64,000 nucleotides of DNA from positions 186,001 through 250,000 of the forward strand of contig JAHLTZ010000016.1 of assembly GCA_025786725.1 (NCBI GenBank), written 5' to 3'. The translations under genes and the position numbers were made by a program. Source of the stretch: Syncephalis fuscata S228 (lineage: Eukaryota; Fungi; Zoopagomycota). Below are positions 1-64,000 of this stretch, one piece after another; the first letter of the stretch is position 1; every line of letters begins with the position of its first letter. The notes under the pieces were generated by a model. The model was not told the origin of the DNA. It was given only the letters and a program-made list of their open reading frames with translations, and searched no databases.

Positions 1-261
1 TTATACTATTGTCAAATATTTTAATATCTTATTCTATTTGCTATGATGTTACAGCTCTAATGTAAAAAGTGTAGTTTAGATGAACAAGTAACATGTTGTA
101 CTGATGTTAACTTTTGACGTTTACTAATAAGTGCTTTAATGCTCAGAATACAGTGTATCGACTGGTTGATATTGCTATTGAATAGAGTTATAATTTTATA
201 GTAACCATAGATAATCATATTCATTTTTTATAATTAATAAACTTTATAAATAATTTAAATA

Positions 262-3200
262 TTACACCCAACCAACACGATGAGCAGTTTCAGCAATAGC
301 TTGTTGTACGGCTAGTGATTCAAGCAGTGGATTTACTGTTACAGTATCGACTGATATCGCTGCAGTATTCGTTTGAGAATCACAAACGGGTGTCAGTCGA
401 ATGGTCCGAATAATCGACGTTAAAAGCATTGGTGAATCGGCCGAGAATATAGCCCGACAAGCATGATGTACATCAGGATTGACGCCTGCTTCCAGCATCT
501 GACGCCATATCTCTAGTACCATGGGTAATCGTACTGTTTTTTGATCTGTAGGAAAGTGGAATGGCTTTCTATTACATCGTTTTCTCGTAAAGATATCAAT
601 TGACGAGCAATGGACCGTCGACAGCATGTTAATAAAATGGCAAAAGTTTGTGACGTCGGCTTGAAACCATCAGCTTTGAATTCCTTGTAAATACGTGCTG
701 CATTGACTATATCGCCCTGACGAGCATAGGCCGATAATAAAGTATGTCGTGCAGTAATGTCTGGTATTATGGGCCGCTTAGAATTAACCTTATTTGCTGG
801 TAATTGTTGGATACGTTGGTATGCGGCTTCTGCTGCTGGTAAATTGCCATTCATTGCGTACCAACGAATAATTTCAGTGGCCAATACTTGATTGCACAGA
901 ATTGGTGATTCAGATGCAGTGTTTGGCGCCTGTTCCGTATAGGCATTTGGGTCACCTAGTTCTTTCAGCCATGACCAAACAAGATCATGTCGTTGGTGTC
1001 GTATGGCCGCTGTAATGACGATGGCAAAAGTACGGGCATCCGGAGCCATATCATTGCCACGCTCTTTCATTATTTCCATACAATCTAAACAGCGTCGTAG
1101 TTTTTACCTGCCGTATGTGCTCTTAGTAATACATTGTATGCCTTTGTGTCCAGGCTGTGTCCATTAGCTAACATATCGTTTAACAATGCATAAAGTCTTG
1201 ACCATCGTTTTTTACGTGCTGCAGCATCCATCAAAGCAGTGTAGATTGGCACGGAAAGTGCTGCTTTTAAAGATGGCGCTAGCTGATGGTATTGATCATA
1301 TGCACCTTCATCGTCATTTCGCCGTAAACGAGCCGATACTAAAATAGAAAATATATTTGCATGATCTTGAGCTACTAGTTGAAGTCGTGGTTTGTATAAA
1401 CCGTTATCGCTATTTGATTGTGTCTTCCAAAAGTGTAAATAAGGCGATAGATCGGCCAGCCAAAGCAGTTGTTGATATAGATATTCGGCCAGTCCTATCT
1501 TGCCGTAAGTTGCCATTATATGTATCATAATGGCAAAAGTCTTAACATTGGCTGGTGGCCCGCGAACTACATGCGTAAACAATTCGTTGCTATCATCGAT
1601 GGATTGTTCCAAAGTGTCACGCGGAAATAATGCCATGACACGTTCATAGTAACAGAGCCTTAGTGTGTGGAAATCCTTACGCTTGCCTAATACATATAGC
1701 CAAGTATTATGCTCGTCTGCACCCAAAGGTAGACCGGAATGTAAAAGATCTTGCCAAACTGCTTGTGCGCCATCTGGACAATTGGCATCGCCAAGTGCTC
1801 TAATAACAGCACAACAAAGTGATATAGCCTCGGCTACACGCGATCCGCCTCGAGCACGCTCAGCTGTGTTAATGGCACCATCGGATCGTAAACTGGCGTT
1901 GAATATAACTTCTTTAGATAATGGACGAGAATGGGACGATTCGTTGAGTGCCGCTTCTCTGGCTTGAGTTGCAAATTGGCGTGCATCTTGTGATCGACCC
2001 GCTTTAGCATAGCCAATGGCCAATGCAGTCAGTGTAGCAATAGTAAATCTTACACCCAGTGCCACTACTATTTGGCGAATACGATGCATTTCTTCATAGG
2101 CACCATATCGGCTACAAGCATCAATAAGAATTGCCACTGTATGTGCATTAGGATGCCAATTGTCTGGATCTGCCGCACGTTGACTCATTAGCTGATCAAA
2201 AATTCGAATAGCACCTAATAAATCTTGTTGTTCAATATGTAACGTAGAATTACATTAACGGTTGCTTGTGTTGGCTGGATTCCTGCTGATAACATCCATC
2301 GCAGTGTTCTACCAGCGCCAATATAATCCTTTTTTTCGATTTGAAGTGACATTAGTGCCGTGTATGTATGTACATTAGGAGTTGGAAATGAAAATGCAGA
2401 CTGTTCGTCAGTTTTTTTAGACGGCAAAGCATTCGCTGATGTGCTTCTTGTTGTAACATACATTTGTCGTATTTTATATTAGAGGTAATGCGCAATGCTT
2501 CTCTCTGTTCAAGTATACCGCGTATTCTAGCCACTGCATCCCATCGTCCGGCTCTGCCATATCCAACCAGCAATGCTTGCTGTGTATATGCATCCCATTT
2601 TATTCGATGCAATATTGCCATATCTTTGGCATATTGCTCCATGTCATCTACATCGCCAAATCGTGCATGAGCATTAATGCGTGTATTCCAGCTCATACGA
2701 TTTGGTGCAAGTCCCGGATGATCTAGCATTTCTTTCCATACATATTCAACTGCCTTTAAAGCGCCTTGCTGTGTGTAAGCTTGTAAGCGTGTATTGTATG
2801 CAGTCAGCCAATGTGCATGTGTTTTCTCGTTAGTAACATTCTTTATGTAGCTACTATTATTGTAAATCGTTGATTGTTTTAACATGCAATTATGACCTTG
2901 TAAATAAAAATATCTGGTGTATTTTTATACAAAGCTGGCTTTGCTAGTTTGCTGTTATGATTATTAGTATCGGCTTTCGATGTTGCAGAATCAAATGAGC
3001 GCATAAGCTGCCATACACGCTCCATCGATGCTAGATCGCTGCATATTGCAAAAGCATGCAAAGTAGCATTCCATTCGGATTTTTTTAAAACACGAGGTGC
3101 TTGTAGTATATCATTTAGTACAATGCGCAATCGGCGGGCTGCTTCTGTTGTCGGTTTGCCATTGGCCAGATGTTTAATAAGTGTAGTATATGTCTGAATA

Positions 3201-4013
3201 GGCATTTGACGCAGTACTTTGGGTACAATAGTAGCCGTTGAAATTGTAACCAAACACGATCGGCTGCCACCTGTCCAGAATCCACCAAGTTCAATTTGCT
3301 TTGGTGTAAAATATCGAGTTGTGCCGATACATCCATAAGCGGTGAAGTACCGCCATTAAGCATAGCTTCGTTAAATGCACGGGCAAGTGTGCGTGCTGCA
3401 TTTTGATTAATACCCGGTGGATTAAGCCGATTCCTTATAATGGCACGATTTTTACGAAGTGCTGCATTTGTTATACGTCGATTAGACACATTCCCTAAAT
3501 CATCGTTTTTGTTTTCTGACTTGTTAAACGACTTATCTGTATCAAATCTGTTAGATGTTATAATACTTTTACATATACTAGTATTTCCCACACTAGCCAG
3601 TATATTTTTATACTTACATTCCATTATTTATCTGTCTTTTCTGTCTTTGTAGTGTCATTAATAGAGCCTGATAATCCATGAATAGTTTTTGACGATATAA
3701 TAACATGTTTGACTGTATGTGGCCGTGCAGCTAAACTATTGCTTGTTTGATGCGCCCATCGTCGTTGTTGCCAATGCTGACATTTCAATGATAGAAATCT
3801 TTTCTGCCGTTGATAATTACGCGACCCTAGTGCTTCCTGACAACTTAACTCGCTTTTAACAATATCTACTGGCCATGAATGTGATTGCAGTAGTGGTTGT
3901 AGTAGTCGCGTTTGCCACAAGTCGGGCAAAAGTATAAACGCCGACGTAGCTTTTGTTTTAAACAACCCAGAATCCGTTAATCGCCAATGGTGTTTGCAGG
4001 CAAGCTTGGACAT
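262..4013 (-). CDS. Pentatricopeptide-repeat (PPR) protein, probably mitochondrial; split into 8 ORF pieces by 7 apparent single-base deletions
   Basis: Repeated PPR motifs (PNRMSWNTRINAHARFGD, PNVHTYTALM, PNAHTVAILIDACSRYG, PDARTFAIVI, PTSQTFAILL) in consecutive overlapping minus-strand ORFs, each offset by -1; Arg-rich N-terminus. Confidence 0.85.
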
Positions 4014-4473
4014 GGTAATGCAAAGATCTGTGTTTTTCTAGCCAGGTATACACCGGCTGGCTAATAACCGCAAGATTAAAGTGTTTGTACCTTACTACTT
4101 GCAGCTACACTATAGTAACAATAGAATCGTTTGAATCATACGTACTCGAATAGATTAAACGATACGTACCTACCAACAACAACGACAGCGACAACAACAA
4201 AAACAAATAAATATAATCAACGTATAAATTATGGCGTAATATTTTAATATAGCAGAAAAGTAAAAACAGCCTTTTCATTGATATACTGTAATGTAATTGC
4301 AAATAATACAGCAAACGCGACATCATACCACGTGATCTTTTTACTTTTACATTCTTTGTTTTGAGATTCTTATTTTTCTTTACCTTTTATTATTTCCTAC
4401 GTTTTTTTTGGTAGAGAAAAGGTGCAACAGGGTGCAGTCTGCTATACATATACTTTAATACAGAATATATAAT

Positions 4474-5431
4474 ATGTCACGCGGAAGAGGTCGAGGACGT
4501 GGCGGTGGTGCTGGTCGCGGTGGCGGTCCAATGGGATTCTCTGGTCTACAAAGTGAAATCCAAGGCGTTTCTCTTTTTCCTACCGAGCCAGTGGCAACAT
4601 TTCCGGTACGCTTCATACTAGCTTATTATGGCTTTGAACAATATCTAATATTATTATAGGAAATTACATTGCCAATACCACGAAAACTTACTACAGAAGA
4701 AGAAGCTATTTTGCAACAACAGGATGAATTGCTAGAAACCATACGACAAAGTGCTTTTTATATTACAGTACCGCTACCATCAAAAGGTATTTATCGAAAA
4801 AATTAAATGGATAGCTAATAATAAAAGATATTGAACGCTATTCGGATAAATATTTAACATTGGGCAATCAGCGTGCAAAACTACGAAGTATTCAGACAGG
4901 TAATTATATTAAAGTGATCGTGTTAATTATTGTAATAATTATACGGTGTTAGATTTAGATTTTTTCCCTGAAGAACTTCACCGAGTACTGGATCCTAGTA
5001 AAAAAGGAAATAGTAAGTTTGTAAAATAAAATTAAATAAAATTGTAATGTAAATGCATTTATAGCACAACGAAAAGTGGAAATGGATTTGGCAGCCACGT
5101 TTGAAAGAATTGAACAGCAGGCGAAAGATGGCGACCAGGTTTGTGCTTATTATCTAATTGATTTGTTATAAACTAATGGTTGATGGATATTAGGATGACG
5201 ATGCCGATGAAGGCGAAAGGGAAGGGGCAGATCGGCCAGACGATGATGGAGAGGACGACGGTGTAGTGGATGCCGAGTATGAAGATGAAGACGACGACTA
5301 TGCGCAACAATACTTTGACAATGGCGAAGGCGATGAGGGCGGTGACGACGATGGTAAGTATAATATGCACATATTATTAGTATTGCATCTCATCCCTACT
5401 GGTAATAGATCAAGATGGTGCAGTTTTCTAA
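4474..5431 (+). CDS. RPC31: RNA polymerase III subunit C31 (multi-exon)
   Basis: MSRGRGRGRGGG N-terminus, spliced DIERYSDKY and FFPEEL motifs, acidic tail DDDYAQQYFDNGEGD; GT-AG introns. Confidence 0.9.
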
Positions 5432-5632
5432 ATGTTACAAGAACATGACATTTTATAAAAATAGCTTTATTTCATACGTAAATTTACAATAAACAATAGT
5501 ATATAATTTATTGTGAAGCTCAATGCTGATTACTATTCTACCACAAATTCATATTGTTATTGAATAGTAGTCGTTTAATGTTTGTGTAGTGTACATTGGT
5601 TGTTACTTTAAATAGATACGTTTGCTATGCTA

Positions 5633-7509
5633 TTATTCCGATTCAGGTATACTTGATACATCAATGGTTACGCGAACATGTGACGATTTTAATCCTATTG
5701 AGTTACGAATCTCGCTATTTTTTCGATAACCAAAAAACTTTTGCTTGATAGCATGAATAGTCATTTTTTGACGTCTGTCGCCAGTTGATTCGCTTTTTGT
5801 ATGGATGTCAATAACAAAAAGAATAGGTAAAATTCGAAAAATATGCATAGCTTATTCAACACTGAGTATGCTATTATCATTGCAGGGCCATAGCGCCAGT
5901 AGTGGAAAATATCAAATATCACAGTTGTAAATGCAATCAACTGTCCAATAATAGAAATGGCATAGATTAAAGTAAGCTATTAATGGTTGATTAATGGTTA
6001 GTACAGCAATAGTAGCAATAGAAGTAATAATAAAAAACTTACTCGTTGTAGCGCTCGAAGTGCATCGGTTTTAACGCGAAAAATACTTTGTAAGCGAAAG
6101 AAAACAAAGCCTAATAATGTAAAAGTTAAGCGATGATACTTGAATATAAATTAGCTATTTACCATGATAACCGAAACACTTAGTACTATTATTTTGCCCA
6201 ACAATAGCATAGGAACTACGAGAGCAGCTAATGAATCGCCACTCTTGTATAATGAAGACAATCACAAAGAATTATGAGTGATTCACAAATGATATTGCCA
6301 ATAAGAGAGAACCAGATTGTGATTTTAATCAGTTGAACGTATGGTTTATCGTGTATTTCTATTAAAACAGAGTGCCTTTAAACGTAAAAATTAAATTAGT
6401 TTACTTGGCTTTTATTTATTCAATTATTACTTACCATAATGAAAGTAATTGATGAAAGGTAATAAGAAAAGTTATTTCTCTTATTTGTATAAGCCAGTAT
6501 GCAGCTATTCCGTTAACATTCATAAACATAATAGGAATTATAACTGAAATAGACTGTGATTAATAACATAATAATAATACTAATAATAATAGCAAATAGT
6601 TAACTTACGGCAAATAGCAAAAAGTGTAGTGTAAAAGATAAAAAACTGTCGTGGTGAAGGATATGTCTTGTTTTTTAGTATTTTTACTAGCTTAATAAAA
6701 CCATAAATGGCAGCTACAATAAACACTGACGTACAAAAATACAAAAAAATTGTATATTCTATTTTACTGAATGCATCGTTCCATGGACCTGATTCTATTA
6801 CGAATAAATTAAGCTATATTTAATATGAATAGTGCAATATCGTGCTAGTCACATACCTTGCTCGACAAAGACAACAACACGATCTCCTGGATTAGTATTA
6901 TGCGACATTATATCCTTAAACGCACGCCTCCTTAATAATAGCGTGCGAATTGCCGGTGGTCCATTAAAAGGTATCTGTCTAACCGTTGTATACGAAATGG
7001 TTTGTGGAGCACCTGGTACATCATTTTTCCTATGACGCTTCATAAGAAACAATACAGCTTGTACATATGCTTTACCCGTCGACTCCCAGACATCGCTTAA
7101 TTCCTTTACAGCAGACACAGCCTAATAAATGCAAAACAAACACAGCAAACTAATTGTTAATATTATTGCTTTTACACACATTCAACAATATTACACGATT
7201 TAATGTTGTACAGCTACGGTGTTTTAACTGGCTTTCATCAATAGCAATAATGACATGCTTATCAGGTAGTATTGTCTCATTTAGCGCTGGTGGTTTTAGT
7301 TTGCATGCCTCTCCTTCAATAAACTCAGCAATCAGCAATACTCCTGTTGCGTTGTATTTTTCTGGATAAACCTGAAATGGATCCTGTGTCGGATTACTGA
7401 ACGTTTGATTGCCGATATAGAATGTAGCTCTTCCCGTTACTGGATACAATCCTTGCGACAAGAATACAAAAATAAAAATGAAAAAGTCAGTTAGCAATAT
7501 AGGCGTCAT
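5633..7509 (-). CDS. Signal peptide + PA-like ectodomain + multi-pass membrane protein (multi-exon)
   Basis: Hydrophobic N-terminus, Cys-containing ectodomain, ESGPWNDAF motif after the splice, followed by several hydrophobic exons and a polar tail. Confidence 0.65.
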
Positions 7510-8424
7510 CTTAAAGCTGACATGAAAGAGGCCGCTTGACGCATGAATTTCATTTAAATAGTAACGGGTGACTGGCTCAAAACACAGGACAACTCAAGGT
7601 CAACACAGGCGTAAACTTTTGTTTATTACATTAAAAAAACGAATGATCATTAGTGAACCAGAGTTATGAATAGAACTGAAATAAACAGGTTATCATTGCC
7701 AAGATAATCGTGACCCATTCACAAGGGCTGTACTTGTTGATGTAGTTAAGTTAAACGTGAAAGAATAGCCGAATGTTTGTATTTACCGGATATACAGAAT
7801 TACTACTATATTTACAAAGACTCGACCAGCCTACCGACTCTCGGATATTGCGCATGCATATCCGCTTTACAATAAATTACTAATCACGAGTATTATAATA
7901 AAATGCCTATTCTAGCAAGTAACATTATTTATAGCAAAGCCTTGCAAAGTGCGTGCCATTTGTTATGATAGTCTAAAAATACGTATAAATAAATGACCAA
8001 ATTTTATACTTACCTAGTCTTCTATCTAAACTATTTTTTGTTTCAGCTTTAGTACTACTAGAACTCTTCACATTTACTATGCATATATACTCTATAAATT
8101 TAATTTACTAATAGTCACTTTGTTTGCATATTTATTTTGTTATATAATGTTTTATTGTATACTAGCTACGTACTATTCAATAATGTTGTCTGTTTAGTGT
8201 TAGTTCTAACAGTTTTAAGTATTGGTTTATTTTTCTTAGTAATTTGTTTATTAAATCAATATATATATATATATATATGCGTCATAATAAACCATAATAG
8301 TTATTAATTTAATATTAATCGTACACATAAAAGTCGCATGTGATTTGCTAAAGTTTCAGCAGTATGTTTTAATAAACAGAAATAAAATAATAAAATACAA
8401 CGCCCATCAGCCATCCATATCTGA

Positions 8425-9611
8425 TTAGTTGTGTCGAAATAGTTTCATGCCCATCCAATTGCAGGTCACTGCATAGATGAACAATGGCAAAGATAACGGA
8501 ATTAATAAACAGTAATATTGATCATCGCGTATCCAATCAAATACCTATTTAAATAAACGAGTTAGTAACACTGATTATGTTGTACGGATATGTGTATCTA
8601 TATCAAACTTACTGCACTGCCAGTATCAGGCATCCATTTGGATATAAATGCAGCATAGATACCACTAACAAAGACGATATACGTCGATGCAAGTAGAACC
8701 CAGCCCCAAAACGGCGTATAATCTGGATCTTCTGCACCTAGTCGCTGATGAGATATCTCAAAGACAAGTGGAGGCCGTGCACGCCTTTCTGATGGTAGCA
8801 TTGCTGTTTCTGGTCCTTCCATTTCGCTTAGTTGTCGCGAATGGGCATGCAGCGCTATAGATTGTGGACGTAAACGATGATCAATATCCGAACGGTACCA
8901 AGCAGCTATCGATTCAGAAGTTACCGATCGTTCGCGATCAAGTAATAGTGCATCCTGTTGTTGCTGTTGTTGCTGTGTCGATGTATGTGCTGGTGGTGTT
9001 GACATGGATGAAAAATAATCTTGTGCTGTCATGGCCCTAAATCGATTAGATGTGCGATTAGGCGTGTTACTGCCTGTAGCCAAACCAGATGGATTATTTA
9101 CATTAGTATGATTTGTACGCGGAGATGCAGTTCCATTAAACGATATACTACTCATAGAATGTGAACGGCCCATATTTAAGCCATGAACAAGACGACGACG
9201 CAGTTCACTTTCACTAGTATTACTAGTATTATTATTATTGTTATTGTTGTTGTTGTTACTGTTGTTGTTACTACTGTTGCTGCCACTACCACTCCCTTCT
9301 ATGCCTCCATAGCCACCCGAAGAAACTGTCTCGCTACAGATGGCAGCTACTCGTCCAAATAATAATGTATTACGTGGCCGTCTACTTGACGTTCCACCAT
9401 TATTACCGCTTTCTGTTGCCATTGTTGTACTCACAGAACGAAGGTGTTTTGAATCTGTAAGATCTGTATAAGTAGTCGCGGCTGGTTGCTGCAAAGTTGC
9501 ACCTATAGAAGCATACTGTCGAGAATCGTGGTCTATCTCGTGCAGATGACTCGCTCTCGTATCACCAGTGTCTGAAAACGTATCACTATGTGGGTGTATA
9601 AAAGTGGACAT
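8425..9611 (-). CDS. PIG-Y-domain membrane protein with long low-complexity N-terminus (2 exons, intron 8545-8612)
   Basis: C-terminus GWVLLASTYIVFVSGIYAAFISKWMPDTG..DWIRDDQYYCLLIPLSLP..NWMGMKLFRHN* resembles the PIG-Y family; poly-N and poly-Q tracts. Confidence 0.8.
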
Positions 9612-9743
9612 GGTAATCTACACAATACACTGTAGCTAATCTAATATAAAGAGACCAATAGAAGATGAAAAAGGTATAAAAAACTTTAATAAGATAACAA
9701 TATGAAGATAATCATTTATGCCATTGATAGAATTCAGTTCTAT

Positions 9744-9914
9744 TCAGATTACACACTTTCCGGCAGCGCCTACCGAGCTAAAATGACATGTTTTTCCGTC
9801 TTTACACTGGCTATCGTTCATACATCCCCAGAGTTCTGTTTTGGGCCTAAAACTTTGCACTGATGATATGAATAAAGCGACCATTGTGATATAGGTTAAC
9901 ATCTTGTATTGCAT
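9744..9914 (-). CDS. Small secreted 4-Cys peptide (56 aa)
   Basis: MQYKMLTYITMVALFISSVQS signal-like leader, then C-x5-C-x5-C-x10-C. Confidence 0.65.
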   Translation of the reverse strand: MQYKMLTYITMVALFISSVQSFRPKTELWGCMNDSQCKDGKTCHFSSVGAAGKCVI

Positions 9915-10205
9915 GGTAAAAGTTATAACTTTCAGTGTCTGTTGAAGAAGCGACAAAAGTGTAAGTATGATTTGTGGTGACAATTAATCTGAAAGAAATC
10001 AGCGATTTAAATACTATGCAGTCATGGGTCATTGGCCTTTGTAACAAGTGTATTTCCAAGTATAAAAAATAAAAAATACCACATTTATTGTTATAAACGA
10101 TAGAACATTAAAATAATGGCAAAGTAATGCTTGTTCTAACCAATAATGACAATACAATTCGTATACATGCTTAAATAAATGGTCATTGTTTAGCAATAAT
10201 AGCCA

Positions 10206-11820
10206 TTAGAACCAAAAACTAACACTAAAACTCGTATCAAGAGCACGTACATAATGCCACCATCGCGGCTATCGATACTATTAGTTAGCCTATTAACTGC
10301 CGTTATTATTCAACATAGTTACTTACTGGAATATAAAGTAAATCACCTGGATTTAAAATACAGTCATAGCCTTGTGCATTAATAAAGTCTGGAAAAGCAT
10401 GCCAATCAGGCTGTTCTACATCAAGCTAGTATAGATTAGCCATTATCAATGAATAGTAATTGTGTAGTATCATCATTGTCCTACCTGGCTTGTATTATGT
10501 AGCATTGTATCGGATTCGTGGGGATAGACCGGTTCATTAGGCGCATAAAAACGAAACTGTTTACGGCCAACCACTTGAGCAAATAGATTACGATCAGGAT
10601 CATGATGTAGAGGCGATATTGTACCCGCTGGTCCAAACCATGCGTGGGTTTGTACACTTGGTAAAGTCGCTTCATTCATGGCAAAACAATAATCGGGCAC
10701 TTGAATATCACGACGCAGTCGCGGTACTTGGTGGAATAAGTCATGTTGTGCCAAATAGCCTACGGTCTTTTTGGTCGCCACTACATAATCACGTAGAAAT
10801 ACGTCAAATCGCATTAATTGTTGTTGCCATTGTGCATCGGTGTAGCGATGTCCCAGTTCAACTGGCACCCATCGATGACCAAGTAGATCTACTAGATAGG
10901 TAGCATCACACCATCGTTTCATAGCTGGCCAATCTTGCACACCATTACCATGCGTAATAATAAATGGTACTTGTTGGGCCAATTGTCGATGGTAATCCGT
11001 TAAAGAAGGTGAACTAATACGTTTAACTGCCCTTAACGGTTACAACCTTTCTTAATTCTGTAGATAAAGCCGGTATTGTTGTTGTAGCCGTATGTTGTCT
11101 ATCAAGTAATGTTTGCAATGCCACTAGCCAAGATGAATCCTCTGTGACTGTATCACTAACTAAACGACGTCGCTTCGTATTTTCTGTCCTATCGATATTA
11201 CAATCGATACTAATAGATACCAGCAGTTGGTTGGCTGCATCAATTAATGAATGAACACACTGTTCTGTACCCAGTGCACCCGCCATAATTAATCCTGTAT
11301 CGAGTATTTCAATAGATTTCTCCAAATGATATTTTATTTCTATTACAATGAGTCTTTATATATGTATATGTATATACTATAACTTACCATCTCGTTTAAT
11401 TTCTAAATTACTTGCCCATAAATATTTTATATAACGATACGCAATGACCAATTCAATAGTACCGCGTAATAAAGCACAGCTAGAAAACCGCCTTAAACTA
11501 TCCGTACTCACTGTCTGATAGGGTACAGCGTGAAGAGCAAACTTTCTTCGGTCTAGTAAACATTCGGCGTCGAATTGAAGACGCTTTAATATAGCAACAG
11601 TGCTACTGTTATCGGTAGCTGTTAATTCAGATTGCAATTGATAAGCGATAGAGTGAAATAGTCGTGATTCCGTGTTGGTCCACTCAATAGTAGAAGTGGT
11701 AAAGGTAGAAGACGCGATAGTTACGGTTGTTGTCAGGTTGTTGTCCAACTGACTAGTAATCTCTTCTATTATTGTTTTTAGTGTATTTTCTACCGTTTCT
11801 ACTAAACCATGAGTGGTCAT
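10206..11820 (-). CDS. JmjC-domain 2OG/Fe oxygenase, JMJD5/KDM8-like (multi-exon; one frame break near 11040)
   Basis: VPVELG..YT, YLAQHDLF, WFGPAGTISPLHHDP, PRWWHYVRAL..SFSVSFWF. Confidence 0.88.
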
Positions 11821-11938
11821 AATGTTAAATGTAAATTGTATTTAGTAAAATAAAGACTTGAATAAAATAATTAAAGATTTTAATAAAATTCGTCTGTTTA
11901 ATAATAAAATATTATTAAATGCGTTTTCCTCTCTTTAA

Positions 11939-12895
11939 TTAAATGTGGCCATCTTTTTTAAGAGCAGCTACAAGTTCATCTACACTTTCTACTATACGAC
12001 AACCTTGACGGGTAGGTGGTTCAGTCATGCCAATAATCTCGATACGTGGCTTAGTATCAACATCCAAGGCAGATGATTCAATAGTCTCTAGTGGCTTCTT
12101 TTTCGCTTTCTATTAACATATTCACAGGTAAGTTTATCGATCGTACTATTGTAAATACTATTGACTTGCCATAATGTTAGGTAGTGATGGTAGAGGTGGA
12201 TCGTTCAATCTATTAATGCAATAACCAAGAAATGTTATAATAAAATACAAAAGCTATCGATTCTTTACCGTAAATCGGCTGTAACGACCGCTGGCAATGA
12301 TGCAGTAATCGTTTCAGTGCCGCCATCAATTTCTCGCACTACTTCAACTGTCTTGCCACCATCTATGATATCTACTTTGGATGCAAATGTTGCCTATTCA
12401 AGCATAAATAAACATTTGTATTAACAAAATATTGACTTATTACCGCTTATTATTAATTACCTGTGGCCATTTAAGTAGACCGGCAAGCATCTGACCTGTC
12501 TGACAAGCATTGTTATCTGCGGCTTGCTTGCCCATAATAATCAAATTGCTCTTCTCCTTCTCTGCAACCTTTTGCAATAGTTTGGCAACGGCAAGTGGTT
12601 GCAATGGAGCACTGTCAGTCTCGTTGTAAACTACATGAATTGCCTTATCGGCACCCATAGCTAACGCTTTGCGTAAAACCTCAACACATGCTTTGGGTCC
12701 ACATGACACAGCAACAATAGACTCAACCTGCTTATTTTGCTTTAATTTTACTGCTTCTGCAACGGCAATATCATCAAGTGGGTTTGGATAGTACTTTGCC
12801 AACTGAGTATCTATGCCCGACTTGGCTGCATTAAGCCGCACTTTGGCCCCGAGATCAAGAACTCGTTTGCATGGAACTAAAACACGTAGAGACAT
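11939..12895 (-). CDS. ETFB: Electron transfer flavoprotein beta subunit
   Basis: [53 protein letters not shown]. Confidence 0.93.
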
Positions 12896-13328
12896 GGTGT
12901 TGAAATGCTATAATAGACACTATATCGCAGATAAGCACAATAGTAGTAATAGTAGTAGCAGTAGTAGTGACAATAGTGGTGCAAATAATCAATCACTAAT
13001 ATCACAATCGAGTATACAGCTATTGATGAAAGAAGCGACGAGAAAGAAGTAATAAGGAGGAAGGACTCGGTATTTAACTATTCCGTCACTTATAACGCGT
13101 TGATGCTGACGCGCCCATTTCGGTGTGTATATATGTGTGTGTGTGTGTGATGTCGTCGGAGGATCACGGAGCCTACTAAGGTAAAGTCACGTGTTCATGT
13201 GGTATACTTGTCTGTACAAGTAACTAGCCTTGGTGTTATCCCTATTGTTACTGTTCATATTCCTATAATCCTTGGTTACTCTAATTTAACACACAAACAC
13301 GCCGTCATCCTATCTGGACTGCCGCATC

Positions 13329-16300
13329 ATGCAGTCTGTTGTACACGTTGACGATACAGATGGTGAGTTATAGAAGAGTAGGCAGGTATGTAGCAGCTTA
13401 TTGACTTCTTGTTAGTATTGCGACACTATCGCCTAGATGAATTCCGTGCCGATGAATGGGTAGAGGTTGAAGACGATAAGTTGCCTACACAAGTAACAAC
13501 AGCGGCTCAAGAAGAACGAGATGCTGATCCGCTAGGCATTAAAAAGAGTATTTTTGAGTAAGTAGTGGTGGATATTATACAAAGGCTTAGTCTATTCATA
13601 TTCTACAATAATAACAATAATGTAAATATTAATATTAATAATGTATTTAGGCCAGATCGTCGTCTTTCACGCCATTCAAGACGTAGTATTTTATTATCAG
13701 AAACAGAAAAAGGTATGTATTATTGATCAGTATAGATGTAGATATAGACACTATGTCTATATTATTTACTCTAACATTAACTATGCAATAATAGAGACTG
13801 TTTGTCGAGTTGGATTTAATTCATTTGATGCCAAAGTATTTATGCGGGATATTCACCGTGGCACTACTTACAGCGAGTTTTGTCGTGGAGCAGAGCATTT
13901 ACGGCAACAATTAGAAAGACGATCTGAAGGTATGCGTGACTTGGTACGACAACACTTTGACCATTTTGTCAATGCCAAAAATGCTATTGATGGTGAGTAT
14001 TGAATAAATAGTTAAATAAACAATTGTTAGACTATAATATAAATATTTATGTCATTTTAGATGTCCACTTTGCTATGGATAATAATGGATTGACCGCCGA
14101 TACTGATTATGGTGTGGCGGGATTTCAGGAACGGGCTCGAGGTAAGTATAGCATTACTGTTATTAATAACGTTCATAACATTTAATTAGTATCTCTTGAT
14201 TATACTGAGACACTATTTGGTCCAATTCTGGAGAGGCGTGGTAGAACGGAAATGTTACGTACAGCACAGACAATTGTAGATAAACATAAGTTTTTCTTTA
14301 GTTTACCTAGTAGTTTGACGGAATGTGCCAAACAGGTAAAATAATTAATCAACTAGCTAATTATATATATATATATATATACGTACGCAGAATAACTAAT
14401 TAGTATACGATTTATAGCGTAAATATGACTTGGCCGTGCGTAATTACAAAAAGGGTAGACATCTGATGCGGGCTCTTATTGGAAAGGCAGCAAAAGCAGA
14501 ATCTGGTGAATCCTCTGAAGAGGATATTTCCTCAATTCCTGAGCACAACGTCGACTTTTTGGACGTATTTGGGCTGCAGCTGAACAAGTAGTTACCGGCA
14601 TTCGAGAAGATTTAATGAAGCAGCTAGAAGAAGCATGGCAGCCATTAGAACAACAGGAGAAGAATATACGGTAAGTAATGAGGCATTTATATACAAAGAC
14701 ATTGTTGATATCGATAAAATACAGTTACATTTAGATTTGGATTCAGGAGAGGATCCAGGCTGGCATTACTTACAAGCAAGACATAAATGGGGCTGTAATT
14801 TACTTAAAGAATCATTTGACAAATTTGCCGATCGTATGAACGGTAGGAAAGGTTATAATAATTATAGTAATATACTTAGATATTATTAGATTTGTATAAG
14901 GAGCGACAAGCAGCAGGACAACCGAGTACATCGGCTGATCCTGGCGCTGCAATATTCCGAGTTGCTACTTTACGTAAAGCACTTGATGTTCGAGAAAAGG
15001 CACTACCCGACCTATTTAGTAGGTCGTATCAGTTTAGTACGTACTAATTGCTTATCAATGACATTATAGATAAAGAACGTGATGGTATTGCTTGGGAGTT
15101 GGTTGCATCGGTCGTCAATTCGCTATGTGATGTACTACATCGCTGTTTACCTACTTTTTGGTTAGTTATTAAGAAATATGCCGATGGTGCTTATAGTAAT
15201 AAGCCTGTCGTTGATAAGGTGGGCATTACTGCAGCTATGTAATTATTTATAAATTAAACTATTCTATTATAGAAAGAAGTACGCAAAAGTATTGCAGCAC
15301 GACTGAAAAAGGCCGCGGGCCATTTGAAAAAGGCCGATGAAGCACATAAGATGGCTGCCGAATTAACACAGCTATTTGCACAACTAATTGGTAGAATGCT
15401 TGGTATTCAAGATGCTGCATCCACGTCTTCATCTTCATCGAGCAAGTCTCGAGGCACTGACGCGATTACCATTCGTTTACCGCCATCACATACACTGATA
15501 CTTGGCCATTTTCTATCCCGTTGTGTGGAACGGGTCGTTGACTGTCGACGCCAATTAGCCACGGCAACCAAATCATCTGAAGTTAATACTGGTGCTGCAG
15601 GCGAGGGTATTATTATGGCCATGCGTGCTATAGAACGTAAAATGCGCGAGAAGAGTATTAGATTACTGTGTGAATCTTGGATTAGTGGTAAGTAGTTTAT
15701 TGCTAATAGTTAATATATAATATTAAACAAATGTTTACTATTATTATTATTACATAGATGCTCAAGTATTTTATCTGCATGAAGATTGGCAACCACATCC
15801 AAAACATTCTGAAGTGACAATGCAAGTACGGCTTGTTTATCGCTTACATAAGCGTACCCTTCATATGATTGGCACACTTATGGGTGTGTCATCAAGATCT
15901 AATGTTAACTGGGATAAAGATTCACAGGTAACTAAACGATATGTACAGAATGAAAAAGTACTAAAGGCATATAGATGCCTGTATCGGCTCGTACATTGAA
16001 TGTGGCATGCAACGGATTCCTTCAAGCCATTCTAGCATGGCTGGATTGTTTAAATCATTTGGCATCCAATGTTAAACTGGATAATGACCGACGTGTTCAA
16101 TCCATTTGTACTAAACGATACCTTACCATAGATATTCGAGTAAGTATATATATATATGTAACCATTAGTTGATACTGTTGATACTAATGCATGTTATTAC
16201 TATTAGGATTTTAGAAGTTTGACAGCAGGTGCTAATTTGTATCGATTTCATAAAATAAAACTACCTAAACTGGCTCGTTTGGCCGAGCGTTGTATGGCAG

Positions 16301-17272
16301 CAGCTGTAACCGAGGAAATTGATGTATGTACAATTCAATCTTTTATATACGCTTAATACCAATAATACTGATAATTGTATTTGTAGTCATTGATTCAAAT
16401 GTCTAGTCGATTAAGAGATCGGTTAGTTGATCAGTATTCTAGTCGCAAATCAATACCTATTCTACGTGAATTGCGTAATGGTTTACTTATGGATGGATAT
16501 GACTGGGTAGCAAGACAGCCTACAGAAGGTAAGATGTTTGAACCAATTAAACAAACATACTAATTGTGTATTTGATTATTTTAGAAATACGGCCATTTAT
16601 ACGACGAGTCTTATTAGCGATCGTATTGATGCACGCCGAAGTTCATGCTCTTGCGCCCGTGCTGGAACGACGTACATTAACAACAGTTCAAGATCAACTG
16701 GCTTTGGAATGGCTAGCGGACCATCGAGAACTCGATCATGTTGGTCTAAGTGGCTTTGTACAGGTTAGTTTATACAGGTATTAACAAGAAAAGACGAGCT
16801 AACAATGGCGTTAAAGAGTATGCTTGAAACGTATTTTATTCAGAAAACACTTGGTCTTTACTGTTCTGAAGTTGCTGAGAATCAGTATCGATTGGTGCAG
16901 ACGACACTTGAACAAGCCTTTAGACGGCACACTTCAAGTGATAATGGCGGTGACCCCACCGAACGTAAACAGCTTCGACCAGCTATGGAAGCAATGCAAC
17001 AACACCTTGTGGCTTGTCGTCGTGCATGCATGGTTGAGTTCTCCTGTTTCCGGTCTCAACAGTCTAGCCATCGGCGTCATTCGCAAGGTTCACATGCCAG
17101 TGGCGGTAGCTTTGGTCCAAGTAGCCAAAACTATAGTGGCCATGGTTCTAGTGGCCGTAGCAACGGACGTCAAAGAACTTCACAGACGCCATTGCCGCCA
17201 CCAAAACCACCAGCTCGTAAACGAAGCAATGGCTCTAATCCATCGGCAATATCCTATTCTGAAGAACAATAA
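13329..17272 (+). CDS. SEC5: Exocyst component Sec5 (multi-exon; one -1 break near 14546)
   Basis: DPLG motif, FDAKVFMRDIH, LVRQHFDHFVNAKNAID, KFFFSLPSSL, HEDW, VLMHAEV. Confidence 0.88.
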
Positions 17273-17707
17273 AGTAATATTAACCATCGTAATAAGAATA
17301 ATAATTGATAATAGTAGTTGATAATGGGTTATTTTATAAGTTTAATATATTAAGTATTAGAATTAAAATTAAAATCCTATATACATATACCATCCATCCA
17401 TTTATATTATTTTCATTGTATACTTATATGAGTTGAAATTTGCTGTTAATAAAGTTAAAGACAAATTGATAACAGTTTTGAATAGAGTATAGACATTATG
17501 TAATAGAACAATGTCAGATCAGCAGTATTAACAGTATAATGCGTATAGTGGGATGAATGGAATGAGTAGTGTTGAAGTATATAATAAACAGAATGTGTCT
17601 AGTATATTATAGAATAATATATAGTAGTATGGAATATAATGGAAATAAATGGTGGATATATGCATGCTGGATAACAAATCTATGATAATGAGTATTTTAG
17701 ACTTTGT

Positions 17708-17925
17708 GTCATTTGCCACCCATCATCATGTTCAATAGATTGGGTGTTATTAAAATAGCCATTTTATTCCAAGCTATTCTAAATGGCTAATAAATTCAAT
17801 TAAATTGTATAATAATGTTAATAAGCATACAATATTTTAATAAAAGTAATATAATTATGTTATGAATAATAATACAACTTGATTGGAACAAATTTTACTT
17901 GGGGAACTCAAAATGTAAGAGTCAA
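17708..17925 (+). repeat. Dispersed AT-rich repeat, copy A
   Basis: Similar to 57744-58145 (catcatcatgtt..agattgg..ttattaaaatagc..ttcaattaaa.tgtataataatgtta; gattggaac.aatttt). Confidence 0.75.
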
Positions 17926-18247
17926 GGTACAATTTAGCCTATAATGATTTGTGCTGAACTAGGTTCAATGGCCAATTGGTTTATTATGCAAACATAAATA
18001 ATTAAAGAAATGAAAAAAGACCAACATAGATGGTAACATAATTGTTTATTGGAGGGTAAAGAGATAAAGCCGAAATAAATCCCACCAATCAACATTATAA
18101 CTGGTATGGTGTATACTGTACATGGAATACGGCGGCAATGGCCACCTCCTTTCTCCTTTCCTTTTGTTGTTTGCAATCCAGCACCTTCTTGTTTATTTTT
18201 ATCTATATACTATTGTTATAAGAAAGCTTACATTTTTGTATAGAGCT

Positions 18248-20003
18248 ATGAAGCTACCACTATTGTTTCCATGGCTATTGGCCGGCATAACTCGTTTATC
18301 TTATGTAGAAGCTCACGACCATATGACTATGACTCCCGTTGAATGGTCGGCGGCCGAGTTGGAACCAATTGATGTCTGGTTAAAACTACATATTATAATC
18401 ATGCTAGTGGCATTTGGTGGACTATTTCCACTTGGTAAGTTTGGTGTTTGTTAGTATAGATTTGAAGTAATAATAGGATAACAAATTATAACGCAATATT
18501 CAGGTATTATTTTTGGTTTTACAAAGCACCGATTCCATGTACCCACTCAAATTATCGCCATTGGCCTTACGGCCTTTGGATTGGTACTTGGACATTTGCA
18601 TGGCGGACGAGCCTTTCCTCATAGTGCGCATGGATCCGGTGCCAATTGGATTGTTTTGATGATTCTGATTCAAGCAAGTATTGGCGTGTTTCTAAAGCGT
18701 TATCGCCAAGCAACAATGTTGCGAAAAGTGGCCAAGACGACACATAAAACAATAGGCATTTTATGGTTTGTTATGGGTGGTGTCCAATGTGCCCTCGGTG
18801 TTATTACGTACATGGGCTATTGTGGTGATAGTCATACAAATAATTGTTTGGCCCACGAAATCATGGGAAGCTCAATTGCAGCTTATGGCATTGCTGTACA
18901 CTTAACCTCATCAGGGCCAGGACGTCGTTGGTTACGCCGACTTGCGAATGGCATGGTTGTTCGTACCAATAAATCAAGCGGGTTGTCGATGACATCCATG
19001 AAGAATCGATCAGTTGATTGGGCCGATGCCTGGCTTATTACAATTTGGGGCGTATTTAATACATTTACTGAACATCGCTGGGGCCAAGTAAGTAAAATAG
19101 AAAGTAGTAAGCATTAGTTTCATTTTATTAATAGCAAACGAATAGACTTGGAATCATACAGATTTGCAACATACTTCTATGGGCGTACTATGGTGGGCTG
19201 GTGGTGCAGCTGGTCTATTTTCACTCTTGCATCGGCCAGAACAGCGCACGCCTCTTCCTGCAATAGTTATTCTTTTTACCGGTGCCGGTATGGTTGCACA
19301 TCATCAACATCAAGCCATCGGTGTTATGACACATGCTTGGTTCGGCAAGGCACTTATGGCCGCAGCTGCAATACGTATTGTTGAGATTGCACTTGAAGAA
19401 GGTGGAGTTGGCCGAGTTGCCTTGCCTGGATATGGATCGGGCCGATCGCGATCTAACGATCTAGGATCTTTAACAGCAAAATATGGCGAAGGCCGACTAT
19501 TACCTATGCTACGCCGTCTTAGCGGTCTACTTTTGGTCATTTCTGGCTTGTTATTCTGTGGATCGACCGAACAAGCATTAGCCTCAGTGGCTGGTAACGG
19601 TCTTGATGTTGTTACCTACATGAACGGCATCATATCTTTGGGATTGGCTGCGATGGCCTATGTCGACGGACTGGTCCTTGTGTACAAGCGGTGTCGTGCA
19701 CTACGTCAAAAGCAGCTGGGATTCTCAGGCGTTGATGATGATGGCTACGACGACGGAGCAACTATTTATGACACCGCAGGTCTGGGCAGTCCTCATGTGG
19801 CATATAATCCGCTTGAGAGTCCTCCTCCCTCTGCTGGTCCACATGTTCTTTTTAATGAAGAGGCGGAAGACGATAACGATAGCGTTAATGGTCATGGTAG
19901 ACACGGCAATAAGCTACCATCATCCAATGTTCCATCTGGTACTTCGCCATCGGTAAATACACGTGTTCCTTCAGAGGAGCATGAGATGCAATTGCGTAAT
20001 TAG
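18248..20003 (+). CDS. YTP1: YTP1-family membrane protein (3 exons)
   Basis: Signal peptide, LGHLHGGRAF.HSAH, NCLAHEIMG, NTFTEHRWG, DLQHTSMGVLWWAGG. Confidence 0.85.
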
Positions 20004-20775
20004 CTATTGATCTTGTCTCTAGCCAATATCGGGTTTTTAATTTGCTGGTCCATTTAGAAGCATTCTTTTTTCTTTGTCCCTAACGTATTACTCAATATGG
20101 CATTGCCTAATTTGGCCCATGGCTTGGCCAATGAAAACGAGCTTGGTCGATCCAACTTGCTCGCAATAGAGCATCACCATCCATATTGGAACATACACAT
20201 TCGCACGCTAACAATGCCATGCAAAGTAATAAATATTGCCATTCAAGCTTATTGTCCTGTTCCAGAGAGTCGGTCATTTAAATGGCCGGAGTTTCTACAT
20301 TGCAATCCTAAAGATAGAACATTTGCTTGTAATCTATTCACATTGCTTCAAGTGACAACATCTATCTATATCTTTCTTTCTTTCTACTATACTTTGCCCC
20401 CTCGTCTGGTACTTGTGCTTCTTCTTGTTTCGTCCTCGTCCTCGTATTCTATTCATTATATTTTATTCCATTAATACTGATTATAATCTATCATTTGCTT
20501 TATTTAAACGGCCAATCGACAGATTTGCTCATTTGAAGGCAATACAACGCTTCCTCAACAACCTCTTGCGTTCATACAGTGGCGGTATAAGCCAATATCC
20601 CTTCATATTTACATAACAAACTTATATACAGGCGCTAAACCACTTCTTTGCTAACACTATTTGCACTCGACATTAGTTCAAGTAAGCACATAACAATCAC
20701 AGCTGCTAATAATTAGAGTTATTTATTAATGAATAACGGTCACATTGCAGATTCTCTTTAGTTTAAACCTTAGCT

Positions 20776-21495
20776 ATGTTTGCCAAAGTTTCCCGTCGTA
20801 CTATAACCGCTATAGCGCGTATTGCTACCCTAGCGTTGGTGGTGTCTTTTGTAGTGGTGATTCTGGAGTCGTCAAATACATCTGTCGATGCCGTTTACCA
20901 AAACAACCTTATTGCCATCTTTAATAACTATACAATTGGCGGAGATGCTGCTGCCCCAGCAGGAGGCGGCGATGGGTCAGGCGGCGATGGATCAAGCAGT
21001 GATGGATCATCGGGAAGCAGCAATTCAACTTCAGAAAGCAGCGATGGATCACCAGAAGATGGGGCTGCATCTTCAGGAGAAGGTGGCGAAGAAATGCCAC
21101 CACCAATGCCAAACTGTCTTTATGCTTATGGCCTTGGCGATCATTATCCTGTTGTCAACGATGCCTGCCAGACAATGCGCTGGCGTCCAGGACAAGCATG
21201 GAAATTCGATCCAGAAATTTTACAAGCGTATCAGCCTATTCGTGTAGGTGAAAACTTTTGTCTTAGCATTGAAGCTGCCACCTATGCCGCGAAAGCCATT
21301 GTCGTCGAATGTCCCAACGATTCCGCTGCCGTTCCCAGTGAAGCACAGTGGCGCCTTAGTACAGATGGATCCAACCATTGGTTCACTAATTTGCGTACCA
21401 GCCTATGCCTTCGTGGTAGTGACAAAGATGACGCTTTTACTGTAGAGACGTGCACAAACGATCCAGCTTTTTTGTTTAAAGTGAGAACCTTCTAG
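20776..21495 (+). CDS. Secreted or membrane-anchored ricin-B (beta-trefoil) lectin-like protein
   Basis: Hydrophobic N-terminus, G/S/D linker, three CL..C..QxW-like subdomains (GQAW, EAQW). Confidence 0.7.
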   Translation: MFAKVSRRTITAIARIATLALVVSFVVVILESSNTSVDAVYQNNLIAIFNNYTIGGDAAAPAGGGDGSGGDGSSSDGSSGSSNSTSESSDGSPEDGAASSGEGGEEMPPPMPNCLYAYGLGDHYPVVNDACQTMRWRPGQAWKFDPEILQAYQPIRVGENFCLSIEAATYAAKAIVVECPNDSAAVPSEAQWRLSTDGSNHWFTNLRTSLCLRGSDKDDAFTVETCTNDPAFLFKVRTF

Positions 21496-21764
21496 GCAAA
21501 CATCTACCCAGTTCTATCGATTCTTTATTGGATATACCTGCAGTTTCATTAGAGTTACAGATTTATTTGATTCTAAGCATACTGTCTTATAATTTAGACA
21601 TTAATAAACTAAGTATACTGCGAGTTACAATTATATTAATATGTGTCCAAAATGTCTCGCAAAAGCGCTGGCTTTTGGTCAAATTTAATTCATTCCAACT
21701 AAAAGAAAACAGATACTTTGCTAGGTAATAAAGGCATTGATCATTGCATAAGCAGTTATAAACA

Positions 21765-22697
21765 CTAAGCCATGCCGTAGGCATTGGTAGCCACAGCAGC
21801 TTCGACACCAGTACCGCCGGTAATCTTGCTTGTAGCACGATCTTGATTCTTGGCACCAGCAAAGGCTTAGTAACCAGTCGTGTTAGCATGATATCGAAGA
21901 CTTTGTGTGTGTATTTGGCTTACCGTAGCAAACTGCTGCGATTGTCAATGTAATAGCCGCTATAACCATGATCGTGAAGGACTGTGTCAATGAAAGCCAT
22001 TCAATGAGTGCGAATCTATTCGATCGCAATTATGGTTAGTTAATCTATGTTTGAGTGTGTCGATACGACAAGACTTACAGGCCGTACATGCCAGCACGGA
22101 AATAATTGTTTTCAAATCGTTTCATAAAATTATCACTATGACCGCATAAAATACAAGCATTAATAAATGAATATGATTATTACATTCCAACAAGCACTTG
22201 ATCAAATCAACTGACTTGCTATTACTTTATGGTAGTAAGCTAAATTATTACTTACAACTTTTGACTCGTAGGACAACACTGTGGCAAATCGGTTAGTGTC
22301 GTTATGATAGTTGGTTGCTATTGTTAGCGGCTTACCTTAAGGCATAGCGGAACTTCGCTAAAAACAATCAGAAAGGCAAACACACTGCCAAGCTACCTGT
22401 CAGCTAGCGTCAATAAAGATTTGTTCATCAACTTACAAGGCTAAGATTGCAAAAACATGAAGAGTGGCCAACTCGACGATGCCAAGAATGATCAATACTA
22501 TTGATGATTAGTCAAGTAGTTTAAATAAGCAGTGTAGTGTCGCTATACTACTTACATGGCACTGAGATTAGCGCGCACCTAACAGTATTGAAAGCAATGC
22601 GCAAGTCAGATAACATACGCCAGCTATGGTCGCAATCTACCTACCACTGTGCATAAATGGTATATTGTCCCGAACGAAGTTCTTGGAAAAAGCCCAT
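21765..22697 (-). CDS. TVP18: Golgi membrane protein Tvp18 (about 8 small exons; absent from the ORF track)
   Basis: Manually spliced MGFFQELRSGQYTIYAQW..EVPLCLKCCPTSQKFDNFMKRFENNYFRAGMY. Confidence 0.85.
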
Positions 22698-23858
22698 GGT
22701 GATGAAAAAGCGATTGTTTTGATAGTACGGTCAGTAGAAAAGCACTGCTTTTGCAAAAAGAAAACGGTGAAAAGGATGCCAAGAAAAAAGAACGCGAAGG
22801 AAATCGAATCGAAAGCTTACGGTTCGCCTTGTGAATGACAAAGGGGCTGTCACAAGACGATTGATCTTTCTCCACTGACAAACGGACAATAAACCAGTTT
22901 CTACTTTGACTGCTAAACAACATTCAGATTATCGGAGTCATAGATAGAAATATTCTGAGCAACGACTGTTTCGACTGATTCACACGCAGCAATGATTGTC
23001 GATGCATATTTATGCACAATTACTCCCATTACCTGTTATTATTAATTGTGTGACTCAAAAATCACTTAGTTATTACGAAACATCAGTTGTGATTCTCAAT
23101 GTTTTAATGTATAAATTCAATGCGCAAGTTATGTTAATTTGATGTAAAACGTGTTTTACGCTACTGCAATACGGTTTATTTAATAGCTGACTTTTGAATA
23201 AACTATGTTTATGATAAAACGCCAAAATATTATTAAGTGTCGCGTCTAAATTAATAAATAACAATGCATCTAGTTATTATACAATATAATTTAAACATTA
23301 TATCCTTGTGCAACAGTTATGCAAAGTTGGTAAACATAAATTGTAAAATGCAAATCATCAAGTGTTTGTATAGATCGTTGCATTGTATATATTAATGTAT
23401 TGCCATTACTATTTTTGTAATAAAAAATTACTGCTTTATTTTATTATAGCTATAAATGTTTTGCTCAGCTTTATCGCCTAGTTCCAAATACAATGGGCGC
23501 GGCTGATGTTGTCTTGCCCACCAACAATATGGTTGCCAACAAGCTACGACATTGTTAAGTATTGCCAAGACTAATATTTATATTTAAAACAGTTATAATA
23601 TTGTATTATTTAGATTCAATATACTACTCTTGTTATCTTTTACTTTTCATCTATAAAGCAAAGTATCAAACAGGTGTATTGGCACTACCTGCTCAAAATT
23701 AAGTATTAATTGCAATTATCAATACATAGCTTTGGCCACAGTGTATAGAAGGTATGATTACACAAAATATCAAGCTATGTACTTGATTTATAAGACTGTT
23801 TAACTAATGGATAGTTTGCTGACTTTTATGCTCATTGTAGCAAGCACAAAGCAGAAAT

Positions 23859-25942
23859 ATGCAATGCACAGACAAAATTAGATTCAAGCCATTAAAACGT
23901 AATCAGTATTCTCGATTATTTGGTAAAGCATCTCGCTATATAAGCAAAGACAGCTCTTATGCAAGTTATAGTACAGCATCTGCGGATCAAAGCGATAGCG
24001 ATGATGAAACTTATGTTGACGCCGAGAATCGACAAACATCTTTGCAGCATCCTTCGGTGGACGAATTGCTTGCACACTTGACCCATTCACCAGCAACATT
24101 GCCGGCTCGACGACACTCTCTCGATACGACCGGATTTTCGCATGGTCAACCTTAGGAGCGGATACGCGAAATGAAATGACCAATAGCATCGAGTTGCCCG
24201 TTAATAATTACGGCCTGTATACAGTTACTAAAAAATTACACGACAATAGACAACACTCTGAACATACAGCTGATATTGGTAATAAAATTCCACATAAACA
24301 TATTGACAGTTTTTTTGTTGCCGATTGCGCATTCGATGGCGAAAGCAAGCCTTTGCAAGCCCAATCTTCGCCTAGTAGACGCAGAATGCCGTTAAAGCGC
24401 GATCGTACTCATACTACAATTTGTGATCGACGCTGGTTAAGAACAAAAGATCGTAATAAGGCTATTGAAAACAACAGCACGCATACTTTGCAAAACTCGC
24501 CTAAAGCTTTGCCAACTCGTGCACTACAAAAATCACCAAGACGCACAACGGTAAATCGCTCTCCTACGTTTTTACCCGGTGATCCCAAGCGCGTTGCAAG
24601 TATTCTAGCACGGGTTAATCGAAAAAATGAATTACATGGATTGCCAGCAACCAATATAGCTCAAGTTCCTGACAATTTGCAAAATTCTTATCTTTCACGA
24701 ATGCCTCATGTGCCTCGTATAGGGAATGATAGCATTTCTCGATATAAGCGCAATACAGCCAAGAAAAATAACAATATAAAAGCTTTTCAAGCCCAGCTTT
24801 CTCCCAAACAACATTTATTAGAAAGCGGCGACAGTTCAATAGCCAGTATTAAAGATAAAAATGCAAATACAGCTTTCGCATATAAATCTTCGCTTGCTGA
24901 TCGGGAAACTAGTGCTAATAGTAACTTAAACAAAAAATCAGCTTTACCTCGCGTACTTGAACAAATTGAAAGTTTACTTAGTCGAAATCGCTCGTCAGCA
25001 CATCGCCATAAAAAAAGTTTATCGTCGGATAATTCATCCTCGACAGCGCATTCTAACGTAGAAAATAACACAAGCACTGTTTCAAATGAGGCAGTTGTAA
25101 ATCATAACAACATACATATTAACAGTTTGCAGTCTCGACTTGTTGCTGTGCAGCAACAGTTGACTCAGCAGAATGAGGAATATAATGTACGTGTAGTTTT
25201 AGTATAAAAGTTCGTTATTAAACCACATATATTGCAGAGTCGACTTTTGTTATTTAAAAACAAACTACAACATTGGCAGGCACGATGCCAGATTTTGGAA
25301 AAGCATTATGACCAAGAGCAGGAAGCATGGCATAGTAAGTAACAGTTATTTATTGATGCAGTATTCTTTGTATTAATACAGAGAATTAAGAGCGGATGGA
25401 GTATCAAGATCAGCAGCATAGTCAAGAACTAGAACTGCTTAATAGGAAACACCAAAAAGAAATATTTCAACTAGCTGAACAAATCAAAAAACTAAGCCAT
25501 GATAATCAAGTATTTCGCCAATCATCATCAAGTGTTGACAATATTTTAAGTAAGTATCTATACGTACAAATGTAATGAAATACGCTGGTAACAGTGTAAT
25601 AATAGCATCACAAACCTCTATTAATTACTACACACATAATGAATCATCTGATTGTGTTGATCATCAGTTTTTCAAAGTAAGTAATGCCTATTTGAGCAAA
25701 CAAGCTAATTAGCGTTATTAATAATGTGCTAAAATATAGGATCAAATTACAATGATTCAGTCTGAAAGCATTTCATTTGATATAGAAACTAGTAAACTAT
25801 TTAATAACATGCAGGTAAAAAACAAATGCTATCGATTTAAAGCCATTCTAATACCGTTCCATTCTTAGAAACTATGTCAAAGCTGCTTAACAGTATAGAA
25901 GATGCCAAGCTATCACGACGACGTGCCAGTATTAATATTTAA
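23859..25942 (+). CDS. Uncharacterised protein with disordered S/R-rich N-terminus and C-terminal coiled coil (multi-exon; -1 break near 24135; ends uncertain)
   Basis: Long ORFs plus spliced Q/E-rich exons. Confidence 0.55.
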
Positions 25943-26066
25943 ATTACTAAAACAATAAATTATGAATACTCAATTTACATATTTATCATTATTTTATTCA
26001 TTAAATACGCTTAGCTTGCTTCATTATACGACATCAGTACGTAGGTGTTTACAGTCTGCTAAAAAT

Positions 26067-27247
26067 TTAAGCAGTTTCGCTGTAGATCAGCTTGTTTGGC
26101 GTGCCCTTGGTTGGATTGGAAATAACATTAGGGGTAGCGTTGCTGACAAGAGCACCGTAAAGGGCGTTGACGGTGGAGTATTTGCCGCTGGCTAGGTAAA
26201 GTGCGGCAACACCAGCAACGTGAGGAGAGGCCATAGAAGTGCCAGAGATGGTGTTTTTGGCACCATCATTACCCTTCCACAATGAGGTAATATCGACACC
26301 TGGAGCGTAGACCTTGACACAGTTTCCAAAGTTTGAGAAGTAGGCTTGCTTGTCAGTCTTATCGCTGGCAGCAACGGCGAATGCACTGGAGGCGCCAGAT
26401 GGAGAGCCTGCACAGGCATCGCCAGCATTGTTACCGGCAGCAACGATAAAGGCAATTCCAGCCTCAACAGCGGCATTTACGGCATCATCAATTACCTTGG
26501 ACTTGCCGCCGCCAAGCGACATGTTTACAACGGATTTGCCAGGACGAGCATTTTGAGCAACGTATTGAATACCGGCAAGTACGCCGGAAATGGTACCAGA
26601 ACCGCGGCCGTTAAGTACTTTGACACCGTAGATCTTGGCCTTTTTGGCAACACCATAGGTGGCCGAACCAACAGTGCCGGCAACATGAGTGCCGTGACCG
26701 TTCAAATCGGCATTAGCTTCGCCGGTGACGAAGCTCTTGATCAATTTGGCGCGGCCTTCAAAATCGGCATGGGATTCTTGGACACCGGTATCAACGATCC
26801 AGATGTCGACACCTTCACCAGCAGTGTCTGGATAGACAAATGGCTTGGTGAGATCGAGGACACGTTCAGAAACACGCGTCAGACCCCAGCTGGGTGGAGA
26901 GGCTTGGTCGGCTGCGATTTGCATAATGCCATCTTCTTCAATGTATTCGACACGTGAGTCCTTCTGTAGACTTTTAACTTCGTTTTCAGAAAGCTGGGTG
27001 GCGAAACCTTGGAATGATTTGGAGTTGTAGGTGTACTTGTATTTCTTTCCAACAAAGTTGTTGGTCTGGGCGATGAATCGTTTAGCATCATTTCCAGCGC
27101 GAAGCTTGACAATGTAGGTTCCTTTGACCTCAGACAAGAGAGAGTTGTCGCTGGCCTGGAATGCGTTATCTTCAAGAATGGCACCGTTAATGGGCGTTAC
27201 AGCCAAAAGAATGGCAGAGACAAGGATAGAGCAGATACAAATTTCAT
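26067..27247 (-). CDS. Secreted subtilisin (S8, proteinase K-like) with I9 propeptide; intronless; -1 break in the signal peptide
   Basis: TYIVKL propeptide; catalytic VDTG, NGHGTHVAG and SGTSMASPHVAG motifs. Confidence 0.95.
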
Positions 27248-28217
27248 GATAAAAATGGTGTTAACTTAACAGTGGTGATAAACGAGTAAAAAATAGTTTG
27301 CCGTAAAGATTGTTCGTAAAATGAAGCGTAAAAGAACGTAAGCGTAAGTCAAGAATGGGTTGTTTGTTTGGTATAATTTGTGGCAGTTAGGCCAACAAAT
27401 ACGTGCTTTAAATAAGAAATTTGATTATCAATACAACTTGCTACTCTAATCAATTCTTTACAATGTTAACATTCAAAGCTTCGAAGTGTTGATACACATG
27501 TGCCACATGTACTACACTCCCATATTTTCTTATTGAGCACCGGCTAAATTATTGATAGACAAAAAGCCGCTATTCACGCCAGGCGGCGTGAAACCAAGCT
27601 GCAAAAGCAGTACACCAAGTAAATTTGGCCTATTATGTATTATTGCCAGAATCATTATCACACTAATGCACGTGCAATGTAATAATCAGGTGATGAAACG
27701 TGACCTATTGTTTTTACCCATTGTTGTCGACCGTCTAACAACAAGAAATTAGGAGATACCAACTCATTTAGGCAAAAAAATGAATCCGTTTTTATTGCCA
27801 TATATAATTAAAGTATACAGACACTCGTCAGCCATTGGTGTATTCAAATACCAGCCAGCACTAAAATAAAATTTATTATTTCATTTATCAACATATAAGT
27901 GCTTGAACGTATTTTGTGTTAATCATTTGAATTATACAATCGCTACACTTAATTAATAGGCAATTTCGTCATAGCAACATCTCATATTTTATCACGCAAT
28001 TGTTCTCGCCTTTCGTGATGTCACAAATTTGGATCACGCGGATATTGTTGTAACAAAGACGGCTTTTTATGGTCACGACATGCATCATGCAGACTGCGTC
28101 AGCTGCCAATCTCATTTATTAACAAATTACTATTCATAATAAAGCATTCATAGTTCATTAACTCCTATTTGTATTTGACTTTGTATATTTGATTTTATTC
28201 TACTTGCGCTAACGATA

Positions 28218-29903
28218 ATGAAATTCAACGCTATTTTGATATGCCATTTAATGAGATTATGGCTCTGTGTAACTATTGCGGGAACACTTGGAATTGCGAG
28301 TGGACTGGCGTTCGTTGGACGTCATCAAGTTGAATTGGGCAATGCTAAGGCCCAAAGCAATTCCGCTCCATTAGTAGGAAAGCCTATTCCCAACTACTAT
28401 ATCGTCCATTTGAAACCAGGTGCACGAGTAGATGAATGTTAGTACATACGTGATATATAGGACTTTTTGCTAATTTGCTATTTAGTCGATGATACTTTGG
28501 AAGAGGCAATGGTACAGGCTAATACCGAAAAAAGTACTCGAAACGAACCATCAAACTCGCTGCTACATCGTTACAGTCAACCAAATGGGTTTCAAGGTTA
28601 TGCGGGCCGTTTCAATTCTGCCATGATACGTCGACTTCAGGACTCTGGCCAGATTGAAAGTATTGAGCAGGACACCATCATACATATGGCTGATCAGCAA
28701 ATGGCACCATTAGCCAATTGGGGTCTCGCACGAATATCGCATCACGCCAAATGGCAGTCAAATGAGTCATTTAACTATCCAGCCTCTGCTGGTAATGATG
28801 TAGATGTGTGGGTACTGGACACAGGTGTTAATGAGCAGTTGCCCGACTTTGAGGGAAGAGCTCATATGAAAGTTAGCTTTATACCGGGCGAACCGGCCAA
28901 TGACACCAATGGACATGGTAAGTGTTGTAAATTAATTAGCTTTATTTTGCGTATTTAATGGTATATAGGTACACATGTTGCCGGTATTGTAGCAAGTAAG
29001 ACGTATGGTGTTGCTAAAAGGGCCAATGTTTATGGCATTAAGGTTTTGAATAGTTATGGTGACGGCCGTATGTCTTATCTTCTGTCAGGGATAGAATATG
29101 CCACAAAACACGCGCGTCGCAATCACACCATCATCAATCTTTCGCTAAGCGGAGGAAAGTCCGAGGCATTAGACAAAACAGTGAAGGCAGCCTACGATGC
29201 CGGTATACCAGTCATTGTCGCGGCGGGCAATGACGAAGTTGATGCATGTGACGGATCACCGTCTGGCACACCAACTGCCTTTACCGTTGGCGCGGCAGAT
29301 AACACGGACTTGATAGCCGAGTTTTCCAATTATGGCGCTTGCGTCCGGTTATTTGCACCTGGCGTCAATATCGCCTCTTGGTGGATTGGAACAACGCCCA
29401 CTACACGTGTCATTAGTGGTACGTCTATGGCTGCGCCCCATGTAGCTGGCGCAGCGGCAATTCTTTTAGGAATAGCCAAAACTAGTAACCCGGAGATAAT
29501 ATACCAGCAATTGCTGGACTGGGCAACCGTAGATACAGTCCAAAGGCAGCCGGATGACAGCACATCTCCAAGCCGACTGCTCTACATACCGTCCGTCATT
29601 AGCAATATTTCTGTCGTCGTACCCGACACCCCGACAATAGCCAGCACTTTTTCAATTCCAAACGTAACAATTACCACCTCTAGCTCACTACCAACCACCA
29701 CAAATACAGCCAATTTATCGGCAACAGTGTTAAGCACAACAGCAAGCATTAGATCATCATCTACATCGATTCCAGAGCCCGCTCCTTCCAACATTGTGAA
29801 TAATGCAAGCAGTGCTTCTACCGCAGCGCTTCAAATCCAGCCAACATGTCATACGCTTTTGCCAAGTAGTTTATTATTAAGTTTATTTTTTGTATTAATT
29901 TAA
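28218..29903 (+). CDS. Subtilisin (S8) with S/T-rich stalk and hydrophobic C-terminus (putative GPI anchor); 2 introns
   Basis: YIVHL, LDTG, NGHG|THVAG, SGTSMAAPHVAG; tail ends LLLSLFFVLI. Confidence 0.92.
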
Positions 29904-30147
29904 CAATATACATTATAATCAGTATAATCAATAGTATTTAATGTCAATAAAGCAACAATATTTATGTATTTAAAAACACAGCAGCTATTGATAGCACATA
30001 ATATAATATGTATATTTATTTGTGTAAAAGTTCAGCAACAATAAATGAGAAATTATACTAAAATTTTTTATTAATTGGTTTACTTTAATGTTGTTAAGAA
30101 ACTAGAAATATTTGACAATGAATACTATACTACTACATAATAAACTT

Positions 30148-33100
30148 TTAAGGTTTTTTGCAAAATGAATCTTCCGACGTATACGTCGAAACTCGGCGCT
30201 CACGTAGTTCTACCACTGCAGTACGCACCGATTCCCATGTACCTCGTATAAACCGCTCAATCGAATTTTGTGACCGTAATGATGATGATCTAGTGGATTT
30301 AGAGCTAGTGCTGTCGGATCTATGTAACTCTGCCCAGGTAGTTTCCTGTCTTTTCACTCTTTCCACCTTTGTGTGCTGATTCTCACATATATTCAGTGTG
30401 GTTCGCTTGTTTTGCACTGGCTCACTTGCAAAACTAGTGGCACTCGTCTCGCTAGTAACACTGGTAGAATAGCTCGTGTCAATACTTGACGGTGTAATAT
30501 CGATCGATTCTATTGTTGTGTTACGATTGGACCATCCGTCACGAGAAGCTACCGAGCCGACCGCACGTATTAGACGGCTTGATGCGATACGGGACAAATA
30601 ATGAGCCTGCAACCGCCTATTTGGTCCATGGCTAGCTACAAGGTCACGGCGGCTATGTCGTGGCAAATTCGATATATTTGCAAATCGCACTATGGGCTGG
30701 GCAACCAGCTTTAACGATCTCAAACTATTTAACCATGTGCTGTTGTATGACATTTGCCGGTGGAAATAGTATGCGGTATTGCATAACAGCTGCTGTCCTT
30801 GCGTCACTATTAATAGTTATCTGTGTAAATTTCTACTATGCCTAGTTTTATGTAAAAACGTTACCTCTTTCGATGAATAACAATCGCATTGCGTGATGAT
30901 CATAAGAACGTCGAGACGTAGATGAAATTTGGTGATAAATATTATTGGCTGTTAGCATAGTAAAGTTTTCCTGAGCATCTTTACTAGCTATGTCGGTATT
31001 TATACGACTCCTTAATAAAAGACTAATCTCAAGTTAAATGTTTATTATCTATGAGCATAATAAGCAACATACCGAAAACGCTCGTTTCTGCATGGTTGTA
31101 TCACACCTATAACGGGAGTGATGGTCTGCATGTATTGTAGCTCATCTGTGGCATCAGTCAGAGCATCGATATAAAACAATTTCGTGTCACTCTAAAGATT
31201 TAATTAACAGTCATGCTATTGAAATGATCGGTAATTTTACCTTATATATGGCCTGCTCATAAGCATCTTGAGTGTCGTAGATGTTAACGTAAACTTGCAA
31301 ATTATTATTGTACGACTGCACATAAGTTTTACATCTATTGACTAAAGTCATGGCCAGGTCAGCTATTAGGCATTAATCAGCTAGTTTACTAACCATTCAT
31401 TTTCATCGAGGCTAGATTATCGTAAAACAAACTTCTAAATTTTAGACCATCCGACTCTTTATGTAACGAATACTGGCGAACAGTTCGTTCATTCCAGTAC
31501 CCGTTACAGTCTTGTTTGCTACCATTGTACTGAAGATAAAATCCTGTCATATTACCTAAAACAAGTCATAAATAAATTCTGATAGGTCATTTGAAAGCAT
31601 CAACCTACTTTGATATTCAACGCTTGTAAAGGATAAATCTAAAACAGACGTCCATGTAAGAAATCGAAGGCCCGATGATACTCGTTCTGCAAGCAGCACG
31701 GTATCACAGAACAAAAACAAAGTAACTGCACGTGTAGCCGTAAACGTAGCGGGTTCAATTTCACTAAGCTCCAACTGAGCCAAGAGTGTACGGGAAGCGC
31801 TGAGCAATTGTTCCTATTCGAACTATTATAAACATGTATAAAATTAATATTGTTATCGACAGACTTACTGGACATCCTTGCACAGTTGTGCGAATATTGT
31901 TTAATTGTGTTAGACGAACTTTGTCTTGATATCCGCGCAGTGATCCAATTTTATCAACAAGAGCAAGCGCTTGTACCAATAGCGGGTGATCGGCGTGCTT
32001 GATGTGCGTGTAACGAAGCAGATCTGGCAATCGAGTATATTGTTAATTTTGTAACTACTTAAGGTGTATAACCACTTACTTGTAATAATCAGTGCATATC
32101 TTGGAATACGTTGTACTGGTTGCACTAGTAAATCAGCAATGGATAGTCGATCACAACTTTTTAAATCTTGAGCTCGCTAAGCAACATATTAACTACTGTG
32201 TTTAGTCAATTAAGTCTATAATTTACCTTTAATTGTGTTTTGTATAGGCGATTAGTCTCTTGAAATTTACGAAGTGATTGTACTGCAGTGTTATAATTGT
32301 GCAAATATGACGGATAAACTGTAGATGATCTTTCAACCTATGATTTAAATTATTAGCAATTGCCTAATTGTTTCTTTTGTATTTTTACATGATATGAGAT
32401 TACTGCTACTGCACTGCCTGGATCTTGATCAGTAATTGCTTGCTCAAGCGCTTCGATAAACACTTTAGTGGTTTCTGCAACCGCGGATATGTTATAAAAG
32501 ATAGAGTTTACATAGTAGCGATCGCTGTCTCGTTGTAAGCCCGCCAGAAGCATCGAGCGTATCTTTTAAAAGTATTAGCATTTAAAAAAAAGCTATTTGA
32601 TCCACTTACTTCAACTAAAGCATCAAGCTTACGCAAATAGCTCTTTTCCGTTTCTAGCAACTCTTTAATAATTTCTTCTTTGCGTTCTTTTCTCTATTAT
32701 TGTAATTAATGCTAGTTTATCGACACTAAAATAAACTACTACTTACATTCTCAATCGTTTGTGAGGATGGCGCAAAACTTGAGGCTTCCTCTTCAATATA
32801 GGCAAGAAATGCTGGCGTGACTAGTGGCTCGCCACAAATGTCTAAAAAACTTTCTGCAGCCTGTATTCTTTCTAATCCATTGCCCATTGGATGTGTAAGA
32901 ATAACATCAATGTTTACAGATTGCTTAAACTGCAACAATAATTGCAAGTATTTAACATTTAAACAACAAAAATAATCAGCTGCTTACTATTTTTCCTTCC
33001 AAATTTTTAAGAGCTGGTATAATGCGTGGATCTTCCACAAGTTGAAGGTTCATGGCCGCTTGGACCGCTTCAAATTGCTGAATTAAACCAATATAATTAC

Positions 33101-33979
33101 ATAATATGTTTTTTTCCGAATCCGTAGCACTTTGCATTGCTTGGTTCAGTTCTGCGTGTACCTGCTCTTTGTAAACAGATAAAGCGCGATATAATTTACT
33201 GAAATTGGCGTAGGGCGAGTTACTAGACAGATCATCGGCAACAACGCCAAGTCTTCCGTCAGTTTCTTTCAGGGGTATACGAACCAGCATAAATTTCTAA
33301 ATTAAGTAATCATAAATTATTATGCAATTTGGACTGCATATTTCTTACCAAAACTGTGCGAATAAACACTATATACTCTTGACTGCTTTCACTTTCTTTT
33401 ATTATTGAAACGCACCCCCAGCCAAGGGTCGATATTTCACCAATGTAATTCTGATGATCTATTATTGCAGTAATGGTAAGAACAGTTTTGTAATTGTTTC
33501 GGTAACCGTTACCTTTGGGCACTAGCCTAGTTTTCCAAAACAATTTGGTATAGATGGATTCGTTAGTGTTTTCATTAATGGCTAGTGTCGGAGCTCCGAT
33601 TAATAAAGAACTTCGGCGGGCAGGGACTGAAGCGACGCTAGGAACTAAACCATTTTCAACTGTGAGTTGGAATTCCAGCGGTGTTACCGAGTCAATTAGC
33701 TTGCTTCTTAGCTTTGGTGTATTTGAGGTGGCCTCAGTAAGCTGAATACTGCTATCAGTGGCTAAATTAAATTGATATCCCATTTCAAGAAGATTTTGAA
33801 ATATCAACTAAACAAATAAATTAATAGGCAAATTATCATTTTTACTTTAATACACGCACACTATATTGCTCATCTTCATGTTTTGCGCGTTCTCCAGCAC
33901 GCTGGCGTCTTTGCAGCTTTTTTGATGCATGTGTTGGACTGCCTATAACAGATAAGGTTTCTGCATGGCCTAGTCCCAT
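30148..33979 (-). CDS. Dbl-homology RhoGEF (multi-exon)
   Basis: IKELLETEKSYLRKL and LLVQPVQRIPRYAL..DLLRYT motifs. Confidence 0.85.
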
Positions 33980-34631
33980 GGTACGATCAAGGGCACTAGT
34001 AGGCGCAAACATTACTGGCAGTCTTTGCAGCTAATGTTTTTATGAAATTGTAGAATTTAAACAAAATACAGTGATCTCTTTATAGTTTTTTAAAAGAAAT
34101 ACACCAAATAAAAAGGTTCATCAATCTATTTATATAAAATATCCTGCACAATTTGAGAAATGTCGATTGAAGCTAGTTCATACACCGTCTTGACGTGGTC
34201 TCATGCGTCAATAATTGTGTAATTTTAAATTGGCAACTAAGAAGCTAGTAAGGTATTGGATGGCAAAACAACCTCAGACAGTAAGGCCAAGTACTGCATG
34301 CTTTTTTATTAAAGATCGACGCGCCAACATTGGTTGACGACAGCTTTACAGACTATTTACACGTTTGCTACGCTACCAGGGCGTGTATTGTTTACATCAG
34401 CTGTACAAGGTGGTAGCGACATTGATGCCGGTGCTTAATTAAAAACGGTTTGCCAAGCTTTTTTTACTAATGAATGTGAAAATGGTAAAGAAAATACCAG
34501 GAAGCCTGGTAGACATGTATGGCAGCAAGCATCGCGTTGCATGTATTTAATTGTATCGTTCCTGTCTCTTATGCTTCGCATTCCAACCCCTTTCTTACTA
34601 TTTTTTTGCAACATTCTGTTTATCTATATTC

Positions 34632-36859
34632 ATGGCGCTCACCAGTGTGTTATCGTTTCTATTTGACTGGTCAACAATTGGTGTACTACTTGTTATTTGG
34701 CTGTTTATTAAGGTAGAATAAAGGGCATAACAAATAAAGAGATGCCTTGAATGTCTGTTTTTGTTTTTCTAACACTGCGCAGACAGTTCAACATGACATA
34801 TTATCACCATTAGCAAATGTGCCAGGACCTCGACTCTTTATTCTTCGTAAACTTAACCTTATTCTGGGCATTGTTTACAAAGATATGCCTCAACGCTGTC
34901 TACGTCAATTTCAGAAATATGGGCCTATAGTCCGTTTTGGTAATGATCCAGTACTAATTGATAAAATGTGCAATTATTAAAGACGTAAAAACAGATAGCG
35001 ATTCTGTAATGGTTGTAGACGCAGATGCAGTTGTTTTTCTTTATAGCTCTGGCCAATTTCGCAAGGCAGATAGTTACAAGGCCATGGAATTTCACCAAGA
35101 TAATATATTTTCAACCCGGTAAGTTCAAATGCACTTAAAATTACACTGCCCCCTCCATTGATTTATTGATGAAACAAACTAAATCACAATTTTAATATTT
35201 ATGTACTATTTATACCCAGTGATGCTGGATTGCATAAAAAATTGGCAAGTGTCTTATTAGATCTATGAGACCACTTGCCAAATTGCTAATTCAAGTAATT
35301 AACTGCTGTATTATAGAAGCGCATCATTAGTCCTGCATTTTCCACTCAGGCTATAGCTGAGATGGAGCCATTGGTTTACGAAATTGGTGTGGAAAATCTT
35401 GTTAAGCGAATTGATGAGTTTTCCAATTCAGGGGTTGCATTTGATTTGTTGCAATATTTAAACTATATGACTTTGGTAAACATACAAGGCATTGTGCAGC
35501 ATTTTAATGTTTATTTATGTGTAATTTAGGATATTATTGGTGAGATTACATTTGAATTCTCGTTTAGTACATTGCTTTCCAAACCAGGCGATTCGCTTCA
35601 CCAGGTAACCGAATGGATTCATCATATATCCGATTTAGGAATGTTGGTAAATAACTAATTAGCAAGCCATGTAACTTGGTTTAATGTTATTTCTCTACTA
35701 ATTAATATGTGCTAGAAATTTGCTCTTGGTCCACTTTGTAATCAATGGCTATTTCCTAAGCATTTTAGCTCAGAAAAGAAATTAGTTGAGGTAGTGGTAT
35801 AAATTGTGTTACAAGCAATAGCTGTTTAATCACAATGATAAAGTTTACAAGAACAGCAGTACAAAATTGTAAAGCGAATATTGCATTCAAATATTCAAAC
35901 AATTCAAGAAAAAGCATTTTAAACCGTCTTGTCGAGGCAGTAGACATTGACACTAATGAAAAACTCTCAGAAGACCAGCTTATCGCCGAGTCAATTGTTC
36001 AGCTGTGAGTCATTAATTGTACAAATAGAACAAACACGCTAATAAATCGGCTACTAATTGCCGAAATCGATTTTCAGTATAGCTGGCACTGAAACAACCT
36101 CTTTAACACTTATGTGGTAGGTCGTTACACACGGTGTACAAAGTAAAATTAAACCGGTTACACACAACTTGTATAGGACAATTTATTTACTTCTACAGAA
36201 TCCGGAAACATACCATTTACTAGTAGATGAGCTATACAAAGCACTCCCCGACCAACAATCCAGCATATCCCATGCTGAGATTAAAGGTCTTTCTTATCTA
36301 AATGCCGTATTGTATGAGTCAATGCGTCTTCGGCCGGTAGTACCAACAGGCAGTCCAAGACAGGTGCCGCTAGGTGGTGCCACCATTTGCGGATTTCATA
36401 TACCAGAAAAGGTGAGTCAGGCGCCGCTTATCACAATTACAGTCGAGTAACGCGGCCCATGGTGTCGTTTCAAACCAGTACGTTACCTATCCAGTTACCT
36501 ACATCGTCCATCATCTGGACAGCGTTTTCGGACCCGATCCACAGGAATTTCGACCTTCTCGCTGGTTGGACTCCAGCTCGGAACAATTAGCCGTAATGCG
36601 TCAGACCTTTCTTGGATTTTCTATTGGCACTCGCGCCTGTGTGGGCCGCAAGTAAGTAGAATATCTAAAACAAGAAAAGAAAATGAACTGTTTTAGTCTG
36701 GCCTGGCTGGAGCTGCGCTTGACACTCGCGGTGTTGATTCGGCGGTTTGATTTTTCTGTTCCAGAAGATGCCAAAGTCAATATGACACCAGCACTTGAGT
36801 TTGTCTTAAAGCCACGTGCTAGGCAGTTTTTGGTTAAAGCAGAATCAAGGCCAACTTAG
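34632..36859 (+). CDS. Cytochrome P450 (multi-exon)
   Basis: N-terminal TM anchor, PGP, AGTETTS, ESMR (ExxR), FRPSRW, heme motif FSIGTRACVG. Confidence 0.95.
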
Positions 36860-36995
36860 TGTATCAGTAATAATAGCAATGATACTCATAATAATAAAGT
36901 CGCGCATCGAACCCAAAAATATCTAGTTATTTGGCTGTCATGCCTTATTTGTCTGTTAGGCAGCAATCAAGCCATTACTTGCTTATACGTACGGC

Positions 36996-38358
36996 CACGT
37001 GCCAATACTTGAACCTAGCAACCAATAGGCTTGATAAGCATATTGATAATACAGCACTAATCTTGCTGATTGGTAGCGTAATTTGACAGTAAACTGGCTA
37101 TCGACCAAATCATAACATTGTGCAAACGAAACGCCTCATGCGCCCCGCACAAATGTCTCCAAGGCGAAGCATGTTTTATGCTGCTTTAAATGGCTTGATT
37201 CATGCCACCTCCCAATTGCCACGTGCGGCCATTTTAGCTGTTTTGATTCGCTCACGTGGGACTTGCCATATTGATTTTTTGTGATTTTTTTTACAGAAGG
37301 CACTAGCGCGTCCCACTGTCCTCATAAGGACTAGGATGTGCTAATGGATGTGCCGTGTTGTTGGCTAAAGTGTTTAGCGTACACGTGGGTCCTATAATCT
37401 ATTAAGCATAGCTATCGCCAAACGGTTATGTAGAGCGTGGTCAAGCTTGCTTTTTAGTCCAAAAGTGCCAACACAACATCTGTATTGTATGTGACGAGCA
37501 TCGGATGCTAGGATCATTGGCTTTACAGCATATTGAATTATTACTCAAGTAATCGGTGCCATGATTTTCATCTAGATAAGTATTATATTAATTTCCTTTT
37601 TGGACTACACTCATGATAAAAATTATTATTTTTTGGTAAAATGTATACCTTACCGCATCCACGTGCTAATAAATTTTATCAACTAATCAAATGGTTGCTA
37701 TAACGCTGATGATGCGAGCACTGATCCTAATGTTAGTACAAATGCTGCTGAATTTACAATTACCATTAATGACGAAAGATTCAAGTCATAAGTCATGTGT
37801 GTTGATCCATTTCCGAATGCTATCCGAATAGGTGACACATTGTGCCATCAAATCCGGTTTATTGTAGTTGCTTATCCATATAGCGGCGAATCAACCCCTC
37901 ATCCATAGTTTATTGCCTTGAACGTACCAGCTTTTAAAAGTCTTACTCGCCTCGACTAAAGGCCAGTTGCTGAATAGCCTTGAACAACCCACCAATACAA
38001 TACGTTGTACATTCCATCAGAATGCAGTCGTGTATGCTTATGCCAGTCGCGTGGTAAACATTATACCAAATGGCAATGTTAAGTAAATAGCATTCTCCGT
38101 GCTTCTATATGCGTTTCAGCCACCCTCTGAAATAATATGCTTTTCATGGCTGGCACCACATTTGCATATTTGTATGCAAAAATAGATTCCAGATGTATAT
38201 CGGAGAGTTGGCTTTCCGCTTTGGAATGTTGCTGGCTGATTATGGCTTTATTCCATGCTTAGCACAATATGTCAGCTCGTGAAACTAAAAGCCTTTGCCC
38301 TAATGTATTGCCGAATCTACACTATACTTCCACTTTTATTGTTGTACTGGCGCACGTG
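36996..38358. promoter_or_regulatory. Cluster of six CACGTG E-boxes
   Basis: CACGTG at 36996, 37220, 37253, 37382, 37660 and 38353. Confidence 0.5.
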
Positions 38359-39941
38359 TGTGCTCCAACCGCCACTTTTACATCTCTATTAGAAGAGCTG
38401 AGTTTTTGCCTATAAGACCCACCTAATAAACAGCAATAAACCCTGTATCCCATTTCTATTGAGCGCAGTATTTTGCTTTAGTTTCGTACTCCTGCCTTGA
38501 TTTACTTCTAATATCTGTGACACTTACGAGTATTGGTTTTCGGTTGAAGACGCATGAAAAATCCACCTATTCTTAACGCACCGTCCTTTGCAAGTCTCCT
38601 TGTTTTAACATAATCTTTTAGCCTTGCAGATTCTAATCAAGCGCCTCTTGTTAAAGCGTGCTTTATTATAACGAAAACTGGTTTATTAATAACTTTGAAT
38701 ACAGCTTTACATTTTGGTTTTCAATAACAACATCAGCAACAACAATAGCTACGCCGCCTATAAAGCATCATCAATCGTCGCTACACTATCCTAGTACTTT
38801 ACATTATCACACTTACTTTTACCAGCTATACTGTCTATTGACAATTACAATAGTAACAACTACAATAACCGCTATCATTAGCACCACACAACTACGCACT
38901 CAACTTTGCCCTGGCTCTACATTTTATTTGCACCAATTGAAATCCAGCGCATCTTTCTAACAACAACCCACACACACTCAATTTACAATACGCACCCACC
39001 CTCTATTCATTTACTTAAACCAAGTTTAGTGTTTCATAGTTTAAAACCAAATCACTGCTAGCTTCGACTAGGATTTTTCGGGAAATATTTTCAACTGCAC
39101 GGCGTTTCATCAGTTATAATTTGAATATTAGTTGCCCAATTACTACTTTTCCCGAATTATCGTCCGGGAAACGCCAATTGGTTTGACACATCGTATCGTT
39201 CGACATAGGCAAAAACTCAAAAACTTGGCATCCTTGAATTAGAGAAAACGTGACGCTCAAGTTCATTGCTTGCATAGTTCATTTGCAGGCTTACTCCGTG
39301 TATGAGCTATTTATTCCACGGTTTCATTGGTTTCTGCTTCTCCTCACTGTTAGTTTAATCGCTATTCATTGAAGAAACCACTTATTCAACGTTGGCTGAT
39401 AATTTAAGGCAGCACAGGTTGATCCTGCAAGATAAAGCCAAGTGATTTGTATAAAATCACTTATTGTTCTGTCACTCTTCAGTCGATCAAGCTCTGCATT
39501 GGTTACACATACAACACATCCGCACACAGCACACACTACACCATATACAGTTACTATTTAGTCTGCTCACACGGAATATTACCAACTTCAGTAACATTGC
39601 GCCATTTTCGGCGTTTTCTCCATTAGCTTTATTTTTTCTTGCAGTTGCGCTAGTTCACGCACTTACACATACAAGCGAATTCAATAACAGAATTACCTTC
39701 ATTCTACCTACACAACTGCCCTTAAGTGTTAGCGGCCAGAGTTATATTAACGCATCCACACCTATCTATCTAGAAGCTTAGAAAGACACTTTTTGTAAAA
39801 AGCTTTGCAATTCATTCATTACTACGTATTTAGTTAGCAAAATACAGAATTTTAGTTTTCATAGTGCAGCCGCGTAACATTTTGATGAACAAACAAATTC
39901 ATAACCACCCAACACAACGATTGTTTAGTGCACGTCTACCA

Positions 39942-42238
<2,297 letters not shown>

Positions 42239-42559
42239 ATCATTAATAGCTTGTTGTTCGTCGTCGCCTTTTTCTGTTCCCACCTAGCCTGATTATTACT
42301 ATTATTTCTCCTTGTATCCATGCGATTTATGTTTTTTTTAACTGCGTGATATGCATCCGCATTTCCAGGCTGCTTAGCCTTTTTTTGTTTTTTTACTATA
42401 TCTTTTCTACGGCCGTTTACTGCCCTCCTAGTATTATACGTACTAGTGCGTGCCTTGGCCACACCTTTCTTTTAGACACTCGTCTTTTATTTGGCTTTAT
42501 TTTTTTGTAGTTGTTTAGCCATTGGCATCAAGTTAATTACATTTCTGTTAGACGCACTT

Positions 42560-44605
42560 TTTTGCGCCAATGTTTCATTGAGAAATATGTTGGAATTAAC
42601 TTGAGCCATATTAATTGAATGGTGCTTATTAATGATGTTCATTTACTCCTAACGAGAATTTTAGCCCCATATAAACCACCCACCACTATACATAGTTTAG
42701 AATATTATATATAATTATAGATTCACTGCGCCTCTTGATTATTCATAGAATAAAACTAGCTAAGAAATATCCTACATTGTCCACTTTTTGTATCAATTAA
42801 AATTTTTGCTTTTTTCTTTCGTTTATAGCTCGCTCTTCTAATACAAGCCGTTTTAATGATGAAACAACAAAATTAAGAGAACTGATTCAATGCCATTTAA
42901 AATATTATTGTCAAGGTGCTGTCTATACTTCAATCCTGCTTAGATATTCCAATCAAATAGCAACATATGAAGTTACAAAAATCAAGGTAGCCTATTTAAT
43001 TAAACAGTATTAAAAACAACTTTGGCCAGCAATTTCGTAAATTACTAAATTTAATTTTGAATATTAAAAGTAGAAAGGCCAATTTGGAAGAGCAAATGAA
43101 ACGTCAAAAATATTCTGATAAAACAATAAAAGCAGCTTTATTTCAAAATATCATAAAACCTGCAGCCCATTTAAAGCAACAATTTGCTTTTGAAAAAAGT
43201 AAAAACAGCTCAGATTATCAACCAATATGCGACATGATTAAGCTAATCTTTGACTCATATCCACCAAATTACAAGTTTTTATCAAAATCCATATATTACA
43301 ACAGTAAACCTTGTTCTAAAAAACACACGAATGCATATCATTAAATAGCTAAATTGGTAAAAATATTTAAATTATTTACAATGCTTTTCTTTGCGCACAT
43401 TTTGGATTCCTGGCTACATGCAAATTGATACGTTTATTCTGTGTCGATGTATTTTAGGTGCAAATCCTGCTAATTTTTCAAAAATAGAAATGTCTGGAGC
43501 CAAGTTGTCGAACTCAAAAAAAAGCATTCAAATCTAGCAACAATCAACATGGCTCTTCAAGTCTTCAAGGATTAATTCAAACAGATTGTGCTGGTGTTTC
43601 TATATTGCTGCAGGACAAAAACACCATAGACAGATTCAAACCAGGCTATAATCCAAAAAGAAATTCAAAAAAGACAGATATGATATCAGTATATTAGTGA
43701 CATTAACAGAGATGATATAATATCAATTGCTGACAAGTGTGTATTAATTGGCCCTGAAAGAAGAGATTCAATGTATTGTGTGCATAAATCCAGCACCATT
43801 CAAGAGCCAAGAATCTACAGATATACTGCAAACCAAATATATTTTTGATATCAATGACAAGAAGTATTTCAAAATTAGATTGGAATTAAAATCAAAGTAT
43901 TCCGCTGTTTAAGAAAATAAAGATTTATTATTTCAATGTCGAACCGGATCTGTTAGTTTACTCAATTTTAAAATATATCTTGCCATTCGTGCCTTTGTCG
44001 GCCAGCATTTTGCACTATACTACATTTATTAAACAAATATAGGCTCTATCAAACAAAACTAGCTGTTTAGAAACCTAAAACTATCTTTGTACATTAAATA
44101 ATAGCACGCGAATTAAAAGCTTGTCAATAAGCTTAAATCCAAGTTTGGTAGTGATGCTACTTTAATATTTAGTGACCGGTCTACAAGTCATGTAATTTTC
44201 AAAAACCTATTCAAGGTGCTGGTTGAAGCGTGTGCTTCAAAGAATGGTTTTAACGTGCTTTAGTTGATGAGTATAACAGCTCTAAAACCTATCCCACTTG
44301 TCAAGCTCTAAGTTTAGAAACATCTAAAATAATTGATTATCCACGCCCGTATCAGCGTCACGATCATCCAAAAGTAAAGTGTCATGGGCTTTCAAGGTAC
44401 TGTAATTTATAGACTGAATACAAATGAATATTTTATTCTAACATCTAGATTGTTTGCAGATGCACAAACCAAAATTATAAGAAAGCGCATGAAACTTTTA
44501 CTGGTGCAAAATTGTGGCATTGTGATTTGGCTGCTGCTTTGAATTTCAAACATATTTTTGATAGTCTACGACTCAGTGGTACCATACCAGGCTGATTTTG
44601 GAGAA
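42560..44605 (+). mobile_element. Decayed Fanzor1 (TnpB-like RNA-guided nuclease) pseudogene or non-autonomous element; 5' boundary approximate
   Basis: Translation through stops and frameshifts gives WIPGYMQIDT, FQGLIQTDCAGVSILL, KCVLIGPERRDSMYCVH (RuvC-I), YRYTANQ, KLKSKFGSDATLIFSDRS, VDEYNSSKTYPTC, PRPYQR..CHGLSR|CTNQN and LWHCDLAAALNFKHI (RuvC-III). Confidence 0.85.
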
Positions 44606-44862
44606 GCTAATTCGCCTTGGAGTTTATCGACTTTTAAATTAAAATATAGGTAATTATAATGACCGCTTTTTAATGACAATTACTGATTTTTATTAATATT
44701 TATAAACATCTCAATCTTTTTCTTCATTTTATTTTACTTTTTACACATTTCAAGTAACCGTACTAGCATTGCCATATCTACTGATTGCATATATGTAATT
44801 TAAGTGGTCATCCTACCACCACTTTGCTACATCTTCACTCATTCTCAATCACATTTACTATC

Positions 44863-45288
44863 ATGGGCAACTGCTGCTCTTCAAACGATACTAGCAATTC
44901 CTATCCCTTAAAGAACATGGGAGGAGGGGAAAGAGCGACCGTGCAGGAGCAACCAATAAGAACAGCTGGCATGACAGCCAACACTGATGAGGCTCGTGCG
45001 AAGCGGTTAGCAGCCGCTGAAGAACGTCATCAAAAGGCAAGTACAACTCATCGCATCTATTAGCACAGCCTTAACAATTCAATGCTTGTAGGCTGGTCGA
45101 CGAGGCGTGCAGCAGGGCGGTGGACAGCTTGCGAAAAAGTTGCAAGACCAGCAAACATCGGCGGGGATTGGTCAAGGGGAGATTCCTGCCAACAACTTAG
45201 AGGTAAGTTACGGTTATTGTTGTTGTTAGTAACGTGTGGTATGCATAGCAAATAACTAACCTTACATTTGCAGTGGCGTGTCGACTAA
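44863..45288 (+). CDS. SVIP-like small acylated protein (3 exons)
   Basis: MGNCCS myristoyl/palmitoyl motif, RAKRLAAAEERHQK|AGRRGVQQGGG, C-terminal WRVD. Confidence 0.75.
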
Positions 45289-45387
45289 ATTGGTTATCAA
45301 TTGGTTATCAATTGGTTGTTTTCTAGTCTGCGATATATTAAATCTATTTTGTTAAATCAATAACGGATGTGTAATCATATTCAAAGT

Positions 45388-46397
45388 TTATTCAATATTT
45401 TGCTTGTTATTTTTGAAAAATGAGCTATTTGTGTTTACATTATCGTTCCGAGTAACAGATGAATTGGACGAAGATGTGTAAATAGGATTCAGTAAAAGTG
45501 CAGATGCTCCTCGAGATGATACTGGACTTTTTTGATTCAAGTATCTGCGACGTGCATTGACAAACCAGTCGTTAACTTGCACCAAAGTGAGCTGTGTTTT
45601 GTGGCATAGTTCTTTTTTCTCGTCTGCTGTAGGAAATGCACGGCCTTTGTGATTGAGTAACCAGCCAAAAAGAATGGCCAACACTTCGCTACTATGGTTG
45701 GCGCGCGTCGCCTTGTCATAGGAAGAGTGTGTAAGAATACGAGCGCATCGATCATCGAATACGCCTGTGGTGTAGTTCTCGGCAACACGAGCCTCATATA
45801 ACAGTTTAAGATATTCAAAAATTTGATTTAATAACTGGTAAGCCAATACTAGTAATGATATAGACTCGGCAGACTGTATGACATTATGATATGGATCATT
45901 GCATAGTTCCAATAAAGCAACCAGTAAATTGTAGGTACAATCGGCCGTTGCCAGTAATTCGCTGCTATCCTTAGTTTTTGATAGTATTTGATTGCGCAAT
46001 AGTAGTAATTTCTGTGTAATCTGGCCCATTGGACTTTGTAAACTGGCTTCCATATGTACACTAACGGCAGCCGTTTGATGTTCAGCGGCACTACTGGCAC
46101 TATACATGGTACAGCAGTAGCTTGGGGCGGATGTAAAAAGCTTGTATCAATTGTATTTGGTTCCGAAATATTGATATTCGGAAATAAAGACGTAATAATG
46201 TCATTGTCAAACTCTACAATGCTGTTATGAGCTTTGTGGCCGCCATCTGTATCTAACGGATTGACCAGAAGCGGTATATATTTTGCTGGAGTCAATTCCG
46301 GGCCAGTATTTGGTGCTTTTCTAATATAAGTATTCACATCATCATTCAGTAATTTGTACAATGTGTTTATGTTTGAATTTGATAGAAAACAATCCAT
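45388..46397 (-). CDS. TALE-class homeodomain transcription factor (one -1 break near 46137)
   Basis: ILFGWLLNHKGRAFPTADEKKELCHKTQLTLVQVNDWFVNARRR. Confidence 0.88.
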
Positions 46398-46810
46398 GGC
46401 GTAAACTATGCGGATGAACAAGGGTGAAGAGCTATGACCAAGTGCAAACAATGTAGTGTATTTATAGGAAGCACTTGACTGTTCATCAGATTGCAAGATA
46501 GGAATAAAACGGAATACAATAGTCACATTGAGCTTTGTAATAGGCGCCACCATAGAACCTTTCAGTGTGTAAAAAAGCGTCATGCATCTCGGAATTGGAT
46601 TTAGCTGCAGAGCAATAAGACTGTTTCGAAAATAAATAGACCAGCTTATGGCAAATTGTTTGACACGCTTTATTGTGCCACATTAAGTTGGCTGTCATAT
46701 ATTTCTATCTATATGGTTGTTAAAGAACGCCGTTGTACATTGTCTCAAATGTTAATATCAATATTTTTTTATTTTTTTGTAAACCTTTTTTCTAGCACTT
46801 CTTCATCAGT

Positions 46811-49617
46811 ATGTTACCGTACTCAAAACAGCATCGTCCACCGTCTGGTAATTACGCAACAGCTACTGGACAGTATAACCAAGAGGCACGCAATACAGGA
46901 ATTCCCATACCTAAACCAACCAACACTACTCCAAATGAGCCACAATGGAATGAGCCACGGCCGCAATTTGATTTGAATTTTAACGCATCACTTTTCAATT
47001 CAAACCTTAACGACGCGGCAGTAGCTAAAAGATCTATAGATGGTGATAATGGCTTAAGTAGCGCACAGACACCAGTAAAGAAAAGCGAAATGACTGTGCT
47101 ACGAAGTGGCGGACCGGCTCGTGGCAGTGAAGTGCCACCACTGCCACGAACATCTGAAGCTACTTTGTGGCCGGATACATCATCGCTACAACAATCGGGT
47201 CAACTCGCTTCATCTCGAAGCTCTTTGAAAGCAAGCCGCGAATCGACTATAGCAACGCCGAATAAATTAAATAATCCTATTGTTTCGCAAACAAGCTTAA
47301 CGAAAAAACGAGCAGCTGATCCAGATATGACAATCAGTACAGCAAAATCTAGCAATAAATCTTCAGCCAATCCATCACATAGAGTAAGTCTTTATTATTA
47401 CATTAGTTTATAGCTATACTAATAATACTAATTAGCACAACTCAAATATACCTCGTGCAGTATTTAAAGATAATTTGTCAAATGATTATAGCGATAGTAG
47501 CGGTAGCGACCATGATGGCACAAGTGATAATGATAGTGACAGTGACGATATAACTAAAAATTCAGATTTATCCTTTTCTTCATCATCCTATTCAGACATG
47601 GCCGATATGTCAGTTACTATGGCGAGCGATACAAAAAACAAAGGCAGATCAAAGAAACGATCGCGCGTAGAGTTGGAACGATCATTTCATCCAGGCGACA
47701 ATGAATCGCTACAAGCTTGGACATGGCTTGTAAGTTATATCTTTGTAAAATGTGCTATAAACTTATATATTTAACATTGTATTTTAGTTGGAAAAAGAAC
47801 GCACTAAAATTGCAATTTACTCTTCGAAAGTAAGTTGTATACACACACAGCGTGTTAATACGCAGAATCAATACTAAGTCGATTGAGCTCAGTTGCGTAG
47901 GGCATCAAGGCGTGTCTATAAAATTAGTAAAAAGCTTGAAGAATATACACGACAATTACCTGCTACTACTACTGCTACTGCTACTGCTACTGCTACTACA
48001 AGCCATAGCAAGTCTTTGTCAAAAGCAACGATTGACACTCCAATGAAGGATGTGCAGTCATCGGATGTATCAGGAATAGATATGGTAAAACGTCGCAACA
48101 GCCATAGTACTGTTGAAGTGCCATCTGCTTCAAATGATAAAAAAACTATAGTGAAGTCGCTGCCAAATTCTAAATTTACTTATACTTTTCCGCTGGCCAC
48201 TAATAACGAACCATCTAAATTGCGTAACTTACACACCCATCAATGGCGCAATGCATTTCTAAGAAAGCCACGATCATTGCTATTTCACCGATTGCCCGGC
48301 ACACGAGGAAGGGATCCGATGGATCTTATTGTAGCAAGGTAAGTGATATAGATATTTGTAATAAATCATCCATCTAACGCTAATTGATTGATTATATAGT
48401 GCATTAGACGGGTAAGTATCATGTTGGTTATTTTTATAATAGCTTCTTATAATTTAGCACACTAGACAAATACGATGCTGGAAGTATGGACATCAACGGT
48501 AAGTACATTTTAATAATATAGTATTTGTTTTTTGACTTTATACTTATTAGGCTAGAGCATATTATCAAAGACTCACAGCTTGAAAAGACATGGCCCGAAG
48601 CAATGGCCTGGATTACTGACGACATACTGGCAGTGGGTGCGCCGGCCCGCGATCCACCAGTTGCACAACAATTATCACTGGTCCACTTTTCAAGCTCATC
48701 TCGAGTAAGTAAAAGGAAAATAACAACAGTTTTATTGATTAATCAACACATTTGTAGCATTCGCTTTTGTCACAAGTACAGCATTTGTATGATCAGCCAC
48801 ACGGCAATGGTATTAATGTGATTGAGCCGCTACATTCAAACAAGGAGGCGTTTTCATTTGTCACAGCCGGCAACGATAAACGTGTCGTTGTGTGGCATAT
48901 GGAACGATCGAACAACTTGCAGAAGCCAACTACGTTAAAAAGCGTCGAATATCTTCATAAAGTGCACACATCTTCTATCTTTGCTATTTCGCATTTACCG
49001 CAGTTTAGCGCACTTTACTCAGGCGGTGCCGATAACCGACTCGTTGCTTGGGATCTAGCCGGACAACGGGAGATATCCCGGCAAAAGCTCACAGAACGAA
49101 TTAATCACATTCAAAAAAATCCGGTTGATCCCAACTTACTTCTTGTAACTGTAAGCGGATTACAGGACCAACTATTGCTCTACGATCATCGTACACCTCG
49201 AGATCCACTACTTACATTTGGTTTTCGTCAACAATCACGATTGAGTCGGTACATTGCACCATCCTGGCATTGTGATGGCTATTTGATAGCGTGTGGGCAG
49301 CAAGATAAACCGCACATTTCTATTTGGTAAGTAGTCTATTAATATATATATATATGTGTGTGTGTGTGATTAAGCTATATTTCTAACATGGTTTATTTCA
49401 ACAAGGGACATTCGATACAAGGATATTCAATCCGCTCCATGCCAGCTAATTCAGTCACATGGTAATTTAGACTAATACAGCACTAACATAAATAAGCAAC
49501 AGCTAACGATTGGTGATAGATAAACGTATCATCGAAGCGCGATTTCATCCAACTAAGCCAGTTCTAGGTTCTATTAGTTCAGACTTATCAATGGGATTTA
49601 TTGACTTTACTTTATAA
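46811..49617 (+). CDS. WD40-repeat protein with long disordered N-terminus (multi-exon, including a 12-nt exon at 48400-48411)
   Basis: FVTAGNDKRVVVW, LYSGGADNRLVAWD, ISIWD. Confidence 0.8.
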
Positions 49618-50111
49618 ACAAACTCATTGCTAATTAATTTCATTAAACATCAATTTCAGCAGTAGGATAATAAACTATTGTGAATGCCAATCAGCTTCTT
49701 GCATAAATAAGGATTGGTAGCACATATTTAAATTTTGTTTCCAACAATATGTGTTCAAATGTTATGAAATGGAGTAATAGCAGCACAGTACCTAAAGGTG
49801 GCAAACAAGCCGACAAACTTGATTATGTATTAATATTAGTGATAATAAGATCAGATATAAAGGAGTAAAGCTCATCTGTCCAAAAAGTTGGCTTATCATA
49901 GAAGATGTTGCTATTTAAATCGCAAGTGTATTAGAGAGGTAGTAGTTTGAGTGGATCACATGTAAAGATCATCAGATTTGCATAATGACTATAAATCAGT
50001 GTAGGTAAATACGTAGTAATCGTATTTTTCAATTAGATGAAATAATATAATAATATTTATTACTATATGACGAATAAATTGATGCTTTGAGCCATTTCAT
50101 TTGCAGCATAG

Positions 50112-51365
50112 TTAAGTTGGCAATCTAGAATAATCAGTGGTATATGCGAATTTTCTCCAATATTGTATATTAGTTTCGTAAATCTCGAAAGAAGTTTTAC
50201 GAAATATAGGTCTAGATCTTAAAAGATTATCCATTAGACCGAGAACTGGCGGAAACATATAAGAATCGTTTATGGATATCTTTAGCTTAGGACAACTATT
50301 CTCGCCCATAATATATGCCTTTCTTAGTCTTTCTTTTATTTTTGGATATTCTTCGCGGCCATAAGGCTTCTTTGTTGTACCGTCATGCCCATAAGGTGAA
50401 TGACCAGTGGTAAATTCGTAAATAATGGCACCTAACTGCCAAAGATCGTATTTTTGCAAATCATACACTTCTTCGTATGCCGTCTCTGGTGGAGAGTAAG
50501 CCATACGTTCAAAAGTTGGCTTAGCTTTGCCTTTTGACACCATAGCATACTCAAAACCCACAAGTATAACTGATGGACTTGCCTGTCTGCTAGGATCATC
50601 TGGATGTGATATCAGAATATCTAAATAAATCAAGTTGTTAACAATTGGTTTCAGCTAAGCTGTGGCAGATCTACTTACTTGATGGCATAATAGCGGTATG
50701 GCGAACATCGATTGAGTGCAAATAGGCAATACCTAAAGCTATGGTTAGTCTTACGAATGCATATTAAGCCAAAAGAATACACACCAGCTATCAACTTTCT
50801 CATCACCTCTCCAAGCCAATACAGCCTTTCTATCTTGGCTTGAGAAAAAGAAAAGTTGCGAAGCGTATATCTAACGGATTTATGACTAGGATAGACAATA
50901 CAATGGTAGCCATTGGCAGTTGAAAGGCTATTCACAGTAGGGATCAATCTAATAGAAGGTTTGAACTTTGAAAATTTATACATTGACTCTTGACTGTCTG
51001 CCAACTAATGTAGATAGACGCACAGTGAATAATCATTAGCTAATTAATCAACAGTAATAGTAATAATAGCCACTTACATTTGTAATTTTAATTGCTTGAT
51101 CAACAAGCTCTTTGCCAGCACCTCCTGGATAACACAGAGTATACCGGTATCCATTTTTCACTGGAAGAAAAATGCTCATTCCATCGTTGTATATTTGTTT
51201 CCATTCTCGTTTATCGTATTTTTCAAGCCGGATATCTTGAAAAATCGGCGTTTTTTCAAGCTGAGGAATAGGTGACGGCTCGTCCTTTAATGCGATAGCG
51301 CATGAAAAAAGTGAAAAAAGATATATTGCCGCGCATGCGACACTGTAAGGGTGAGTTCTACGCAT
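50112..51365 (-). CDS. Secreted protein-kinase-like protein (pseudokinase); multi-exon
   Basis: Signal peptide; GIAYLHS..HTAIMPS|NILI, VILVGFE, YSPPE, DLWQLGAIIYEFTTG..PY. Confidence 0.8.
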
Positions 51366-52413
51366 ACTAGCTTGCAGTTGCGTTATAGAATATTGTGGAT
51401 ATCAAATCCTTCTAAAGTAAAAGTAAAAATCGTAACTAGCTTTTAATAAAACGTAGAGAAATTGCGTGGAAAGTATAAGATTAATGGCAGTTTCCTAAAC
51501 TACTAGAGACTGGCAATTTATTATATAGCAATATTCTTGGCAATTAACGCTTTCCAGTTAAGCGGTTTTATGTTCACGAGACATTGCCAATTTAAGTCAA
51601 TACTTGCTTGTTTTAGATTTATTATTTCCCTTTTTGGTAAATTGCTTTTAATTGTGCCATTAATTCTTATTAAACATTCTATTTGAAATACTGCAATAGC
51701 CCCTTTACTACTAGTACATTATATTCAAAATCTAGTATTTGTTTCAAACCTTCCATTTAGTCGATGTGTCGAATATTCGTTGGACGATAGGTTCAAAATT
51801 ATGCAGCACATGCAAATCATTGGTGTTTTAAAGCAGTAGAATTATTGACTGATAAGATAACAATTAATAACAATAGCAGCATATTTAATAGTTATAGTAT
51901 TTAACAATACTTGATGGATAATATCCATTAGTGGGGCTTAAGTTGCAATAGTCGCAATAATAATAAAGCTTTGCATCGTTGCCGCTTGAACTTGACAATA
52001 GTTGCTTGTATGTCGATCTGTGTTTGTAAATTTCATTTCAAACTCCTCACCATAGCGCATGGCTTTTACAACTCTTTATATCAGCTACATAAATAGTTTT
52101 CCATTTAACATTAAATACAAATTTACTATAATGATTTGATTTAAATTCAATGCTATAATATACATATACATAACTTACAATTATATTTTTCGTATAGACA
52201 ATAAAACAAATAAAAGTGTAAATCGAGTGTATACTGTTTGCATTGATCAGGCCTCCAATGATATTCATATAAATCATAACAATAATTCTTAAATTTTATC
52301 ACTTTACATTTAAAATAGAAATCTTTTTTGTAGAAAAACAAATTATATTTTACAAGCTATACAAACTAGACAACTATACAATTATATCAAAACACGACAG
52401 ATAATTATTAGAT

Positions 52414-52444
52414 CACGTGGTTTTATTTTACGCGAATATCGCGT
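52414..52444. promoter_or_regulatory. TCACGTG plus MCB/SCB-like CGCG motifs upstream of MRC1
   Basis: CACGTG at 52414, ACGCGA at 52430, CGCGT at 52440; ATG at 52507. Confidence 0.45.
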
Positions 52445-52506
52445 GTCATTTGCCAAAAAATAGCCTTTTTCTTTTATAGCACACTTTGTCGTATATTGTA
52501 TTGCTC

Positions 52507-55500
52507 ATGGACACGTCAATAACTTTTGAGAATTCGGCACAGCAAGACAAGAGAAAGTATGAAAACAGCGAGTCTTTACCTGATCGTTCAAGTTCACCCG
52601 AATTAGGTGTGCCGACAACGATGCAACAGCTCTAGTTAGTGGCACGCAAGAAGATTGGCGAACACTCTATCGTTACGACGATAGTGATGGCAGCGATGAA
52701 GAAAGAAGCAATCAGCGTGAATTGCAATCATATATTGCTAATCTCTCAGACCAGGAGGATATTGAACATACAGTACCTGGTCAAGTAAGTTATATATATA
52801 TATATTGTACTAGTTGTTCACATATACTAAATTATATGTGGCGCAAATAGCGACCGGCCTGGCTTATTGACTCAGATCTATCAGATATTGATGAGGCCAT
52901 GCTTGATTCTAGCGATGATGAACCAGCACCTGTCAAACCACCAGTAAAGAAGAAGTCAGAACGTCAACAAAAGTCCAAGTCAAAACATGAACGCCAAAAG
53001 CCAATTAAAAAACTTCGAAAAGTCAAAAAAACTACTGGCACTGCAAAGGTAAAGTGTAATACATCAATTGGCAAATATTGAGTAATTAAGTAATACTAAA
53101 ACTGAAATAGTCGGATAATTTACATAACATTGAACCAAACACGAATGAATCAACTCAGTTGGCTGTACAAAATGCTGCAGTATTTAACGACGCTGTTTCT
53201 ACTGATGATGATGATGATGATGATGATGATGACGATTTAATGGAAAAAATTAACCAAGGAACTCCAAAAGCTCAACAACGACATAAGGTAAAAAACAATT
53301 CTATAATAAATATTAGAATCTAATAGTATCAATATTAGGGATTAAGTAAAAAAGATCAACTTGAAATGCACAAAGAAACACAAAGATTACTTCGTCGTAA
53401 GTGATACAGTAATAATCTATTTAATATTGTATCTCACTAGTAATAGAAAAACTAACACGGCTTGAATCAATTACTGACCATTTGGATATAAACGACTTTT
53501 TATCTTCTCTTTGTCAACCAATGTAATTAATAACAACTAATCAAACGAACTATTTAAACAAATATACTAATACTTATACTAGGGAATCTGTAAATAGCCA
53601 TAATGAACCAATAAATACAAAAATACAGCCAATTCAACAAATATTCAAGAAAATTACCTAATGCAACATCAAAGCTATCAGACAAGGCTCTTGGTAAATT
53701 ACCACAAGAAAGTGTAACACTAGTAAAAGAGAAGCGGATAATACGTACACCACTACCTACATTCCAACACACTCCTGTATGTACAACAACAGATATAACA
53801 TCAGCCATGGCCGATATGGAATTGATTATTATAGATTCATATGATAAACATGACAACGAATTACAGACTCAACGTGAAACGCCTAAAACACCAGTTAAAA
53901 TGAAACAAAAATTTGCGCAAATAAAACATCAAAAGCAGTTGGAAGTACAAAGACCAAAAACAACCACTGATATGACACCGCAACAACTGAATCATATGTT
54001 AAAGGCTAAGATTACACAGCAAACAAGTGAACGTCGACAAGAAGCTGAGGATTTAGCAAAACGATTAGGTGTATGGCAACCACCCACTCAAGGTGTATCA
54101 GAACTAGCTCGTGAAAAGGAGCGACGTAAATTGGCCATGGGAACTGATATAGATTTTATACCACCATCAGATGAGGAATATGAAGAGGATGAAGTGAATA
54201 ACAAAGAACATAATAGCGATGAAGATGATATTATTTATTCTGGAGAAGAAACCAACGATGATGACAATAATAATACTGACATTGATGAAGATGACAGCAA
54301 TGATGCAGTCAATGATAATGGGGAAGGGCAAACAAGGATAGCAACGATGGATTCAGTATTAGATAATGAAATAACCGATCTAGTAACATCTAATAATTCG
54401 ATATTATTAAATGAAATAGAAAAGGACGATGATGAAGAGGAGGAGGAGGAAAAAGAAGAAGAGGATGAACAAGTTAATATTGCTTCTAAATCTATTAATA
54501 GATCAAAAGGGCGACATCATACATTAATGATAGATTCAGATGAAGAAACAACGATGCCATTACCATTATCTACTACTGAAAATGAGTCAAACTTCTCTAA
54601 TATTAACAAAGATACAGGATTGGATAATGCCATCTTTGCTATTGAAGATGATTCAAATATTAATGACTTATCTGAATCAACACTAAATCGCCGTCTTATA
54701 AGCCGTAGAAATCTAGTGGCTGATATGTTTAAAGATAAAGTGAAGCCTATGAGTCGAAGAATGGCCGGCTATTTCGACGCTGAGGCCGAAGAGGAAGAAG
54801 ATGAATGGGCTGGTTTTCTTGATCAACAACAACCGCCACATCAGAATGAACCGGAAGAAGATGATCGAGATGACCGGTTTATGGATGATATTGATATGGT
54901 AGTCCATGATTTGAGTGATGAAGAGGAGAACAGTGAAGATGTAGCGGCACTTCATCGGTAAGAGTATGGTAAATATGATTTATATTAATATTAATAATAT
55001 TTACTATCAATAGCAAGCAAATGGATGATCAAGATGCCGCTGAGGTTAGTAATTTAATACGAGACTTGAAAGAAGGCACTTTGGGTCGATCGAAATTAGA
55101 CTTTCATGGAAAAGGATTTGGACTTGATGGAAGTGATGATGATGATGATGATGGTCATGGCAATTCACTTAATAGACGAGCTATTGAATGGCAAAGCACC
55201 GGGCCAGAACATCGCTATGAAGTAGATGAACAGTTAATGCAACTAGGTAATAGAACGATAATTAGATAGTTATTAATATTAACAATAATGATGATAACAA
55301 TAATATAGAAAAGAATCCGGCTACGGCTGCTTTTGCTCGAATAGCATTAGGCACCGAAGATGATATTGATGTAGCATCCGATGATTTGAATTTCCTTCAA
55401 GATGATGATCATACTGAAGAGGAACGACCACGTCGAGCAAGATACTCGGTAAGTAAAGCAGCATAGTAAATATTAAAGTCATATATAGAGTAGTAGTAGT

Positions 55501-55962
55501 AATAATAATAAATGAATAGATTATGGACGACCAGACTATCAATGGTTCAATATTGGATAATGATGATTTTGAAGTTGAAGATTGGCTATTTAAACAGCCT
55601 AATCAACAACATAAAGCATTTAATAAACGAACAATGGAACGATCAAGTACTTTGAGTAATGAAAATTGCACCACATCATTAGTAAGTTAATGGTTTATTA
55701 ATAAATACTAATACTAATACTATTCAATAGATTGGACGACCCAATCGACCCTTCTTTCTTGATCGATCGCCTAATAAACGACGTCGATTCCTGGACGTAA
55801 CCGATAATGGAACAATAACAAAACCGACCAGCCAACGTACAAATAAAACACTCGCCACATTTAAAATCACCGCTAATAATACAAAGGTAAAGTGTTATTG
55901 GTTGTACTTATTAATATTAATACGTCATATTATAATAGACATCACAGCGTTCATTTGTTTAA
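52507..55962 (+). CDS. MRC1: Mediator of replication checkpoint Mrc1/Claspin (multi-exon; -1 break near 52610)
   Basis: LEMHKETQRLLR, YFDAEAEEEEDEWAG, VAALHR..DQDAAEVSNLIRDLKEG; acidic tracts. Confidence 0.8.
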
Positions 55963-56307
55963 TTATATTATAAATATTTAATAAATGTGCAGTAATAAAA
56001 AATAATGGTTTCACTAATTGAAAACCATAATTTTTGATTTATTCCTTATTGTCCTGTTGCATTCACCTTACAAACATCCACATATGGTTCTTTGCAACTA
56101 TTCCAGATGAAAATATGATTTATTAGATGTTTTAAATGCATTACATGAATAGATCATTAATAACAACGCTTATGTTGATATTTGGATAAATTAAATCGAT
56201 CTTAAATTCAAAGCGTTCACACTTTTATTACCCGTGTATGCTTTCTACGGAGGTCGATACATTCCCTCCTCCTCCTTCCTTCGTGTTAACTATTAAGCAT
56301 AAACAAT

Positions 56308-57439
56308 ATGCCTCAACCGCCACCTTCAATAGCATCAACGACGGCATCGTCTATAACTTTTGTTGACGCTCATGAAGAGGATGAACAACTTACGGATTTA
56401 AGCCGTCGTGCTTTAACTATTGAACAGTTAATTAGTGCGTTGCATGCACCAGTAGATACAGCGACAGAACTACCCTCAGCTACCATGCTTGCTGCAGAAC
56501 AGCGTGATCTGGCTGCTACAGCACGTACACAACTACGGCAATTTGAACGAGCAATTACTGTAAGTTGTTCAATTTATTTAGTACCATACAGAGAGTTAAT
56601 TAGTGGCTTCATTGCTATTCTTTGATAGGATGCGCGCGAATTAGCCGAAGATGAAGATCGTGAACAGGATCGCATAGCATTGCTGCGACAGATTGACCGA
56701 CATGACGCACATAGAAAACAGTAAGTGAACAGTGATATGTAAAAACTAATAGATAGTAATAAACGGCGATAGATTGCAGACGGCACTACGTAAAGCAACA
56801 CTCGAAGGAAAGCGTAAAGCCGATGCCCATGCCCGATTTGAACGAGAAGCATTACTAGGCAGTAGTGGAGCCAACAATGGTCTATCTAATAATCGACGTG
56901 TTCAAAGGTAATTAATACGAACGTGTATACGACTAGTGAAATAACGTATTTATATGCATATTCATATTAGTACGGAGAAAGCAATGATGCGTGCATCCAG
57001 TGAAGTGACCGAATCATTAAGACGGACAACACAATTAATGCAGGCTGAAGTGGAGAAAAGTAGTTTAAATGCCACTACACTTGGTAGGTTGGTGACTATC
57101 AATTATATTGTAATTAATAAATGATGCTATATAGAGGATTCGTCGAGATTGTTACGGGCAGCCCATGGAGAATATCGCGGTCTTGATACTGTACTGCGTA
57201 CATCTCGTCAAGTGCTTACTCGTCTAGAACGTGGTGACTGGACCGATAGACTATTAATTCTATTTGGTCTATTTGTCTTTTTGCTTGTTGTACTCTATGT
57301 TGTTCGACGTCGTTTCTGGATACCAGGCATGAGCTGGGTATTTAGCAGTTTATGGACTTTATTGACTGGAAGCGATGCTCCAAAAGATGGTCTATTAGAC
57401 AATGCTTTGACCAGTGATTATGGCCATGTAGATTTATAA
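56308..57439 (+). CDS. SEC20: ER SNARE Sec20 (4 exons)
   Basis: VTESLRRTTQLMQAEVEKS..LEDSS, SRQVLTRLERGDWTDRLLILFGLFVFLLVVLYVVRRR. Confidence 0.85.
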
Positions 57440-57743
57440 TTGGAAAGAAGGATCTACTCAACTTTGAGTCTCTAGCTTGAGCTGGGGACAAAAAAAGATC
57501 CATAACTCAATCTTGACAATAAATTGTCAATTGGTTTTGATACTGAGAATTGTTATTTATTGAAGCAGTGCTATATCAATTCCGATTAATTCAAGTGGAG
57601 ATGAGCCAGTCTACACTATTTTCAATATCGAAATAGATATTGAATAGTATTTCATGTTACAATAAAATATAATAAATAAATAAAGGTTAACTCATATTAT
57701 TATTGCTGTAAAGTATTCAAAGCATTATAATTTAATATTTAAC

Positions 57744-58145
57744 GTCATTTACTATTCATCATCATGTTGAGTAGATTGGATATTATTAAAATAGCTATTT
57801 AACCACAAACCATACTAAATGACTAATAGATTCAATTAAACTGTATAATAATGTTAAATGATACGCAATATTTTATATAATAATGTGCTTTATTTAACTC
57901 AATTAACAAGTACTAAAATTAAAAGTTTAAGATGAAATGGCACATAATATGTATATATTAGTGTAATAATACCAATATAATCAAATAGAACAATTAACTA
58001 AATAATTACTGATATCATTTATTTAAATCAAATTATTAATAACATTTATTAAAAAGCAATATAATTGTGATGTGCATAATAATGGCATGACTCCGATTGG
58101 AACGAATTTTGCTTTAAAGGCTCAAATAGAAAATGTAAAGTAGGA
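57744..58145 (+). repeat. Dispersed AT-rich repeat, copy B (with extra internal sequence)
   Basis: Similar to 17708-17925. Confidence 0.75.
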
Positions 58146-58281
58146 TTCAACCAAAAAGTGCATTAAAATATGCTAATTCACCATCATTATTAGATCTTTA
58201 AATGCTATTAATGAATGGGAATAAAATAGAAGAGAGTACAGCCTATGCAGTGGAAGAGGAAATCATATTGTATAGCATTAG

Positions 58282-59132
58282 TTAAATCAATTCACCACTA
58301 CGATGACATTGATATGTGTGTGGACTGTTAGTAGCAGTGTTGCCAGCAGTAGTGCTGCTTGTAGTTGGTGTTGAGGCCGTGGAATCCATTATCAAATTAT
58401 CTTCATCAATAAGCATTTCTTCCTCTAATAAAGGGATTCGGCCCCGTTCTATAAGAACCTTCTGCAGTTGCCCATAAATAACATCTGATGTTTCACCTTC
58501 AAGGTGAACTAGAACACCTTGTCGGTCATAGTGTTCAAGTAGAGGCTCGGTCGTTTCACGGAAGGCTCTCATTCGAGCACGAAAGACCGGCTCTGTATCA
58601 TCGGGACGACGGGTCAGTGGTTCGCCGGTAATATCGTCGATACCAGGCTGTAGTGGTGGATTGTAGCCTAGATTATAGACTCGGCCCGAAGAGGCATGCA
58701 CCCAACGAGATAGAATACGTTCAAGAATAACTTCATCGGGTACATGCAGGCTTACTACCATGTTAAGTGGTGTACCTTGTTGTAAAAGTGTTGCATCAAG
58801 TGAACTGGCCTGTGCACGATTACGTGGAAACCCATCCAGTAACCAATCGTTACCGAGTGTAGTGGATGATGAGTCCATCTTGCCGCCATTAAGATGACTA
58901 AGCTCAGCGAGAATAAGACGGATCATCAGCGTATCCGGTACAAGTTCACCACGAGCCATAATCTCCGCTGCTTGTAGGCCCACCGGTGTACGATCGGCTA
59001 CATGTCGGCGTAGTAAATCGCCACTTGATAGAGCAGACATGCCATAGTCACGTTGTAAACGACCAGACTGTGTTCCTTTGCCAGCACCCTAATTAAAGTA
59101 TATCATACATATATGCATAGATTAATAAGTAA

Positions 59133-59183
<51 letters not shown>

Positions 59184-59468
59184 GCGAGTGAGTCATATCA
59201 TCTATTGTACGGTAAATAAACTTACCGGTGCACCAATCAATAGCATACGCAATTGGTCAGTAGATCCAAATCCGACACTGCTAGGAGACTCGTCTGCGGC
59301 AATGGCTCGTGCCGAGCTTGGTTGGCAGGTATGCATTGCTCGTTGGCGTATAGCTGGTTGACATAGTGACGGTGCTTGATTAGAGTAATGGCGTCGCAAT
59401 CCGGTTTTCGTAGAATGTAGTCGTCGTAAAAGCGACCGAGTAGCAAAAGTAGAGGCAGTTGTATTCAT
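58282..59468 (-). CDS. ADK2: Mitochondrial adenylate kinase, AK3/Adk2-like GTP:AMP phosphotransferase (1 intron)
   Basis: Presequence; GAP|GAGKGTQ, SSGDLLR, WLLDGFPR, RWVHASSGRVYN, LTRRPDD. Confidence 0.88.
59133..59172 (+). repeat. (ATAG)10 microsatellite within the adenylate kinase intron
   Basis: Read directly. Confidence 0.95.
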
Positions 59469-60261
59469 CGAAAGGCTTAAGGTGTTTAATAAAGCTAGGT
59501 AAATACCAATAATAAGTGTGGTTTTGCTATTACGATTCAATAGTACGTTTTGTTATGGTTATCGCTGCTGTTACTACTTGTGTATTCAATACAAGTCTGT
59601 ACGTGTATGTATACAATTTAATTCAAGAAAGTAACGAGATATCAATAATAAGCACTAGAATGAAATGGCAGCAATATCAATAAGGGAAGAGGCCTGTTAG
59701 AAAACAATATAGCAATAAAAGAATAGAAAATAAAAGAATGAATAAAAGGATGAGCAGTGTTGGTGGGATCGAGCAGTGGTTAGATGAAACAATAAGCTAA
59801 ACACGATGAGAATAGAAAGAACGAAAGAAAGAAAGTTTAGACAATGTGAGGGCGTGGTCAATCTCCGTCCAGTTGTACAAGTATAGAGTGAGAGTCAACG
59901 AGGTAGAGAGATAGAGATAGAGTAAAGAAAAGTTAGACTGGTAGAAAAGTCGGTTTAAAAATGAGGTGGCATTTGAAACCATTGATTGGTGGATATAGGC
60001 TTGGCGATAAGATGCAGGAACGACAAAGTGGCATTTTCAATGATTTGCCACAGTTTATAAATATAAATAAATATTGGTTGGGGCAATAAGTGATAATTAT
60101 GATACAATTGCAAAGCTGTTTATTTTATAACATGTATTTGTACTGAATACGTTTACACCATAACATCTACACAATAACATGCAAACAGACAAGACACCAA
60201 ATAATAAAATGTAAATCAGCAATTTAGTTTATTCATCCATGTAGTGCAGCTTTAGAACCCT

Positions 60262-60831
60262 TTATTGGATGGAGCACAGATATGTTGGATATAATGTGCC
60301 ATTAACAAGAGATCCTTGGGTTATAAAGTGATAAATGGTCTTTTCCTATAATGATAGCAATTAGTATGCTATATAAACATAATTTCAAGGTTATAGATTA
60401 CTTACATCAAAGGAAATGCTGGATGAATTGCTATATGGTTCACAGTCCATATAGTGCTTCTTTGCTTTGGTTTTCGAAGAACTGTCTTGTATAGCAAGCG
60501 TACCATCACATACAACATTTGATGTTGTTGAGGGCATATCATCCCACTGAGGGGACGTGGTATTGATGCTTATTTGCGGATATCCTGACGTTTGCGTATC
60601 CTTGACTGCAAACTGTTCCGTGTCGCTTAATGAGAATTGGCGATTTATTGTCTCGATACAGCTGGCAACTCTGTCGTTGGGATCTGCTGTAGGTGGTATT
60701 TGCACAATTGGATGGCCCGATCCAAGACTAGTAGGTGGTTTAGTAGAGTCATCGCCAGGAACCGGGTTACTGGACACGAGTGTGAGCATAAAAGTGCCGA
60801 ATAGCGCAGCAAAGGCAACTGATGAATGCAT
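60262..60831 (-). CDS. Small secreted Cys-containing protein, paralog 1 (169 aa; intron 60346-60405)
   Basis: Signal MHSSVAFAALFGTFMLTLVSS; exon 2 EKTIYHFITQGSLVNGTLYPTYLCSIQ*. Confidence 0.75.
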
Positions 60832-62224
60832 GATGAATGAGAGTGATGGTTGGTAAAGCCGTGGACTGTAGATGATGTGAATGAAAAGATAAGTGATAAA
60901 AGTTGTCATTAGCTTTGCTATGGCACCAATTTATAGCTGTAAATCTGACAGGCATATTCTGTATTCCGCTCTATAATGTCTACTTTTGGTATAGGATATT
61001 TGTGACGCATTGGATAGACCAGCGTAGTAAAGGGGCAAATAAAGCTGAAACCAGGATATACCATTAATGATCAAAGTTTATAATTAGCATGTCGGTACTT
61101 GAATATAGTTTCAGAGCAAGCTTTTGGTTTCAATTATTTCCCATAATAAAATAAACACGGGTAATAACAGAGATGGTGTTCTACTCCGCACTGGCTTTGA
61201 AAGCGTCAAGAAGCACTATATAAAACCAATAGATATAGCAAAATTGCTGCATTTACTTGAATACGTGTAAATGTATAATAAATAACTAATGTTATAATTA
61301 AATAATGTTTTTTATTAATTGTTGAGATATGTATTTGTATTGTTATATTATTGTGAAAATGTAAATGTTGCATAATGCAAGTAAACATTCAAACGATAAG
61401 AATGATAAAAGCAGTTTAACAAAAGCTTAAAGCAGTAATTGCAACTTAGCTATACTGTAAACGGTACGTGCTATATTTGGCAATTATAATTTAATTACCG
61501 TTAGATGTGGCGGAGTTGTAACTGGTGGTTATGAAGCGGCCATCTTTGTTACAACCATACCAGTATTCCGCAAGAGCGTCCGACAACCCAGTCCCGTGCT
61601 GGAATGCAAAAAGATAGCGATAAAGAGCACAGCAATTACAAAAGAAACGGCTATAGAAGTAATTTTGGACAGTAAATTTCTGTTTACGGCTAATAATTCA
61701 AAAAATATCTGAAATAGACAAGATAATGCCACATTCAACAGCAGACTCCAATAGGATGCCCAAACTATTTGCTAATTTTCCCTCAACCAACGAAATAACA
61801 GAAACAGATAATACAGCGCCTATTCTTTAGTAAAAAACCAGCCATAGACCTTCAACTCCATTAATAAATGTGCCAAACCAGTAGAAGGGTCAAAGTAAAC
61901 ATTTATGCAATAGAATGAAAAGGCTGCGCCCAACTAGCAATCAAGGCGCCATTCTGCCTAGTCCACGCAAAAGCGTAGTGGCCAAGTCCGGCTCGATAGG
62001 AAATAATGATTTTTAAACTAGAAGGTATTATCGTTATTTTCCAAAGATAAATATAATAAAGTGTCGACCATTAGTTTATAATAGATAAAAATATGACACA
62101 ATTAAAAAGCTGTTTATTTTTATAACATGTATTTGTAGTAAGTGCTTGTACGCCATGACATTTACATAATGTCATGCAAAAAACATTATAAAATAACAGG
62201 ATGTAAATAGATTATTTATTCTAT

Positions 62225-62821
62225 TTATCTACGCAATTTAGCTTTAGATTCCTTCAGTCTAACAACACAATGATATTGTGGAAGTAGTACTCCATTAACA
62301 ACTGCATCTTTGGTCGTAAAATGGTAGATGACACCGGCCTAAATAGCAATAATTAGTATGGTTAATGAATACAGTCTTGATTCTATAAATTACTTACGCC
62401 AAAGTTTTTTAATATGCTGTAAGGATCGTGACTTTGATAGCATTGAAGATTATAGTCATGTTCTTTAGTTCGTATAAAATTCTTTTGTTTTATAACAATA
62501 GTACTCTCGCAGTTATCTTTTGTTGTTCTTGGAATAATATTACGCCATTGACCGATCTTGGCGTTAATAGTTTCTTGAGGATATCCCGGCACTTCGGTGG
62601 CATGAACTTTGATTGGTATATATTGGTTTGATGGCGCTTTACCGCTCATTGCTTCGATGCAGCCGGCGATTCTGTTGTATGGGCCTAGTGGAGGCTTGGA
62701 TTTTTTGTTCGTAAGTGTTCGTTCGGTCCATTATTGTTGTTGTTGTTGAGAATTGGTTCACTGGACACGAGTGCGAGCATAAAATGCCAAATAGCGCAGC
62801 AACGGCAACTGATGAACGCAT
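62225..62821 (-). CDS. Small secreted Cys-containing protein, paralog 2 (intron 62339-62397; two homopolymer -1 breaks)
   Basis: MRSSVAVAALFG.., NRIAGCIEA versus DRVASCIET in paralog 1, same intron position, exon 2 AGVIYHFTTKDAVVNGVLLPQYHC. Confidence 0.7.
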
Positions 62822-63243
62822 AATGGATAAGGCCGTGGACTAGAGATAACTCGTAATAAAAAGATAAGTAATAAAAGTTGCTATTAGTCTAGTCATATCA
62901 CTATTTTATAGCAATAAATTTGATAGGCATATTCTTTATTTCGTTCTATAATGTCTACTTTCGACGCAAAACACTCGTGACTTATCGGATAAACCAACAT
63001 AGCAATAGACCATGTGAAACTAAAACCAAAATGTACTATTAAATGACTAAAATGGATAACCAGCTCCTCGTTAGTTAAACATAACTTCAAAGTGAAACGA
63101 TTACACTCTTTTTTCTATCAGCCACTCACTACGTTCTATTCTAAAGCGTCACTTCTACTTGCTGGCAATTACTCGTTACACTCTACACTCTACTCCTACC
63201 CTTTACTTTTTGCTTTACTTCGTTTCAACAAGTCAATATCACC

Positions 63244-63464
63244 ATAAAGCTTTTCATTGCTGTCGTTTGCACCCTTCTTGTGACTTTTATGGCTGTACAG
63301 CCATGGTGGATGCTAAGCCAGCTTCTTTAGCCCGTCTTAAAGATTGCGAGTGCGTTAGTTATGATGACCAATGCATTAGCTGCACTTCTTCTTTCGACCT
63401 CCTTCCTGGTCCCTCTCGCATCCAACATGCCCCTGTCACTGATGGCGGTTGGGGCACCCTGTAA
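63244..63464 (+). pseudogene. Small secreted 4-Cys peptide gene with ATA in place of ATG and one -1 break (pseudogene or assembly error)
   Basis: cacc-ATA-KLFIAVVCTLLVTF/YGCTAMVDA then KPASLARLKDCECVSYDDQCISC... Confidence 0.5.
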
Positions 63465-64000
63465 CTGGTACATTTAAGATATTAGCATTAATGATATAAT
63501 TGGACTATTATTTCAATATGCTTTGATACATATTTAGTAAAAAAGCAAGACTATTCGACGGTTGCCGGTCAGCGCATTTATATATCAAGCTCCAACCAAT
63601 GATCCAGTTTATCCATTTTTCTATCAACAACTTTATTAAGCTACTAACAAGTCTACACCTAGATGTGTCTATTTGGCTATGCAAACTTTTAATAATAAAC
63701 ATGTTATTCCATTTAAAATAAAATCTCAAAGTGGAACTAATAACATGCGAGGAGTATATAGGCTGTATCATTATTACTAAACTAGAAGGGGTTCTATATA
63801 CATGTACAGGTTAGCTGTTTCGGTAGTATATAATTATCCATCAATTGTGTATTTTACAAAGTATAATATTTCAATAGATATCAGTCGATTTATTATTATT
63901 ATTATTGCGTATAGCGTGTTTGTTGTCATTATATACAACGATAGCCAATAAGATGGATTATTGGGTTGTTATTAATGCAATTACTCACGTGATTATATAA

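Follow-up and report, generated by a model that had tools for sequence, protein, structure and literature searches.

A decayed Fanzor1 of Syncephalis fuscata and the occurrence of its family's 3' ends beside paralogs of one subtilisin-like gene clade

Fanzor1 is common in early-diverging fungi, and omegaRNA-guided cutting of empty sites is established for the Fanzor family. The described proteins PpFz1 of Parasitella parasitica (PDB 9CF0) and SpuFz1 (PDB 8GKH) (PMC11423790, PMC10711439) have a fixed domain order with TDG, DPG and G(D/N)WS motifs, an alternative glutamate before a C4 zinc finger and a terminal RD, measure approximately 600–770 aa and have no transposase within the element, all of which recurs in the family described here. 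The alternative RuvC-II glutamate just 5' of the zinc finger is a Fanzor1 trait (PMC10711439, PMC13565253). Some Fanzor1 elements are 5'-variable, namely CRe-1/2/3 and MCi-2 (Bao and Jurka 2013, PMC3627910), and MuDR ends are known from some Fanzor1 elements of Mucorales (PMC3627910). We here describe a dead Fanzor1 in Syncephalis fuscata, a mycoparasite of the Zoopagales, located in a 64,000-nt stretch of DNA (the window, whose positions are used throughout), together with its relatives elsewhere in the genome.

A preliminary description made from the letters of the window had placed a hidden, colinear Fanzor1 protein of roughly 600 aa at 42,560–44,605 on the plus strand. The frameshift-aware comparison with Fanzor1 that it proposed gave a significant colinear alignment: window 42,300–44,700 against a profile of 21 relatives scored 464 bits over profile positions 36–650, spanning approximately 600 codons, against 15–23 bits for reversed, complemented and shuffled nulls. 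An hmmsearch returned six colinear segments (E 1e-4 to 1e-43) and no further match anywhere in the window. Joined exons, with X at breaks, served for local scoring only. A 175-aa piece that remains open in a sister copy matches both PpFz1 (E 5.6e-14) and SpuFz1 (E 1e-9) in the PDB, and the frameshift-aware alignment counts 7 frameshifts and 7–8 stops in the window copy, in line with the dead Fanzor1 that had been proposed. Judged by its sequence, the stretch from approximately 42,780 to 44,595 (+) is thus a dead Fanzor1. Taken singly, its short pieces score weakly (E 0.011), and Pfam gave no match above cut-off on the window pieces (Cas12f1-like_TNB at E 0.075 on 44,266–44,292), as would be expected of a chance match or an unrelated RuvC-like gene; the colinear 464-bit alignment, approximately 30 sister copies and the PDB Fanzor1 matches make that reading extremely improbable. 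The proposed start at 42,560 was not supported, given that tblastn of relatives shows firm homology only from approximately 42,777–42,810, with a weak extension back to 42,675. The sequence from 42,560 to 42,780 is probably the 3' UTR of the upstream zinc-finger gene, because an RNA contig 3' of that gene reaches 42,782. Neither the left end of the element nor some 60–75 codons of the N-terminus can be recognised, if they are present at all, and the Fanzor1 body is near-silent in RNA contigs, which carry neither strand nor level.

The remnant of exon 1 (42,777–44,396, +), delimited by tblastn, profile alignment and hmmsearch, covers REC/WED, RuvC-I, RuvC-II and the start of the zinc finger, and the motifs that had been quoted are present where described and in the expected order. 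The WED-domain TDG motif reads TDC at 43,581–43,589 (+) in the profile alignment and TDG in a sister copy. At RuvC-I (KCVLIGPERRD, 43,735–43,767, +) Gly stands in place of the catalytic Asp (IGPERRD); sister copies read IDPGKRD and LDTGRRD, and the Asp is kept in all seven other S. fuscata copies that reach the motif. The degenerate G(D/N)WS strand TLIFSDRS (44,159–44,182, +), in which GDW/GNW has become SDR, is followed by the intact alternative RuvC-II glutamate (DE, 44,266–44,271) and the first zinc knuckle, whose first Cys has become Tyr (together 44,266–44,292, +). CHGLSR and then CTNQN follow as described, but the break between them, taken for decay, is instead a 63-nt GT-AG intron within the zinc finger (44,397–44,459, +), located at the same codon in intact relatives, namely one from soil metagenomes and the copies of S. 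plumigaleata. Exon 2 (44,460–44,595, +) has lost the last zinc-finger Cys and keeps the RuvC-III Asp in WHCD, with LWHCDLAAALNF present from 44,512 as previously stated; the terminal RD has decayed to CD here and in most copies, and RD codons remain in two. In total, the window copy has lost two of the four zinc-finger Cys, all four of which are present in the majority of sister copies, and it retains the RuvC-II Glu and RuvC-III Asp while lacking an open frame with a D-E-D triad. Forms that keep the Asp, TDG or four Cys occur among sister copies, unlike in the window copy.

The element extends approximately 240 nt beyond the reading frame, to approximately 44,835, as a conserved non-coding 3' tail common to sister copies (44,596–44,835, +). 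We presume that this tail is a putative omegaRNA scaffold and the right end of the element; its folding z-scores of 0 to -2.2 are not significant. A TIR search of the window's left side against the tail did no better than shuffles, and an imperfect 15-bp TIR discernible by eye is hence not claimed. Short TIRs with CAG/CTG ends and a TA duplication were likewise not found for the window's family. As the preliminary description had it, no transposase is near: a transposase-like frame was not seen among the window's long ORFs.

Directly downstream lies a small three-exon gene (44,863–45,289, +) with its ATG 28 nt past the end of tail homology, which we provisionally call SVIP-like after its motif; Pfam gave no match on its exon 1. 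One RNA contig carries both the spliced SVIP-like mRNA and the last approximately 95 nt of the Fanzor tail. Since this contig (contigs show neither strand nor transcript start) begins inside the tail, the dead element may provide the 5' UTR or promoter of the gene (window 44,741–44,863). No significant match to the tail as a captured promoter was found upstream of the S. plumigaleata SVIP gene. Relative to that species, the synteny near the homeobox and SVIP-like genes is rearranged. A stand-alone piece with similarity to the tail and the left-end region of the element lies at 61,214–61,349 (-; nhmmer E 7e-5), within a tandem secreted-protein region. Two subtilisin-like genes of ordinary type, with prodomains of the I9 type, occupy 26,067–29,903 of the window and have no relation to the clade discussed below. 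Nothing in the material resembled viral or human sequence.

The closest solved structure to the window Fanzor1 is PpFz1. The label 'Mucorales-type' used in the preliminary description therefore stands in the sense of PpFz1-like only, and the host belongs to the Zoopagales. Unlike PpFz1, the S. fuscata family lacks the approximately 100-aa FRI insertion, seen as an alignment gap, and unlike both PpFz1 and SpuFz1 the window copy is dead, is hosted by the Zoopagales and belongs to a lineage separate from the intact S. plumigaleata element. The 175-aa sister piece has 357 protein matches among 50%-identity representatives. Its nearest long relative comes from soil metagenomes (47% identity to the piece) and itself matches PpFz1 at E 9e-127; relatives were found in Halteromyces, Bifiguratus, Coemansia, Rhizopus, Parasitella and S. 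plumigaleata. A single-sequence structure prediction of one relative reached a pLDDT of 35 and was set aside. S. plumigaleata has intact Fanzor1 frames of 768 and 771 aa after splicing, in 4.2-kb elements with 37-bp TIRs and a TA duplication; it is this relative, and not the S. fuscata family, that shows the Tc1/mariner-type combination of TIR and TA duplication. The two elements (L053 2320–6511; L054 2302–6534) are 93% identical and have approximately 1.7 kb 5' of the frame without a called gene. The expectation that intact relatives exist elsewhere in the lineage was thus borne out in S. plumigaleata, whose copies group apart from the window's lineage in a tree in which the C316 row is disregarded; in the S. 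fuscata genome, protein searches with the top candidates scored found no intact copy, which makes this a lower bound.

DNA searches of the S. fuscata genome gave 32 matches at 69–88% identity, representing approximately 24 loci after merging three near-identical contig pairs; several further contig pairs resemble haplotigs. Only three loci are near full length (the window, C201 and C223), the others retain only the 3' part, and all family matches are broken in protein searches. The 3' end of the C223 copy is cut off by an 800-bp foldback element (L003 2827–3622), unlike the repeat that flanks subtilisin-like loci (below), and a weak, inverted tail-like piece lies to the left of the C201 copy. 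Divergence among copies is even across codon positions (0.18/0.14/0.14; fourfold sites 0.11), and C>T and G>A changes are abundant. The tree of 3' parts is star-like, with free copies interspersed among those linked to a host gene (below). The even codon-position divergence and the star-like tree indicate one burst followed by neutral decay, and the window copy is almost certainly a non-functional Fanzor1 from one old burst of a non-autonomous element. A second, more distant Fanzor1 lineage is represented by a decayed, 96% identical pair at C316:40.5–42.6 kb and C24:576.7–578.6 kb, with a MULE domain approximately 5 kb from the C316 copy. MULE transposase genes or domains are present elsewhere in the genome, and a search of the genome for DDE_3 (PF13358) found none.

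The dead gene alone is ordinary; what is unusual is the behaviour of the family. Sixteen of the approximately 24 Fanzor loci, two of them (C257 and C290) assigned by coordinates only, abut members of one subtilisin-like (S8) clade, against approximately 0.12 expected by chance. The window copy is not linked to any subtilisin-like gene. The clade, which matches Pfam S8 at E 9e-19, is expanded in S. fuscata to approximately 28 loci, approximately 12 of them without an arm match, and the catalytic His has become Arg in the six members aligned over the HGT motif, which is retained in a divergent S. fuscata S8 copy and in a S. pseudoplumigaleata relative. Going by these residues, the linked genes probably encode inactive secreted proteases. 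Their second-position divergence of 0.20 is near the fourfold value of 0.26, which suggests that the clade is weakly constrained or diversifying; many of these His-less copies are frameshifted (the clade includes L029 5031–7013). The two sister species have one distant S8 match each, and no Fanzor was found beside their S8 or SVIP loci. A second, foldback-type repeat family of approximately 0.8–1.1 kb, possibly Mutator-like, flanks many His-less S8 loci, with sites at window 17,571–17,764 and 57,724–57,805 and on C317, C268, C35, C168, C135 and C2.

The linked copies are 3'-only 'arms' that meet the S8 gene at a small number of shared junctions. Downstream arms have the same orientation as the S8 gene, with junctions at window-equivalent 43,565, 43,784 or 44,184, and upstream arms are inverted, with a junction at window-equivalent approximately 44,000 that is common to six loci. 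Two of the 16 loci have arms on both sides and 14 have one. Within the double-armed loci the arms are 703 bp and 99.7% identical (C109/C13) or 669 bp and 98.2% identical (C112), whereas between loci they are approximately 85% identical; in both of these loci the right arm is cut short on its outer side. No locus keeps both outer ends, and target-site duplications were not identified. C109:670–4917 (L015+L010) and C13 (L008+L016) are 99.5% identical with a 2.8-kb middle inverted between the 703-bp arms, which is either a flip-flop inversion or an assembly effect. With CRe-1/2/3 and MCi-2 the family shares the excess of 3' ends, the 5' truncation and the foreign sequence 5' of the Fanzor 3' part. 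Unlike in those elements, the upstream sequence always comes from one host gene family, which predates the arms, and some loci bear inverted double arms; neither Helitron2 ends nor target-site duplications were demonstrated.

Between independent loci, arm divergence (p 0.15) is lower than S8 fourfold divergence (p 0.26) and S8 upstream divergence (p 0.34). S8 divergence exceeds arm divergence in 62 of 62 pairs, which are non-independent, and the gap holds within each base class. Purifying selection as the reason why arms look young is ruled out by the codon-position divergence. Five loci with the same junction have approximately 72% identity across the gene, 71% over the first 60 nt past the stop codon and then 87–90%, giving a sharp boundary approximately 60 nt 3' of the S8 stop. 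Beyond the tail, the sequence resumes as the 3' flank of arm-less paralogs in C317a at +147, C317b at +211 and C109-left at +16, with scores of 193, 114 and 60, respectively, against shuffle maxima of approximately 42; re-entry points thus differ (+16, +25, +147, +211). Left-arm outer flanks did not match upstream S8 sequence. Flank resumption, the boundary and the divergence gap together indicate that the arm is an insertion in the flank of the S8 family and younger than the paralogs. A scenario in which Fanzor carried and founded the S8 expansion is disfavoured, since the S8 genes are approximately twice as diverged as the arms and approximately 12 clade loci are armless. Tracts of 99–100% identity join otherwise distinct S8 paralogs (C2/C235 and C35/C318), so ectopic conversion is active.

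Given arms at approximately 15% divergence beside genes at 26% or 34%, and a sharp boundary between them, we favour as the most probable explanation that arms were copied onto older, already diverged S8 paralogs by homology-driven repair. In an active ancestor, transcription through the 3' end would have supplied an omegaRNA for the nuclease to bind, and the loaded nuclease would have cut empty sites matching the flank, thereby favouring retention of the element. One or a few insertions would then have hit the conserved flank of one S8 family member, from where ectopic gene conversion or break repair could have moved the arm onto other, older paralogs, while the same copying homogenised paired inverted arms; all copies would since have decayed neutrally. 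Against copying onto paralogs, faster mutation or later conversion from paralogs of greater age may have inflated S8 divergence, left arms in six loci have a junction in common yet carry outer flanks unlike upstream S8 sequence, and the foldback repeat near many S8 loci could be the real vehicle that moved them.

RNA-guided homing is a specific form of such homology-driven copying, and we regard it as possible but unlikely. An insertion approximately 150 nt past an S8 stop, in a conserved multicopy flank, would gain a guide matching the empty paralogs, tail-keeping arms would supply omegaRNA, full copies such as the window's ancestor would supply nuclease in trans, and repair of the cut would copy the arm. 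In agreement with this, the post-tail sequence of C317a equals the arm-less S8 flank from +147, the insertion point has a homogenised tract of approximately 90 nt on its left, the 3' tail region survives in nearly every arm and the arms radiated in a single burst. TnpB homing is documented in bacteria (PMC13565253), and the equivalent insertion site, the short homogenised flank and the empty-site sequence directly after the element end are features shared with TnpB/OMEGA homing and homing endonuclease genes (PMC13565253), although here the putative targets lie in a eukaryote and are ectopic paralogs instead of alleles or sister chromatids. However, nuclease activity and omegaRNA are predictions only (tail folding being non-significant), the points of re-entry differ, homing leaves the left arms unexplained, and conversion needs no nuclease, because recent conversion tracts postdate the death of the nuclease. 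Pack-MULE-like cargo, in which inverted Fanzor 3' ends acted as long TIRs around a captured S8 gene, the cassette was mobilised by a transposase and cores were later swapped by conversion, is quite unlikely. [quoted passage not shown] Unlike in Pack-MULEs, however, the repeats are Fanzor coding DNA, 14 of 16 linked loci are one-armed, both double loci have a right arm truncated at its outer end, no 9-bp or other target-site duplication was found, and S8 cores and promoters are approximately twice as diverged as the arms.

In our literature searches we found no paper linking Fanzor arms with older paralogs of one host gene family. Here, a Fanzor 3' end lies at equivalent positions beside many older paralogs while armless ones persist, and the coexistence of filled and empty paralogs offers natural substrates on which paralog homing could be tested. 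For biochemistry, the intact element of S. plumigaleata, whose TIRs and TA duplication are defined, is a ready candidate. An expansion of subtilases has been reported in Zoopagomycota (PMC6784888). It is a tentative idea, and on balance an unlikely one, that transposase-free Fanzor1 homing ran across this pseudo-protease family, its breaks and repeats promoting the shuffling of candidate effectors. The arm pattern gives a hint that elements of this kind are able to spread from one gene paralog to another, and it suggests that their repeats may help a lineage-specific pseudo-subtilisin family to diversify in a mycoparasite.
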